NCBI GenBank assembly: GCA_009695275.1
Contig: SIBF01000004.1
Coordinates: forward strand, 1 to 53,475
Source of the DNA: Pedosphaera sp.
Lineage (GTDB): Bacteria > Verrucomicrobiota > Verrucomicrobiia > Limisphaerales > F1-12-MAGs170
DNA length: 53,475 nt
Reading direction: 5' to 3'
The translations under genes and the position numbers were made by a program. The notes under the pieces were generated by a model. The model did no database searches. It saw only the letters and a program-made list of their open reading frames with translations, and was not told the DNA's origin. Each line of letters opens with the position of its first letter. Position 1 is the first letter of the stretch. Below, piece by piece: positions 1 to 53,475 of the stretch.

Positions 1-602
1 CCAAGGTCAGGAAAAAGGAGTGGGTCGTTTGAACAGTCTGTCATGCTCGAAATGAAAGCCAGTGCAGTGCCAATCCCTTTGATAAACCTAGCGCAATTGC
101 ACTTTTCTCTCTCCGTTTTCCGCCAGGCTATGATCGATCCGGGCTAGAGACAAGAAATCCGCAGAAAGTGCCGATGAACTCATAGTCGAAACCCAGGGTA
201 ACGCTAGAGCCGCCACCGATTGGCAAGTCTCAAGATGCAAACAACCACTGACGACTGAACTCATCGGACTTTCTGTGGACGAACTACGCACCGACCCGCT
301 TTAAGCAATGTGCGTACCACCAGAGCTTCGGAATTGCGCGCCGCTGAAGTTGTTCTTATGCAATGCAAAGAGAGGCTCACTCCATTCCAAGCAACTCAAC
401 GAGTTTTCAGATTGTAAGAGATACCGACACTTATCGATTGCGGATCAGAAGCTCGAGTTGCCGCAAATGTTGCATTGGCCATGGCTCTTTAGATGCCTTT
501 CGGGGTGGAAAGCATGGTTTGATTCAACACTTTGCTGAGTGCTGAACACCTCGGACACCTTTCTTTTGTCGTCCCATGCAGAGCGAACGAATCCGGGACC
601 AC

Positions 603-2879
603 TCACTCTCTCGTGATCGTCTCGTCGAGATTCAACAACACGCGCGCGACCGTCAGCCATGCCATTGCTCCGTTCGCTTCAGTCTTCTCCTCTTCCGAAA
701 GCAATTGAGCCAGACGCTCGCGCTCGGCCGGAGTGGGCTTGCGCGCCACGCAACATTGAAAGGCGAATTCGATCCTGGCCGCATTATCGCCACCGCGCGC
801 TTGAATCCGCGAGGCCAGACCTTGCGCGAGTTCGACGAACTGCTGGTCGTTCAACAGCGTGAGCGCCTGGAGCGGAGTGTTACTGCGCAGACGCCGGGTG
901 CAGGTGACGTAAGTGTCGGCTGAATCGAACACGGCGAGTGCGGGATGAAGCGTCGTTCGTTGTAGGTGCGTGTAGAGGGCCCGGCGATAGCGGTCGCCGC
1001 CGGTGCTGGGTTTCCATTCGCGCTTGTTCTGAGTGAAGGCATCAATGCCCAGGGGCTGCGGCGGAAAAACGGGCGGACCACCGAGGCGCGGATCCAGGAG
1101 TCCGCTGGCAACAAGGTGGACGTCGCGGATCAATTCAGCGTCGAGACGGAGCCGGTTCTGTCGTGTGAGAAGTTTATTGGAAGAGTCGGCCATTGCCAGT
1201 TCCGGGCGGGATTTGGAAGATTGGCGGTACGTTGTGCTTGTCACGATCAGCCGATGCATCGCCTTCAAACTCCAGCCTCTGGAAACGAACTCGGTCGCAA
1301 GCCAGTCGAGCAACTCAGGATGCGATGGGGGCGTGCCCATGCGTCCGAAATCATTTTCGGTTTCGACCAGGCCCTTGCCAAAATAGACCTGCCACACGCG
1401 GTTCATGATCACGCGTGCTGTGAGTGGATTGTTTTGAGAAACTAACCATTGAGCGAGATCGAGACGGGTGGGCGCGCGGCCTTCAGGCGGCTTCGATCCG
1501 GTCTCGGAACGGGGACCAGTAGAAGCACCCGCGTCCTTCTGCGATTCAGCCTGAAGCGGGCTGCCTCCCCCGCTCCGAAACTCACCGAGCACCACTGGCG
1601 TTCCAGCTTCGACCTTGTCAATCAGGCGCGTGAAATCGCCCTTGACCATCACATGTGTCTCGCGCCGTTTGGAATGTTCTTTCATCACGAGGGCCGTCGG
1701 AACCTTGGGACGTTGCTTCCGCAATTCATCGATCCCTTTGCGCCGCTCTCGGTGGTCTGCGTCTTGATCGCGGAATGCGTTGAATGCGGTCGCAATCTGA
1801 AACTCGTTCCTATCCTTCGCCGGCGCGGCAATGGCGGCGAGCACCTCGGGTTTCAATTTCTTTTTTGCTTCGTCGTCCAGCGCACTTTCCCACGCGGCTT
1901 GCCGGGGCTTGAGTTCCTTTTCGAGCCAGTCGTTGAGTTCCTTTTCGCGGGCTTTCAACTCTTCGCGGTGTTTGGCGAGCGCAGCAAGCTCTTCGGGCGT
2001 GCCCAGATCAAGCGTGTTCTCCGCTTCGAGCGCCGGGCTGCCGTGACCATCGTTCTCCTGTTGATTGAAGAAGGCGAAGAAGCGGTAGTAATCCTTTTGA
2101 GTGAAAGGATCGTACTTGTGATCGTGGCACTGGGCGCAACCGAGTGTGATGCCCAGCCAGACCGTCGCCGTGGTGTTGACGCGATCCATGGCGGATTCGA
2201 TGCGGAACTGCTCGGTGTCGATGCCGCCCTCGTGGTTCACCTGCGTGTTCCGATGGAAACCGGTGGCGACGATGGGATCTGAAGTTTGCGGTTTTGCATC
2301 AGGAGATTCAGATGTGGGCAACAGGTCGCCAGCAAGCTGCCAGATGGTGAACTGATCGAAAGGAAGGTCGGAATTGAGCGCGCGAACAACCCAATCGCGG
2401 TAGGGCCACATGCTGCGCAAGCTGTCTATGCTGTATCCATTCGAATCAGCGTAGCGCGCGGCGTCGAGCCACCAGCGGCCCCACCTCTCCCCGTAATGCG
2501 GCGATCCAAGCAACCGCTCAACAAGACGTTCGTATGCATCCGGCGCGGTGTCCTTCAGGAATAAGTCCACTTCTTCAGGTGAAGGCGGCAAACCCTTCAG
2601 ATCCAGGCAGACACGGCGGAGCAGAGTGAATCGATCCGCTTCTGGCGCTGGAGCAAGGCCGTCGCGTTGCAAGCGTGCATGAATGAAAGCATCAATCGGA
2701 TGACGCGCCGCGCCGGAGCCGGGCCGTGATTCGGGAACCACAGGCTGGACGGGTTTCTGAAACGCCCAGTGGTTGGGCTGGCCGGCGCCAAATTTTTCCA
2801 CCGCAGCATTTGTCACTTCCTGGAGCAACACTGCGATGAGGAGGAAAGTCCACGTCAGGTTCATTTGGATGGTCCTCAT
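603..2879 (-). CDS. DUF1549/DUF1553 (PSCyt2/PSD1) domain protein, secreted
   Basis: Track ORF is 603..2939. Likely start is ATG 2879 (or 2864), giving the signal-like N-terminus MNLTWTFLLIAVLL. CxxCH-type motif CAQCHDHKYDP. Same architecture as the two paralogs at 10242 and 39739. Confidence 0.85.
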   Translation of the reverse strand: MRTIQMNLTWTFLLIAVLLQEVTNAAVEKFGAGQPNHWAFQKPVQPVVPESRPGSGAARHPIDAFIHARLQRDGLAPAPEADRFTLLRRVCLDLKGLPPSPEEVDLFLKDTAPDAYERLVERLLGSPHYGERWGRWWLDAARYADSNGYSIDSLRSMWPYRDWVVRALNSDLPFDQFTIWQLAGDLLPTSESPDAKPQTSDPIVATGFHRNTQVNHEGGIDTEQFRIESAMDRVNTTATVWLGITLGCAQCHDHKYDPFTQKDYYRFFAFFNQQENDGHGSPALEAENTLDLGTPEELAALAKHREELKAREKELNDWLEKELKPRQAAWESALDDEAKKKLKPEVLAAIAAPAKDRNEFQIATAFNAFRDQDADHRERRKGIDELRKQRPKVPTALVMKEHSKRRETHVMVKGDFTRLIDKVEAGTPVVLGEFRSGGGSPLQAESQKDAGASTGPRSETGSKPPEGRAPTRLDLAQWLVSQNNPLTARVIMNRVWQVYFGKGLVETENDFGRMGTPPSHPELLDWLATEFVSRGWSLKAMHRLIVTSTTYRQSSKSRPELAMADSSNKLLTRQNRLRLDAELIRDVHLVASGLLDPRLGGPPVFPPQPLGIDAFTQNKREWKPSTGGDRYRRALYTHLQRTTLHPALAVFDSADTYVTCTRRLRSNTPLQALTLLNDQQFVELAQGLASRIQARGGDNAARIEFAFQCCVARKPTPAERERLAQLLSEEEKTEANGAMAWLTVARVLLNLDETITRE

Positions 2880-3072
2880 GTTAGCACGGCGGAAATTGAA
2901 ACAACAGCGGAATGTCGGAACTTGCAGAGGGGCAAACACTCCACAGCCTTTTTTCCTTGAGGATCAAATGAACGAAGCTTCGGCATATCGAACCACAGTG
3001 TGAGAATCATGTCGGCAACCGTTTTGAGTTCTGCTGCTTTCTTTCAGCGCGATGGGTCCAACATTTTGAAGT

Positions 3073-4569
3073 TCAAACTTCACCGAACTTCCTGCGCAAG
3101 TAATCCAGGTGATACCTCGCCTGCGTAGCCTCGCCAGTTGCCGAGTGCATGAGCTGCGGTGGTTCGAAGCGTTGTCCGTGCTGGTGGACTTTGTTCCGGA
3201 GCCAGCCAAGGAGGCTTGAGTAGTCGCCGTTACCGAGTTGACTCTGAAGGTCCGGGAGGTTGGCGCTGGCACAGTGGAAGAGCTGGGAGGCGTTCAAATT
3301 GCCGAGCGTATAGGTCGGGAAGTAGCCGAAGTTTCCAAAGCTCCAGTGGATGTCCTGCAAACAACCGAGTGCGTCATTCGGCACCTTGAGCCCCATCAGT
3401 TTCTCGAACTCTTCATTCCAGACGTGCGGGACGTCCGCAACTTTGAGGGCGCCTTCAATCAAGCGTGTTTCAATCTCGAAGCGCAGGATGATATGGAGGT
3501 CGTAGGTCACTTCATCCGCTTCGACACGAATGAAAGAAGGTTCAACCCGGTTGACAGCAGCGTGCATCGCCTCGGGAGTGAACCTGGTCAATGAAGGAAA
3601 GTGTTTCGCGGCTCGCGGGAGCCAGTGTTCCCAAAAGGTGCGACTTCGGCCGACGTGGTTTTCCCAGAGGCGCGATTGTGATTCGTGAATGCCGAGCGAG
3701 GCGGCAGATCCGAGCGGCGTGCCGTGGGCCTCACGGCGAATGCCCTGCTCATACATTCCATGTCCCGCCTCGTGGAGGACGCCGTAGAGGGATTCAGTAA
3801 AGTCGGCTTCGTTGTAACGGGTCGTCAGCCGGCAATCGCCGGGACTGATGCCCGAGCAAAAGGGATGGGCCGTGGTGTCGATTCTTCCAGCCTTGAAGTC
3901 GAAGCCGAGTGCTTCGGCCACTTCACGATTGAAGGCTTGTTGAGCGGCGATGAGGTACTGGCCTCGAAGCATATCCGCAGGCAATCGGGCGCTGCGCTCG
4001 CCTGCGATCCGTCCGAGTTCCGCGATGACCGGGCGAAGTTCGCTGAAGAGTTTCTTCAATGCCGCGGCGCGGGCACCGGGTTCATAGGATTCGAGCAACG
4101 CGTCGTAACGGCTTTGTTCGTAACCCCAGCAATCCGCCATCCGGAGGCTCAGTTGCAGAAGTTTTTCGAGATGGGGTTGAAAGATGGGAAACTCGGACTT
4201 CTGTCGTGCCTCAATCCAGGCTTCGCGAGCAAAAGACTGCGCGCGTTGCAGCTCTTCGACGAGTTCAGCGGGCACTTTGGTTTTGCGGTCATAGGCACGG
4301 CGCCATTCACGGACGTTCGCCGCCTCATCAGAGTCGGGTGTGAATCCGTGATCTTCGCAGGCCTTGATCCAATCACCCACTTCCGGCTTCGTGAAAAGGC
4401 GGTGGGTCCATCCACCGAGATGCGCCAGTTGTTCCGCGCGGAACGGCAGGCACTCCGGTGGCATGCAGGTCTCCTGATCCCAGCTCAGGAGCTGGCAGGC
4501 GCTGTCGATAAGACCTATCTCGCGACTTCGGTGAAGGAGGTTTGAATAGGGTTGGGAGGGTTCGGTCAT
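3073..4569 (-). CDS. M32 family carboxypeptidase (carboxypeptidase Taq-like metallopeptidase)
   Basis: HEAGHGMYEQG (HExxH) followed by IHESQSRLWEN, plus an LLSWDQETCMP N-terminal motif typical of M32. Start ATG 4569 avoids overlap with the helicase stop; the track start is 4599. Confidence 0.9.
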   Translation of the reverse strand: MTEPSQPYSNLLHRSREIGLIDSACQLLSWDQETCMPPECLPFRAEQLAHLGGWTHRLFTKPEVGDWIKACEDHGFTPDSDEAANVREWRRAYDRKTKVPAELVEELQRAQSFAREAWIEARQKSEFPIFQPHLEKLLQLSLRMADCWGYEQSRYDALLESYEPGARAAALKKLFSELRPVIAELGRIAGERSARLPADMLRGQYLIAAQQAFNREVAEALGFDFKAGRIDTTAHPFCSGISPGDCRLTTRYNEADFTESLYGVLHEAGHGMYEQGIRREAHGTPLGSAASLGIHESQSRLWENHVGRSRTFWEHWLPRAAKHFPSLTRFTPEAMHAAVNRVEPSFIRVEADEVTYDLHIILRFEIETRLIEGALKVADVPHVWNEEFEKLMGLKVPNDALGCLQDIHWSFGNFGYFPTYTLGNLNASQLFHCASANLPDLQSQLGNGDYSSLLGWLRNKVHQHGQRFEPPQLMHSATGEATQARYHLDYLRRKFGEV

Positions 4570-4577
4570 GGTTGCTT

Positions 4578-6731
4578 TCAATAGCTTCGCAGGTTCCATT
4601 CGTTGAGCAGCTCGGTCGGGAGCTCGCGGAGGAAGCGGGAGGGTTGTTGCATCATGTCACCACCGTAACCCGCTGAGGCACGAATCAGCGGATAGCTCAG
4701 GTAAAGTTCATTCTTCGCCCGTGTCACCGCGACGTAGAACAGCCGCCGTTCCTCCTCTTCGTTTTCGATCCGCTCCAACGAACGCGCAGAGGGAAACATT
4801 CCGTCGCACAGCATGATGAGGAATACGACGGAGAACTCGAGCCCCTTCGCCTGGTGAATCGTCGAGAGCTTGAGTTCTTCGTCATCTTTATTCTTCGGAC
4901 GTTCATCATCGGCTTCGATGTTCGAAAGAAGGGCAAGTTGCGTGAGGAATTCTCCGGCGGTTTTGAATTGCCGCGCAAAGGTCGCGAGTTGATCCAGATC
5001 TTCAAGGCGATTGCGGTAATTGGGAAAGTTCTCCTTGAGGTAATCCTCGTAGTTGGCTTCAACAGCGAGACGAATCACCTCGGCTGCGTTGGAGAAGACT
5101 GGCTCGGAGTCGAGTTGCGCCATGGTGATCGCGAACTGCGCCCACGCGACCGCGGTTTTCTTGCCCACGGCCGAAGAACAACCTTGCAGCGCGGTGCCGA
5201 GAATCGGGCGATGGGGCGGAGGCACTCCTTCCACCGAAGAGGGACGGGCCGGACTCGCCGCTTCAACTTTTGTCAGCTCGCCCAGAAATCTATGCCAGAG
5301 TTTATCCGCGCCCTTGCCGCCGACGCCCGGCAAAAGTCGGACGAGACGTTTGAACGAAAGTTCGTCGCGAGGGTTGTTGACCAGTTTGAGGTAGGCCGCC
5401 ACGTCCTTGACGTGGGCTTGCTCGAAGAACCGGATGCCGCTCGTGATGCTGAAGGGAATGTTGCGGCGGGTAAGTTCCAACTGAAGTTCGAGCGCGTGAA
5501 AGTGAGAGCGATAGAGGACCGCCATGTCGTTCAGACTGGCTCCCTCGTCGCGGAGTTCGAGCGCTCGTTGAGCGACGAAGGCAGCCTGCTCCGCTGCATC
5601 ACCGCAGACAACGAGCGCCGGAACCGGCCCTGTCTTGCGCGCGGGAACGAGCAGCTTGGCGAACTGTTGAACATTGGGCGCGATGGCGGCGTTGGCGAGC
5701 GAGAGGATCTCCGGCGTGCTGCGGTAATTCGTCTCGATCTTATAGACCTTCGCGGTCGGGTAGCGCTTTGGAAACTCAAAGATGTTTTGAAAGTTGGCGC
5801 CGCGCCACGAGTAGATGCTTTGCGAGTCGTCGCCGACAACCATGACGTTATGATGCCGCGCGCCAAGCAGATCAATGATGTCGCTCTGGAGTTTGTTGGT
5901 GTCCTGATACTCATCAACGAGGATGAATTGGAAGCGACGCTGGTAAAGTTCCAGCACGTCAGGAAAATCGTTGAGGAGCTTGAGCCAAAATACAAGAAGG
6001 TCATCGAAGTCCATCACGTTGGTCGATTGCTTTCGCTTTCGGTACTGTGCGTCGATCTGAATGATTTGTTCTGCGATCGGCTGGAAGCTCGAGTAATCCC
6101 CGGCGAGAATTTGCGGGATTGTCCGTTGCGTGTTCACCGCCATTGAAAAGACATCGTTCAACACTTCGGCCTTCGGAAATCGCGTCGCCTTCACATCAAT
6201 CCCGGCGTCATCCATGCAAGCTTTCAAAAGATCCTTGCTGTCCTCTCGATCCAGAATTGTGAAATCGGGCTTGTAACCGAGCTGGTCCGCGTGACGACGG
6301 AGGATTCGGTTGCCGATCGAGTGGAATGTTCCACCCCAGAGCGCCGTGATGTCGTTCCCCAGAATGTCCGTTATTCGTCGCATCATCTCCTTGGCCGCCT
6401 TGTTGGTGAACGTCAGGAGAAGAATACGTTCCGGGGGAATGCCCTGTTCCAGCAGATAGGCAACCCGGTAGGTGAGAGTGCGGGTCTTGCCGGAGCCGGC
6501 GCCGGCGATGACAAGCGATGGCCCCGGAAGAGCGGTGACGGCGGCGTGCTGTTGTGCGTTCAGCTCGCGGGCGTAATCGATTTGCAATTCGACCGGCGCG
6601 CTGAACGGTTGCAGCACATAATCACGAGACATGCCGTTGAAGTTACCGGCACGCGGGGAGAAGGGAAAAGATGAAAAGGCAACTCGATCAGTAATTTCTG
6701 GAGAACTCCGCCATTGACGCTCCGTGATCAT
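4578..6731 (-). CDS. UvrD/PcrA/Rep-type ATP-dependent DNA helicase (SF1)
   Basis: Walker A AGAGSGKTRTLTYRVAYL, DEYQDTN motif II, TNYRSTPEIL and TIHQAKGLEF motifs. Alternative start at ATG 6632 (MSRDYVLQ). Confidence 0.9.
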   Translation of the reverse strand: MITERQWRSSPEITDRVAFSSFPFSPRAGNFNGMSRDYVLQPFSAPVELQIDYARELNAQQHAAVTALPGPSLVIAGAGSGKTRTLTYRVAYLLEQGIPPERILLLTFTNKAAKEMMRRITDILGNDITALWGGTFHSIGNRILRRHADQLGYKPDFTILDREDSKDLLKACMDDAGIDVKATRFPKAEVLNDVFSMAVNTQRTIPQILAGDYSSFQPIAEQIIQIDAQYRKRKQSTNVMDFDDLLVFWLKLLNDFPDVLELYQRRFQFILVDEYQDTNKLQSDIIDLLGARHHNVMVVGDDSQSIYSWRGANFQNIFEFPKRYPTAKVYKIETNYRSTPEILSLANAAIAPNVQQFAKLLVPARKTGPVPALVVCGDAAEQAAFVAQRALELRDEGASLNDMAVLYRSHFHALELQLELTRRNIPFSITSGIRFFEQAHVKDVAAYLKLVNNPRDELSFKRLVRLLPGVGGKGADKLWHRFLGELTKVEAASPARPSSVEGVPPPHRPILGTALQGCSSAVGKKTAVAWAQFAITMAQLDSEPVFSNAAEVIRLAVEANYEDYLKENFPNYRNRLEDLDQLATFARQFKTAGEFLTQLALLSNIEADDERPKNKDDEELKLSTIHQAKGLEFSVVFLIMLCDGMFPSARSLERIENEEEERRLFYVAVTRAKNELYLSYPLIRASAGYGGDMMQQPSRFLRELPTELLNEWNLRSY

Positions 6732-6928
6732 TCGGCTTAAGTTCCGCGACGTGATCGTCAGCAGCCATCGATTTACCGGCCTGTTCGTGAACTGGTGCTA
6801 TTACTTTAGCTCCCGTCTCCTGCGCGCCGGGCTTGTCTGACCAAAACAATCTGACCCGTGCCGCAGGTGAACCGCCTGCGGCATTTTTTGTTGAGCGCAG
6901 CGCGATTCAAGTAAACCAGAAAAAAGTT

Positions 6929-7942
6929 ATGATCGTAGTTCTCAAACCCAAAATTAGCGCGAAGGAAGAAAAAGCTGTGCTCTCGGAAATCAAAAAACTC
7001 GGGTACAAACCGCACGTCATGCGGGGCGTCGAACGCACGGTGGTCGGTGCCATCGGAGACGAGCGGAAGCACAAGTCTCTCGAAACCCTGACCACATGGT
7101 CCCAGGTCGAGCAGGTCATGCCGGTCCAGAAGCGTTACAAACTCGTCAGCCGCGAGGCGCATAAGGCTAATTCCACCATCAACGTCCGGGGGAATATCGT
7201 GGGCGGGAAGAAATTCCAGGTCATGGCCGGCCCTTGCTCGGTTGAAAGCGAGCAGCAACTTCTGAAGACAGCTCACGCCGTCAAGAAAGCGGGCGCCACA
7301 ATTCTGCGCGGGGGAGCCTTCAAGCCACGCACTTCGCCCTACGAATTCCAGGGCCTCGGCCTCAAGGGACTCAAGTTGCTCGCCAAAGCCAGGAAAGAAA
7401 CGGGCCTCCCGGTCATCACGGAGCTGCTTTCCGAAGACCACGCCGAACTCGTCGCCGAGTACGCGGACATCCTCCAAATCGGCGCCCGCAATGCGCAGAA
7501 CTTTCAATTGCTCATCGCCGCTGCGAAGACAGGCAAGCCAGTGCTGCTCAAGCGCGGCCTCTCGATGAAAATCGAGGAATGGCTGCTCGCCGGCGAATAC
7601 ATCCTCGCCAATGAGAATCCCAACTTGTTCTTCTGCGAGCGCGGCATCCGCACATTCGAGACTTACACTCGCAACACTCTCGATCTCTCGACGATCCCGA
7701 TCATAAAGAAAGAATCCCATTGCCCGATCGTGATCGATCCGAGCCAGGGTGCTGGCCGTGCTGATCTCGTGGTCGCCATGTGCAAGGGCGCCGTTGCAAT
7801 GGGAGCTGACGCACTGCTGATCGAGGTTCATCCGAATCCAGCGGAAGCCTGGAGTGACGGAGCACAGCAGGTGACGCTGGAAGGCTTCGCCAAACTCATG
7901 GAAGAGCTCCAGCCATTCATCACAGCAGCGGGGAGAGAATAG
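6929..7942 (+). CDS. aroF: 3-deoxy-7-phosphoheptulonate (DAHP) synthase, type I-beta, with N-terminal ferredoxin-like regulatory domain
   Basis: MIVVLKPK N-terminus, then GPCSVES, GGAFKPRTSPYEFQGLG, IGARNAQNF and CERGIRTF. From memory it aligns along its whole length with Thermotoga-type DAHPS. The track start 6833 is a TTG; ATG 6929 is preferred. Confidence 0.9.
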   Translation: MIVVLKPKISAKEEKAVLSEIKKLGYKPHVMRGVERTVVGAIGDERKHKSLETLTTWSQVEQVMPVQKRYKLVSREAHKANSTINVRGNIVGGKKFQVMAGPCSVESEQQLLKTAHAVKKAGATILRGGAFKPRTSPYEFQGLGLKGLKLLAKARKETGLPVITELLSEDHAELVAEYADILQIGARNAQNFQLLIAAAKTGKPVLLKRGLSMKIEEWLLAGEYILANENPNLFFCERGIRTFETYTRNTLDLSTIPIIKKESHCPIVIDPSQGAGRADLVVAMCKGAVAMGADALLIEVHPNPAEAWSDGAQQVTLEGFAKLMEELQPFITAAGRE

Positions 7943-8293
7943 ACAGGCGTGAGCCGTGACGGTATTTGACTTCAATCTGGAACGTAGAACTTTTCAGAGC
8001 AGTTGGAATGCAGGCCCGGACGAGACTCGCCGACAATTTGTGAATGGCGTGCCTGGGCTCTCCTTCTGAAGTGTCGAGGTTATGCGATGCGAGGAACTCC
8101 CTCTTGCCGCCTGCACGAAGCAAGCTCACCTGCGATCCGGGCATCCTTGCCGGCGGATTCCGATCCCATGCTCAGGCAAGATCCAAGCCTGTGCTGCCAT
8201 ACGAGTTCGGAGGCAATGCCGGGATACACCTGAGTTCAGCCCACGACATGAATGCGTCTTGCGTGCGAACGATGACCAATTAGCCTTCGACGC

Positions 8294-9091
8294 ATGAAAT
8301 CCTTTCTTGCCTGCAACCGGTTGCGCTCAATTTTTCCAACACTTGTTTGTTTGCTCGTGTGCCTGTGGATCAGTGTCGGCAGGCTACCGGGCGCGGATTC
8401 GCCGGTGAATCCCGGCCACCAGCCACAACCCAGGCGGATCGTTGTTCCAAAGTTCAAAAGCAAAATCACCATTGATGGAAATCTCGATGAACGCGTCTGG
8501 AGCAGAGCAGCGGTGCTCAAGCCTTTTGTTCCGAACGATGGTTCCGGAGCGGAGCGGGAAGGCACCGAGGTCCGGCTGTGGTATGACGATCGTGCTCTTT
8601 ATATCGGCTGGATTTGCACCGACCGCGATATTCAGGCCACGTTCACCGCGCGCGACAGCAAGTTTTGGGAGGAGGAAGTGGCCGAGTTTTTCATCACAGC
8701 GGGCGGCCTCGACAAGTATTTCGAGCTGCAATGGAACCCTCTCGGCGGCGTGTTCGACGCCATCATTACCAACGAACTCGACACGCTGGGAGTCTCAAAG
8801 AAATTCACTGGCGACTGGAATTTCACGGCGAAGGGAATGAAGAGCGCAGTGCAGGTGAAAGGCACCGTCGGCAACTCATCCGACATCGACAAATACTGGC
8901 GAGTGGAGGTGATGCTCCCTTTCGCGGATCTGAATCAATCCACGCCGAAGCGCGGTGACGTGTGGCGGGCCAATTTTTACCGGTTTAATCGTGGCAAGGA
9001 TCAGGCCGCCGAATTATTGAGCTGGTCGCCGACGCTGCTGCCGGGTTTCCACCAGCCCAGCCGGTTTGGGTACATCCAGTTCGGAAAGTAA
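8294..9091 (+). CDS. Secreted carbohydrate-binding family 9 (CBM9/DOMON-like) domain protein
   Basis: Signal peptide MKSFLACNRLRSIFPTLVCLLVCLW. ITIDGNLDERVW, WYDDRALYIGW, WEEEVAEFFI and YFELQWNPLGG resemble the CBM9-like family. Confidence 0.6.
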   Translation: MKSFLACNRLRSIFPTLVCLLVCLWISVGRLPGADSPVNPGHQPQPRRIVVPKFKSKITIDGNLDERVWSRAAVLKPFVPNDGSGAEREGTEVRLWYDDRALYIGWICTDRDIQATFTARDSKFWEEEVAEFFITAGGLDKYFELQWNPLGGVFDAIITNELDTLGVSKKFTGDWNFTAKGMKSAVQVKGTVGNSSDIDKYWRVEVMLPFADLNQSTPKRGDVWRANFYRFNRGKDQAAELLSWSPTLLPGFHQPSRFGYIQFGK

Positions 9092-9174
9092 TCCACTCCT
9101 GACAGTCCACGGAGCATGCCTGAACACGCCTGAAAGGTTTCAAGTGCATGGTTTTCCCGGTGGCTTGCTGATCC

Positions 9175-10110
9175 TCACTTCGCTCGTAGAGGACGGACAA
9201 TTTCCACCGTGCAATGCGCTCGGGCCGAGACCGCCGAGGCGAGCGTTCCCAGGAAGTGTCGATCGCCGTGGTGCAATCCCCGCGCTCCGAGAAACAAGCA
9301 ATCAGCGTTCATCTGCTCGATTTTCTTCAGCAGAACGTGCTTCGGGTCACCCTCGAAAACGTGCGATTCAGCGGGCCAGCCCGCAGCCGAGAGCCGCGCA
9401 GTAAACTTCTTCGCCATGTCGCAGACCCAGTCATCTGAATCACGGAAATGGTCGCTGACCCACTGATCCGCGTCCGGGCTGGGCCAGGCGCCGGCGGCTT
9501 GCAAGCGCGGATCTTTTATGGCTGCCACCATGAACTGAGTGTGGGCGGACCACGCCCGGGACGCAGCCTCCTCGACCGCAATTGCGCTGTCGGTGGATCC
9601 ATCCACCGCCACCATGATCCGCAGCGGCTTGATCACCGCATCTTTTCTGGCCCTCACAACACGGACGCTGCAGGCGGCTTCCGCCACGACACGCTGGCCC
9701 ACGCTTCCAAGAAAGAACCGCTCAAGCACCGATCGTCCATGTGACCCGACGCTGACCAGATCAGCATTCCAATCGACGGCTTTTCCAACAATCGCCCAGC
9801 CCGGTGAATCCGCGCAGATGAAGGGCCTGACAGTCCATGTGGGAAACCTGGCTTGCAACCGCACGCATGCTTCGTCAGCAATTTGACGCATGGACTCGAC
9901 CGCGGTGTTCGCTTGCGCGCGAGCCGCCTTGATGGCGGGAGTTAATGGGATTTTGTCCGCCGGATTACCAGCCTTATCCGATGGCAGCCAAACGTCCGCC
10001 ACGCTGATGACACAGACTTCCAATCGTGCCGGTAATCCCGCCACTGGCAGGTCTTCGAGCACGGATTCGGCACCCGGGGAACCATCATAAGCAATCAAGA
10101 GTCGTTTCAT
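9175..10110 (-). CDS. Universal stress protein, tandem UspA domains
   Basis: Two Usp-like halves: MKRLLIAYDGSPGAE...GSHGRSVLERFFLGSVGQRVV and RIMVAVDGSTDS...GARGLHHGDRHFLGTLASAVS. Confidence 0.8.
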   Translation of the reverse strand: MKRLLIAYDGSPGAESVLEDLPVAGLPARLEVCVISVADVWLPSDKAGNPADKIPLTPAIKAARAQANTAVESMRQIADEACVRLQARFPTWTVRPFICADSPGWAIVGKAVDWNADLVSVGSHGRSVLERFFLGSVGQRVVAEAACSVRVVRARKDAVIKPLRIMVAVDGSTDSAIAVEEAASRAWSAHTQFMVAAIKDPRLQAAGAWPSPDADQWVSDHFRDSDDWVCDMAKKFTARLSAAGWPAESHVFEGDPKHVLLKKIEQMNADCLFLGARGLHHGDRHFLGTLASAVSARAHCTVEIVRPLRAK

Positions 10111-10241
10111 GGTAGATGATTGATCGGTTCACGTTACGCAAACTCAACTCCACTTGCAATTCCATGGGCGTCTCTTGTTGGGCTCATCCGCAGAGATTGA
10201 TTGCCTATCCTGGCGTCTGATCAGTAACTTCGTGCCATCGC

Positions 10242-12575
10242 ATGACTCTTCACCTTGTGTCCTTTGTTCATGCTCTCGCATTTGTTCGAGGATGCCACAG
10301 ATTTCTAATTTGCCTGGCGCTTCTCAAAGGCGTTTGGGGAAATGCCGGAACCGAGACTGCAAAGCACTGGGCCTTTCAACCAATCGTGCGGCCGGCGCTC
10401 CCCGCCGGAAACAGCACCAACGCCATCGACCGGTTTGTCCTCGCAAGGTTATTGAAGAGCGGTGGTCCGGTTTTTTCAGAAGCCAACAGGCGAACGTTGG
10501 TCCGCCGCCTCAGCTTCAATCTGCGCGGTTTGCCTCCATCACCGGCGGAAGTGTCGGAGTTCCTCGCGGATGTGGCACAGGACGCGTACGAACGGTTGGT
10601 GGAACGTTTCCTCGCCTCTCCGCAATACGGCGAGCGGTGGGGACGGCACTGGCTGGACATTGTGGGTTACGCCGACTCGAATGGTTATTTCAACGCGGAC
10701 ACGGATCGACCTCTGGCTTGGAAGTATCGAGATTACGTCGTCCGCTCGATTGCCGCGGACAAACCGGTGAATCGTTTCATCACAGAGCAAATTGCAGGCG
10801 ACGAGTTGGCCGGTTACATCGCGGGAGGTGACGTGACTCCGGAGATGACAGAGGCCCTGATCGCAACGCATTTCTGGCGCAACGCACCTGACGGCAGCGG
10901 TGAGAGCGACGGGAATCCGCTTGAAGTCAAAGTGGATAATTACGCGGTGCTCGAAGGAAACGTCCATCTGCTCGGCTCGGCGTTCCTCGGGCTGACACTT
11001 CAATGCGCACGGTGCCACGATCACAAGTTCGAGCCGCTAACTCAGGACGATTATTACGCTCTGCAAGCGATCATTCGTCCAGTGTTCGACCCAAGCCGCT
11101 GGATCAAGCCAGACGAGCGCGTGATCGAAGCTGGCACCCGCGCCGCGCGCGATGGCAACCATAAACTCACGGCTGAAGTGGAGCGCGACCTCAAGACCTT
11201 GAACGCAAGCCTCGAGGGGTTGATCGGGCCATTCCGCAGACAAATGATCGAGGAAAACCTGGCGAAGTTCGTGGAGCCGTTTCGCAAAGATCTCTTGAAG
11301 GCGATCGACACGAAGGAAAAGGACCGCACCGAGTTGATGAAGTCGCTCCTGAAAACCAACGCGACGTTGGTTGATCTGAGTGAGGATACCGTGTTCAAGC
11401 GGTTTCCCACGGCAGCAACCGCGGCTCAACCGCTCAAGGTCGAGCTTCAATCCAGGCAGGCGGCGAAGCCGGTGCCGTTGGAACGTATCTCGGCAACGTT
11501 CGAGTCCACGAATTCACCTCCCGCGCATCATCTGCTCGTGCGAGGGAATCACGCGAGCGAAGGGAAGGAAGTGGCTCCGGGATTACCTCTGGCATTGCGC
11601 GGAACTGCTCTGCCTGGCGAAGGCCCGGCAAGCCTCGCGTCCACGATTTCTTCAGGACGCCGACTCTCACTGGCGCGGTGGCTGACATCAGCGGAAAATC
11701 CGGTTGTCGCCCGCGTGCTGGTGAATCGCGTGTGGCATTACCATTTCGGGCGGGGAATCGTGAGCACGATTGAGAATCTTGGGCAGGCCGGTGCAAAGCC
11801 GGCCAACCCCGGGCTGCTGGACTGGCTGGCGAGCGAGTTTGTCCGCTCAGGCTGGAGTTTGAAACATCTCCATCGGCTGATCGTGACGAGCGCCGCCTAT
11901 CGACAGGCGAGTCAGGAAACATCAGGCGAACGTGAGTCAAGCATTGCTGTACCCGGCACTGACTCGCTGAACACTCCACCTCTGAACTCTGTGTCGGCAG
12001 GACTGCGCCGCCTCGACGCTGAATCGCTCCGCGACGCAATGCTCGCTGTGACCGGGGAACTCGACTTGAAGCAAGGTGGACCATACGTGCCTACAAAAGT
12101 TGATGGCGAGGGTCAGATCATCATTGATGAAGCCCTGCCTGGCGCGCATCGGCGCTCCGTTTACCTCCAGCAGCGCCGGACGCATCCGGTGGACTTCCTG
12201 GCCACGTTCGACGGCCCGGCGCACAACCCGGTTTGTGTCCAGCGCGTTCCCTCGACCGTGGCTCAACAGTCACTATCGCTGCTGAATTCGGAATTCATCC
12301 GGACTCGTGCCAGGGCTTTCGCCAAACGCCTTCTGAGCGGCACGAGCACCGACTCGATCAAAGATGTTGCGCAGAGCGAGGAGCATAGCCTCATCGAAAA
12401 TGCCTTCGATATTGCCTACAACCGTCCGCCAGGCCAGGAAGAACTGGCAGCGGCGGAGAGCTTTCTTCGCGCCCAAGCAGCGGTTTATCCCGATCACAAA
12501 ACTCCCCGCGAGCAGGTTTGGTCCGACTTTTGCCAGATGCTGCTGGCGAGCAATGCATTCATGTATGTCGATTGA
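10242..12575 (+). CDS. DUF1549/DUF1553 (PSCyt2/PSD1) domain protein
   Basis: CARCHDHKFEP motif and the shared blocks RWGRHWLD, ARVLVNRVWHYHFGRGIV and LHRLIVTSAAYRQ. Overlaps the downstream DUF1501 gene. Confidence 0.85.
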   Translation: MTLHLVSFVHALAFVRGCHRFLICLALLKGVWGNAGTETAKHWAFQPIVRPALPAGNSTNAIDRFVLARLLKSGGPVFSEANRRTLVRRLSFNLRGLPPSPAEVSEFLADVAQDAYERLVERFLASPQYGERWGRHWLDIVGYADSNGYFNADTDRPLAWKYRDYVVRSIAADKPVNRFITEQIAGDELAGYIAGGDVTPEMTEALIATHFWRNAPDGSGESDGNPLEVKVDNYAVLEGNVHLLGSAFLGLTLQCARCHDHKFEPLTQDDYYALQAIIRPVFDPSRWIKPDERVIEAGTRAARDGNHKLTAEVERDLKTLNASLEGLIGPFRRQMIEENLAKFVEPFRKDLLKAIDTKEKDRTELMKSLLKTNATLVDLSEDTVFKRFPTAATAAQPLKVELQSRQAAKPVPLERISATFESTNSPPAHHLLVRGNHASEGKEVAPGLPLALRGTALPGEGPASLASTISSGRRLSLARWLTSAENPVVARVLVNRVWHYHFGRGIVSTIENLGQAGAKPANPGLLDWLASEFVRSGWSLKHLHRLIVTSAAYRQASQETSGERESSIAVPGTDSLNTPPLNSVSAGLRRLDAESLRDAMLAVTGELDLKQGGPYVPTKVDGEGQIIIDEALPGAHRRSVYLQQRRTHPVDFLATFDGPAHNPVCVQRVPSTVAQQSLSLLNSEFIRTRARAFAKRLLSGTSTDSIKDVAQSEEHSLIENAFDIAYNRPPGQEELAAAESFLRAQAAVYPDHKTPREQVWSDFCQMLLASNAFMYVD

Positions 12576-14019
12576 TTCTCCGTTTCACTGCAATCGCCGC
12601 GCGTTTCTCCGGGCGTCCGCTGGAGGACTCGGTTCACTGGCGCTGTCCCATCTGTTCTCGCTCGATTCGACGGGTCAATCGATCTCATCCCACGCGATGT
12701 CAGGAGCACTGGACGCAGCCCTGCCTTTGGCCCCGAAACCGCCGCATCATTGTCCGCGCGCGAAGGCGGTGATTTGCCTTTTCCAGCATGGCGGGCCGAG
12801 CCAGATGGATTTGTTCGACGTCAAGCCGGAGCTGAACAAGCGTGATGGGCAGGATCATCCGGGCGAGCTGGAAATACATTTCGACAAACAGGCTGGTAAG
12901 CTTCTCAAGTCGCCCTTCGGATTCCGGCGGGCGGGCCAGTGCGGGATGGAGTTGTCCGAGTTGCTGCCACACACGGCAGGAATCGCCGACGAGATCACCC
13001 TGGTGCGTTCGATGAAGACCGATTCAGTGGATCACGAATCAGCGCTGCGCATCATTCATAGCGGAAAATTTCAAGCAGGCCGGCCCACATGGGGATCGTG
13101 GGTTCTTTACGGCCTCGGAACCGAACGGCAGGATCTGCCTGCGTACGTGGTGTTGAGCGATCCAGGCGGGCTGCCGGTGGATGGATTGAAGAACTGGACT
13201 TCCGGCTGGCTGCCGGCGGCTTACCAGGGAACTCAACTTCGCAGCGAAGGAACGCCGGTTTTCAACCTCGCTCCGCCGTCCGATGTGCCTGCCGAGGCTC
13301 GCGCCAATCAGCTCCGGTTGTTGGATTCATTGAATCATTCTCATGCCGGCTCCCATCCTGGAAATTCCGAGCTGACCGCACGCATCCGCAATTTCGAGAT
13401 CGCCGCTCGAATGCAGAGCGCCGTGACAGACGTGATGGATCTGTCGAAGGAGCCCGGGCACGTGAAACGTCTTTACGGCATGGATCACGCGAACAAGGCC
13501 ACGGCCAACTACGCCAGGCGTTGTCTGATGGCGCGACGGTTGGTGGAGCAAGGCGTCCGGTTTGTCCAAGTTTATCTGAGCGGTCAGCCGTGGGACACGC
13601 ACGACAAGAACGCCGAGAAACTGCGCGGTTTGTGTGAAATGACCGACCAGCCCAGCGCAGCCCTCGTGCTCGATCTGAAGCAACGCGGCCTGCTGGAAGA
13701 TACGATCGTGCTTTGGACCGGCGAATTTGGGCGGTTGCCCGTCTCACAAGGCAAGGATGGCCGCGATCATAATCGCCACGGCTTTTCATTGTGGCTCGCT
13801 GGCGGTGGCTTCAAGAAGGGCTACATCCATGGTGCCACCGATGACTTCGGATACCGCTCTGTGCAGGATGTGGTTCGTGTTTATGACCTCCACGCCACAC
13901 TTCTGCATGCACTGGGATTGGATCATCGCAAGTTGACCTGCCCGCACGAGGGACGGGACGACAGCCTGACAGACACGGTCGTGACGAACGCCGAAATTGT
14001 GAATCAACTGCTCGTGTGA
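12565..14019 (+). CDS. DUF1501 domain protein (sulfatase-fold), Tat signal
   Basis: Twin-arginine N-terminus NRRAFLRASAGGLGSLAL and GRDHNRHGFSLWLAGGG near the C-terminus. ATG 12565 overlaps the upstream stop by 11 nt; ATG 12553 is an alternative. The track ORF's 5' part (from 12364) is read-through inside the upstream gene. Confidence 0.85.
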   Translation: MSIDSPFHCNRRAFLRASAGGLGSLALSHLFSLDSTGQSISSHAMSGALDAALPLAPKPPHHCPRAKAVICLFQHGGPSQMDLFDVKPELNKRDGQDHPGELEIHFDKQAGKLLKSPFGFRRAGQCGMELSELLPHTAGIADEITLVRSMKTDSVDHESALRIIHSGKFQAGRPTWGSWVLYGLGTERQDLPAYVVLSDPGGLPVDGLKNWTSGWLPAAYQGTQLRSEGTPVFNLAPPSDVPAEARANQLRLLDSLNHSHAGSHPGNSELTARIRNFEIAARMQSAVTDVMDLSKEPGHVKRLYGMDHANKATANYARRCLMARRLVEQGVRFVQVYLSGQPWDTHDKNAEKLRGLCEMTDQPSAALVLDLKQRGLLEDTIVLWTGEFGRLPVSQGKDGRDHNRHGFSLWLAGGGFKKGYIHGATDDFGYRSVQDVVRVYDLHATLLHALGLDHRKLTCPHEGRDDSLTDTVVTNAEIVNQLLV

Positions 14020-14104
14020 GGCCGGTTAAAATCAGGATTCCCGTTTGACGGGTGCGTTCAGCGGGAGTTAAGTTGCCCCGCCATCCAACTCAACCCGATA
14101 CCTT

Positions 14105-14986
14105 ATGAGTAATCAAATGTCCCGCCGTTCCGCTTTGCGCAATCTCACCACTGGAGCCGCTGTCGCCGCCACCGCCACTTCACTTTCCCAACGACTGGGC
14201 GCTGCCGAAACGGCTCTGACCGGGATGAAGGGGCGCATTAACCATTCAGTCTGCAAGTGGTGCTACCCGAAGATCGAACTCAATGATCTCTGTGTGGCCG
14301 GAAAGAAGATGGGGCTGCAATCGGTCGAGCTGCTCGAAACCAAGGATTTTCCCACGCTCAAAAAGCACGGCCTCATCTGCGCGATGGTCAGCGGCGTGCC
14401 CGGTGGAATCGAGAACGGCCTCAATCGTTTGGCAAACCACGACAAAATCGTCGCATTCTATGAAGACGTGGCACCGAAGGTTGCGTCCGCTGGTTTCAAG
14501 AACATCATTTGTTTCTCCGGTAACCGCGGTGGGATGTCCGATGAGCAGGGCTTGGAAAACTGCGCCGTCGGCCTCAAGCGCATTACCGCCATTTGCGAAA
14601 AACATAACGTTGTCTCCGTCATGGAACTGCTGAACAGCAAGGTCAATCACAAGGATTACATGTGCGACCACACCAAATGGGGCGCGGAACTTTGCAAGCG
14701 CGTCGGCTCGGAACGCTTCAAACTGCTCTACGACATTTACCACATGCAGATCATGGAAGGTGACGTCATCCGCACCATTCGGGAAAGCCACCAGTACATC
14801 GCTCATTACCACACGGGCGGTGTCCCGGGCCGCAATGAGATTGATGAAACACAGGAACTCAATTACGCGACGATCATGAAAGCCATCACGGAAACCGGCT
14901 TCAAAGGGCACGTGGCTCAGGAGTTCATTCCCAAGCGCGATCCGCTCGCCTCGCTGGAACAGGGCGTCCGCATCTGCGATGTGTGA
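14105..14986 (+). CDS. Xylose-isomerase-like TIM-barrel protein (hydroxypyruvate isomerase / sugar phosphate isomerase-epimerase family), Tat signal
   Basis: MSRRSALRNLTTGAAVAATA signal. ELLN...NHKDY, LYDIYHMQIMEGD and HYHTGGVPGRNE are typical of the family. Confidence 0.75.
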   Translation: MSNQMSRRSALRNLTTGAAVAATATSLSQRLGAAETALTGMKGRINHSVCKWCYPKIELNDLCVAGKKMGLQSVELLETKDFPTLKKHGLICAMVSGVPGGIENGLNRLANHDKIVAFYEDVAPKVASAGFKNIICFSGNRGGMSDEQGLENCAVGLKRITAICEKHNVVSVMELLNSKVNHKDYMCDHTKWGAELCKRVGSERFKLLYDIYHMQIMEGDVIRTIRESHQYIAHYHTGGVPGRNEIDETQELNYATIMKAITETGFKGHVAQEFIPKRDPLASLEQGVRICDV

Positions 14987-15068
14987 CAATCCGGGAAGGC
15001 GGCCCTCATGTCATTTGTCAGCGGGTTTGCCCGTTGACGGTTCCTTACCCCTCCAGTTAACTCCGCAC

Positions 15069-15482
15069 ATGCGTCTGCTGTTCATTTTTGCGTTGGGAGC
15101 ATTGGCTCTCGCTGGATGTCGAAGTCCAAATTCAGCCGGGGATTCTTCCGCTCAATTTCAAGCGAAGCCTGAGCGCGTCTCGCCCAGGCGGGGCGATAAG
15201 CCAGCCGCCAACAGTCCTGCTCCACGCCCTCAGCCGCTGCCTCGAGTCACGCCGCTGAATGAATACTCCGGACGGATTGTCTCTGTGAATCCAAGCCTGA
15301 AAATTGTCGTTTTGGAATTTCCACTCGGCGGCTTCCCGCCATTGGACATGAAGATGAGCGCCTATCGACAGGGACAGAAAATGGCTGAGGTGAAAGTAAC
15401 GGGGCCTTCCCGCGATCAAAACATCGCCGGGGACATTCTGGCAGGCGAGGCGCAGGTGGGAGACGAAGTTCGTGGAAACTAG
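15069..15482 (+). CDS. Hypothetical lipoprotein
   Basis: MRLLFIFALGALALAGC lipobox at ATG 15069. Pro-rich linker. No recognisable domain. Confidence 0.5.
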   Translation: MRLLFIFALGALALAGCRSPNSAGDSSAQFQAKPERVSPRRGDKPAANSPAPRPQPLPRVTPLNEYSGRIVSVNPSLKIVVLEFPLGGFPPLDMKMSAYRQGQKMAEVKVTGPSRDQNIAGDILAGEAQVGDEVRGN

Positions 15483-15506
15483 CCTGCTTCGCCTCGTGCC
15501 CGTTCA

Positions 15507-16295
15507 TCAACGCTTCTTGCTCCGTCCGTCAGGCGCGACGTTCGGGTTCTGATGCTGCATGAACCACTCGTAGAGCGCCGGATTATTGTAGGATTCGGTC
15601 CAGGAGTCATGACCGGCATCAGGGTAAATGGTGAGTTTCGCGTCGTTTCCGATTTTGCGCAGTGAACTTACCATTTTCTCGGATTGCTCCAGTTTGACTG
15701 TGGAATCCTTTGCTCCGTGAAACGCCCAGACAGGAAGCTCCTTGAGCAGGCGCAGTCTCTTGCCTTCGGCCAGCAGGATGCCGAGATTGTCACCGCCGCC
15801 GCAGATCGGGGCAATCGCCGCGAACTTCTCCGGATACTTCAAACTCAGGCTCCATGAGCCGTATCCGCCCATGCTCAAACCCGTGAGATAAATCCGGCTT
15901 TGATCCACCTTATACTTGCGCGTCACTTCATCAAGCAACGTCAGCAAAACATCGATCGACCATGATTCACCCGGAGGGCACTGGGGGCTCACGACGATGA
16001 ACGGAAACTCGGGCTTCGATTGGACAATCTTGGGAGGTCCGTGAACAGCGACAATACTCAGGTTGGTGCCGCGCTCTCCGGCACCATGGAGAAACAGAAT
16101 CAGCGGCCAGCGTGTGGAGCCTCGAGGTTTGTAATCGTTCGGCAGATACAAGAGGTAGTCCGCCTCCACATTTTTGGTGATTCGTCGCTGAAAGTTTCGG
16201 GCTTGTTGGTTCTTCGGCATGGTATCCGCGCCTTGCAACGCGGAGAAAGTGAACCCAGCGACAGTGAGCAAAGCAAGTGTGGTTCGAATTCTCAT
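15507..16295 (-). CDS. Secreted alpha/beta hydrolase (esterase / PHB-depolymerase-like, dienelactone hydrolase fold)
   Basis: Signal MRIRTTLALLTVAGFTFSALQG (ATG 16295), nucleophile elbow GLSMGGYG, and FHGAKD...GHDSW. Confidence 0.75.
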   Translation of the reverse strand: MRIRTTLALLTVAGFTFSALQGADTMPKNQQARNFQRRITKNVEADYLLYLPNDYKPRGSTRWPLILFLHGAGERGTNLSIVAVHGPPKIVQSKPEFPFIVVSPQCPPGESWSIDVLLTLLDEVTRKYKVDQSRIYLTGLSMGGYGSWSLSLKYPEKFAAIAPICGGGDNLGILLAEGKRLRLLKELPVWAFHGAKDSTVKLEQSEKMVSSLRKIGNDAKLTIYPDAGHDSWTESYNNPALYEWFMQHQNPNVAPDGRSKKR

Positions 16296-16333
16296 GTTGT
16301 GTGACAGACTGAGGAAACCGAAAACGCGCCCTA

Positions 16334-17557
16334 ATGACAAGCATTCAAAACATTGTCAGCAAAGTGTGTTCTCTCACGGGCTTCTGTGCTTGTTTCCATC
16401 AAGGTCAATTGTTACCCGTAATCCATTCAAACAATCTGAAGACTGATCCTTCAAATCAACCGCCCCGCATCCCCGCGGTAATCTTCTGTGACGCAGCAGC
16501 CAGCGGTCTGAAAATCGCGGCGCTGACATTGCTCGACCGGCTGGTGGTGGCGGTGCATCGGGCGGGCGTTGATTCAATCGCGATTGTAACGCGCAGGGAA
16601 ACGCCGGCATTGAAGCGCGCCGCCGCACTCGGAATTGCTGTGCGAATTGTTTCTGAGTCGCCGGCTTTGGACAGCCCGGCACTCCTGGTTTATGGCAATG
16701 TCCTCGTTCAGGCTGTCGATATTCGGGCGTTGCTTCGGCAGGGTGGCCGCCTCACATCCGCCGATGGCACGCCGCTCCCCATTGGCATACTTCCGACGGG
16801 AGATCCGCCTGATGAAGCCGCTTTGGATCGTCTGCCGGAATGTTCGGCCACAGGAGTGGCCTTGCGCGTCAGCGATAGCGCCGGAGCTCGTCAAGCCGAG
16901 GCCGCGCTTTGGACATCGCTCACCAGTTCATCCGATGGACTCGTGGACAAAGTGTTCAATCGCCCGTGCGGCCGTTATTTTTCAAAACTCCTGATTCACA
17001 CGGCAATCAGTCCCAATGCCGTGTCGCTGACGTCCATTGGCATCGGCTTGGTGGCGGCGTGGTTCTTTGCAATGGGCAGCCACCAGGCCATGCTCCTGGC
17101 GGCAATTCTTTTTCAGTTTTCCGCCATAGTGGATTGCGTGGATGGCGACATCGCCCGGGTGTTGTTCAAGGAATCTCCTTTCGGCAAGTGGCTGGACCTG
17201 GCGGGTGACCAGGTCGTGCATGTCGCGGTGTTTGCGGCCATTGCCATCGGGTTGGCACGGACGGGTGAGTCGCCTTGGACACTCTGGCTGGGGATCAGCG
17301 CGGTGCTCGGGGCGGTACTGTCGTTCGTCGTAGTTGTTCGCGGCATGCGCCAGCCGGCGAATGACCGCAACCGGCTCCTTCAAAAATTGATCGATGCCGC
17401 CACAAACCGCGACTTCTCCGTGCTGGTTCTCGCACTGGCCTTCTTCAACCGGCTTGAATGGTTTCTCTGGATGTCAGCCATCGGCAGTCATCTGTTTTGG
17501 ATGACGGCGTTCATGATGCAATTCGGCTCACGGACAAGGGAACACCGGGCGCAATGA
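16334..17557 (+). CDS. CDP-alcohol phosphatidyltransferase with N-terminal nucleotidyltransferase-like (degenerate) domain
   Basis: Perfect CDP-OH transferase signature D-CV-DG-DI-AR-VLFKESPF-G-KWL-D-LAG-D in a multi-TM C-terminal half. The N-terminal ~190 aa is soluble (AVIFCDAAASGLKIAALTLLDRL) and resembles an NTP-transferase fold but lacks GxGxR. Start is uncertain. Confidence 0.75.
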   Translation: MTSIQNIVSKVCSLTGFCACFHQGQLLPVIHSNNLKTDPSNQPPRIPAVIFCDAAASGLKIAALTLLDRLVVAVHRAGVDSIAIVTRRETPALKRAAALGIAVRIVSESPALDSPALLVYGNVLVQAVDIRALLRQGGRLTSADGTPLPIGILPTGDPPDEAALDRLPECSATGVALRVSDSAGARQAEAALWTSLTSSSDGLVDKVFNRPCGRYFSKLLIHTAISPNAVSLTSIGIGLVAAWFFAMGSHQAMLLAAILFQFSAIVDCVDGDIARVLFKESPFGKWLDLAGDQVVHVAVFAAIAIGLARTGESPWTLWLGISAVLGAVLSFVVVVRGMRQPANDRNRLLQKLIDAATNRDFSVLVLALAFFNRLEWFLWMSAIGSHLFWMTAFMMQFGSRTREHRAQ

Positions 17558-18573
17558 AACTATTCTGGAAGGCCGCGGTTCTGCTGGCTGGGCTCGCTCT
17601 GTTTGGCTGGTACCTGACGAGCGCCGATTTACGATCGGTCGCCGAAGTGCTGGTTCGCCTCGGCTGGCTCGCACCGTTGATCCTCGTTCCTTACTTCGTT
17701 GTTTATGTGGTGGATTGTCTGGGTTGGAAGTTTTGCCTTCCGGCCGGACTGAAAGTTTCGTTTCCGACGCTCTTCCGCATTCGTTGGTCCGGTGAAGCGG
17801 TGAGTAATACCCTGCCATCCGCTTACGTCGGAGGTGAGTCGGTGAAAATTTATCTACTGCGAAAATACGGCGTTGCCTCCTCATTGGGTGCCACAAGCGC
17901 CGTCGTTTCAAAGACCGCGCAAACGGTGGCGCAAATGTTTTTCATTCTTCTGGCTGCCATTGCCTTCCTCAAACTCGCCGGCGAGAAGCCCGGACTTCGC
18001 GCCGGCATGATGATGGTGCTGGCCGGTGGTGTGGCTGTGCTGGCGGGACTTTTCTGGATTCAACGGCGCGGGTTGTTTGCCTCGCTGCTGACTCTCGTCA
18101 ATGCGCTCCATCTTAAGATTGCCTGGCTCGAAACCCGTCGGGCAAAGATCCTCGAGGTGGACGACACAATCACCTGCTTTTACCGGAATCATCGTTCTCG
18201 ATTCTGCGCTTCAACGGGCTTCTACTTTTGCGGCTGGATGCTGGACACGACGGAAATTTACCTTGTGTCGCAACTGCTCGGAATGCCCATCCTTTGGACG
18301 CAGGCCCTGGCAGTCGAAGCGTTCACCGGCGTGGCGAAAATGCTTGGCATGTGGGTGCCAGGATCATTTGGTATCCAGGAATCAGGCATAGTCATGCTAG
18401 GACGCCTCGCGGGATTGCCGGACACATTGAGCGTGGGCTATGCGCTCCTTCGCCGGGGCCGTGAAATTGTTTTTACGCTAGTCGGCTGGCTTTTGCTCTA
18501 TGGCAATCATGTCAGCCTGCGGGCGATCCGAAGCGGAGCCGTTTCCGCTGATAAACAATTGCCAGTTTATTGA
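17554..18573 (+). CDS. Flippase-like / lysylphosphatidylglycerol-synthase-TM-region (UPF0104) family membrane protein
   Basis: ATGA overlap with the upstream stop. About 8 TM segments. RIRWSGEAVSNTLPSAYVGGESVKIYLLRK is typical of the family. Confidence 0.7.
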   Translation: MKLFWKAAVLLAGLALFGWYLTSADLRSVAEVLVRLGWLAPLILVPYFVVYVVDCLGWKFCLPAGLKVSFPTLFRIRWSGEAVSNTLPSAYVGGESVKIYLLRKYGVASSLGATSAVVSKTAQTVAQMFFILLAAIAFLKLAGEKPGLRAGMMMVLAGGVAVLAGLFWIQRRGLFASLLTLVNALHLKIAWLETRRAKILEVDDTITCFYRNHRSRFCASTGFYFCGWMLDTTEIYLVSQLLGMPILWTQALAVEAFTGVAKMLGMWVPGSFGIQESGIVMLGRLAGLPDTLSVGYALLRRGREIVFTLVGWLLLYGNHVSLRAIRSGAVSADKQLPVY

Positions 18574-18593
18574 TCACAATTATCAAACAATTC

Positions 18594-19343
18594 ATGAACG
18601 CCATACTCTACGCCGCCGGACGAGCTCAACGATTGGGAAAGCTGGGGGAAGAACGCCCCAAGATCCTGATTGAAATCGGCGGCAAAAGCCTGCTGGAGCG
18701 TCATGTGGAAATCCTCGCCAAATGTCGCCTGCCGAAGCTGTTCGTCGTCACAGGCTACATGAGGGAACGATTTCAGCCGATCTTTCGAGATCTCCAATCC
18801 CGCTACGGCGTGGAGATCGCCGAATTGTTCAATGCCGACTTCACCGAAGGGAGCGCGTTGAGCATGCATGCCTCGCTGCTGGTGCTGGAGCAGGTCGAGA
18901 AAGACATTCTGCTCATGGACGGTGACGTGCTTTACGACGTGCGAATGTTGGAACGGTTGATTCATTCACCCCATCGCACAGCGCTCCTGGTGGACCGCGG
19001 CTACGCCACCACCGATGACGATCCGGTGCTGGTTCCGATGCGCAATGGGAAGCCATTCGACTTCGTCAAGAAATGGAGCGGAACCGCCGACAGCATCGGT
19101 GAATCCATTGGTTTCTTCAAAGTGTCCGCCTCTGACCTCCCGCTGTTGATTTCCGAAACCAAGGCTCGGAGCGTTGGTCTGGGGCGCGCCGATTCTTATG
19201 ACGCGATCCTTCAGATCCTTGTGAAGGCGGGCCTCTTCAGTGCCGAAGACGTCACTGGCCTTCCGTGGACGGAAATCGATTTTCCAGAAGATCTGGAGTA
19301 TGCAAATCGCGTTGTTCTGCCGGCATTGAAGCGGGCTGGCTGA
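18594..19343 (+). CDS. Nucleotidyltransferase (sugar-/alcohol-phosphate cytidylyl- or uridylyltransferase family)
   Basis: N-terminal AILYAAGRAQRLG...PKILIEIGGKSLLERH (GxGxRL-type signature). LMDGDVLYD and WTEIDFPEDLEYA are typical of the NTP_transferase fold. Confidence 0.75.
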   Translation: MNAILYAAGRAQRLGKLGEERPKILIEIGGKSLLERHVEILAKCRLPKLFVVTGYMRERFQPIFRDLQSRYGVEIAELFNADFTEGSALSMHASLLVLEQVEKDILLMDGDVLYDVRMLERLIHSPHRTALLVDRGYATTDDDPVLVPMRNGKPFDFVKKWSGTADSIGESIGFFKVSASDLPLLISETKARSVGLGRADSYDAILQILVKAGLFSAEDVTGLPWTEIDFPEDLEYANRVVLPALKRAG

Positions 19344-19371
19344 AGATTCGTGGTGAGGAGGACCAAGCCTG

Positions 19372-20049
19372 TCACTGGGAAATCTTCGACACGTGCAAAT
19401 CATCAAAGCGGATCGGCGTGCCGGCGAATGGGCTCCCCCAGATCCCGGACCTGCCGTTCGACGCTTCCTGCGCATCATCGAATTTAATGGCCCATTTCTC
19501 GGGCTCCTTGTCGCCCTGCATCCACACTTTTCCTTCGGCCGTCCACGCTCCGTCTTTGACTTTCCGGACCTGCAATTTGAGTTGAGTCCACTTGCTTGAT
19601 TGCCACTCGAAAGGGATTGTCGCTTTCAAAGATTCTCCACGGTAAAGCTCGACCGCCTTTTTCGCGGGAGCGACCTGGAGTCGGTATCCGCCCTGTCCGC
19701 CAGCACCGATACCGAAAGTCGGAAACCGTCGTCCCTTGCCTGTGCCAAAGATTCGGGCACTTACGCGAATATTCTCTTTCTCTGCCGGGCCAAATAATAC
19801 TCCGAATGTCTCCAACGGCGCGCCCGGCAGCTCGATGAACTTGTTCCCTTCCTCCGTTCGTATTTCAAATCCCCCTTCAAGCACGAGGAAATCCTCCGGC
19901 AGGGGGCCGGGCGCGGTTTTTTCAAAATTGTTTTCGTAAAGCGGCTTGCCGTCTTGAGCCTGCAGTCCCCATGCGAGCAGCGCGCTCAATCCCGCCGCCA
20001 TTCCGAATGTCCTCAATCTCATGTTCATCGTTCGCCTCATTTGCTTCAT
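19372..20049 (-). CDS. Secreted hypothetical protein (possible LamG/DUF1080-like jelly-roll)
   Basis: Signal MRLRTFGMAAGLSALLAWGLQA. Several candidate ATGs (20049, 20040, 20028, 20022). Lies directly downstream of the FtsX permease. Domain assignment is only by general resemblance. Confidence 0.45.
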   Translation of the reverse strand: MKQMRRTMNMRLRTFGMAAGLSALLAWGLQAQDGKPLYENNFEKTAPGPLPEDFLVLEGGFEIRTEEGNKFIELPGAPLETFGVLFGPAEKENIRVSARIFGTGKGRRFPTFGIGAGGQGGYRLQVAPAKKAVELYRGESLKATIPFEWQSSKWTQLKLQVRKVKDGAWTAEGKVWMQGDKEPEKWAIKFDDAQEASNGRSGIWGSPFAGTPIRFDDLHVSKISQ

Positions 20050-20116
20050 AACTTTCAACTTCTTGCTTGTGACTTTTTTCTCCTGACTCCCGTTACTTGA
20101 CTCCTGCTTTTCCACA

Positions 20117-23100
20117 TCATTCGCTCCTCAGAGCCTCAATCAACTTCCCACGCAAGGCCAGTGCTGCCGCAACCCACGTCCACACCGCCCCGCTCACAAG
20201 CACCCCGCCCAGCGTGAGCGCCAGCGACATCACTGGAAACTCGCCGCGTGGCGAGAGCAAAGCAGGCAACACCGCCACCAGAGCCGCCAGCACACCGACT
20301 CCCAGGCCCATCAAGAGCAGCGCTCCATGCTCGGTCACCACGAGCCGCTGGACAGCACGACGTCTGAAACCCACCGCCAGCAACACCGCCAGTTCGCTCC
20401 GGCGCTCCAGAACATTGCGCAGAACCACGACACCCAATCCCACGCTGCCCAGCAACAAGCCCAAACCACCCAACACTTGAAACGTGTTCAGATACGTGTT
20501 TTGCACCGCGTTCAGGGATGCCAACCTTGTTGTTGTGGCCGTCAACTCGAAGCCTACGTCCTGCATGGCGCGTGTCAGATTCGGCACAAACGTGTCCTTC
20601 GACGGAGCATCAATGAGGAACATTCGATAGCCGGTTTCGCTGGGGAAGCGTTCCTTGAATGAATCCTCGGAAATGAGCAGGCTGCCCTGGAGAATGGAAC
20701 TGGCCACCGCCCCGACGAGGCGCACTTTGAACTCACGCCCGCGCTCGTCGGTGTATTCAAGCGTGTCGCCGAGTTTCTTGCCCAGTGCCCATTGGATGGA
20801 AGCCGCGTCGCCAATCGCCGGAATGGCGCCGTCCTGATGTGACTCAGCCAGCAAACCCCAGGGATCTGCCCGCTCGAAACCCTTGGCAAAGCCAGCGAAG
20901 CTGAATGCATTCAATCGTTGCAGTTCCACCGGCTCCACTCCAAGGAGACGCGGCCTTTGCGCTCGGTTCAGATTCAAACAGCTCGCGTCATCTCCGTCGC
21001 GCACCCGCATCTGAACAAAGTTGACCCCGGCCAAATCTTTCTCATCCAGCCCAAACTCCTCCCGGCCCGACTTGGTGTTCAAGCTCACCACCACAGGCAG
21101 GCTCGATTCGCCGATGTAGCGAAATCCGCCCGTCCCGGAGGAACGTTTCGTCGCATCCTTGTCCGAATCCAGCCTGAACGCCCCGATCGATGTGATCAGA
21201 AAACTTCCGCAGGCCAGCAGCGCGATGACCGCCAGGCTTCGCTTCCGCCGTCGGGCAGCGTTGCGCAACGCAAGTTCACCCAGCGACGGCACCGCACCCG
21301 CGTGTCGGAGCAACCGGCGTAAGAATACTGATGAGAACGCCAGTCCGCCCATCAACAGCAGCGCCCCTACACCAAAGAACAAACCAGCGTGGGAAGTCCG
21401 GTTCGTGGCGAAGGCGAACGCGATTAGGCCCAGTGCTGCTGCGACGCTTAACAAGCCAGCCCAGCCAATCCTCCCAATCGCTGCGAAGGACCATCGGGCT
21501 CCAGCCTTTTCTCGAGCCGTGTGGATTGGTAAATCAACCTTCTGCTCTCGATCTGTTGTGTCCGATTTGCCATCTCCATCCTGGACCTCACCACCCGCCA
21601 GCAGCACTCGCGCCGGCTGGCGCGCCTGCCTCCGCAGCGCGAACCAGATGACCAACGCCGCCACAGCCGTGCCCGCCACCGCACCGATCACCAGTGTCAT
21701 CGGCTCCGCATGATAGCGCAAAGGCGAGGTGCCCACCGCGCTCCGCCAGATCGTCGAGAGGCCCCACAACATTCCCTTTGCGTAGGCGATTCCGCCTGCC
21801 ACGCCCATTACCGCGCCCAACGCCGAAAGCACCACGCCCTCGGCCAGCAGCAGCCGCCGCACTTGTTTGGGCTGAAACCCAAGCGCCAGGAGCGTCCCGA
21901 TTTCCGGCGCGCGTTGCTCGACGCCGAACTGAAAGAGCATTGCCATCAGGATCAACGCCGCACCGATCAGGAAAAAACTGAACCCGAGAAACAGTTGCCC
22001 GAAGTCCTGCCCTTGATTCGCCGCCGCCAACGCTCGCTCGCGCACTGGCTCCAATTTCAATCCTACATCCTCTGGGTTCAGATTCGCGCGAGTGTTCGAC
22101 TCGATGGATGCGCGTAAAACTTCCGGAGACGTGTTCGTCGGCACCAGCCAACGGATCGCCGTCAAGTTCCCGAAGCGGTTTGACCACATCTTCTGCCCCG
22201 CAGCCAGCGTGATGAAGGCCTTGGGTGTACCGCGATGATTTTTCCAATAGGCTTCGTCCTGATCGCGAATCTTGTGAGTGAGCTTGAAGCCCGCATCCCA
22301 ATCATGCGTGCTCTCCGCCTTCGCGATGCCCGGGAACTCCGGCATCAAGGTTCGGTCCGCGTGCAAGCCTTTCAGCGGCACCACGCCACGGACGCGAAAC
22401 GAATTCGTCCGCTCGATCAACTGGCTGCCCGAGTCCGCGAGGTAATAACTCAACTCGACCCGATCTCCTGCCCGCACTTTCAAATCTTCGGCTAACCACT
22501 CGTTAACCAGAATCTCGTCGTCCGCCATGTCCACCGGCACCCACGGCGCACCCGTGGCCGTGATCATCGAGTAAGGTGCTGCCCGCTCGCCTACACGGAT
22601 GAGGTTCACAAGGTAGGTGAGGACGCCGATGCCGTTGGTTGTAGCTCCCGGAGTCGAAGGCGCGCTGGCTCCTGATGCCAGAAGCGCGGGTGACCCGCCT
22701 TGCGGAATGGGAGCGGACCCTTGCTGTGACCCTGGGGTGGCGATGATTGAGGACGCCACTCCCGTTCCGTCCGGCAGGTTTCCCGCGCCACCCTTGCTGT
22801 AACCAAGCGCGGCAGCAATGACGGGTGGCTCGAGGAAAATGCGGCGAGTGTTGAGCTCGACCATTGTCAGGTTCGTTTCGGCATTAATCCCTGAAATGCT
22901 GGATTGAGTCATCCGTACGGTTAGCTCGGCATCAGAAAGCTTCCAAGCTTCCGCCAATCGCGGCTCAATCGCATCGACGGTTTCCCTGGATGTGACGGGA
23001 ACGCTGTATGGGATTTGAGGAGCTGCTCTCGGACTGATCCAGCGTCTTTGGGAGATCACCTCTCGCATCGTTTTCCACCAGTGTTGTGCCGGAGAGGGCT

Positions 23101-23848
23101 CATGCAAGCGGTAGGCCGAGAAAGGGAGAAACAAGTTAGCACGTCCATCCACACCAGCCGCTTTGGCCAGTTCATCCAAATTCATGAAAGCATTGAACGA
23201 TGCAACGTGGCTGTTTCTCAGGCCGAAATTCTCAAGAAATTGCCGGCCCGGTGGCTGAACCATTCTTCCTACGGTCATTCGCAATGCCACGGAAGAATCA
23301 TTGCGAGAACTGATCACAGCATCCCTCGAAAGCGCTGCTGGTTTGGATATGCGGATGATGATGGAGTCTCCCGCACGTACATCCAAGTGGCGCGTGAGGG
23401 TGCCATTCAGCCAGACGGTTCCTGGGAGGAGTAGATTCCCCGTTGGAAAGAAAGTACAGTTTGTGATGCCGTAGAGATGAACGCGATTGGCCCGTGCCGC
23501 CGCGTCCTGTCGCACAGCCGTCGCAGGCAAGTCCAGCAGCACAGCACCAGACATCGGAACCCCCCACGCCAGATCATCGGACATGTTCCGCTTTGGCAAA
23601 GCCGCTACAACGCTATTTTCCAAACGAGCGGGCAAGTCCTGTTCAAAAAAGCGATCACCGGAATCGATTATCGCATCTGCGCTCCCCAGCCTTTCCAACG
23701 CCTGCTCACGCAAGCTGCCGCGCACCGAGTCGCCCACCACGAGCGCGCCCACAAGCACCGCGCTGCCCACCGCCGCGCCAAGCAACGCGCCGAGGTGCGA
23801 CCGTGCATGGAACCGCAAACTCCGCAGGATGAGCGTCCGGGTAGTCAT
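20117..23848 (-). CDS. ABC transporter permease, double FtsX/MacB-like domain (1243 aa)
   Basis: N-terminus MTTRTLILRSLRFHARSHLGALLGAAVGSAVLVG. Two FtsX 4-TM modules (LLALGFQPKQVRRLLLAEG and LLAVGFRRRAVQRLVVTEHG) separated by large periplasmic regions. ATGA overlap with the ATPase stop. Confidence 0.85.
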   Translation of the reverse strand: MTTRTLILRSLRFHARSHLGALLGAAVGSAVLVGALVVGDSVRGSLREQALERLGSADAIIDSGDRFFEQDLPARLENSVVAALPKRNMSDDLAWGVPMSGAVLLDLPATAVRQDAAARANRVHLYGITNCTFFPTGNLLLPGTVWLNGTLTRHLDVRAGDSIIIRISKPAALSRDAVISSRNDSSVALRMTVGRMVQPPGRQFLENFGLRNSHVASFNAFMNLDELAKAAGVDGRANLFLPFSAYRLHEPSPAQHWWKTMREVISQRRWISPRAAPQIPYSVPVTSRETVDAIEPRLAEAWKLSDAELTVRMTQSSISGINAETNLTMVELNTRRIFLEPPVIAAALGYSKGGAGNLPDGTGVASSIIATPGSQQGSAPIPQGGSPALLASGASAPSTPGATTNGIGVLTYLVNLIRVGERAAPYSMITATGAPWVPVDMADDEILVNEWLAEDLKVRAGDRVELSYYLADSGSQLIERTNSFRVRGVVPLKGLHADRTLMPEFPGIAKAESTHDWDAGFKLTHKIRDQDEAYWKNHRGTPKAFITLAAGQKMWSNRFGNLTAIRWLVPTNTSPEVLRASIESNTRANLNPEDVGLKLEPVRERALAAANQGQDFGQLFLGFSFFLIGAALILMAMLFQFGVEQRAPEIGTLLALGFQPKQVRRLLLAEGVVLSALGAVMGVAGGIAYAKGMLWGLSTIWRSAVGTSPLRYHAEPMTLVIGAVAGTAVAALVIWFALRRQARQPARVLLAGGEVQDGDGKSDTTDREQKVDLPIHTAREKAGARWSFAAIGRIGWAGLLSVAAALGLIAFAFATNRTSHAGLFFGVGALLLMGGLAFSSVFLRRLLRHAGAVPSLGELALRNAARRRKRSLAVIALLACGSFLITSIGAFRLDSDKDATKRSSGTGGFRYIGESSLPVVVSLNTKSGREEFGLDEKDLAGVNFVQMRVRDGDDASCLNLNRAQRPRLLGVEPVELQRLNAFSFAGFAKGFERADPWGLLAESHQDGAIPAIGDAASIQWALGKKLGDTLEYTDERGREFKVRLVGAVASSILQGSLLISEDSFKERFPSETGYRMFLIDAPSKDTFVPNLTRAMQDVGFELTATTTRLASLNAVQNTYLNTFQVLGGLGLLLGSVGLGVVVLRNVLERRSELAVLLAVGFRRRAVQRLVVTEHGALLLMGLGVGVLAALVAVLPALLSPRGEFPVMSLALTLGGVLVSGAVWTWVAAALALRGKLIEALRSE

Positions 23849-24537
23849 TCAAGCTTTCCATCCCGCAGTTCAAAGACTCGTTTCATCCGGCGCGCAAGAT
23901 CGGGCGCATGCGTCACCACGATCAATGTCACCCCTTCCTCGCGATTCAGCTCCACCAGCAGGTCGCTGAGTTTCTCCGCGGAAGCGCGATCCAGGGCACC
24001 GGTCGGTTCGTCAGCCAGCAAGAGTTTGGGCTGGTTGATCAGCGCGCGAACCACGGCCACACGCTGGCGTTCACCGCCGGACAGTTGACCTGGCCGATGC
24101 GTCAACCGCTCGCCAAGGCCGACCCGGGCGAGCAGCCGTCGCGCGCGCGCTTCGGCACCACTGCGGAGACTTGCTTCTTTCGTGGCCAGCACGGGCACAA
24201 GGACGTTCTCCAGCACGGTGCATTGCGGCAGGAGGTGATGCCCCTGGAAGATGAAACCGATGCGCCGATTGCGGACGGCGGCGAGCTGATTTTCGTCGAG
24301 CCGGCTCAAGTCCTCATTGTCCAGAAGTACTTGACCGGAGCTGGGTCGATCCAGCGTGCCGATGATGTTGAGCAAAGTGCTCTTGCCCGATCCCGATGGT
24401 CCAACGATGGACGCTGATTCGCCGCTTTGCAGATCAAGGCTGATCTCTTGAAGCACCGCCAGTTCGCCACCTCCGTCCGTCGAAGAATACCGCTTGCTGA
24501 CCTTGGTCAATCTGAGAACGGGAGGCGCGTCTGGCAT
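23845..24537 (-). CDS. ABC transporter ATP-binding protein (LolD/MacB-type)
   Basis: Walker A GPSGSGKSTLLN, signature LSGGERQRVAVVRAL, Walker B LLLADEPTGALD. Confidence 0.92.
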   Translation of the reverse strand: MPDAPPVLRLTKVSKRYSSTDGGGELAVLQEISLDLQSGESASIVGPSGSGKSTLLNIIGTLDRPSSGQVLLDNEDLSRLDENQLAAVRNRRIGFIFQGHHLLPQCTVLENVLVPVLATKEASLRSGAEARARRLLARVGLGERLTHRPGQLSGGERQRVAVVRALINQPKLLLADEPTGALDRASAEKLSDLLVELNREEGVTLIVVTHAPDLARRMKRVFELRDGKLE

Positions 24538-24669
24538 GGACGTAAGTTAGGCGTGGATGCCACAGTGACAAATATAAATTCATTATTCATCGATTTCATG
24601 TAACACGGTTCTTTTGACTTCAATTCCTCCGGCTCTTAACCTTTCTCAAACGAAGAGCCGAAGCTCCTG

Positions 24670-25101
24670 ATGACAACCATGACAACAGAAAAACAGCCCA
24701 GTTCTGCAATCCTACTTCCAAAGCATCTCCAAATGCTCCTGCTTGGTGCCTCGCTGCTGGCCGCCACCGGTTGCGCGGCAGTGCTGGTCGGCGGTGTTGC
24801 TGCGGGTGCCGGTGCCGTAGCCTATGTGCGCGGTGAATTGAAATCGGTCGAAGCCGCCCCTCTGGAAAAGACATGGACCGCGACCCTCGCCGCCGTGAAG
24901 CAGCTTGAATTCGCAATCACGGATCGGTCGAAGGATGGACTCTCTGCCAAACTCAGCGCACGCGGCTCGGGCGATCGCCGCATTCAGGTGGAACTTGCAA
25001 AATCAGGGGAGAAAATGACGGAAGTTCGCATTCGTGTGGGTGTCTTTGGGAACGAGACCTTGTCCCGCCAGATTCTCGAGAAGATCAAGTCGCGGCTTTG
25101 A
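24670..25101 (+). CDS. Small lipoprotein (DUF3568-like)
   Basis: Lipobox LLAATGC. Gly/Ala-rich anchor followed by a ~90-aa domain resembling DUF3568. Confidence 0.5.
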   Translation: MTTMTTEKQPSSAILLPKHLQMLLLGASLLAATGCAAVLVGGVAAGAGAVAYVRGELKSVEAAPLEKTWTATLAAVKQLEFAITDRSKDGLSAKLSARGSGDRRIQVELAKSGEKMTEVRIRVGVFGNETLSRQILEKIKSRL

Positions 25102-25121
25102 GCCGCGTTCAATCTCATCTG

Positions 25122-26048
25122 TCATCTGGTGAGCCACGAACGAATGCTGCGTGTGACCAGATCCGCCGCATCCTGCTGAACAAAGTGCCCCGCATCGGGA
25201 ATCGTCACCAGCGTCAGATCGCGCTCCACGAACTCCCAGTTTCCGTTCAAGGCCGGGTGCAAGAGTGCCGTGTCCTTCAAACCATGAATCATGAGCACCG
25301 GGGACTTCACTTTCACAACTGGCGATGTGTCCTCCTTGTAGGGCTCGCGAGGATAATTCCGTTTGTAATAGTTCAGCATGGACTCGAAGTCCGAACGTTC
25401 AAAAGCCTCCACATAACGTGGGCGCGCTTCCAAGTCAGTCACCCAGAAAGTCAGCCCTTGCGCGGTCAGGTTGGTGTGGGCGCCGGGCTGTTGAAAGGTT
25501 CGCGCATACGCGCTGTTCTTCCGTTGCTCAGGATTGTTTGCCAGTTCACGCAGGATCCCACGAAAATGAGGAAGATTGAGGATGATCAACTTCTCCGTCA
25601 GCTCGGGATGCGCCATCGCAAAATTCCATGCCACCGCGCCACCCCAGTCGTGTCCGACGACAATCGCCGTCTTGCGTCCGCACGCGCCCACGACCGCAGC
25701 CACATCCTGCACCAACAGGCTCATGTCATAATTCTCCACGCCTTTGGGACGGTCACTGAGGTTGTAGCCACGCTGGTCGAGCGCCACGACTTGATGATCC
25801 TTCGACAGCTCCCGCATCTGGTGCCGCCACGTCAGCCAGTAATCTGGAAAACCGTGGATCATGATCATCAAAGGACCGGAGCCGAGACTCACGTAGTGAA
25901 TGCGCACGCCATTGTTCGTCGCGTAGGCGTGGGTGACGAGGCGTTCGATGTCGAGCACACCAGTCTCAGCTGCGTGCAGTGCGCGGAAGTCTGCGAGGAC
26001 GAGCCCGAACAGGATCGGGAGAAGCCGTGGGATAAATCGATGTGACAT
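25122..26048 (-). CDS. Alpha/beta hydrolase (epoxide hydrolase / haloalkane dehalogenase-like)
   Basis: Start ATG 26048 ([18 protein letters not shown] signal). [23 protein letters not shown] and [10 protein letters not shown]. The longer track ORF (to 26657) runs antisense through folA and is rejected. Confidence 0.85.
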
Positions 26049-26116
26049 GTTGACGAAGAGTAGTGGAGTTTGGAGCGCTGAAAAGAAACTTTCGCCCACT
26101 GAGGCCAGCTTGCTGC

Positions 26117-26725
26117 CTATCTGGTGATCGCATTCGTGTTTAGAGATCGATGGCGATAATGAATGATCTGAAATTCCGGGCGGTCGTCGATCACATCCAC
26201 TTTCGTGAACATGTCTTCGAAAGGAGGGAAGAACGCGTCCCCTTCGACGGTGCGTTTGACCACGGTGAGGTACAGGTCTGAGCACTTGGGAAGTGCCTGG
26301 GCATAAATCTGAGCGCCGCCGCAAATGAAAATGTCGTTGGGGAATTCCGCCGGATCGAGCTTGTCTAAAGAATTGAAAATCAGGATGTCCGTGGCACTGC
26401 CCCGAGCCAACGGCGTGAATCTCAGCTGGTACTCCCTCTTGATCTGCTTCCCAATTTCTTTGCCACCACGCCATTCCTTGTATTGGCCGAAGATTTCCGG
26501 ATGGCTTCTGATCAATTGCTGCGGATGACGGGTCAGGATCAGGTTCGTCCGGTTCGGGAGTGGTTTGCCCAGACTTTCGAAGGTCTTTCTTCCCATCACA
26601 ACAATGTTCCCAAGGGTCGTCTTCTTGAACCACTTGAAGTCTTCGGGCAGATGCCACGGAATCTGGTTGCCGACGCCGATCACTCGGTTCAACGACATGG
26701 CGGCGATGGCTTTGAAATGTTTCAC
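26117..26725 (-). CDS. folA: Dihydrofolate reductase
   Basis: [60 protein letters not shown] and [12 protein letters not shown]. The DHFR core needs a start upstream of ATG 26698, so GTG 26725 is proposed. There is an extra ~35-aa loop after LILTRHP. Confidence 0.85.
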
Positions 26726-26759
26726 AGCGAAGCGGCTTGAATAGTTCTCGGAGCGCTGA

Positions 26760-27122
26760 TCAAGCGAGCAGTCGCACGAAAGGCGCGTACTCGTCGGGCA
26801 CACGGATCTTCCTGCCCAGGGCAAATTGAGACAATACTGTGGTCATCCATTCCCGCGACGCCGACGCGTCGCGGATGACCAAGCAAGTGCCCGAGTCGTC
26901 CGTCGTCAGTTCATACTTGTTAATCGATATCTGGATGGGCGTGGCTTCGCCCTTGAGCAGAATTTCGCAGTGGATGGAATTATTCTTCGAATCGATGCGC
27001 AGGTTCAGCATACGTCCGTAATTGTTGATGAGTTTCTGGGCGGCGCGCTCGACAAGCATCGAGCCGGCGGCATCCCGTGTCCGGCCCAACCAGCCTCCAA
27101 CCTTCTCAAGAGCGCCCTTCAT
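26760..27122 (-). CDS. Hypothetical protein
   Basis: 120-aa ORF with coding-like composition. No recognisable motif. Confidence 0.4.
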   Translation of the reverse strand: MKGALEKVGGWLGRTRDAAGSMLVERAAQKLINNYGRMLNLRIDSKNNSIHCEILLKGEATPIQISINKYELTTDDSGTCLVIRDASASREWMTTVLSQFALGRKIRVPDEYAPFVRLLA

Positions 27123-27140
27123 CCTAAATCCGGCAGTTCA

Positions 27141-27266
27141 AACCGCGAAACACGCGAATTACGCGAAAGGAAAAGGAGTTGAATCGAAGAGCGTGTTCTC
27201 CCGTGGGTGAATCCGTCTTTTTCTCCAATCCGTTCTGTTTTCGCGTGGTTCGCGTATTTCGCGGTT
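27141..27266. repeat. Imperfect inverted repeat; each arm has three helically phased CGCGAA motifs
   Basis: Left arm aaccgcgaaacacgcgaattacgcgaaa (27141..27168). Right arm tttcgcgtggttcgcgtatttcgcggtt (27239..27266). 25/28 complementary positions, ~70-nt spacer. Confidence 0.7.
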
Positions 27267-27343
27267 CCAACTGTTTTTTCAAGTTCATCGGAAGTGTTCA
27301 TCGGCCATTCAGTCGAGCAGGCCTCAAGGATCAAGGGAACAAG

Positions 27344-27826
27344 TTACAACGGTTTGGTGCGGGACAAGTCGTCCTTTACTGCCACGAAGTTGCCATCCTC
27401 GCAATGCTTGACAAAACCTTCCGTCACGGATTTCAAATCCTCCCAACGCGCGCGGATGGTCTTGGATTCCTCCTTTGAAATCGAGTTGTCGAACGCCGCT
27501 GTCGCGATCACGGCCAGCAAGTCGGCGAACTCCTGCACAATCTGGTTCGTAGCGGGGATGACCAGGTGTGGATGCGGCCAGTGCGCCTTGGGATTCTTGA
27601 TGAAGAATCCGCCCGCCCGCTCGGATACCCACTGCGCCAGCCGGGTGTCGCCTGTCAGGCGGATGAGAGCGTCGATGCGATCGAGGGGATTCGTGGAGCC
27701 GCTGCCGTTTTCTTCCGGCGGTTCAGCCCACTTGTAAATCATCGAGAGAGACAACCCGAGTTCGGCGGCGATCTGCTTGGGACTGGACTCATGGAAGACT
27801 TCGCGCAACAGCTCGTGGGATTGCAT
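27344..27826 (-). CDS. Hypothetical HTH DNA-binding protein (phage CII-like regulator resemblance)
   Basis: N-terminal SPKQIAAELGLSLSMIYKWAEP looks like a helix-turn-helix. The rest is unassigned. Confidence 0.45.
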   Translation of the reverse strand: MQSHELLREVFHESSPKQIAAELGLSLSMIYKWAEPPEENGSGSTNPLDRIDALIRLTGDTRLAQWVSERAGGFFIKNPKAHWPHPHLVIPATNQIVQEFADLLAVIATAAFDNSISKEESKTIRARWEDLKSVTEGFVKHCEDGNFVAVKDDLSRTKPL

Positions 27827-28220
27827 GGCGGAAGGTTAGGAAGCAGCGCGCACGTGGCAAGCTTCAGTTTGCGACAACGGATCGGTTCTGACCAATTCCT
27901 CAACACCCGGTGCTTCGTCTCGTGGAAAGACGGCCTCCGCGTGCCGAGTCCTTCAAAGTTCCCGCTGAAGCTGCTTATGCAAGGTCATCCCTACAAACTG
28001 CGGAGGAACTTGTAGCAGACACTCAGCTCAAAATCGGTTTCCTTGCCAACGGTCAGAGACAGAATGAACACGACCACCCAACAAAGGCATGACTTCACGG
28101 AAGGCGTCCTCACTTCCAGCGCCGATCTGGCGGGGCTATCCCTTTCCTCCTTGCTGAAAGCGCCGTCGGAGAATCTACTGTGACCAACACTCAAACCAGC
28201 ACTCAAGAAAGCGAGGGCTT

Positions 28221-28790
28221 ATGGACCTGTTTCTAGTTTATCTCATTTGTTTCGGCGTCGGGCTGTTGTTCACCCTCGCCAGTGCGCTCATGTCGCACGA
28301 CTTCGGCCACGACGTCACAGGCCACGACACTGGCGGCGGAGCGGACGGCCATGCCGAGGCGGGCTTCGGTTCGCATGATATGCCAGGCTTCGCCGCGCTC
28401 AGCCCCACAACCATCGCATCCTTCGTTACGGCGTTCGGTGGGTTCGGGATGATTCTTTCCAAGATCGAGGCGACGCAATCGCCGTGGTTGAGCGCACCCA
28501 TCGCGTCGCTCGGCGGCTTCGCCATCGCGGCGTCCGTGCTTTGGCTGTTCCGCGCAGTGTTCCGCAAGACGCAAGGCTCCAGCGAATCACGCGTGGCCAC
28601 GCTGGTCGGAATGAGCGCCAGCGTGATCACTCCGATCACAGCGGAAGGCGTCGGCGAAATTGCTTACGTGCAAAGCGGCACGCGCTACAGCGCCCCGGCG
28701 CGCGCCGAGAACTCCGTGGCCATCGCCAGCGGTGCCACGGTAAAGATCACGCGCATCGTGGGAACGCAGTTTTATGTCAGCAATCAATAG
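28221..28790 (+). CDS. NfeD-like membrane protein
   Basis: TM N-terminal half plus a C-terminal OB-like segment (GVGEIAYVQSGTRYSAPARA...GATVKITRIVGTQFYV). Sits immediately upstream of flotillin, the classic NfeD-SPFH pairing. Confidence 0.7.
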   Translation: MDLFLVYLICFGVGLLFTLASALMSHDFGHDVTGHDTGGGADGHAEAGFGSHDMPGFAALSPTTIASFVTAFGGFGMILSKIEATQSPWLSAPIASLGGFAIAASVLWLFRAVFRKTQGSSESRVATLVGMSASVITPITAEGVGEIAYVQSGTRYSAPARAENSVAIASGATVKITRIVGTQFYVSNQ

Positions 28791-28805
28791 TCCGATCCCA
28801 GCACT

Positions 28806-28840
28806 GATTACGGATTACGAATTACGGATTACTCGTTACT
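28806..28840. repeat. Tandem heptamer array (GATTACG x5, last two degenerate)
   Basis: gattacg gattacg aattacg gattact cgttact, lying between the NfeD stop and the flotillin start. Confidence 0.8.
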
Positions 28841-28885
28841 AACCACCGACGACTGGCAAACTCTCACATCAACTCCACAACACCC

Positions 28886-30415
28886 ATGCAAACCCTCCCA
28901 CTCCTCGCCCAACTCAACATCCCCGGCGGCTTCGGCCTTGCGGCTCTTGCGGTCGTCGGCATCGTCATTGTCATCGTCATTTTTGGCGCTGTGTGGGCCA
29001 GCCGTTACACCAAGGTCGGCCCGAACGAAGTCCTCGTGGTTTCCGGCCGCCAGTACCGCGTCACCGATCCCGACGGCACGGTGCGCACACGTGGGTTCCG
29101 CATCGTCAAGGGCGGCGGCTCGTTCATCGTCCCGGTGCTGGAAAAGGTGGACATCCTCTCGCTGGAGCTGCTCACCATTGATGTGCAGACGCCCGAGGTT
29201 TACACCAGCAAGGGCGTACCGGTGAAGGTGGACGGCGTGGCGCAGATCAAGGTCAAGGGCGACGACATATCCATCGCCACCGCCTCTGAGCAGTTCCTCA
29301 GCAAGGACACCGCCGCGATCATGAACATTGCCACGCAGACGCTCGAAGGCCATCTGCGCGCGATCCTCGGCACGATGACCGTCGAGGAGATTTATCAGAA
29401 TCGCGACGCCTTCGCGCAGCAGGTGCAGGAGGTCGCTGCGGGCGACATGGCGAACATGGGCCTGGGCATCGTGAGCTTCACCATCCGCGATATCCGAGAC
29501 ACGCAGGGCTACCTTGACGCGCTCGGCAAGCCACGCATTGCGCAGGTCAAGCGTGACGCCGTCATCGCCCAGGCCGAGGCCGATCGCGACGCGATGATCA
29601 AGTCCTCGCAAGCCACGCAAGCCGGACAGGAGGCGAAGTTCGCCGCCGACTCGAAGATTGCCGAGGCGCAACGCGATTATCAGTCGAACGTCGCACAGTA
29701 CCAGGCCGCGGTGAACCAGAAGAAAGCCGAGGCCGACCTGGCGTATGATTTGCAAAAATTCAAGACTGGCCAGCTGGTGAAGGCCGAGGAAGTGCAGGTA
29801 CAGATCATCGAGAAACAGAAGATGATCGAGTTGCAGCAACAGGAAATCCTCCGCAAACAGCGCGAACTCGAGGCGATGGTGCAGAAGCCGGCCGACGCCG
29901 AGCGTTACAAGGTCGAGACCCTCGCCAACGCACGGAAGTTCCAGCTCGAAACCGAGGCTGCGGGCGCCGCCTCCGCCACGAAGGCGACCGGCTTCGCACA
30001 GGCCGACGTCAACAAAGCCACCGGCATCGCCGAGGCCGAGGCAAACAAGGCCAAGGGTCTCGCCCAGGCCGACATCATCATGGCGCAGGGCAAGGCGACC
30101 GCCGAAGCCACGCGCCTCAAAGCCGAAGCCTTCCAGCAATACAACCAGGCGGCCGTGATCGAACTGCTCGTCAAGGTGCTGCCGGAAATCGCAGGCCGCA
30201 TCAGCGAGCCGCTGGCGAAAATGGAAAAGATGATCATCATCAACTCCGGCAGCGGCCCCGGCGGCGGCGCAAGCAAGCTGACTGGTGACATCACGCAAAT
30301 CATCGCGCAGCTACCACCCGTCCTGGAGAGCCTGACCGGCGTGAAGTTCGAGAAGCTTCTCGAACAAGTGCCAGCGCTGAAGAAGGCGATGGGGAAAGAC
30401 GAGCCGAAAGCTTAA
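28886..30415 (+). CDS. Flotillin (SPFH/Band 7 domain protein)
   Basis: N-terminal TM, SPFH core (GPNEVLVVSG...IDVQTPEVYTSKGVPVKVDGVAQIKV), and a long Ala/Glu/Gln-rich coiled-coil flotillin region. Confidence 0.9.
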   Translation: MQTLPLLAQLNIPGGFGLAALAVVGIVIVIVIFGAVWASRYTKVGPNEVLVVSGRQYRVTDPDGTVRTRGFRIVKGGGSFIVPVLEKVDILSLELLTIDVQTPEVYTSKGVPVKVDGVAQIKVKGDDISIATASEQFLSKDTAAIMNIATQTLEGHLRAILGTMTVEEIYQNRDAFAQQVQEVAAGDMANMGLGIVSFTIRDIRDTQGYLDALGKPRIAQVKRDAVIAQAEADRDAMIKSSQATQAGQEAKFAADSKIAEAQRDYQSNVAQYQAAVNQKKAEADLAYDLQKFKTGQLVKAEEVQVQIIEKQKMIELQQQEILRKQRELEAMVQKPADAERYKVETLANARKFQLETEAAGAASATKATGFAQADVNKATGIAEAEANKAKGLAQADIIMAQGKATAEATRLKAEAFQQYNQAAVIELLVKVLPEIAGRISEPLAKMEKMIIINSGSGPGGGASKLTGDITQIIAQLPPVLESLTGVKFEKLLEQVPALKKAMGKDEPKA

Positions 30416-30460
30416 CACGATTGACGCGCCAAGGTTCTGAATCCCAATTCACAAAGCAGT

Positions 30461-30862
30461 ATGGCGAAACAATGGCTGATCTCCCCGCAACACGCGAAGG
30501 TTCGGCGCGTGCTGAGAACCGCCGGCCCGATTGTCCTCGTGATTGGAATTCTTTTCACGGCGACGGCGTTCGTCAGCTTCCTCGGCGCGATGGGCGGTCA
30601 AAGTGGACCTCCAAAGCTGTTCGGGTGCGGCTTTGTTGGTCTGCCGCTGATGTTCGTCGGCTCGGTGCTGTGCATGTTTGGATTCATGGGCTCAGTCACA
30701 CGGTATGCCGCCGCCGAGCAAGCGCCGGTTGCGGCAGACACCTTGAACTACCTCTCGGACCACACTCAGGAAGGCGTCAAGACGTTTTCCAAAGCCGTCG
30801 CCCAAGGCGTTGTCGAGGGAATGCGTAACACACAAGGCCGGAAGCCAGCATCTGAGAAGTGA
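30461..30862 (+). CDS. Hypothetical membrane protein (2 TM)
   Basis: Two hydrophobic segments (IVLVIGILFTATAFVSFL and FVGLPLMFVGSVLCMFGF). No known motif. Confidence 0.5.
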   Translation: MAKQWLISPQHAKVRRVLRTAGPIVLVIGILFTATAFVSFLGAMGGQSGPPKLFGCGFVGLPLMFVGSVLCMFGFMGSVTRYAAAEQAPVAADTLNYLSDHTQEGVKTFSKAVAQGVVEGMRNTQGRKPASEK

Positions 30863-30913
30863 CCGCTCTCGAACTTGCCGCAACTCAAAATCTCGAACGA
30901 AAGGATTGAACTT

Positions 30914-31135
30914 ATGTTTGCAGCAATGCTGGGCGGCTTGAAAATCCTGATGGTACTGTTTCTCCTGCCTCTGTGCCTGGCCTTCTTCGCTTTCTGGGTC
31001 TGGATGCTCATTGATTGCATTCGCAGCAAAGCGTTGAGCGATGGTGAGAAAATCGCGTGGACGCTTGTCATCGTGTTCACCCATGCAATCGGGGCATTGA
31101 TCTACCTCGTCGCAGGCCGCAAGAGGGCGTCTTGA
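30914..31135 (+). CDS. Small membrane protein, PLD-nuclease N-terminal (PLDc_N)-like
   Basis: FWVWMLIDCIRSK...KIAWTLVIVFTHAIGALIYLVAGRK matches the PLDc_N pattern. ATG 30914 is preferred over the TTG at 30875. Confidence 0.6.
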   Translation: MFAAMLGGLKILMVLFLLPLCLAFFAFWVWMLIDCIRSKALSDGEKIAWTLVIVFTHAIGALIYLVAGRKRAS

Positions 31136-31149
31136 CCACCTCATGCGTC

Positions 31150-32022
31150 ATGCGCCTTCTCGAAGCCATCATCGCCGCCAATCACCGCGCCGCTGCCGGT
31201 GACACAACCGCCGGGGTGAATCCCGGCGAGTTCGGCATTGCGTTGCCGATCGTGGCTTTGACGTGCATTGATCCACGGCTCAATCCACTCCTGCCCGAAG
31301 TGCTCGGCGTGCCGGAAGAGTCGTTCATCTGGTTGCGGAATGCGGGCAACATCATCACCGGACCGATGAGCAGCACGATGCGTTCGCTTGCGCTGGCATG
31401 CGCGGTCAAGGGCGGCAAGGAGATCGTCATCATTGGCCACACGGATTGCCTGGTGTGCAAGACGACGATGATGCAGCTCACCGACCGTTTTCGCGCCTTG
31501 GGCGTCGAGCGCGCAAGCCTGCCAGCGAATCTCAACGAATACTTCGGCCTGTTCGCCAGCGAACGGCAGAACGTGATGAAGGCCGTGGATCACGTGCGAA
31601 GCAGCCCGCTCATCGGCCCGCGTGTGCCAGTGCATGGATTGCTCGTGGAGATCACGACTGGGAAGTTGGAATGGATTGTTAACGGTTACCAGGCGCTCGA
31701 AAACGCTACGAGCACGTCGCCCTCGCCAATGCAGACCGCCGGCCCCATGCCCGGGATGAAACTTCCCGAATTCAAACTTGGTGAATTGAAGTTCCCCGAA
31801 GGCAAGATCGGCGGCGATGTGCTTCAAACCCAGAAGTGGCTTTCGCAAGTCGAAGTGGTAACGGCCGAATCCGAACAGTTGAAATTGAAAACGACTGAGC
31901 TGGAAACCAAGCCACCGCCGGTGAAACGCGGGCATGAGCCGCGCCCACCCTCACTTCCGCAGCTCCAAAAAGGGCAGGCGCCGCCGAAATTACACCAGCC
32001 TTTCACGAAGCCGAAGGAGTAG
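31150..32022 (+). CDS. Beta-carbonic-anhydrase-like protein with Pro/Lys-rich C-terminal extension
   Basis: CxDxR (LTCIDPRLNP) and HxxC (GHTDCLVC) zinc-ligand motifs. The C-terminal ~100 aa is low-complexity (KPPPVKRGHEPRPPSLPQLQKGQAPPKL). Confidence 0.7.
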   Translation: MRLLEAIIAANHRAAAGDTTAGVNPGEFGIALPIVALTCIDPRLNPLLPEVLGVPEESFIWLRNAGNIITGPMSSTMRSLALACAVKGGKEIVIIGHTDCLVCKTTMMQLTDRFRALGVERASLPANLNEYFGLFASERQNVMKAVDHVRSSPLIGPRVPVHGLLVEITTGKLEWIVNGYQALENATSTSPSPMQTAGPMPGMKLPEFKLGELKFPEGKIGGDVLQTQKWLSQVEVVTAESEQLKLKTTELETKPPPVKRGHEPRPPSLPQLQKGQAPPKLHQPFTKPKE

Positions 32023-32120
32023 TAAACTGCGGGCGCATTGCTCTTTTCCAGCCTCGAGAGCATTCCATTTCGGGATTGCAGCTTGTGTGCCGGGCAAATC
32101 TGTGCTTCTATCCTGTTCAG

Positions 32121-32447
32121 ATGACGGAAAACTGGCGCAACCAAATGCTGGGTTCTGGCACTGGTTACAAAGCCGTGCTGGCGGGGGTTCAGTTGCTCGT
32201 CTTCCTATCGCTGCTCTTTCTGGTTGCCTCGCGCGATCTCCACCTGACGTTCCACCCGAATGCGAAAGATGCCGATCACAATTGCGGCGTGACCTTGCTG
32301 GCCTCGGGCGGCCTCGAACCGGCTTCCAGCAATGTTGTGCTGCCGCGGCCACTCGGAGCCCCCCCTGCGCTGGTCGAATTTTCCTTTTCCCTGCCGTCAT
32401 CGTTCCTTCGACTGCTTCCTCACGGTCGAGCCCCTCCGGTGGTTTGA
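32121..32447 (+). CDS. Hypothetical small membrane protein (His/Cys-containing)
   Basis: One TM (AVLAGVQLLVFLSLLFLVA) followed by HLTFHPNAKDADHNCGV. Lies upstream of the metal-uptake cluster. Weak coding evidence. Confidence 0.35.
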   Translation: MTENWRNQMLGSGTGYKAVLAGVQLLVFLSLLFLVASRDLHLTFHPNAKDADHNCGVTLLASGGLEPASSNVVLPRPLGAPPALVEFSFSLPSSFLRLLPHGRAPPVV

Positions 32448-32518
32448 TCCGATCCTTTCGCCTTGGCTGAGATGGATCCCGTGTTAGGATTCTCGAGCAG
32501 TTCAAACCATTGACCTTT

Positions 32519-32543
32519 AACCCGCCTGCCGCGCGGGCGGGTT
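32519..32543 (+). terminator. GC-rich hairpin between the small ORF and the porin-like gene (terminator or regulatory)
   Basis: aacccgcc-tgccgcgcg-ggcgggtt, an 8-bp stem. The downstream T-tract is weak. Confidence 0.3.
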
Positions 32544-32556
32544 CAGATTGAAGCAT

Positions 32557-34059
32557 ATGAAGTCAAATTTCCTTTGGGCCTCGTCCCTCGCCTTGGGACT
32601 GGGTGCCCTGACGTGCTATGCCGATGATCCGGCAACCGTCGAAAAGTTACAGCAGCAATTGCAGCAGATGCAGGAGAACTTCAACCGCACCGTTCGCGAA
32701 CAACAGACGCAAATCGAGGCGCTGAAGAAACAGTTGGATCAGATCCAACGGAAGGAATCGATCCAACCGAAGGGGACGATTCCATCCTCGCCGCCCAGTG
32801 TCGCGGTCCCATCGGCGCCAGCATCGGGATCCGAGACCAAGCCCTGGTCCCCCACGGATCCCATCCGAGTCGGAGGTCGCTCCGCTTACGTTGACCTGAG
32901 CATGGTGGGAACCTTCGCGGCCGGGACTTCGACGGCGCACGATATTGAGGGCGGCACACAGATGGGGGGGCACGACCCGAATCAGCGTGGGTTCACGACC
33001 CAAGGCGTGGAACTGAACCTGCAAGGCGCGGTGGACCCCTATTTCCGCGGCAACGCAAACATCCTTTTCCAGCTCGATTCCGGCGGGGAATCGTTCGTGG
33101 AACTGGAAGAAGCATGGCTCGAGACCGTCTCCTTGCCCGCTAATTTGCAGCTTCGCGCCGGGCAATATCTGACAGAGTTCGGGCGGCTCAATACGCAACA
33201 TCCCCACAGCTGGGGCTTCGTGGATGCGCCCCTCGTCAACGGCCGATTGCTGGGCGAGGACGGCGTGCGCAATCCCGGCATCCGGCTCTCCTGGCTGGTG
33301 CCGACTCCGTTTTACTCCGAGTTGTTCGTCGGCGTGCAGAACAGCCAGGGCGGCACGTCGGACAGTTTTCGCAGCGATCATGCGGGCGAACCGTTCCTCG
33401 GGCGCATCTGGGAAGAACGCGGCGTCGGCAGTCTCGGCGATATGCTTTATTCCACGCGCTACGCGATGTCCTTTGACCTTTCGGACACGCAAACGTTGCT
33501 CGGCGGAGTTTCGGCCATCTTCGGACCGAACAGCACCGGCGGGAATACGGACACTCAAATTTATGGCGCGGATGTTTACTGGAAATGGAAGCCCGCGACG
33601 GCTCATGCCGGCTTTCCGTTCGTTTCCTGGCAGACAGAGGCGATCTTGCGGCGTCTCCAAGCGGGCGCGTTCCGCAACGACTTCAACGGCAGCGGAACGT
33701 TGGACGCCGGCGAGGATGTGTTTGGCGACGGACTGATCCACACGGCCCCGCGGGAAGGGCTCACAAACTGGGGCCTCTACTCACAATTGCTTTATGGATT
33801 CCGCGAAGGCTGGGTTGGTGGATTGCGCGGCGATTACGTGGGACGAACCAGGCGGGCGAGCTATGAGCTGGCGTATGGCGACGATTCAGACCGTCTCAGC
33901 CGCTGGCGCATTTCTCCGAACCTGACGTGGTATCCCAGCGAATTCTCCAAAATTCGCCTGCAATACAACTACGATGACCGGGACAAGATCGGCGTCGATC
34001 ACTCGGTCTGGCTTCAATTCGAGCTATTGCTCGGCGCCCATGCGGCGCACAAGTTCTGA
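32557..34059 (+). CDS. Outer-membrane beta-barrel (porin-like) protein with N-terminal coiled coil
   Basis: Signal MKSNFLWASSLALGLGALTCYA, coiled coil VEKLQQQLQQMQENFNRTVREQQTQIEALKKQL, alternating beta-strand pattern, and a C-terminal aromatic residue (...AHKF). Confidence 0.55.
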   Translation: MKSNFLWASSLALGLGALTCYADDPATVEKLQQQLQQMQENFNRTVREQQTQIEALKKQLDQIQRKESIQPKGTIPSSPPSVAVPSAPASGSETKPWSPTDPIRVGGRSAYVDLSMVGTFAAGTSTAHDIEGGTQMGGHDPNQRGFTTQGVELNLQGAVDPYFRGNANILFQLDSGGESFVELEEAWLETVSLPANLQLRAGQYLTEFGRLNTQHPHSWGFVDAPLVNGRLLGEDGVRNPGIRLSWLVPTPFYSELFVGVQNSQGGTSDSFRSDHAGEPFLGRIWEERGVGSLGDMLYSTRYAMSFDLSDTQTLLGGVSAIFGPNSTGGNTDTQIYGADVYWKWKPATAHAGFPFVSWQTEAILRRLQAGAFRNDFNGSGTLDAGEDVFGDGLIHTAPREGLTNWGLYSQLLYGFREGWVGGLRGDYVGRTRRASYELAYGDDSDRLSRWRISPNLTWYPSEFSKIRLQYNYDDRDKIGVDHSVWLQFELLLGAHAAHKF

Positions 34060-34095
34060 ATCTGAAACGAACATGAACTCGCCCGGACCGATTTT

Positions 34096-35004
34096 ATGAA
34101 AACATTTCTCGCAACAGTTTTCGCCACGTTGATCGCGACGTCGGCGCAAGCAAAGCTCAATATCGTCGTCACGACTCCCGACCTCGCCGCAATCGCCAGG
34201 GTGGTCGGCGGCGACCAGGTCGAAATCACCACGCTCGCGCGACCTACTGAAGATCCGCACTTCGTGGACGCGAAGCCGAGTTTTATCGTCAGACTTAACA
34301 AGGCGAGCGTGCTCATCGAGGGTGGGGCGGAGTTGGAGATCGGCTGGCTGCCGCCGTTGCTCGCGGGGGCGCGCAATCCGAAAATCCAATCAGGCCAGCC
34401 TGGGCGTGTTCTCTGTAGCGATGGCATATCCATGCGGGAAGTCCCGACCACTCTGGATCGCTCGAAGGGAGACTTGCATGCCAGCGGTAATCCACACTTC
34501 ATGGTTGATCCGATGAACGCCCGCATCGTGGCGCAGCATCTCGCGGATGCATTCGGCAAGCTGGAAGCGTCATCCGCAGGCATCTTCAGCGCAAACGCGA
34601 GTAAGTTCGGGGACTTGCTCGATGCAAAGATGCTCGAATGGGAGAAAACACTGGCACCTTTCAAAGGGCGCGAGATCGTGGCGTATCACAATTCGTGGCT
34701 TTACTTCGCGGAACGGTTTGGACTGAAGATTGAACTATTTCTTGAGCCAAAGCCGGGCATCCCGCCCTCACCCTCACATCTGGCGGAGGTGATTTCAAAG
34801 ATGAAGGAGATGAACGCGCGCGTGGTCATCGTGGATCCTTACCTGAACCGCAAGACTGCGGAAACCGTGGCGCGCGGTACGGACGCCACCGTTCTTGACG
34901 TGGCACAATTCCCGGGCGGCGTGAAGGGAACGGAAGGCGGCTACATCGCGTTGATGGATTATCTGGTGAACTCGCTGGCGAAGGCTCTGGGAGACAAGAA
35001 GTGA
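34096..35004 (+). CDS. Metal ABC transporter substrate-binding protein (ZnuA/TroA family)
   Basis: Signal peptide, EDPHFVDAKPS, GNPHFMVDP and YHNSWLYFAERFGL motifs of cluster A-I SBPs. Confidence 0.85.
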   Translation: MKTFLATVFATLIATSAQAKLNIVVTTPDLAAIARVVGGDQVEITTLARPTEDPHFVDAKPSFIVRLNKASVLIEGGAELEIGWLPPLLAGARNPKIQSGQPGRVLCSDGISMREVPTTLDRSKGDLHASGNPHFMVDPMNARIVAQHLADAFGKLEASSAGIFSANASKFGDLLDAKMLEWEKTLAPFKGREIVAYHNSWLYFAERFGLKIELFLEPKPGIPPSPSHLAEVISKMKEMNARVVIVDPYLNRKTAETVARGTDATVLDVAQFPGGVKGTEGGYIALMDYLVNSLAKALGDKK

Positions 35005-35005
35005 T

Positions 35006-35872
35006 ATGGATGCGAATGATCCAACGACTTGGTGGCAGGTGCTGGCCGTAATGAAATGGCCTCTGGTTGCGTGCCTGATTCTACCGCCGCTGCTGGTTTA
35101 CTTCGGCCTGCACATCATCCGGCGGGGAGTGATCTTCGTTGACCTTGCACTCGCGCAAGTGGCCACCCTGGGCGCGTGCGTGGCGATCCTGTTCCAATTT
35201 GACCCGCACGACTGGCAAAGCTACGCATTCTCTTTTGCGTTCACGCTCATCGGCGCGGCAATCTTCACGCTCACGCGCACGAAGGAACATCATCAAGTGC
35301 CCCAGGAGGCATTGATTGGCATCGTCTATGTGGTCGCGGCCGCGGGCGGGATTTTACTGCTCAACAACAGTCCGCACGGCAACGAGGAACTGAAGCAGAC
35401 GCTCGTCGGCGAATTGCTCTACCTGCAAACGCCGGCGCAAGTGCTCCTGCCCTTTGCGCTTTTCATGGCGATCGGCGTCGTACACTTCATCTTTCGCAAA
35501 AAGTTTCTCACCATCTCATTCGAACCGGCGCTCGCCAGGAAGGAAAAGCTCTCGATCCGGGGTTGGGATTTTCTTTTCTACGCGCTGTTCGGAATCGTGG
35601 TTACGACGTTCGTTCACATTGGCGGTGTGCTGCTGGTATTTTCCTATCTGATCATCCCGGCGGTTTGCGCAAATCTTCTGGCGCGAGGCCTGATTCCGCT
35701 GCTCGCCATCGGGTGCGGGATTTCCACTCTGGGAAGTGTGCTTGGAGTGTACTGCTCTGGTGCATTCAACTGGCCTGTTGGAGCGGCGATTGTCTGCGTG
35801 CTCGGAGTTGTCCTTCTCGGTGTAGCAGTCGTCGCCAGTTTGCGTCGGATCAACCCGGATCCTCATGACTGA
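35006..35872 (+). CDS. Metal ABC transporter permease (ZnuB/ABC-3 family)
   Basis: About 8 TM segments. Starts 1 nt after the SBP stop codon. Typical ABC-3 pattern (FVDLALAQVATLGA...IVYVVAAAGGILLL). Confidence 0.85.
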   Translation: MDANDPTTWWQVLAVMKWPLVACLILPPLLVYFGLHIIRRGVIFVDLALAQVATLGACVAILFQFDPHDWQSYAFSFAFTLIGAAIFTLTRTKEHHQVPQEALIGIVYVVAAAGGILLLNNSPHGNEELKQTLVGELLYLQTPAQVLLPFALFMAIGVVHFIFRKKFLTISFEPALARKEKLSIRGWDFLFYALFGIVVTTFVHIGGVLLVFSYLIIPAVCANLLARGLIPLLAIGCGISTLGSVLGVYCSGAFNWPVGAAIVCVLGVVLLGVAVVASLRRINPDPHD

Positions 35873-36001
35873 TACTCGGAGTCGCAATTCCCATCAGTTG
35901 GTTTGATTTCCCTAATCTGATGATTCTCTCATCAATCAGCCGCGCGCTGGCAGCGCTCAAAAGTCAATTGTGCCTCCAATAAACGCTGCTACCTTGCCGC
36001 C

Positions 36002-37054
36002 GTGAATGTTTTAGTTATCGCGATTCTTATCGTGGCCGCCTTGGGCAATTCCGCCTCCTTGACGAAAGCGGCCCAAACAAAGGAACGTCAGAAAAGCTCC
36101 CAAAAGCCAGTTGCCAGCACCACGTACATAGACCCCATCGAGCACGAGTATGAGAAGCTTCTCGAACTCGACGACGCGGCTCAAGAGGAAGTGGACAAGT
36201 GGATTCGCGACGCAAAGGCCTTCGAAGTGAAAGGCTCTTCCCTGCCGGAAGCCATGCTGAACTCTAAAATCGAGCAGCGTTTCGGTGAGGTGAAGAAATC
36301 ATACGAAACGTTTCTTCAGTTACACCCAAAACATGCGAAAGCGCGCCTGGCTTATGGAAGTTTTCTAAATGACATCCAGGAGGACGGAGCAGCCGTCACG
36401 CACTGGGAGAAAGCACGTGAACTGGACCCGTCAAATCCGGCAGCCTGGAATAACCTCGCCAATCACTACGGTCATCGCGGCCCGATAAAGAAGTCGTTCG
36501 AGTATTATGACAAAGCCATCGAACTCAATCCGAAGGAACCCGTGTATCTCCAAAACCTCGCGACGACCGTTTATCTGTTTCGGGATGACGCCATGGGACA
36601 TTACCACATCACCGAGGATCAGGTGTTCGCCAAAGCCCTCGACCTTTATCGTCAGGCGTTGAAGCTCGACCCGAAAAATTTCCCGCTCGCGACCGACCTT
36701 GCACAGTCGTATTACGGCATCAAACCCCTGCGAACCAAGGAAGCCCTCGAAGCTTGGGAATACGCCGTCAAAGTGGCCAACGACAACATCGAGCGCGAAG
36801 GCGTGTACCTGCACATGGCCCGGGTGGAACTCAACTCAGGAATGTTTATTGCCGCCCGCCAGCATATCAACATTGTCACCAATCAAATGTATGATGTGTT
36901 AAAGGGCCGCCTCATCCGCAATCTTGCTGAGAAGGAAGCAAAAGCGAAGAAAGGCGATTCCGCAGGAGCCGCAAACACGCTCGGAACTTTAAGCTCTGGC
37001 GCCTCGAAGCCTTCCGCGTCCGCAATCGGCACCAGTCGCGAGCCTGCAAAGTAG
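36002..37054 (+). CDS. TPR repeat protein, secreted or membrane-anchored
   Basis: GTG start, hydrophobic N-terminus, and several TPR units (AWNNLANHYGHRGPIKKSFEYYDKAIELNP and VYLQNLATTVY). Confidence 0.7.
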   Translation: MNVLVIAILIVAALGNSASLTKAAQTKERQKSSQKPVASTTYIDPIEHEYEKLLELDDAAQEEVDKWIRDAKAFEVKGSSLPEAMLNSKIEQRFGEVKKSYETFLQLHPKHAKARLAYGSFLNDIQEDGAAVTHWEKARELDPSNPAAWNNLANHYGHRGPIKKSFEYYDKAIELNPKEPVYLQNLATTVYLFRDDAMGHYHITEDQVFAKALDLYRQALKLDPKNFPLATDLAQSYYGIKPLRTKEALEAWEYAVKVANDNIEREGVYLHMARVELNSGMFIAARQHINIVTNQMYDVLKGRLIRNLAEKEAKAKKGDSAGAANTLGTLSSGASKPSASAIGTSREPAK

Positions 37055-37133
37055 CTCCACTGCGTCAATGACGGCAGTGACTCTCCACGGCAGAGCCGAA
37101 AGGATTGTCCTCAATCCCTCTCCGATTTCCGCG

Positions 37134-37613
37134 CTACGGCGAAACCGCCAGCCGTTCCTCATTCGCTTCATGCTTCATCAGGACGCCGTGCTCCTTGTAA
37201 GGCTTCAGCAGGAAGTGGGTGGCCGTGGAGATGACACCTTGAATCGTCGCCAGTTTTTCAGAAACAAACGTCGCCACTTCGCGCAGACTGTTTCCTTCGA
37301 CGATGACCAGCAGATCGTAGCCTCCGGACATCAGATAGCATGACTCCACCTCGGGATACTTGGCGATCCTCTCCGCCAGCCGGTCGAATCCGCCTCCGCG
37401 TTCGGGGGTGATCTTCACCTCGATCACGGCGCGCACGCTTTCCATGCCGAGCTTTTCCTCGTTCAAAATCGTTCGGTAGCCGAGAATGACGTGATCCTGT
37501 TCGTAGGACTTGATCTTCGCCACCACTTCGCTCTCGGATTGATTGAGCATGGCGGCAAGTTGATTTGGTTTGAGCGCGGCGTTCTCCCGCAAAAGTTTCA
37601 GCAACGGTTCCAT
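37134..37613 (-). CDS. Lrp/AsnC family transcriptional regulator
   Basis: N-terminal HTH (LLKLLRENAALKPNQLAAMLNQSESEVVAKIKSYE) plus a C-terminal RAM/ASNC domain (AVIEVKITPE...YDLLVIVEG). Confidence 0.85.
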   Translation of the reverse strand: MEPLLKLLRENAALKPNQLAAMLNQSESEVVAKIKSYEQDHVILGYRTILNEEKLGMESVRAVIEVKITPERGGGFDRLAERIAKYPEVESCYLMSGGYDLLVIVEGNSLREVATFVSEKLATIQGVISTATHFLLKPYKEHGVLMKHEANEERLAVSP

Positions 37614-37813
37614 GCGTCAAAGCTACACACATTGAAGCCCGGCCGCCAAGAGCGCATTCATGTATTCCAAACACCGCAAGGGCTCTAAAACCCATCATCA
37701 CCGACTTCCTGAGACCTCGACCGCCGCGTTCAAGCTCTTTGCGAAAATCGAACTTTCGTGAATCGACAACCAAAGAAGGCTGCGATCCAATCTCGCCGCT
37801 GAAAAACCATCCC

Positions 37814-39256
37814 TCACGCAAGCAATTCACGGACGACCTGCCCATGGACATCCGTCAGCCGGCGGTTCGCGCCGCTGTGACGGATCGTGAGGCGTTCGTG
37901 GTCGAGGCCGAGCAGGTGAAGCACGGTGGCGTGGAAGTCGTGGTTGGTGGTCACGTCCCGGGCAGCGCGCCAGGACCACTCATCGCTTTCACCGCAGGCC
38001 GCACCTGGACGCACGCCGGCACCGGCCATCCACCCAACGAAAGTTCCGCCGTTGTGATCACGGCCTTCGCTTCCTTGCGAGAACGGCATCCGCCCGAACT
38101 CGGTGTTCCAGAGCACCAGCGTGTCTTCCAACATGCCGCGCGCCTTGAGGTCTCGGAGCAGGGCGGCCACCGGCTTGTCCGTCGCGGCGCACATGGGCGG
38201 GAGTTCCTTCTGGATGTTCCCATGGTTGTCCCAATTGTTCGTCGGGCCACCCGCGCCGCTCCACACCTGCACGAAACGCACCCCCCGCTCGATCAACCGC
38301 CGTGCGATCAAGCAACGCCGGCCAAAGTCTTCGGTCACCTTGTCATCGAGCCCATAAAGCTGGCGCGTCAGCTCCGTTTCGCCGGTGAGATCGAACACTT
38401 TGGGCGCGCTGAGTTGCATCCGGGCGGCGAGTTCGTAGGAGCGAATGCGGCCATCCAGACGCGTGTCTCCGTCGTTCGCTTCGAGATGGCGGGTGTTCAA
38501 TTTTCCCAGCAACGCGAGGCCGTCCGTGCTGGCGTCAGGCGTGAGGTACTTCGCCGTCGCAGGCGGACGCAGGTGCGCCATTGGTTCGGCGAGCGCGGTG
38601 TTGATGATTGTCCCCTGATGCTGCACCGGGAGGAAGCCGCTGCTAAAATTTCCCTTTTGGTTGTAGGGCAGTCCGCGGGCATCCGGCAGGACGACGAACG
38701 ACGGCAGATCATCGCTCACCCGGCCCAGCGCGTAACTCACCCACGATCCGAAACACGGGAAGCCGGGAATCAGAAAGCCGGTGTTCATCAGGTAACTGGC
38801 CGGCCCATGCACGTTGGTGCGCGAAGTCATCGCCATGAAGAACGCGAGATCATCGACACACGTCGAGAGATGCGGCAACAGGCTGCTGACCCAACGACCA
38901 CTCTGGCCGTGTCGTCGAAGCTCGAACTGCGGCTTCAACACCTTGCCTGGCTCGCTCGTCGGGGCCTCGACGCGCTGGCCGCCGCCCGGATCGAACTTCT
39001 CTCCCGCGCGTTTGAACAATTCCGGCTTGTGATCGAACAAATCCATCTGGCTCGCGCCGCCGTTCATGAACAACTGGATGACGAATTTCGCGCGCGGCGG
39101 ATGATGCGGGATGAGCGGATGGCTGACGGCTCCTTCAGCGAGCAGTTTCTCGGTGCCGAGCAATTGAGCCAGCGCGACACCGCCAAGTCCGCCTCCGAAA
39201 CGCCACAAGAATTCGCGGCGGTTCAAGGCCTGGGAAGTAAGTTGGCCAGCGTTCAT
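37814..39256 (-). CDS. DUF1501 domain protein, Tat signal
   Basis: ATG 39256 gives MNAGQLTSQALNRREFLWRFGGGLGGVAL. GRDHNGGTFVGWMAGAG. Paralog of 12565..14019. Confidence 0.85.
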   Translation of the reverse strand: MNAGQLTSQALNRREFLWRFGGGLGGVALAQLLGTEKLLAEGAVSHPLIPHHPPRAKFVIQLFMNGGASQMDLFDHKPELFKRAGEKFDPGGGQRVEAPTSEPGKVLKPQFELRRHGQSGRWVSSLLPHLSTCVDDLAFFMAMTSRTNVHGPASYLMNTGFLIPGFPCFGSWVSYALGRVSDDLPSFVVLPDARGLPYNQKGNFSSGFLPVQHQGTIINTALAEPMAHLRPPATAKYLTPDASTDGLALLGKLNTRHLEANDGDTRLDGRIRSYELAARMQLSAPKVFDLTGETELTRQLYGLDDKVTEDFGRRCLIARRLIERGVRFVQVWSGAGGPTNNWDNHGNIQKELPPMCAATDKPVAALLRDLKARGMLEDTLVLWNTEFGRMPFSQGSEGRDHNGGTFVGWMAGAGVRPGAACGESDEWSWRAARDVTTNHDFHATVLHLLGLDHERLTIRHSGANRRLTDVHGQVVRELLA

Positions 39257-39260
39257 TGTT

Positions 39261-39734
39261 TCATTTTGTTTCCGCCACAGAGGTGTGGTCATGGATGATC
39301 CGCCAGCCTTCGGGCATTTTAAGCAGGATGAGCGTGAAGACTCCGGAGCCTTCACCATTCGCACCTTTTTGGTGCCAGCGGCCAAAGGCCATCGCGGTGT
39401 CCGGCGAAAGAATTTTAATCTCCACGTTGGAAAAAGTTGTGGTACCCATCGCCGCCGGATCGGCGTAGCGCTTCCGATAGCGATCAAATACCTGCTGCCA
39501 CCCAAGCATGACGTTACCACCGGACGCGAAGCGCGTTGTGTCCGATTTCGCGTAGCCTTCCATGAACCCGGCCAGATTGCCCACGTTCCAGTCGCGGACC
39601 TGTTGAGCCAGCATCCCACGGATGGCGGCTTCTCTGGACGCTACATTCGTCTGTGCCTGGGGCGTTCGGCAGCCGTTGACTGCCAATGCTGCTGCCAGCA
39701 TTGCGATGGCGAGGAACAGGAATGAAAGTCTCAT
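39261..39734 (-). CDS. DUF4440/SnoaL-like (NTF2 fold) lipoprotein
   Basis: Lipobox LAVNGC. WNVGNLAGFMEGYAKSD...GWRIIHDHTS is typical of the YybH/DUF4440 group. Sits between the PSCyt/PSD and DUF1501 genes with 4-nt gaps. Confidence 0.6.
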   Translation of the reverse strand: MRLSFLFLAIAMLAAALAVNGCRTPQAQTNVASREAAIRGMLAQQVRDWNVGNLAGFMEGYAKSDTTRFASGGNVMLGWQQVFDRYRKRYADPAAMGTTTFSNVEIKILSPDTAMAFGRWHQKGANGEGSGVFTLILLKMPEGWRIIHDHTSVAETK

Positions 39735-39738
39735 GGCA

Positions 39739-42480
39739 TCAATTCACAAACACGAATTCATTGCTGTTGAACAGGAGCCGGCACAGGTTGGCCAGTCCAT
39801 GTTGCTTTGCGTAGGCCGACAATTCGCGCGCTTCATCGGCATCCGGTAAACGCCCCCAGGTCCACTCGCAAGCTTCGTTGATGCTATGTTCCAGACCGGT
39901 TGCCCCACGGTCGAGCTGCGAGGCAAAGTGTTCGGCATAGCGGACCGTGAAGGCACTGTTCCAAAGCGCGAGCGCTTGTTGCACAGTCACGGAGTTGTTG
40001 CGCACCGGGGCGAGTTGATCACCCGCCGGGCAGTCGAGCGCGTCCATCATCGGATCCGGCAAGGTGCGGAAAAGGAAACGATACACGCTGCGCCGGCGGG
40101 CCATGTCGCTATCCACGTCGAACTTTGTGTAATCGACTTTTGGCGTGACATGAATGCCTGGCTGCAGATCGAATTGCTGATCGCTCGGCCCACCCATGCG
40201 CAGCTCCAGCCGGCCGGACATGAGCAGAATGGCGTCACGCACCTCCTCGGCATCGAGCCGTGTGCGGTTCATGCGCGAGAGGTAGCGGTTGTCGGGATCA
40301 GTCGTGTCCAGTTTTCCAGCCGCCTGCCGGTAACTCGCGCTGGTAACGATCAATCGATGAAGCTTCTTCAACGAGCCCCCGGCGTCGTCACGGAACCAGA
40401 CTGCCAGCCAGTCCAACAACTCGGGATGAGTGGGTGCCGATCCCATGCGTCCGAAATCGTTGACTGTCTCGACAATTCCGCGCCCGAAATGAAGGTGCCA
40501 GATGCGATTGACGATGGAGCGCCACACAAATGGATTCTCGGGATGCGTGAGCCAGCGAGCCAGGGCCGCACGGCGGGGACCTTCGACCTTCGCATCAGCG
40601 ATTGCGAATTGACTCGGCAGCGCGCGCGCACAGGAGAGAGTGCCTGGAGATGCGAGTTCGAGAGGCTTCGTGATTTCGCCGCGCCGCAGCATTCGCACTT
40701 CTCGTGGAGCACCGGCAGGCTTGTGACTGGCGTCCGGGGGGAAATCACTCGCTCCGGCAAAGACCAGCGCAGGCTTTGGAAGCCGGGAGAGGTCGCGCGT
40801 GATCCGTTCGCGTGCGACGAACGTGGCGAGCTGCAAGCGCTGCTCTTCGGTGCGTTCGCGTGGGGCGATCTTCACGAGCTTGTCGATCGTCTCGGGAACG
40901 ATTCTTACGGGCACTGGCGCATCAGTGATTGCCAGCCGCAGGCGTCCGATCAGATGCCCTGCGCCATGAAGTTGTTTCAGCGTGATGACAAGCTTCGAGC
41001 CGTCCGGCACGGACGCGGCTTGAGCAAGTTCGAAAACAGCCTGGTGCGACTCACCTTCACGCGGATGAACTCCCCACGCGGTCTTCTCGTCGCTGTCCAG
41101 CGCGTGACGGATCGTCCATCCGTCCTGATCGAAATCCGAACTGGCGTTGGTGAGGGAGAGCACGCGCGGAACTTCCGCCCCGCGCTCAAACAGGAACGCC
41201 TGAAATTCGCTGAGGTGCAGGTTGCCATTTTCATTCCTGCCCGGCCCGCTCTTTGGCAGGCGCTCATCCGCCAGTAATTCGAGACGAATTGCCGTCAGTT
41301 TTGGCAGGCCAACGCTCGTGGTGATCGTGTAGGTGTCCCGCTCCGGACGCGTGCCACTGGCGAACAACGACGCGTCCGATTGCCGCTTCAACGTGGTCCC
41401 GTTGGCCGAGAGGAACGTCTCCGGTTCCAGGACTTGCCATGCCGGCGGGTGGTGCTGTTGTTCCTCCCAGTCGGCGACGTCGCGCGCCGCCGCATCACTC
41501 AACAGAAGCGCGCGGTCACCCTGAGCGGCGCGCTTCAAGAACTCCTGCAACTCGCGCCTGCGCTGGTGAACCGTCTGATCGGGATCGTAAAAGCGATTAG
41601 CCTTGTCGGTGCCGGCGAACACGGCTTGGAGCGCGTAATAATCCCGCTGCGGGATTGGATCAAACTTGTGATCGTGGCAGCGGGCGCATTGAACAGTCGT
41701 GCTGGTGAACGTCTGCATCACCGTCGTCACGATGTCATCCCGATCAATATAGCGGGCACTCTGGCGATCCAGGGTATCTTCGCGAATGTCACGCAACGAA
41801 CTTTCATCCCACGGGCCTGAGGCCAGCAGTCCCATCGCCACGATCCCTTGCGGGTCTTCAGGGAACAGCACATCCCCCGCGACCTGCTCCTGCACGAAGC
41901 GTGGGTAGGGTTTGTCCGCGTTGAACGCGCTGATCAGGTAATCGCGGTAAGGCCACGCGTTCGTGCGGATGCGATCCTGATCATGGCCGTGGGTCTCGGC
42001 GAAATGAACCGCATCCATCCAGAGCCGCGCCCAGCGTTCGCCAAAGCGCGGGCTTTCGAGCAGGCGGTCCACCAGCCGCTCGTAAGCGTTCGTTGAGGTG
42101 TCGTTGAGAAACGTGCTGATTTCTCCCGGCGAGGGTGGAAGACCCGTGAGGTCAAAAGAGACGCGGCGAATGAGTGTCCTCCCATCCGCTTCGCCTGCCG
42201 GCTTGAACCCCTTTTGGTCCAGCCTGGCCAGGATGAACTCATCAACCGGATTGCGTGCGGGGTTTCCCCCGGAACTTGCGAAAGAATGATTTTGAACCGC
42301 TGGTCTGACCAGCGGGCGAATGGCCCACCACTCATTGGTTTCAGTCGCACCGAGCCTTACCGCCAGCGAAAGGACGAGCCCGCAAAGAACCGGACTCCGT
42401 CGTTTGCGAATCACATGGCAAAGAAGCAAGCCAAGACCGTTCAACAACGAACGGAAGTTCAACCTGGCTGTCTGGGTCAT
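39739..42480 (-). CDS. DUF1549/DUF1553 (PSCyt2/PSD1) domain protein, long form
   Basis: CARCHDHKFDP, RWARLWMD, WRSIVNRIWHLHFGRGIV and LHRLIVTSASYRQ. ATG 42480 is chosen because the track start 42663 would overlap the divergent Gfo/Idh/MocA gene. Confidence 0.85.
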   Translation of the reverse strand: MTQTARLNFRSLLNGLGLLLCHVIRKRRSPVLCGLVLSLAVRLGATETNEWWAIRPLVRPAVQNHSFASSGGNPARNPVDEFILARLDQKGFKPAGEADGRTLIRRVSFDLTGLPPSPGEISTFLNDTSTNAYERLVDRLLESPRFGERWARLWMDAVHFAETHGHDQDRIRTNAWPYRDYLISAFNADKPYPRFVQEQVAGDVLFPEDPQGIVAMGLLASGPWDESSLRDIREDTLDRQSARYIDRDDIVTTVMQTFTSTTVQCARCHDHKFDPIPQRDYYALQAVFAGTDKANRFYDPDQTVHQRRRELQEFLKRAAQGDRALLLSDAAARDVADWEEQQHHPPAWQVLEPETFLSANGTTLKRQSDASLFASGTRPERDTYTITTSVGLPKLTAIRLELLADERLPKSGPGRNENGNLHLSEFQAFLFERGAEVPRVLSLTNASSDFDQDGWTIRHALDSDEKTAWGVHPREGESHQAVFELAQAASVPDGSKLVITLKQLHGAGHLIGRLRLAITDAPVPVRIVPETIDKLVKIAPRERTEEQRLQLATFVARERITRDLSRLPKPALVFAGASDFPPDASHKPAGAPREVRMLRRGEITKPLELASPGTLSCARALPSQFAIADAKVEGPRRAALARWLTHPENPFVWRSIVNRIWHLHFGRGIVETVNDFGRMGSAPTHPELLDWLAVWFRDDAGGSLKKLHRLIVTSASYRQAAGKLDTTDPDNRYLSRMNRTRLDAEEVRDAILLMSGRLELRMGGPSDQQFDLQPGIHVTPKVDYTKFDVDSDMARRRSVYRFLFRTLPDPMMDALDCPAGDQLAPVRNNSVTVQQALALWNSAFTVRYAEHFASQLDRGATGLEHSINEACEWTWGRLPDADEARELSAYAKQHGLANLCRLLFNSNEFVFVN

Positions 42481-42628
42481 GGTCGGGAGAATAGTCGCCA
42501 CACTTCCGCACGCAAGCACAGGCAATAGTCCTCGGCGACGGTCGAATGCTGCGGAGAACTCAATTTCTGATTGGTTCAGTTTAGAATTCCGCTTGCCAGA
42601 CACGCGTCCGGTGCCTACCAGAGACGGC

Positions 42629-44014
42629 ATGAACCGCCGTAAATTCCTCAAGCAAAGCTCCACCGTAATCGCCGCCGCTGCCGTCGCTTCCTATGTTCCC
42701 ACCACTTTCGCCGCCGGGAAGTCGATCCGCGTCGGCCTCATCGGCACGGGCTGGTACGGCAAGAGCAGTTTGCTTCGCGCCATTCAGGTAGCGCCGATCG
42801 AAGTCGTTTCGTTGTGCGACGTGGATAGCAAGATGGCTGGTGCCGCCGCCGACCTGGTGGCCACCCGCCAGCTTTCCAAGAAGAAGCCGCGCATCTACTC
42901 GGACTTCCGCAAAGCAATCGCCGAGAAGGATGTGGACATCATGATGGTCTCGACGCCAGACCACTGGCATGCCATTCCGGCCATCACCGCGATGCAGGCA
43001 GGGTTCGACGTGTATTGTGAGAAGCCGACCGGCGTGGATGTGGTTGAGAGCCAGTCGATGGTGGCCGCCGCACGGAAGTACAACCGCGTGATGCAGGTCA
43101 ACACTCAGCGCCGCAGCACGCCGCACCTGATCGAGGCAAAGGAGGAGATCATCAAGGCCGGTCTGCTCGGCAAAGTGCAGAAGGTCGAGATCGGGGTCTG
43201 GTGGCACATGCGCAACAACATGCCCGTTTCGGAGGCCCCGGACATCGCGCCACCGGAAGGATTCGATTACGAGATGTGGACCGGTCCGGCGCCAAAGCAG
43301 CCCTTCAACAAGATCATTCACTCGCGCGGCTGGCGGGCCTACATGGAATACGGCAACGGCATCGTCGGCGACATGTGTGTTCACATGTACGACATGACCC
43401 GCTGGTTGCTCGACCTCGGCTGGCCGAAGAGCATCACATCCTGGGGCGGCATCCTCAACGACCGCAATTCGCGCGCAAACATCACCGACACGCAGACGGC
43501 GATCTACCAGCACGACGACTTCGACGTGACGTGGAACCATCGCACCTGGGGCAAGTCGCCCGAGCCCGACCCTGACTTTCAATGGTTCGGCACGATCTAT
43601 GGCGAAAAAGGCGTCCTCAAGTGCAGCGTGTTCCGCTACGACTGGATTCCATATTCGTCCGGCAAGGTCGAGCGCACGCGCAAGGCGTTGTTCGAATACG
43701 ACAAGCACCCCGAGGACAAGGCGGAGGAGAAGGAATGGAATCTCGAAGGCCACGTGGCCTCCGCGATGCGCCGGCATTGGCTGAATTATCTCAACGCGAG
43801 AGAGAACCGCGGCAAGATTCTGCCCGTCGCCGACATCGAGCAGGCGCACATCTCCAGCTCGTCGTGCTTCCTGGCCAACCTTTCGCAGAAGCTGGGCCGC
43901 ACGCTCGAGTTCGATCCCGCCACGCATACGGTGAAAGGCGATGCCGAGGCGAACCGGCTGCTGGCCCGGCCTTACCGCACACCTTGGGTCCACCCGACCC
44001 CGGACAAAGTCTGA
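42629..44014 (+). CDS. Gfo/Idh/MocA family oxidoreductase, Tat signal
   Basis: MNRRKFLKQSSTVIAAAAVA Tat signal, then a Rossmann motif IRVGLIGTGWYG and EKP motif (VYCEKPT). Confidence 0.85.
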   Translation: MNRRKFLKQSSTVIAAAAVASYVPTTFAAGKSIRVGLIGTGWYGKSSLLRAIQVAPIEVVSLCDVDSKMAGAAADLVATRQLSKKKPRIYSDFRKAIAEKDVDIMMVSTPDHWHAIPAITAMQAGFDVYCEKPTGVDVVESQSMVAAARKYNRVMQVNTQRRSTPHLIEAKEEIIKAGLLGKVQKVEIGVWWHMRNNMPVSEAPDIAPPEGFDYEMWTGPAPKQPFNKIIHSRGWRAYMEYGNGIVGDMCVHMYDMTRWLLDLGWPKSITSWGGILNDRNSRANITDTQTAIYQHDDFDVTWNHRTWGKSPEPDPDFQWFGTIYGEKGVLKCSVFRYDWIPYSSGKVERTRKALFEYDKHPEDKAEEKEWNLEGHVASAMRRHWLNYLNARENRGKILPVADIEQAHISSSSCFLANLSQKLGRTLEFDPATHTVKGDAEANRLLARPYRTPWVHPTPDKV

Positions 44015-44048
44015 TCAAACACCAGAGCTCCTCTTAGCCGTAATTACC

Positions 44049-44193
44049 CAGTTGAAATGGAGAGCGCGGTCGTCTCGACCGCTGTTCTCGGCGTCTCGCC
44101 GAGAACTCAGTGGGCGTGACCAGTCACCAGAGGGTGGGTTTCCGGAGCGGACGAGCTGGTCAGCGAGACGCTGACCAGGGCGTGCGAGACGCA
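44049..44193. repeat. REP-like palindromic doublet (REPIN-like), intergenic
   Basis: Ends are ggagagcgcggtcgtctcgaccgc and gcgtgcgagacgcacgcgctcccc. Internal hairpins are gttctcggcg-tctc-gccgagaac and ctggtcagcg-agac-gctgaccag. Lies between convergent genes. Confidence 0.75.
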
Positions 44194-44219
44194 CGCGCTC
44201 CCCAATTGCGACTGAATAG

Positions 44220-45362
44220 TTACGGTTTAGTCGCTGAATTGCTGAAGCGGGGATTCCAAAATCGGCGTTCTATGAACCGGTGAAACAAACTGCCAAGCAG
44301 GATCGTTACGCCCACGCAGCAAGGAATCCGTAGTAGCAGAATCCCCATCGGGGTGTCGGCACCAGACGAATCAAAGGCATGCCCCACGAGCCGCACCACC
44401 GGCCAATGCACCAGATAAAGGCTGTAGCACATTAGTCCCAGAAAACGCAGTGGAGATAGAATCTGAAGGTTATACGCGGTGCCGTCCCATCGCTTCAGTC
44501 CGAGGATCAGCAGGGCGTAGGAAAATGCCGCCAGGTACGCTTGATTGAGTGGAAGCCGGAGTTGTCGCAAGTCTGGCACTGCCCACAGGATGCCGACCAC
44601 AAGCGGGAGACAAAACCAACCCCATCTTCGCAAGGGGACGTAATTCGAAACGTAATAGACCAGAACTCCCGAAGCGAACATCAGCCATTGACCATCGAGA
44701 AACAGGCCCTCCGTGCGCAACGTTCGCAGTGGAAACAGAACCAGGACGGTTACGATCAGCGTCACCAAACTCAGTGCATGAAAGAAAAATCGGCGCGTGA
44801 CGACCAACGCCAAACCTACCAGGAAATAGAACTGCTCTTCGAAACACAGCGTCCACGAAGGCGGCAGCAGGGGGTTTTCAGAGCCGCCAGTCAGATGCCA
44901 TCGCCAGGTTTCGGTCAGACTCAAATTCCCAAGCCACTGCCATCTCTTCAGTGATTGTGGCGGCGGGACGCCAAGAGCTTCAAAATAGCTCGCAGGAAGA
45001 AACCCCTCAGACAGCCATGCGAACAAGGCTGTCATAGCAAGCGCAGCCCAGAATGGCGGGTAAATCCGCCGGAAGCGTCGCCAGAAGAAAAACTTTGCCG
45101 CGCCAGGTTCCGATCGTAATAGGTCCGCCGATGCCGTGACGCAGTAGCCGCTGATCACAAAGAAGAGTGGAACTCCAATCCAGCACTTTCCCAGGATCGC
45201 AAAGATGCCAGCAGTCACGCCGCTGGTCTCCTGGAGCGGACTTCGCGCGGAATGATAAACGACGACGAGAAGGCAAGCAAAGCCCCGCCACAACGTCAGT
45301 GAGTCATAGCGAACTCGTGAGTGTGTTTCTCCGGCATTCTGCCTTTGGTCTTCCAGCTGCAA
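44220..45362 (-). CDS. Acyltransferase family 3 (OafA/YrhL-like) membrane protein
   Basis: RYDSLTLWRGFACLLVVVYH N-terminal motif, ~10 TM segments. The start is TTG 45362, since there is no upstream ATG. Confidence 0.8.
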   Translation of the reverse strand: MQLEDQRQNAGETHSRVRYDSLTLWRGFACLLVVVYHSARSPLQETSGVTAGIFAILGKCWIGVPLFFVISGYCVTASADLLRSEPGAAKFFFWRRFRRIYPPFWAALAMTALFAWLSEGFLPASYFEALGVPPPQSLKRWQWLGNLSLTETWRWHLTGGSENPLLPPSWTLCFEEQFYFLVGLALVVTRRFFFHALSLVTLIVTVLVLFPLRTLRTEGLFLDGQWLMFASGVLVYYVSNYVPLRRWGWFCLPLVVGILWAVPDLRQLRLPLNQAYLAAFSYALLILGLKRWDGTAYNLQILSPLRFLGLMCYSLYLVHWPVVRLVGHAFDSSGADTPMGILLLRIPCCVGVTILLGSLFHRFIERRFWNPRFSNSATKP

Positions 45363-45454
45363 ATCGTTTCACTCCACACACCGTGCGATAATCGGGCGAA
45401 AAGCCTTGCCAGCGGGGCCGTTTCTGACGCTCAACAGTGCCCGGTGAGAGAAAC

Positions 45455-48400
45455 TCACGCCAGGAGTGCTTTGGCCTTTGCCAACGCCTCGTCCAGCTTG
45501 CCCGGATCCTTGCCGCCACCGCGTGCGTTGTCGGGTTTGCCGCCGCCTTTGCCACCGACGATGGGGGCGATCTGCTGGATGATCTTTCCGGCCTGCACCT
45601 TCGCGGTGAAGTCCGGTGAGACGGAGGCGACCAGTGAGACGGCGTTGTTCGCTGCCCCACCGAGGACGATAACACCCTTGAACCGGCTCTTAAGCGCATC
45701 CACCACGGCTTGGAGATAATCCGCGTCGCCATCGGGGAAACCCTGCGTGATGAGCGGGATGCCGTTGACCGTCTCCGACCGGGTGAGCAACCAGGCCGCG
45801 GTCTGCGCCGCGTTTCGGGCGATGGACGTCTTGAGCGCCTTCTCCGACTCCTTCTGCTGCGCGAGCAGGCTCTCGACTTTCTTCTCCAACTCGGCGACGG
45901 GGGAATTCAACTTTCCCGCGACGGTGCGAAGGAGGTGAAGTTGCTGGTTCGCGAGTTCGTAAGCGGTGAGGCCGGCAACGGCTTCGATACGGCGCACGCC
46001 GGCAGCAATGGCGTTCTCGCTCACGATGCGGAACAGGCCAATCTCGCCTGTCGCACGGGTGTGGGTGCCGCCGCAGAGTTCCATTGAGTAACCATCCAGT
46101 TTGTTCGCCGCGCCGCCGATCTGGACGACGCGTACGGTGTCGCCGTATTTGTCGCCGAAGAATTGCATCACGTCCTTGCGCGATTTCACGTCGGCGTAGG
46201 GGACTTCGGTCCACGAGACGCCGGTGTTTTCAAGAATGCGTTCGTTGACGAGTTTCTCGATGTCGGCAACCTGCGCGGGTGTAAGCGGCGCGCTGTTGAA
46301 GTCGAAAGTCAGCTTGTCCGGGCCGACGAATGAACCTTTTTGCGACGCTTCCTGGCTTACGACTTCGTGCAGCGCCCAGTGGAGCAAGTGCGTGACGGTG
46401 TGGTGACGTTGGATGGCACTGCGGCGTTCGTGATCGACGGTGAGAAGGACTTCCGAACCGACAATTGGCAGCGCGTCGCCAGACGCGCTGGGAGCGCGAC
46501 CGTCCCGGTCGCCCTGCTGCGCGTCTCGCGCAGCAGATCGGTGGGGGTGGAAAACGAGAAACGTTGAGGAACTCGCGGCACCCTCGCGCGGGGAATCGGT
46601 CGGCGAGACGCCGACCGATGCGACCGGGACGGTCGCGCTCCCCTCTTCGATGAAATGGAGCCAGGTGTTGCCGGATTTTTGCGTGTTGGTGATGCGCCAG
46701 AGCTGGCCGCCGCCATTCAATTCGCCGGTGTCACCGACCTGGCCGCCCATCTCGGCGTAGCAGGCGGAAGCATCGAGGATGACAGCGGTCTTGTCCTTGA
46801 GCGAGACGACCTCCAGGACTTTGGCTTGGACGGCGAGGTGCTCGAAGCCGACGAACTTCGTGGGTGTCGTGGTCTCGATTTTCGAAAGTGAAATGACTTC
46901 CTTCTTCTGCGCGGCACGGGCGCGGGCGCGCTGCTCTTTCATCAGCTCTTCAAAGCCCTCCACGTCCACCGTCAGGCCACGTTCGCGCGCCATCAACTCG
47001 GTGAGGTCGAGCGGGAAGCCCTGCTCGTCATAAAGCCGGAACGCGAACGCACCTGAGATTTGGGCAGGGATGGCTTGGGGAGCGCGCCCGCCCCGGGCGC
47101 TGTTTCCCGCGCCCTCGCGGGAAACGGTCGGGCGTGGGACGTCACCGGACGCCGAGATTTCATTGTGCGTTCCCGAGCCGCCCGGGGCGGGCGCGCTCCC
47201 TGGCGCATCGGGAGTCCACAGCCAGCGATAATTCTCCGACGAGGGAACCACGGCGTTGTCCCAGGGATTGCGGCAGATGTAATGAAACTTCTCTTCCAAG
47301 TCCGAGTCGCCTCGCATCAGGCGGTCAAAAAAATCTTCCTCCCAAATATGAACTCCAGAGACCTTGGCCGCTTTGTTGATCTTGTGTGCGGTCGTGGACT
47401 TGATTCCGTGGAGGATTTCTCCGAGCGGATAAAAGACCGGTTTGCCGTCTTTGTCTTGCTCCTTGATTTGGGGTTCGAACAGCAGGTGAACATGGTCGGG
47501 CATCACGCGCGCGGCAAAAAGTTGATACTGCCGATGGGTGTGAGCATAGAGAACGCTCTCCAGCACGATGTCGCGCTCGGCCGGAGTGAGTTGCCGTTTC
47601 TCTCGCGTGGAGAAGGTCACCATGTATTTGCCCCAGGGTCGTTCGAAATGCGGCAGGCGTCTTTTGGAATAGGTAGCACCGGGGTTGTCGGACGCTCTGG
47701 GGCCGACCGCGAGGGCGCGGTCGGCTGCGCCCGGGGCGGGCGCGCTCCCCATCACCAATGGAAGCGGCGATCCCGCAGTCATGTGTGTCTTGTTTCCAAG
47801 TGTAATTCGAGCGGGACCACCCTGAATCAGACTCGCTTCCTCGTTGAAGAGCGCGATACCTTTGTCGAGCGTCTTGTTAAACGCCTCCTCCTCACGCTGG
47901 ATGACCTCCTGCACATGGGCTTTCCGGGCGCGAATTTCAGGGAAGACATCGCCCATTGTGTCGGCGAGCACGTCCACGAGCTTGTAGAAGAACGGTTGGT
48001 GGAAGCCGAGCGTGCGGCCGTAGCGCACGGCGCGGCGCAGGATGCGGCGGAGGACGTAGTTGCGGTCGGTGTTGCCGGGTTGGATGCCGTCGGCAATCGC
48101 AAACGAGAGCGTGCGGATGTGATCGGCAATAACCCGGAAGGCGATATCGAGCGCGATTTGCTCCGCACCATGGGCAGCGCGACCGTCCCGGTCGCTCTGT
48201 TGCGCGTCTCGCGCAACAGCCCCGGGGGTGTGGGAAGCGAGAGATGTTGAGGAACTCGCGGCACCCTCGCGCGCGGAATCGGTCGGCGGGACGCCGACCG
48301 ATGCGACCGGGACGGTCGCGCTCCCCGTCGCTTCGCGACGTAGCTTTTCCTCGGTCGCAGCGTCGGGTGTCCAGAGCCATCGATAGTTTTCCGTGGATGG

Positions 48401-49867
48401 CGCGACGCCGGAATCCCACGGGTTGCGGCAGATGTAGTGGAACTTCTCTTCGAGATCGGCGTCGCCACGAATCATGCGGTCGAACGATTCGTTCTCCCAC
48501 ACTTGGCCCGTGGTGTTTTCCGCCTTGTTGATCTCGTGGGCGGTGAACGATTTGATTGAGTGCATCAACTCGGACAGCGGCCAGAACACGGGCTTGCCTT
48601 CCTTGTCCTCCTCTTTGATCTGCGGCTCGAACAGGAAATGAACGTGATCGGGCATGACGCAGGCGGCATACATCTGATAGCGGCGCTGATCGTGTCCGAA
48701 AAGGAGGCTCTTGAGCACGATGTCCTGCGCTTGCGGCGAAAGCTGACGACGCTCGCGCGTTGTGAAACTAACCATGTATTTCGCCCACGGATGCTCGAAG
48801 TGCGGAAGGCGGCGCTTGTAGTAGGTAGCTTGAGGAGCGCGACCGTCACGGTCGCTCTGCTGCGCGTCCCGCGCGGCAGATCCGGGAGCGTGGGAAGCAG
48901 ATGATGCCGTTGGACTCGTCGCGCGCGTGGGATCGGGCGGCGGGACGCCGACCGGGGCGACCGGGACGGTCGCGCTCCCCGCTCCCTGCGGGAGTGTGCT
49001 GCCATAGCGTTTTCCACTCATTGCTTCCAGCGCGTCGAAGATCGGCCGAAAGATGTCGGTTTCATAGTTGGAGATTCTGGCGTTGGCGAAATCGGTCAGA
49101 CCCTTTGTGCCCTGCATGATGCTCGTGACGCGCTCGAAGCCCATGCCCGTATCCACGTGCTGGGCAGGCAACGGGGAGAATGTGCCGTCCGGGTTCGCGT
49201 TGAACTGGATGAAGACCAGGTTCCAGATCTCGATGCAGCGGGCGTCGCCTTTGTTGACAAGTGAACCCTTGGTGTCGCCAGCGGGCGTCAAATCAACGTG
49301 CAGTTCGGAGCAGGGACCGCATGGCCCGGTCTCACCCATCATCCAGAAGTTGTCTTTCTTGTTGCCGTTGACAATGTGGGCGGCGGGATCGAGGCCGACG
49401 CTGCGGAACTTTTCGGCCCAGAAGTTCCATGCTTCCTCGTCGCGCTCGGCAGGATCACCAATGGATTTGTCCGGATTGTAAATCGTGGCATAGAGCCGTT
49501 GGGGCGGAAATTTCCAGACACCGATAACCAATTCCCACGCCCACTCAATAGCCTCTTTCTTGAAGTAATCGCCGAAGGACCAGTTGCCGAGCATTTCGAA
49601 GAACGTGTGGTGGTAGGTATCAAGGCCGACGTCGTCGAGGTCGTTGTGCTTGCCGCCGGCGCGGATGCACTTCTGGGTGTCGGCGGCGCGGCCGGGTGTG
49701 TAGGGGCACCTGGTCTGGCCGAGGAAGATGGGCACGAACTGGTTCATGCCGGCGTTCGTGAACAGGAGGTTCGGCGAATCGGGCATTAGCGAGGACGATG
49801 GGACGATGGAGTGCTGCTTCGACTTGAAGAAGTCGAGAAACGACTGGCGGATTTGCGAACTCGTCAT
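45455..49867 (-). CDS. alaS: Alanine--tRNA ligase with three in-frame REP/RAYT insertions (1470 aa)
   Basis: ATG 49867 (MTSSQIRQSFLDFF). FTNAGMNQF, RAGGKHNDLDDVG, HHTFFEMLGNWSFGDYFK, WMMGETGPCGPCSE, VDTGMGFERV; FRVIADHIRTL; FRLYDEQGFPLDLT; editing HTVTHLLHWAL and CGGTHT; C-terminal GGGGKPDNARGGG. A single ORF with no internal stops. Confidence 0.9.
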   Translation of the reverse strand: MTSSQIRQSFLDFFKSKQHSIVPSSSLMPDSPNLLFTNAGMNQFVPIFLGQTRCPYTPGRAADTQKCIRAGGKHNDLDDVGLDTYHHTFFEMLGNWSFGDYFKKEAIEWAWELVIGVWKFPPQRLYATIYNPDKSIGDPAERDEEAWNFWAEKFRSVGLDPAAHIVNGNKKDNFWMMGETGPCGPCSELHVDLTPAGDTKGSLVNKGDARCIEIWNLVFIQFNANPDGTFSPLPAQHVDTGMGFERVTSIMQGTKGLTDFANARISNYETDIFRPIFDALEAMSGKRYGSTLPQGAGSATVPVAPVGVPPPDPTRATSPTASSASHAPGSAARDAQQSDRDGRAPQATYYKRRLPHFEHPWAKYMVSFTTRERRQLSPQAQDIVLKSLLFGHDQRRYQMYAACVMPDHVHFLFEPQIKEEDKEGKPVFWPLSELMHSIKSFTAHEINKAENTTGQVWENESFDRMIRGDADLEEKFHYICRNPWDSGVAPSTENYRWLWTPDAATEEKLRREATGSATVPVASVGVPPTDSAREGAASSSTSLASHTPGAVARDAQQSDRDGRAAHGAEQIALDIAFRVIADHIRTLSFAIADGIQPGNTDRNYVLRRILRRAVRYGRTLGFHQPFFYKLVDVLADTMGDVFPEIRARKAHVQEVIQREEEAFNKTLDKGIALFNEEASLIQGGPARITLGNKTHMTAGSPLPLVMGSAPAPGAADRALAVGPRASDNPGATYSKRRLPHFERPWGKYMVTFSTREKRQLTPAERDIVLESVLYAHTHRQYQLFAARVMPDHVHLLFEPQIKEQDKDGKPVFYPLGEILHGIKSTTAHKINKAAKVSGVHIWEEDFFDRLMRGDSDLEEKFHYICRNPWDNAVVPSSENYRWLWTPDAPGSAPAPGGSGTHNEISASGDVPRPTVSREGAGNSARGGRAPQAIPAQISGAFAFRLYDEQGFPLDLTELMARERGLTVDVEGFEELMKEQRARARAAQKKEVISLSKIETTTPTKFVGFEHLAVQAKVLEVVSLKDKTAVILDASACYAEMGGQVGDTGELNGGGQLWRITNTQKSGNTWLHFIEEGSATVPVASVGVSPTDSPREGAASSSTFLVFHPHRSAARDAQQGDRDGRAPSASGDALPIVGSEVLLTVDHERRSAIQRHHTVTHLLHWALHEVVSQEASQKGSFVGPDKLTFDFNSAPLTPAQVADIEKLVNERILENTGVSWTEVPYADVKSRKDVMQFFGDKYGDTVRVVQIGGAANKLDGYSMELCGGTHTRATGEIGLFRIVSENAIAAGVRRIEAVAGLTAYELANQQLHLLRTVAGKLNSPVAELEKKVESLLAQQKESEKALKTSIARNAAQTAAWLLTRSETVNGIPLITQGFPDGDADYLQAVVDALKSRFKGVIVLGGAANNAVSLVASVSPDFTAKVQAGKIIQQIAPIVGGKGGGKPDNARGGGKDPGKLDEALAKAKALLA
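46490..46642. repeat. REP doublet family A (insertion 3 in alaS), 153 bp
   Basis: Exact 23-nt inverted termini gggagcgcgaccgtcccggtcgc / gcgaccgggacggtcgcgctccc, plus inner hairpins with tctc/gaga loops. Translated as 51 codons, GSATVPVASVGVSPTDS...DRDGRAP. Confidence 0.85.
47078..47200. repeat. REP doublet family B (C-terminal flank of insertion 2), 123 bp
   Basis: Exact 22-nt inverted termini gggagcgcgcccgccccgggcg / cgcccggggcgggcgcgctccc. Inner hairpin tttcccgcg-ccct-cgcgggaaa. Translated as 41 codons. Confidence 0.85.
47201..47727 (-). mobile_element. RAYT-type (IS200-like Y1/HUH) transposase module 2, fused in-frame inside alaS
   Basis: YSKRRLPHFERPWGKYMVTF..., HUH motif PDHVHLLF, and catalytic-Tyr motif KFHYICRNPW. 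No start or stop of its own; same frame as alaS. Confidence 0.8.
47728..47749. repeat. Single family-B REP (N-terminal flank of insertion 2)
   Basis: cgcccggggcgggcgcgctccc, identical to the right arm at 47179..47200. Preceded by the hairpin gccgaccgc-gaggg-gcggtcggc. Confidence 0.75.
48173..48325. repeat. REP doublet family A (C-terminal flank of insertion 1), 153 bp
   Basis: Left arm ggcagcgcgaccgtcccggtcgc (1 substitution), right arm gcgaccgggacggtcgcgctccc. Same internal layout as 46490..46642. Confidence 0.85.
48326..48832 (-). mobile_element. RAYT-type (IS200-like Y1/HUH) transposase module 1, fused in-frame inside alaS
   Basis: YYKRRLPHFEHPWAKYMVSF..., HUH motif PDHVHFLF, and KFHYICRNPW. 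169 codons, no stop, same frame as alaS. Confidence 0.8.
48833..48979. repeat. REP doublet family A (N-terminal flank of insertion 1), 147 bp
   Basis: Left arm aggagcgcgaccgtcacggtcgc (2 substitutions), right arm gcgaccgggacggtcgcgctccc. Translated as 49 codons, GSATVPVAPVGVPPPD...DRDGRAP. Confidence 0.85.
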
Positions 49868-50077
49868 TCGTTGAAATGTTAAATCGTTAAATTGTGAACC
49901 GTAAAATCTTTGCCGCGAAAGAACGCAGAGAACACAAAGAATTCTTCCGCAACAAGGCGGGGAAACTAGCCGAAACCGTCCACGAGAGGCGAGTGGAAGT
50001 TTTGGCCCTTTTGGAGGTTCCACTGAAGAGGCAAGCGTGCCCGGCAGCCTTTTCCGACAAAACAGCCGGAAGAGTAT

Positions 50078-50740
50078 TCAGGGCATGAAACGGGGGGGAG
50101 GTGCTTTCACGAACGTCGTCGCGCGGAGATAGATGGGTTCAAGCAGCTCTCCTGGCAGGAAGTTGCTTCGCGTAACCGCGAGCTGACCGATGGCAGATGC
50201 GGCTGGCTCAACGTCGTGTGCTGATTGGAATTTTGCGGATAACCCCGGTCCGAAAAGACCACATTGATCACCGAGCAGAGAGTCGAGTTGTTCACGAGAC
50301 TTGAGGTTCATGGCTTCGATAATCGCGATGGTATTCGGGAAAATGTTCAACAAGGTCACGTAGAATTCACCTCGCTGCGCATCAATGGCGATTCGCACTT
50401 TGTCCCGGAGGCCTCTTTGCTGGAGTTGAAATGCGATGGCGTCAGCGCTGCCAACGCCTTGGAGTTTCAGACCTGTCGCCAGTTGCCAGCCCTGGGCGAT
50501 GGAGATGGCTGCCCGGATGCCGGTGTAGGAACCAGGTCCGAGTCCAACCACGATCTCACTTATCTCGCCGCGTTTGAGCCCGGCAACTCCAAGCGCGTTT
50601 TGTATCAACGCCAGCGGACGCACATTGCGATCCCCGGCATCGGCGGCTTCTCCCAGGATCTTCGCGGCACTGTCGCCATTGGCGGAAAGGATCGCCGCGC
50701 TCCGGATATTTCCTGAGAATTCGAGCGCCAATGTGATCAT
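50078..50740 (-). CDS. tsaB: tRNA t6A37 biosynthesis protein TsaB (YeaZ)
   Basis: MITLALEFSG N-terminus and the GPGSYTGIRAAISIAQG motif. ATGA overlap with the tsaE stop. Confidence 0.8.
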   Translation of the reverse strand: MITLALEFSGNIRSAAILSANGDSAAKILGEAADAGDRNVRPLALIQNALGVAGLKRGEISEIVVGLGPGSYTGIRAAISIAQGWQLATGLKLQGVGSADAIAFQLQQRGLRDKVRIAIDAQRGEFYVTLLNIFPNTIAIIEAMNLKSREQLDSLLGDQCGLFGPGLSAKFQSAHDVEPAASAIGQLAVTRSNFLPGELLEPIYLRATTFVKAPPPRFMP

Positions 50741-51192
50741 GCTTTTCCTGGTTTGATGCCCGTCTCGTCCGGCGTTGTAACGGTGATCCTGCGTTCTGTT
50801 TCGCCCAGAGTTTCGAGCACGACACGCACGAAATCTCCGGGCAATGGACCATTCCAGCGTTCGATCCATTCGATCAAGGCAATACCGTCCGGTTCGAGAT
50901 ATTCGACAAGTCCCGCGCCTATGATTTGAGCATCCGAATCCAGCCGGTAGAAATCAATATGGTGGAGCGGCAGACGTCCGCTGAAGTAGGTATTCAGCAG
51001 GGCGAATGTCGGAGATTGAACACGTTCCTTAACGCCAAGTCCGCGGGCAAAACCTCGTGCAAATTGCGTCTTGCCGGCTCCAAGATCGCCGCTCAGACCG
51101 ATCACGGTGCCCGCTGGCAATATTCCAGCAAGATCGTGCGCGATCGCTTCCGTCTCGGAAGGGCTACGAGAAATGTGTGTAACCGCTGACAT
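50737..51192 (-). CDS. tsaE: tRNA t6A37 biosynthesis ATPase TsaE (YjeE)
   Basis: GDLGAGKTQFARGFARGLG, SPTFALLNTY and HHIDFYRL. Confidence 0.85.
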   Translation of the reverse strand: MSAVTHISRSPSETEAIAHDLAGILPAGTVIGLSGDLGAGKTQFARGFARGLGVKERVQSPTFALLNTYFSGRLPLHHIDFYRLDSDAQIIGAGLVEYLEPDGIALIEWIERWNGPLPGDFVRVVLETLGETERRITVTTPDETGIKPGKA

Positions 51193-52129
51193 TCAGTGGA
51201 CGCAGGCCGAACTTGTCCTGGAGGCGCAAGCCTGGTTTGACGGTGATCTTGCCTACGCACGAGATTTTGAGCGTCGAAAATCTTTGCTTCCAAGCGTCAA
51301 GCAGTGGAACAGCATCAGCGCTCCCGACGGTGAAGAGCAACTCGAAGTCCTCGCCGTCGGTTAATGCGGCGAGCAGCGCCTGGCCGGATGTGTCCACTTC
51401 GATCTCCAGGTTTCCTTTGCCAGGCAGTGCGGTGCGCGCTTTTTGCCGGGCTGCGCGGCTGACCGGAATGGCGCGGCCAAGCAGTTCGGCACCGACACCG
51501 CTACTCTGAAGAATATGGCGCAGATCCCCGGCGATGCCGTCGCTCAGATCCATCATGCTGTGGATGGAGAAGTTTTCCGCCAGCCACCGCGCCTCGGTAA
51601 GGCGCGGCTCGAAGTCGAGATGTTTGCCAAGAATCGAACCGCCCAACTCGCCTGTAACGAAAATGACGTCGCCTGGTTTGGCACCTGCCCGGAGAATCAT
51701 ACGATTCTTTGGCAGCACTCCCGTGACAGTCACGGAAATGAAGATGCGTTCCGGATTGCAGGTGGTTTCTCCGCCGACGATCGCGATGCCGTGTCGTTCG
51801 GCGAGAAGGCGCATCCCGGCGTACAGACCATCGATCCACTCAGGGTCGAAGCCTGGAGGCAAGCCCAGTGTGACCATCGCGTGTCTCGGAGTGCCGGCCA
51901 TGGCGGCAAAATCGCTGAGGCATCGACCGAGCGCTTTGTGCCCGACGCGCGGGGCTTCTGTTTCCGCGGTGAAATGGACGCCCTCGACCACGGCATCTGT
52001 TTTCAACAGCAGAAATTCGCCGGCCAGGCCGATATCCACGACCGCGCAATCGTGGCCTGCGCCGGCAATGACCGAGGAGTTGGTCGGGAGATTGGGAATC
52101 AGCCGTTGGATCAGATCAAACTCGGTCAT
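51164..52129 (-). CDS. thiL: Thiamine-monophosphate kinase
   Basis: MTEFDLIQRL, GHDCAVVD, GGETT and MDLSDGIAGDL motifs of the AIR-synthase-related ThiL family. Confidence 0.85.
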   Translation of the reverse strand: MTEFDLIQRLIPNLPTNSSVIAGAGHDCAVVDIGLAGEFLLLKTDAVVEGVHFTAETEAPRVGHKALGRCLSDFAAMAGTPRHAMVTLGLPPGFDPEWIDGLYAGMRLLAERHGIAIVGGETTCNPERIFISVTVTGVLPKNRMILRAGAKPGDVIFVTGELGGSILGKHLDFEPRLTEARWLAENFSIHSMMDLSDGIAGDLRHILQSSGVGAELLGRAIPVSRAARQKARTALPGKGNLEIEVDTSGQALLAALTDGEDFELLFTVGSADAVPLLDAWKQRFSTLKISCVGKITVKPGLRLQDKFGLRPLNVSGYTHFS

Positions 52130-52149
52130 TGTGAGAGATTCCTGGAGGC

Positions 52150-52866
52150 TCAGGCTCCGGGTGAAAGTGCCACCCGCAGAAAGTTCACAAGGTTGAAGAA
52201 GGCGTGCATGACGATTGAACTTAGCAGGTTGTTGGTGCGCTCGTAAACAAAGGTGAGCATCAGAGCCAGCACGGTGAATGGAAGGATGGTCATTCGATTA
52301 CTATGGATCACCGCGAACAATAGCGACGTGCCCCAAAGCGCCATGCGCGGAAAACCCAACTGCTTGACCGATGGATAGAGGATGCCGCGAAAGACAATCT
52401 CCTCCGCGACCGGTGCCAGGATGACAGCCGCAAAAAAGATCGTGACACTCAAAGGCCAGCCCGGCTGTTTTTGAAGCATTTGCACGGGAGCCTGCAGCTC
52501 CGTCTTCATGCCCAGCAATTGGAAAATAATTGCGGAGAGTTCGCCCAGTCCAATGATCAGCGGGAGAGTGATGACACCGATCAATATTCCGAAGCCCGCC
52601 GCCCGCCACATTCGCGGCGTTGAGAAACCGAAGGCCAGCCCGCTGCCTGTTCCGTGCTCGCGCAGCAGCCATGGTAAAAGCGCAAGGACCACTCCATGAA
52701 AACTCAATGTGCCGCCGATGATCGTGGCATAGTCCTCCGGCACCCGGATCGGCGCATGTTCTGAGGTGAACCACGCCACAAGCAACATGCCGCCGCAAAA
52801 GCCCGCCATCACCAGAAGCAGATACTGCAAGACGATGTCCATCCGCCATGGTTTCTCCGATAACAT
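52150..52866 (-). CDS. CPBP family intramembrane glutamic endopeptidase (CAAX protease-like)
   Basis: APVAEEIVFRGILY, LLFAVIHSN and MHAFFNLVNF signature motifs; multi-TM. Confidence 0.85.
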   Translation of the reverse strand: MLSEKPWRMDIVLQYLLLVMAGFCGGMLLVAWFTSEHAPIRVPEDYATIIGGTLSFHGVVLALLPWLLREHGTGSGLAFGFSTPRMWRAAGFGILIGVITLPLIIGLGELSAIIFQLLGMKTELQAPVQMLQKQPGWPLSVTIFFAAVILAPVAEEIVFRGILYPSVKQLGFPRMALWGTSLLFAVIHSNRMTILPFTVLALMLTFVYERTNNLLSSIVMHAFFNLVNFLRVALSPGA

Positions 52867-52958
52867 CCGGCGGAAACTAAGCAGCGGCTTCGTGAGTTAC
52901 GATGGAAAAATGAGGTTGGCGCTGATTGCCGAAGGCTCTTATCCGAATCCATGCAACA

Positions 52959-53140
52959 GGAGCGCGGAATTCATTCCGCGTGGATCCTGCAAGGCCCCAA
53001 GGGCTGTAGGCTCGACGACATGCCAAGTGATCAAAAACCAGGTCATAGGAAAGTGACCAACGCGAAAAGCAATTTGCCGCGGCCGAAATCTCCGGCCAAA
53101 GTGGGAATTCCACGCGGCTGCGGAATAAATTCCGCGCTCC
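52959..53140. repeat. REP-like doublet, third family (GGAGCGCGGAAT..ATTCCGC)
   Basis: Left arm ggagcgcggaattcattccgcgtgga. Right arm (reverse complement) ggagcgcggaatttattccgcagccgcgtgga. Accounts for the spurious 138-aa ORF at 52877..53293. Confidence 0.7.
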
Positions 53141-53319
53141 TATTGAATTGTTCCGCATGTCCGCTGCGAGGCCTCCCCCAATTGACTTACACTCGGTGAA
53201 GTAATGAAAGACAAGCTGTTTTGACTGGCTGTCCCTTCGAACGATGCTTTCGCCACCGTAAAGCCCATCGTTGATGGAATGAAGGACTCTCACCGCTTTT
53301 CCATTGAGGGCGCGCTCCC

Positions 53320-53347
53320 AACCTTGAACCTTGAACCTTGAACCTTG
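53320..53347. repeat. Tandem heptamer array (AACCTTG x4)
   Basis: Four perfect copies of aaccttg, directly after a gggcgcgctccc REP-head remnant. Confidence 0.85.
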
Positions 53348-53348
53348 A

Positions 53349-53416
53349 GTCGAGTAGGTCTCCGCGCGGAGAGGCGTCAGGTGGGAAAGAGAGCTGACCG
53401 CGGAGACTTACTCGAC
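53349..53416. other. Long hairpin (18-bp stem, 32-nt loop) of unknown function
   Basis: gtcgagtaggtctccgcg ... cgcggagacttactcgac, with one G-T (G-U) position. Adjacent to the heptamer array at the window edge. Confidence 0.6.
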
Positions 53417-53475
53417 TGTTGGACGAAGCCTAGTCGCGGCTCCCTTATGGGAAAAGTAACGTCCGAGGCCGACTG

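Follow-up and report, generated by a model that had tools for sequence, protein, structure and literature searches.

The inverted doublets of REP elements found within coding sequence in this stretch of DNA are probably REPINs that flank two REP-associated tyrosine transposases (RAYTs) nested in frame within alaS, the gene for alanyl-tRNA synthetase (AlaRS), an arrangement that would set their lengths to multiples of three nucleotides (3n). The window, that is, the whole 53,475-nucleotide stretch of Pedosphaera sp. DNA that was analyzed, contains 11 REP units, of which 9 lie within alaS. Repeats, transposases and synthetase are predicted to form one protein of 1470 residues, an AlaRS-RAYT chimera of ~160 kDa whose production and activity we infer. 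The parts of this explanation that were observed directly are the anatomy of the locus, its conservation, the signatures of selection and the frame statistics.

An alanyl-tRNA synthetase gene with three in-frame insertions

The translation of alaS has no internal stops, and the ORF is intact across 4.4 kb (Table 1). Upstream of the ATG the alaS frame remains open to a GTG at 50023 (minus-strand ORF 45455-50023), and this 1522-codon ORF combined AlaRS domains with two Y1_Tnp domains in translation and Pfam searches; the N-terminus of AlaRS orthologues is MTSSQIRQSF. Pfam recovered tRNA-synt_2c in three stretches (1.3e-171), Y1_Tnp in 2 stretches, and tRNA_SAD and DHHA1. The gene thus displays the defining features of an AlaRS, namely the class II catalytic core, the editing (SAD) domain, the C-terminal DHHA1 domain and purifying selection. 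Uninterrupted orthologues are 76-81% identical to the AlaRS of the window, and an alignment with human AlaRS (4xem) is broken solely at the insertions, with sites 1 and 2 corresponding to short gaps between residues 297/304 and 415/426 of the human protein.

The insertions comprise, in order, REPIN–RAYT1–REPIN, REP–RAYT2–REPIN and a lone REPIN, and given that the ORF is intact, their total length has to be 3n. The junctions read (with a slash at the boundary) QGA/GSATV, DGRAA/HGA, LVM/GSAPA and GGRAP/QAI. All insertion sites are hypervariable loops, whose lengths in 121 close AlaRS orthologues range over 10-289 aa at site 1, 19-284 aa at site 2 and 25-80 aa at site 3.

Table 1. Features of alaS and REP-derived elements in the window
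Feature	Coordinates	Strand	Description
alaS (alanyl-tRNA synthetase) ORF	45455..49867	-	1470 codons, ATG at 49867; three in-frame insertions
Site-1 5' REPIN, 147 nt	48833..48979	-	encodes GSATVPVAPVGVPPPD…SDRDGRAP; repeat families D1, D2, I12
RAYT1, REP-associated tyrosine transposase domain	48326..48832	-	169 codons, alaS frame; Pfam Y1_Tnp
Site-1 3' REPIN, 153 nt	48173..48325	-	encodes GSATVPVASVGVPPTDS…SDRDGRAA
Site-2 single 5' REP, family B (GSAPAPGAADRALA)	47707..47749	-	inverted repeat I2 with 47076-47120, 89% complementary
RAYT2, second paralogous RAYT domain	47201..47706	-	alaS frame; translation, NCBIfam REP_Tyr_transpos
Site-2 3' REPIN, family B, 123 nt	47078..47200	-	encodes GSAPAPGGSG…NSARGGRAP; I15: 22-nt arms, 100% complementary
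Site-3 lone REPIN, family A, 153 nt	46490..46642	-	loop before editing domain; encodes GSATVPVASVGVSPTDS…GDRDGRAP
Intergenic REPIN	44049..44214	.	between convergent ORFs; REP-to-REP core 44060-44202, 143 nt; outer CAGTTGAAATG-like inverted repeat each side
Doublet, different REP family	52958..53141	.	184 nt; shares AGGAGCGCG tag, stem GGAAT/ATTCC; I13

The two nested transposase domains

RAYT1 and RAYT2, two ORFs between the doublets that the first-pass annotation had overlooked, are intact Y1/HUH transposase frames with 70% amino-acid identity to each other, co-oriented with alaS and devoid of stop codons; a RAYT tree places RAYT2 in a clade separate from RAYT1. In RAYT1 the HUH motif is PDHVHF and the catalytic tyrosine lies within FHYICRNPW, with H112/H114 and Y182 occupying columns that are invariant or nearly so in an alignment of 74 sequences. 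The NCBIfam model REP_Tyr_transpos (NF047646; 146 positions) matched RAYT1 from position 4 to 145 with 78.5 bits and RAYT2 with 72.5 bits, both slightly lower than its equivalog cut-off of 80. A phmmer search of RAYT1 against PDB sequences returned no match at E≤1, so that structure prediction and Foldseek were required. AlphaFold2 (AF2) modeled the RAYT core with pLDDT >90, and Foldseek ranked 2f4f (IS200 transposase) and 4er8 (E. coli RAYT) at the top and also found ISDra2 and IS608 TnpA, all at E ~5e-6.

A start-codon scan found no in-frame ATG, GTG or TTG between the alaS codon at 49021 and the Met at 48775, which lies inside the RAYT1 domain; no in-frame start codon thus occurs 5' of the conserved RAYT1 N-terminus. 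At site 2, the same scan located TTG-GTG-ATG at 47758-47750, immediately preceding the 5' REP. As the cassettes lack stops and RAYT1 lacks a start, AlaRS and RAYT1 would be obtainable only as one polypeptide.

Both host and guest are under purifying selection. In the comparison with the orthologous locus L090 (JACRJY010000206.1), pN/pS was 0.11-0.22 for the AlaRS segments and 0.11 for the RAYT; RAYT1 orthologues have dN/dS of 0.03-0.09, and the RAYT2 orthologue in L065 has a dN of 0.07 and a pS of 0.72. The strong selection on the RAYT could reflect the folding need of an inserted domain alone, not transposase activity. In L090 the N-terminal part of alaS is out of frame with RAYT1, owing either to an error in the assembly or to a true departure from the rule.

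Nested RAYTs recur in the AlaRS of many Verrucomicrobiota. An in-frame RAYT occupies site 1 and/or site 2 in 15 of the 121 close orthologues, with at least 5 REP families represented, and every one of the ten RAYTs that the 119 listed genome loci and the window contain lies inside alaS. RAYT homologues were further found inside RecG, PriA, ValRS, PurH, BirA and other proteins, RdgB being among the hosts named.

REP and REPIN elements

The units in alaS have a conserved tag and a GC-rich hairpin, and two inverted REPs form a long hairpin, as in REPIN-RAYT systems. Each RAYT is bracketed by inverted REPs (I1, 48264-48324/48834-48894; I2, 47076-47120/47707-47751, 89%). Folded as single-stranded DNA, the site-3 REPIN reached -67.1 kcal/mol (z = -10.6) and the site-2 3' REPIN -56.6 kcal/mol (z = -7.4). 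The single REP unit at 47707-47749 is a fifth coding REP element absent from the first-pass list.

Three of the four coding doublets belong to one family, and copies group by genome, not by site: the site-3 REPIN has its nearest relative in the site-1 3' REPIN of its own genome (0.90), ahead of its orthologue in L090 (0.77). This within-genome likeness may have arisen by gene conversion or re-copying, with the RAYT mobilizing or homogenizing the REPINs. REPIN segments show pN/pS of 0.59-1.09 between the window and L090; their arms of ~45 nt are near-identical in DNA and the spacer diverges freely, so that the DNA-level conservation of the REP arms exceeds the synonymous expectation. The parts of the protein encoded by REPINs are predicted by AF2 to be disordered (block-mean pLDDT 36-65), the sole secondary structure in them being a helix at the RAYT/3'-REPIN junction (residues 205-217).

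The exact 22-mer occurs in related MAGs and metagenomes at at least 119 and at least 120 loci, respectively, with several loci per MAG. A logo of 237 unique REP heads, in which genic and intergenic copies were combined, showed conservation reaching T-G at -5/-4 (TGGGGAGCGCG), in addition to a 7-bp stem; the T-G can also be seen beside intergenic doublets. Variable stem positions 6/7 and 15/16 have complementary base frequencies (A/T, C/G), a pairing partly imposed by the filter, as heads were pre-selected for ≤1 stem mismatch. Given the conserved T-G outside the head, the GGG…CCC boundaries are arbitrary, and the intergenic family of 143-148 nt carries an additional outer inverted repeat, CAGTTGAAATG. 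In comparisons of filled and empty sites the nearest uninterrupted orthologues are only ~80% identical, so that element termini can be placed only within about one codon.

Length and codon phase of the coding copies

Within GGG…CCC boundaries, the four coding doublets measure 153 (46490-46642), 153 (48173-48325), 147 (48833-48979) and 123 nt (47078-47200), and none of them splits a codon of the minus-strand ORF at either end, as the first-pass annotation had stated. Its uniform reading of heads as G-S-A and tails as R-A-P stood for the heads, which are GSA(T/P) in all four, and for three of the tails; the copy at 48173-48325, whose plus strand opens GGC AGC GCG, has the coding-strand tail CGC GCT GCC (R-A-A). 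The two intergenic doublets are indeed not 3n, at revised coordinates of 44060-44202 (143 nt) instead of 44049-44193 (145), and 52958-53141 (184 nt) instead of 52959-53140 (182). As claimed, the coding (minus) strand of the copy at 46490-46642 is free of stops in all three frames; on the plus strand, frame 0 contains a TGA. As statistical cases the four coding doublets are not independent.

For a wider test we drew on about 240 related loci, among the matches listed, from related genomes and metagenomes. REP "heads" that the hairpin filter had wrongly passed in ordinary coding regions were dropped after reading the peptide (L010, L025, L043, L073, L075, L082, L089, L095), spurious long antisense or GC-rich ORFs were left out (L028, L037, L118, L043, L033, L194), and REPINs just 5' of signal peptides were counted as 5'-UTR and not as genic (L014, L021, L030, L037, L018, L055, L066). 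The proposed genome-wide excess of 3n lengths and of one phase in genic copies held only for phase. Among the matches listed, genic copies with length modulo 3 of 0, 1 and 2 numbered 12:1:9; all the 3n copies lie in alaS and the genic doublets outside alaS are 3n+2 or 3n+1, which rejects a general 3n rule at GGG…CCC boundaries.

The GGG-AGC-GCG frame was used in 11 of 15 independent host-site events in Pfam-verified genes among the matches listed (P=0.0018 against 1/3; P=0.0047 against the share of 0.37 expected from stop-free frames), a bias that rests on 15-16 events, with independence judged by host and site. Among the matches listed, intergenic copies are open in the three frames in 84, 62 and 81%; stop-codon avoidance is thereby rejected as the only cause of the shared phase, in line with the earlier doubt about it. 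The peptides differ in composition, with an arginine fraction of 0.13 in the GSA frame and 0.20 and 0.23 in the other two. This use of the least arginine-rich peptide supports the earlier suggestion that purifying selection filters on length and peptide properties.

The 5' flanks of RAYTs nested in RecG and PriA likewise read GS(A/T)…. The one free-standing RAYT examined at the DNA level (L120) has its 5' REP read as CTG GGG AGC GCA…, and other free-standing RAYT proteins have N-termini of the form GSARASRA, implying the same phase. Exceptions in other frames are the 96-nt copy at alaS site 3, L221, L042, L182 and L015. At alaS site 3 some genomes carry the 153-nt GSATVPVA copy and others the 96-nt GARPSRS copy, and at site a of ValRS the frame of the REPIN likewise varies between genomes. 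A nested RAYT in L224 has its 5' REP read in the GAR frame, and a "native phase" is therefore not universal.

Proposed explanation and its rivals

We propose that each REP–RAYT–REP cassette would sit within a surface loop of the essential alaS that is hypervariable and tolerates insertions, its orientation and frame matching those of alaS, and that the third loop would have received a further copy of one RAYT-flank REPIN. REP and REPIN segments would serve as disordered linkers of roughly 15-50 residues around independently folded RAYT domains, the 5' linker bringing the ribosome in frame to the RAYT and the 3' linker restoring the alaS frame, duties that would make each module 3n. For the first insertion, in which each part is 3n, this would follow from a RAYT ORF between the doublets that lacks its own start and is read in the alaS frame. 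The shared phase may have several causes: GGG-AGC-GCG would be the phase in which RAYTs of this clade natively read their REP; three of the four doublets are members of a single family whose copies stay similar within a genome; and in other genes selection would mainly retain the frame of small neutral residues (GSATVPVA…) over arginine clusters (GARPSRS, ERDRPGR), with peptide toxicity possibly acting as the filter.

The shared phase would be mechanistic and not selected if the REPIN/RAYT machinery targeted a short phase-linked site, for example after NTG/ATG, a possibility raised in the first-pass annotation that we consider unlikely. IS200/IS605 relatives integrate on the 3' side of a fixed sequence of four or five nucleotides, positions -5 (T) and -4 (G) beside REP heads show partial conservation, and Met often precedes GSA (ATG GGG AGC GCG in L032, L113, L015, L065 and at site 2 of the window). 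However, the T-G flank is equally frequent at intergenic copies, which have no codon phase, and it therefore looks to be part of the element. Furthermore, identical loops hold REPINs in differing frames between genomes, the frames f1 and f2 are present in real genes, and the flanks of at least 13 genic sites share no common target beyond TG…CA, all of which leaves phase-linked targeting unsupported.

We find it very unlikely that this alaS is merely a paralogue, superfluous or in decay, in which junk is tolerated, and that its regularities are a small-sample coincidence, even though the window offers four doublets only and 9 of its 11 REP units fall in a single gene: its AlaRS segments are under the purifying selection described above, its ORF is unbroken, the frame bias recurs in unrelated host genes, and the same architecture is present in many genomes, where the closest AlaRS orthologue retrieved has this form. 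Still more improbable, in our view, is that the in-frame state is incidental because the insertions are removed before the protein works, as inteins, introns or by programmed DNA excision. Inteins with homing endonucleases typically reside in essential genes, IS200/IS605-type elements can be excised precisely from single-stranded DNA, and close AlaRS orthologues differ in the presence or absence of cassettes. Against this, Pfam found no Hint/intein domain, the junctions (GA/GSATV…, …DGRAA/HG) have no Cys/Ser/Thr…His-Asn splice residues, and Rfam, including its group I/II introns, matched no family at gathering score anywhere in the window, on which grounds the intein and intron readings were rejected. 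The strict conservation of frame in every cassette of every genome except L090 would also be needless if DNA or RNA were removed.

Comparison with known systems

REPIN-RAYT systems were reportedly treated by Nunvar in 2010. The alaS cassettes resemble those of the REPIN-RAYT literature (Bertels & Rainey 2011, PMC3116915; Bertels 2017, PMC5581495; E. coli TnpAREP, PDB 4er8) in having a Y1/HUH transposase between REP hairpins that are inverted and bear a conserved 5' tag, inverted doublets (REPINs) that fold to a long hairpin, a separate REP family for each RAYT paralogue, and a low copy number at a fixed genomic position with a vertical, housekeeping-like pattern. They differ in that the RAYT is embedded in frame within the ORF of an essential host gene instead of standing free, that the RAYTs lack their own stop (RAYT1 also a start) and have translated REP flanks, that the tag is GGGAGC and not GTAG, and that most REP units of this window are intragenic instead of extragenic.

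Intragenic REPs are already known; in the text searched, Di Nocera et al. 2013 (PMC3733652) name the verrucomicrobium Opitutus terrae as richest in intragenic GTAG REPs. As far as the searched text of the literature on intragenic REPs and Rickettsia palindromic elements (RPEs) goes, these are likewise short palindromic repeats in frame in functional protein genes, including those of tRNA synthetases and DNA repair, and are thought to occupy loops or linkers; that text covers small repeats only, with no in-frame nested transposase gene, and reports no codon-phase bias. RPEs moreover belong to an unrelated sequence family and have no associated RAYT. The literature search returned no description of in-frame nested RAYTs, and RAYTs living inside housekeeping genes are apparently an undescribed arrangement.

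Like an intein with a homing endonuclease, the nested RAYT is a selfish or domesticated nuclease gene in frame in a conserved essential gene, and it would be expressed by host translation and protected from loss in that imprecise deletion would be lethal. Unlike inteins, it has no Hint domain or splice-junction residues, and the insert is apparently retained in the mature protein on flexible linkers, not spliced out. With the TnpA Y1 transposases of IS200/IS605 the RAYTs share the fold, and would share the HUH/Tyr chemistry and the recognition of subterminal hairpins on single-stranded DNA. An identity as IS200/IS605 insertion sequences was nevertheless rejected, given that they score only 19.8 and 20.9 bits on the IS200 model NF033573 (cut-off 55) and, instead of being multi-copy and autonomous, are paralogues of 70% identity that occupy fixed orthologous sites, with flanks of inverted REPs common to a REPIN population that is probably dispersed.

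Implications

Gene callers and family surveys mishandle nested RAYT loci: short "RAYT" ORFs are called within alaS (P0003, P0008), IMG labels some such loci as fusions, and a large HUH survey dropped "unexpectedly long proteins" as fusions or errors. Nested RAYTs are natural maps of the loops of AlaRS, ValRS and RecG that tolerate large insertions, and REPINs are natural disordered linkers encoded by DNA hairpins. The coding REPIN segment presents a clear case of dual constraint, in which conservation of the arms at the DNA level is combined with neutral evolution of the peptide.

RAYTs have been characterized as single-copy, vertically inherited, "domesticated" transposases for whose persistence the selective basis is unresolved (Bertels 2017, PMC5581495). 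With a RAYT physically within the frame of an essential gene, in many genomes and several host genes, the question becomes testable: the host gene would be disrupted if the RAYT were lost or decayed, and RAYT expression would be coupled to host translation. More tentatively, and with somewhat less than even confidence, we suggest that an entire clade of RAYTs may be bound to life in frame inside genes that are essential or have housekeeping roles, in a non-splicing, intein-like manner, with host translation yielding the transposase as an internal domain on linkers encoded by REPs, the indispensability of the host gene protecting the RAYT from loss and decay, and an active chimera maintaining the REPINs. 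If true, this would explain in concrete mechanistic terms why RAYTs persist in a vertical, single-copy, "housekeeping-like" fashion, which has been puzzling.

Two RAYT cassettes lie in the alaS frame

The minus-strand ORF for AlaRS has a stop-free translation, its ATG at 49867 agrees with the starts of orthologues, and Pfam searches recovered from it three separate pieces of the AlaRS catalytic core, a SAD and a DHHA1 domain, and also two IS200-like Y1 transposase domains. The latter, RAYT1 and RAYT2, match the NCBIfam REP_Tyr_transpos model over its whole length with 78.5 and 72.5 bits, just below the cut-off of 80, and the IS200 model with about 20 bits. The HUH histidines and the tyrosine occupy invariant or near-invariant columns in a 74-sequence alignment. 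In an AlphaFold model of the site-1 insertion the RAYT core has a pLDDT above 90, and among solved structures it comes closest to an IS200 transposase and to the E. coli RAYT in complex with a REP hairpin; the REPIN-encoded segments have block-mean pLDDT values of 36–65 and practically no secondary structure. Together, these profile matches and the predicted fold suggest that the inserted domains are RAYT-like. Neither an intein domain nor a splice junction was found in the Pfam searches and translated junctions, nor any Rfam family in the whole window, so that an intein or intron identity is very unlikely.

Features of alaS and REP elements in the window
Feature	Coordinates	Strand	Length	Content
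alaS ORF	45455–50023	minus	1522 codons	1470 codons from ATG at 49867
Site 1	48173–48979	minus	269 codons	REPIN(147) - RAYT1 - REPIN(153), in frame with alaS
5' REPIN of site 1	48833–48979		147 nt	
3' REPIN of site 1	48173–48325		153 nt	
Site 2	47078–47749	minus	224 codons	single REP - RAYT2 - REPIN(123), in frame with alaS
Fifth coding REP	47707–47749			single unit
REPIN of site 2	47078–47200		123 nt	
Extra residues at site 2	47750–47782	minus	~26 residues	IQGGPARITLGNKTHMTAGSPLPLVM
Site 3	46490–46642	minus	51 codons	lone REPIN(153), in frame with alaS
Intergenic doublet	44060–44202		143 nt	
Intergenic doublet	52958–53141		184 nt	

The first-pass annotation had listed four REP doublets in alaS, whose lengths and position on codon boundaries at both ends we confirmed; the fifth, single REP was missing from its list. 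Its G-S-A reading of the head holds on the coding strand of all four copies and its R-A-P reading of the tail in three, the other being R-A-A. The site-3 copy is, as claimed, stop-free in every coding-strand frame; on its plus strand the equivalent frame contains a TGA. The coordinates and lengths proposed for the intergenic doublets had to be replaced, and the contrast that these are not multiples of three (3n) stood. The boundaries used, GGGAGCGCG … CGCGCTCCC, are a convention; conservation among 237 unique REP heads of related genomes extends beyond them to a T-G at -5/-4, and a 143–148-nt, mostly intergenic REPIN family has an extra outer inverted repeat, CAGTTGAAATG. The alaS doublets are bona fide REPINs, with predicted ssDNA folds of -67.1 kcal/mol (z = -10.6) and -56.6 kcal/mol (z = -7.4) in which the ends pair together and each arm forms inner hairpins. 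The 53-kb window has 11 REP units of this family (44060–48979 for the whole set); nine lie within alaS, and the remaining two form an intergenic REPIN that follows the alaS stop at a distance of 1.3 kb. The extra residues upstream of the site-2 cassette are absent from the orthologue P0147 and end in TTG-GTG-ATG, directly before the REP head, where RAYT2 might have an internal translation start.

From the alaS codon at 49021 to a Met beyond its conserved N-terminal strand, RAYT1 has no in-frame ATG, GTG or TTG, and both RAYTs are without a stop codon. RAYT would therefore be made only by ribosomes that began on alaS, and AlaRS could be obtained only by translating through RAYT. That RAYT is read in this frame is clear from nested RAYT1 orthologues of five other genomes, which gave dN/dS of 0.03–0.09, with dS saturated. 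The 5' doublet must then be 3n for the RAYT to be entered in frame, and the 3' doublet for the alaS frame to be rejoined. That each part of insertion 1 is individually 3n had been held to be a puzzle, which dissolves once the RAYT ORF between the doublets is recognised.

The nearest relative compared, L090, shares 87% nucleotide identity with the window over the best-aligned ~1-kb segment (RAYT1 and its 3' REPIN). Between the two, pN/pS is 0.11–0.22 in the AlaRS segments and 0.11 in the RAYT, and 0.59–1.09 in the REPIN segments. The ~45-nt REPIN arms are near-identical at all codon positions and the central spacer drifts; the arms are thus constrained as DNA hairpins and not as peptide. In L090 (7003–7890 and 4205–7327, minus) the N-terminal part of alaS (…GKKYGSTLPAKQFPKP…) and RAYT1 are out of frame by one base, no 5' REPIN is present and the gene appears split; either misassembly of a short-read MAG or a genuine disruption may be the cause.

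Nested RAYTs in AlaRS orthologues and other host genes

Among the window and its 120 closest AlaRS orthologues (76–81% identity, 897–1402 aa), 15 of 121 carry an in-frame RAYT (10 at site 2, three at site 1 and two at both), with at least five REP families between them; some bear the IMG label 'alanyl-tRNA synthetase/REP element-mobilizing transposase RayT'. All 10 RAYTs of the genome loci and window, among the matches listed, lie within alaS. A rough NJ tree groups the nested RAYTs into a few clades apart from free-standing ones, with occasional switches between sites 1 and 2. Public data mis-annotate nested cassettes: P0003, P0008 and P0067 are short 'RAYT' or hypothetical calls from internal Met codons in alaS (for example, MVTFSTREHRQL…) or alaS-RAYT fragments.

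Sites 1, 2 and 3 are hypervariable loops (10–289, 19–284 and 25–80 aa) that also house tandem low-complexity inserts and other REP families, and sites 1 and 2 map to short gaps in the alignment to human AlaRS (4xem). The loops at sites 1 and 2 are general insertion sinks. Non-RAYT inserts were seen at site 1 of P0123, P0125, P0131, P0137, P0155 and P0160 and at site 2 of P0127 and P0155; those in relatives include tandem low-complexity repeats (for example, GSTDKATGSTGKPAGSADKP…, PKSGCEEPKSGYAQ… and PGVLPGHPG…) and helical segments of 100–200 aa. Other translated REP families, such as GQASSLS…RQDACPT and …ETENLKLETAP…, recur in AlaRS and ValRS loops of L047, L097, L148 and P0128; in L047 a REP also occupies a fourth site of alaS, within its C-terminal domain (…ARDTQQSDRDGRAPHIIENLG…).

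The range of hosts was extended by searching 1.84 billion cluster representatives exhaustively, without a profile, for matches to RAYT1. Of the best 150 matches 37, about a quarter, are 400 aa or longer; AlaRS accounts for 17 of them, and the others include RecG (5), ValRS (2), PurH (2), DNA methylases (2), PriA, BirA, Ham1/RdgB, a glycyl-radical enzyme and DUF1156. In complete hosts (for example, RecG P0246, PriA P0300, BirA P0328 and Ham1 P0364) the RAYT lies between split host domains, mostly with REP-like flanking peptides (proteins P0245–P0379). On DNA, a nested RAYT was also observed in a second host gene, on the metagenome contig L224 (7570–10983, plus), where a DUF1156/D12-type DNA methylase ORF of 1138 aa contains an in-frame RAYT of another subgroup (…SRGYLPHFD…), whose single REP flanks read PGARASRA (the GAR frame) and ATGTVALP.

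Length and phase of genic REPINs

To take a census, the exact 22-mer of the family-A head was queried against genome and metagenome collections, giving at least 119 and at least 120 loci (~1.5 Mb among the matches listed); titled genome-collection loci are mostly Verrucomicrobiota/Limisphaerales/Pedosphaera MAGs, and the metagenome contigs are without taxonomy. Among the matches listed there are 122 doublets. The 100 non-genic ones have lengths modulo 3 of 41:31:28 (uniformity not rejected, P=0.25) and the 22 strictly genic ones 12:1:9, all 3n genic copies being in alaS. ValRS (three sites), a radical-SAM CofH/MqnC-like gene and AddB have doublets of 107, 113 or 125 nt (3n+2), and an FG-GAP/TPR protein has one of 142 nt (3n+1). 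Since genic 3n copies are confined to alaS, 3n length at these boundaries is no general genic property. Of the two excesses for which the first-pass annotation had proposed a genome-wide test, that of 3n lengths is not general, and that of one head phase was recovered. Counting independent host-site events, judged by host and site and excluding RAYT flanks (15–16 events), 11 are in the GSA frame (alaS site 3, ValRS a/b/c, radical SAM, AddB, two DNA methylases, a PMT_2/TPR membrane protein, GltB and a thioredoxin-like protein), two in GAR (a 96-nt copy at alaS site 3, and L221) and two in ER (L042 and L182). Among the matches listed, 11/15 corresponds to P=0.0018 if 1/3 is expected and to P=0.0047 if the expectation is the open-frame share of 0.37; with an element of different frame at ValRS site a of L015 included, the count is 11/16 (P=0.004–0.01).

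Several explanations of the shared phase were weighed. Stop avoidance alone does not account for it, given the intergenic copies, in which the three head frames are open in 84, 62 and 81%. The favoured GSA frame has the least arginine (0.13 versus 0.20 and 0.23) and the lowest net charge, and the tail frames used are the neutral ATGTVALP and charge-balanced DRDGRAP, the basic RPGRSRS being almost never used. Insertion at a phase-linked target, as had been proposed, is unlikely, because REPINs in one and the same loop differ in frame between genomes and because the T-G flank occurs at intergenic copies too.

Within alaS, the site-3 copy shares 90% identity with the 3' copy at site 1 of its own genome and only 77% with its positional orthologue in L090, and the two copies of L032 are 97% identical to one another. 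The three family-A doublets are thus not independent but products of concerted evolution or re-copying within alaS, by which length and phase are kept automatically. Relative to the RAYT ORF, the native phase of the REP is itself GGG-AGC-GCG. In free-standing RAYT homologues (~205 aa) the start lies a few codons ahead of the 5' REP, which is translated as …GSARASRA…, and the DNA of L120 confirms the GSA phase through it. Nested RAYTs with other REP families share this phase (GSAPAPGA, GSARVPRA, GSARGPRA, GSAGASPA and GSTRVPRV), the exception being L224, reading GARASRA.

Relation to known REPIN-RAYT systems

REPINs and RAYTs, with single-copy, vertical, housekeeping-like behaviour, have been described (PMC3116915; PMC5581495), and REPs placed in frame inside tnpAREP genes themselves have been reported (PMC6006769). 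PMC3733652 describes in-frame intragenic REPs, among them cases in tRNA synthetases and cases from Opitutus terrae, a verrucomicrobium, and the analogous Rickettsia RPEs. A full-text literature search found no description of a RAYT lying in frame within alaS or another host gene.

The free-standing RAYT of L120 (1501–2121, plus) is wedged into a pilM/Amuc_1100-like/secretin operon (pilus/secretin); its ATG lies 1 nt past the upstream stop, its own stop overlaps the ATG of the next gene, and its ORF takes in both REPs, starting and ending just beyond them. Given this packing and span, stand-alone copies, too, have the look of in-line insertions that would rely on host transcription. The components of the alaS cassettes are the same as those of REPIN-RAYT systems, and the apparent nested lifestyle is like that of inteins but without splicing.
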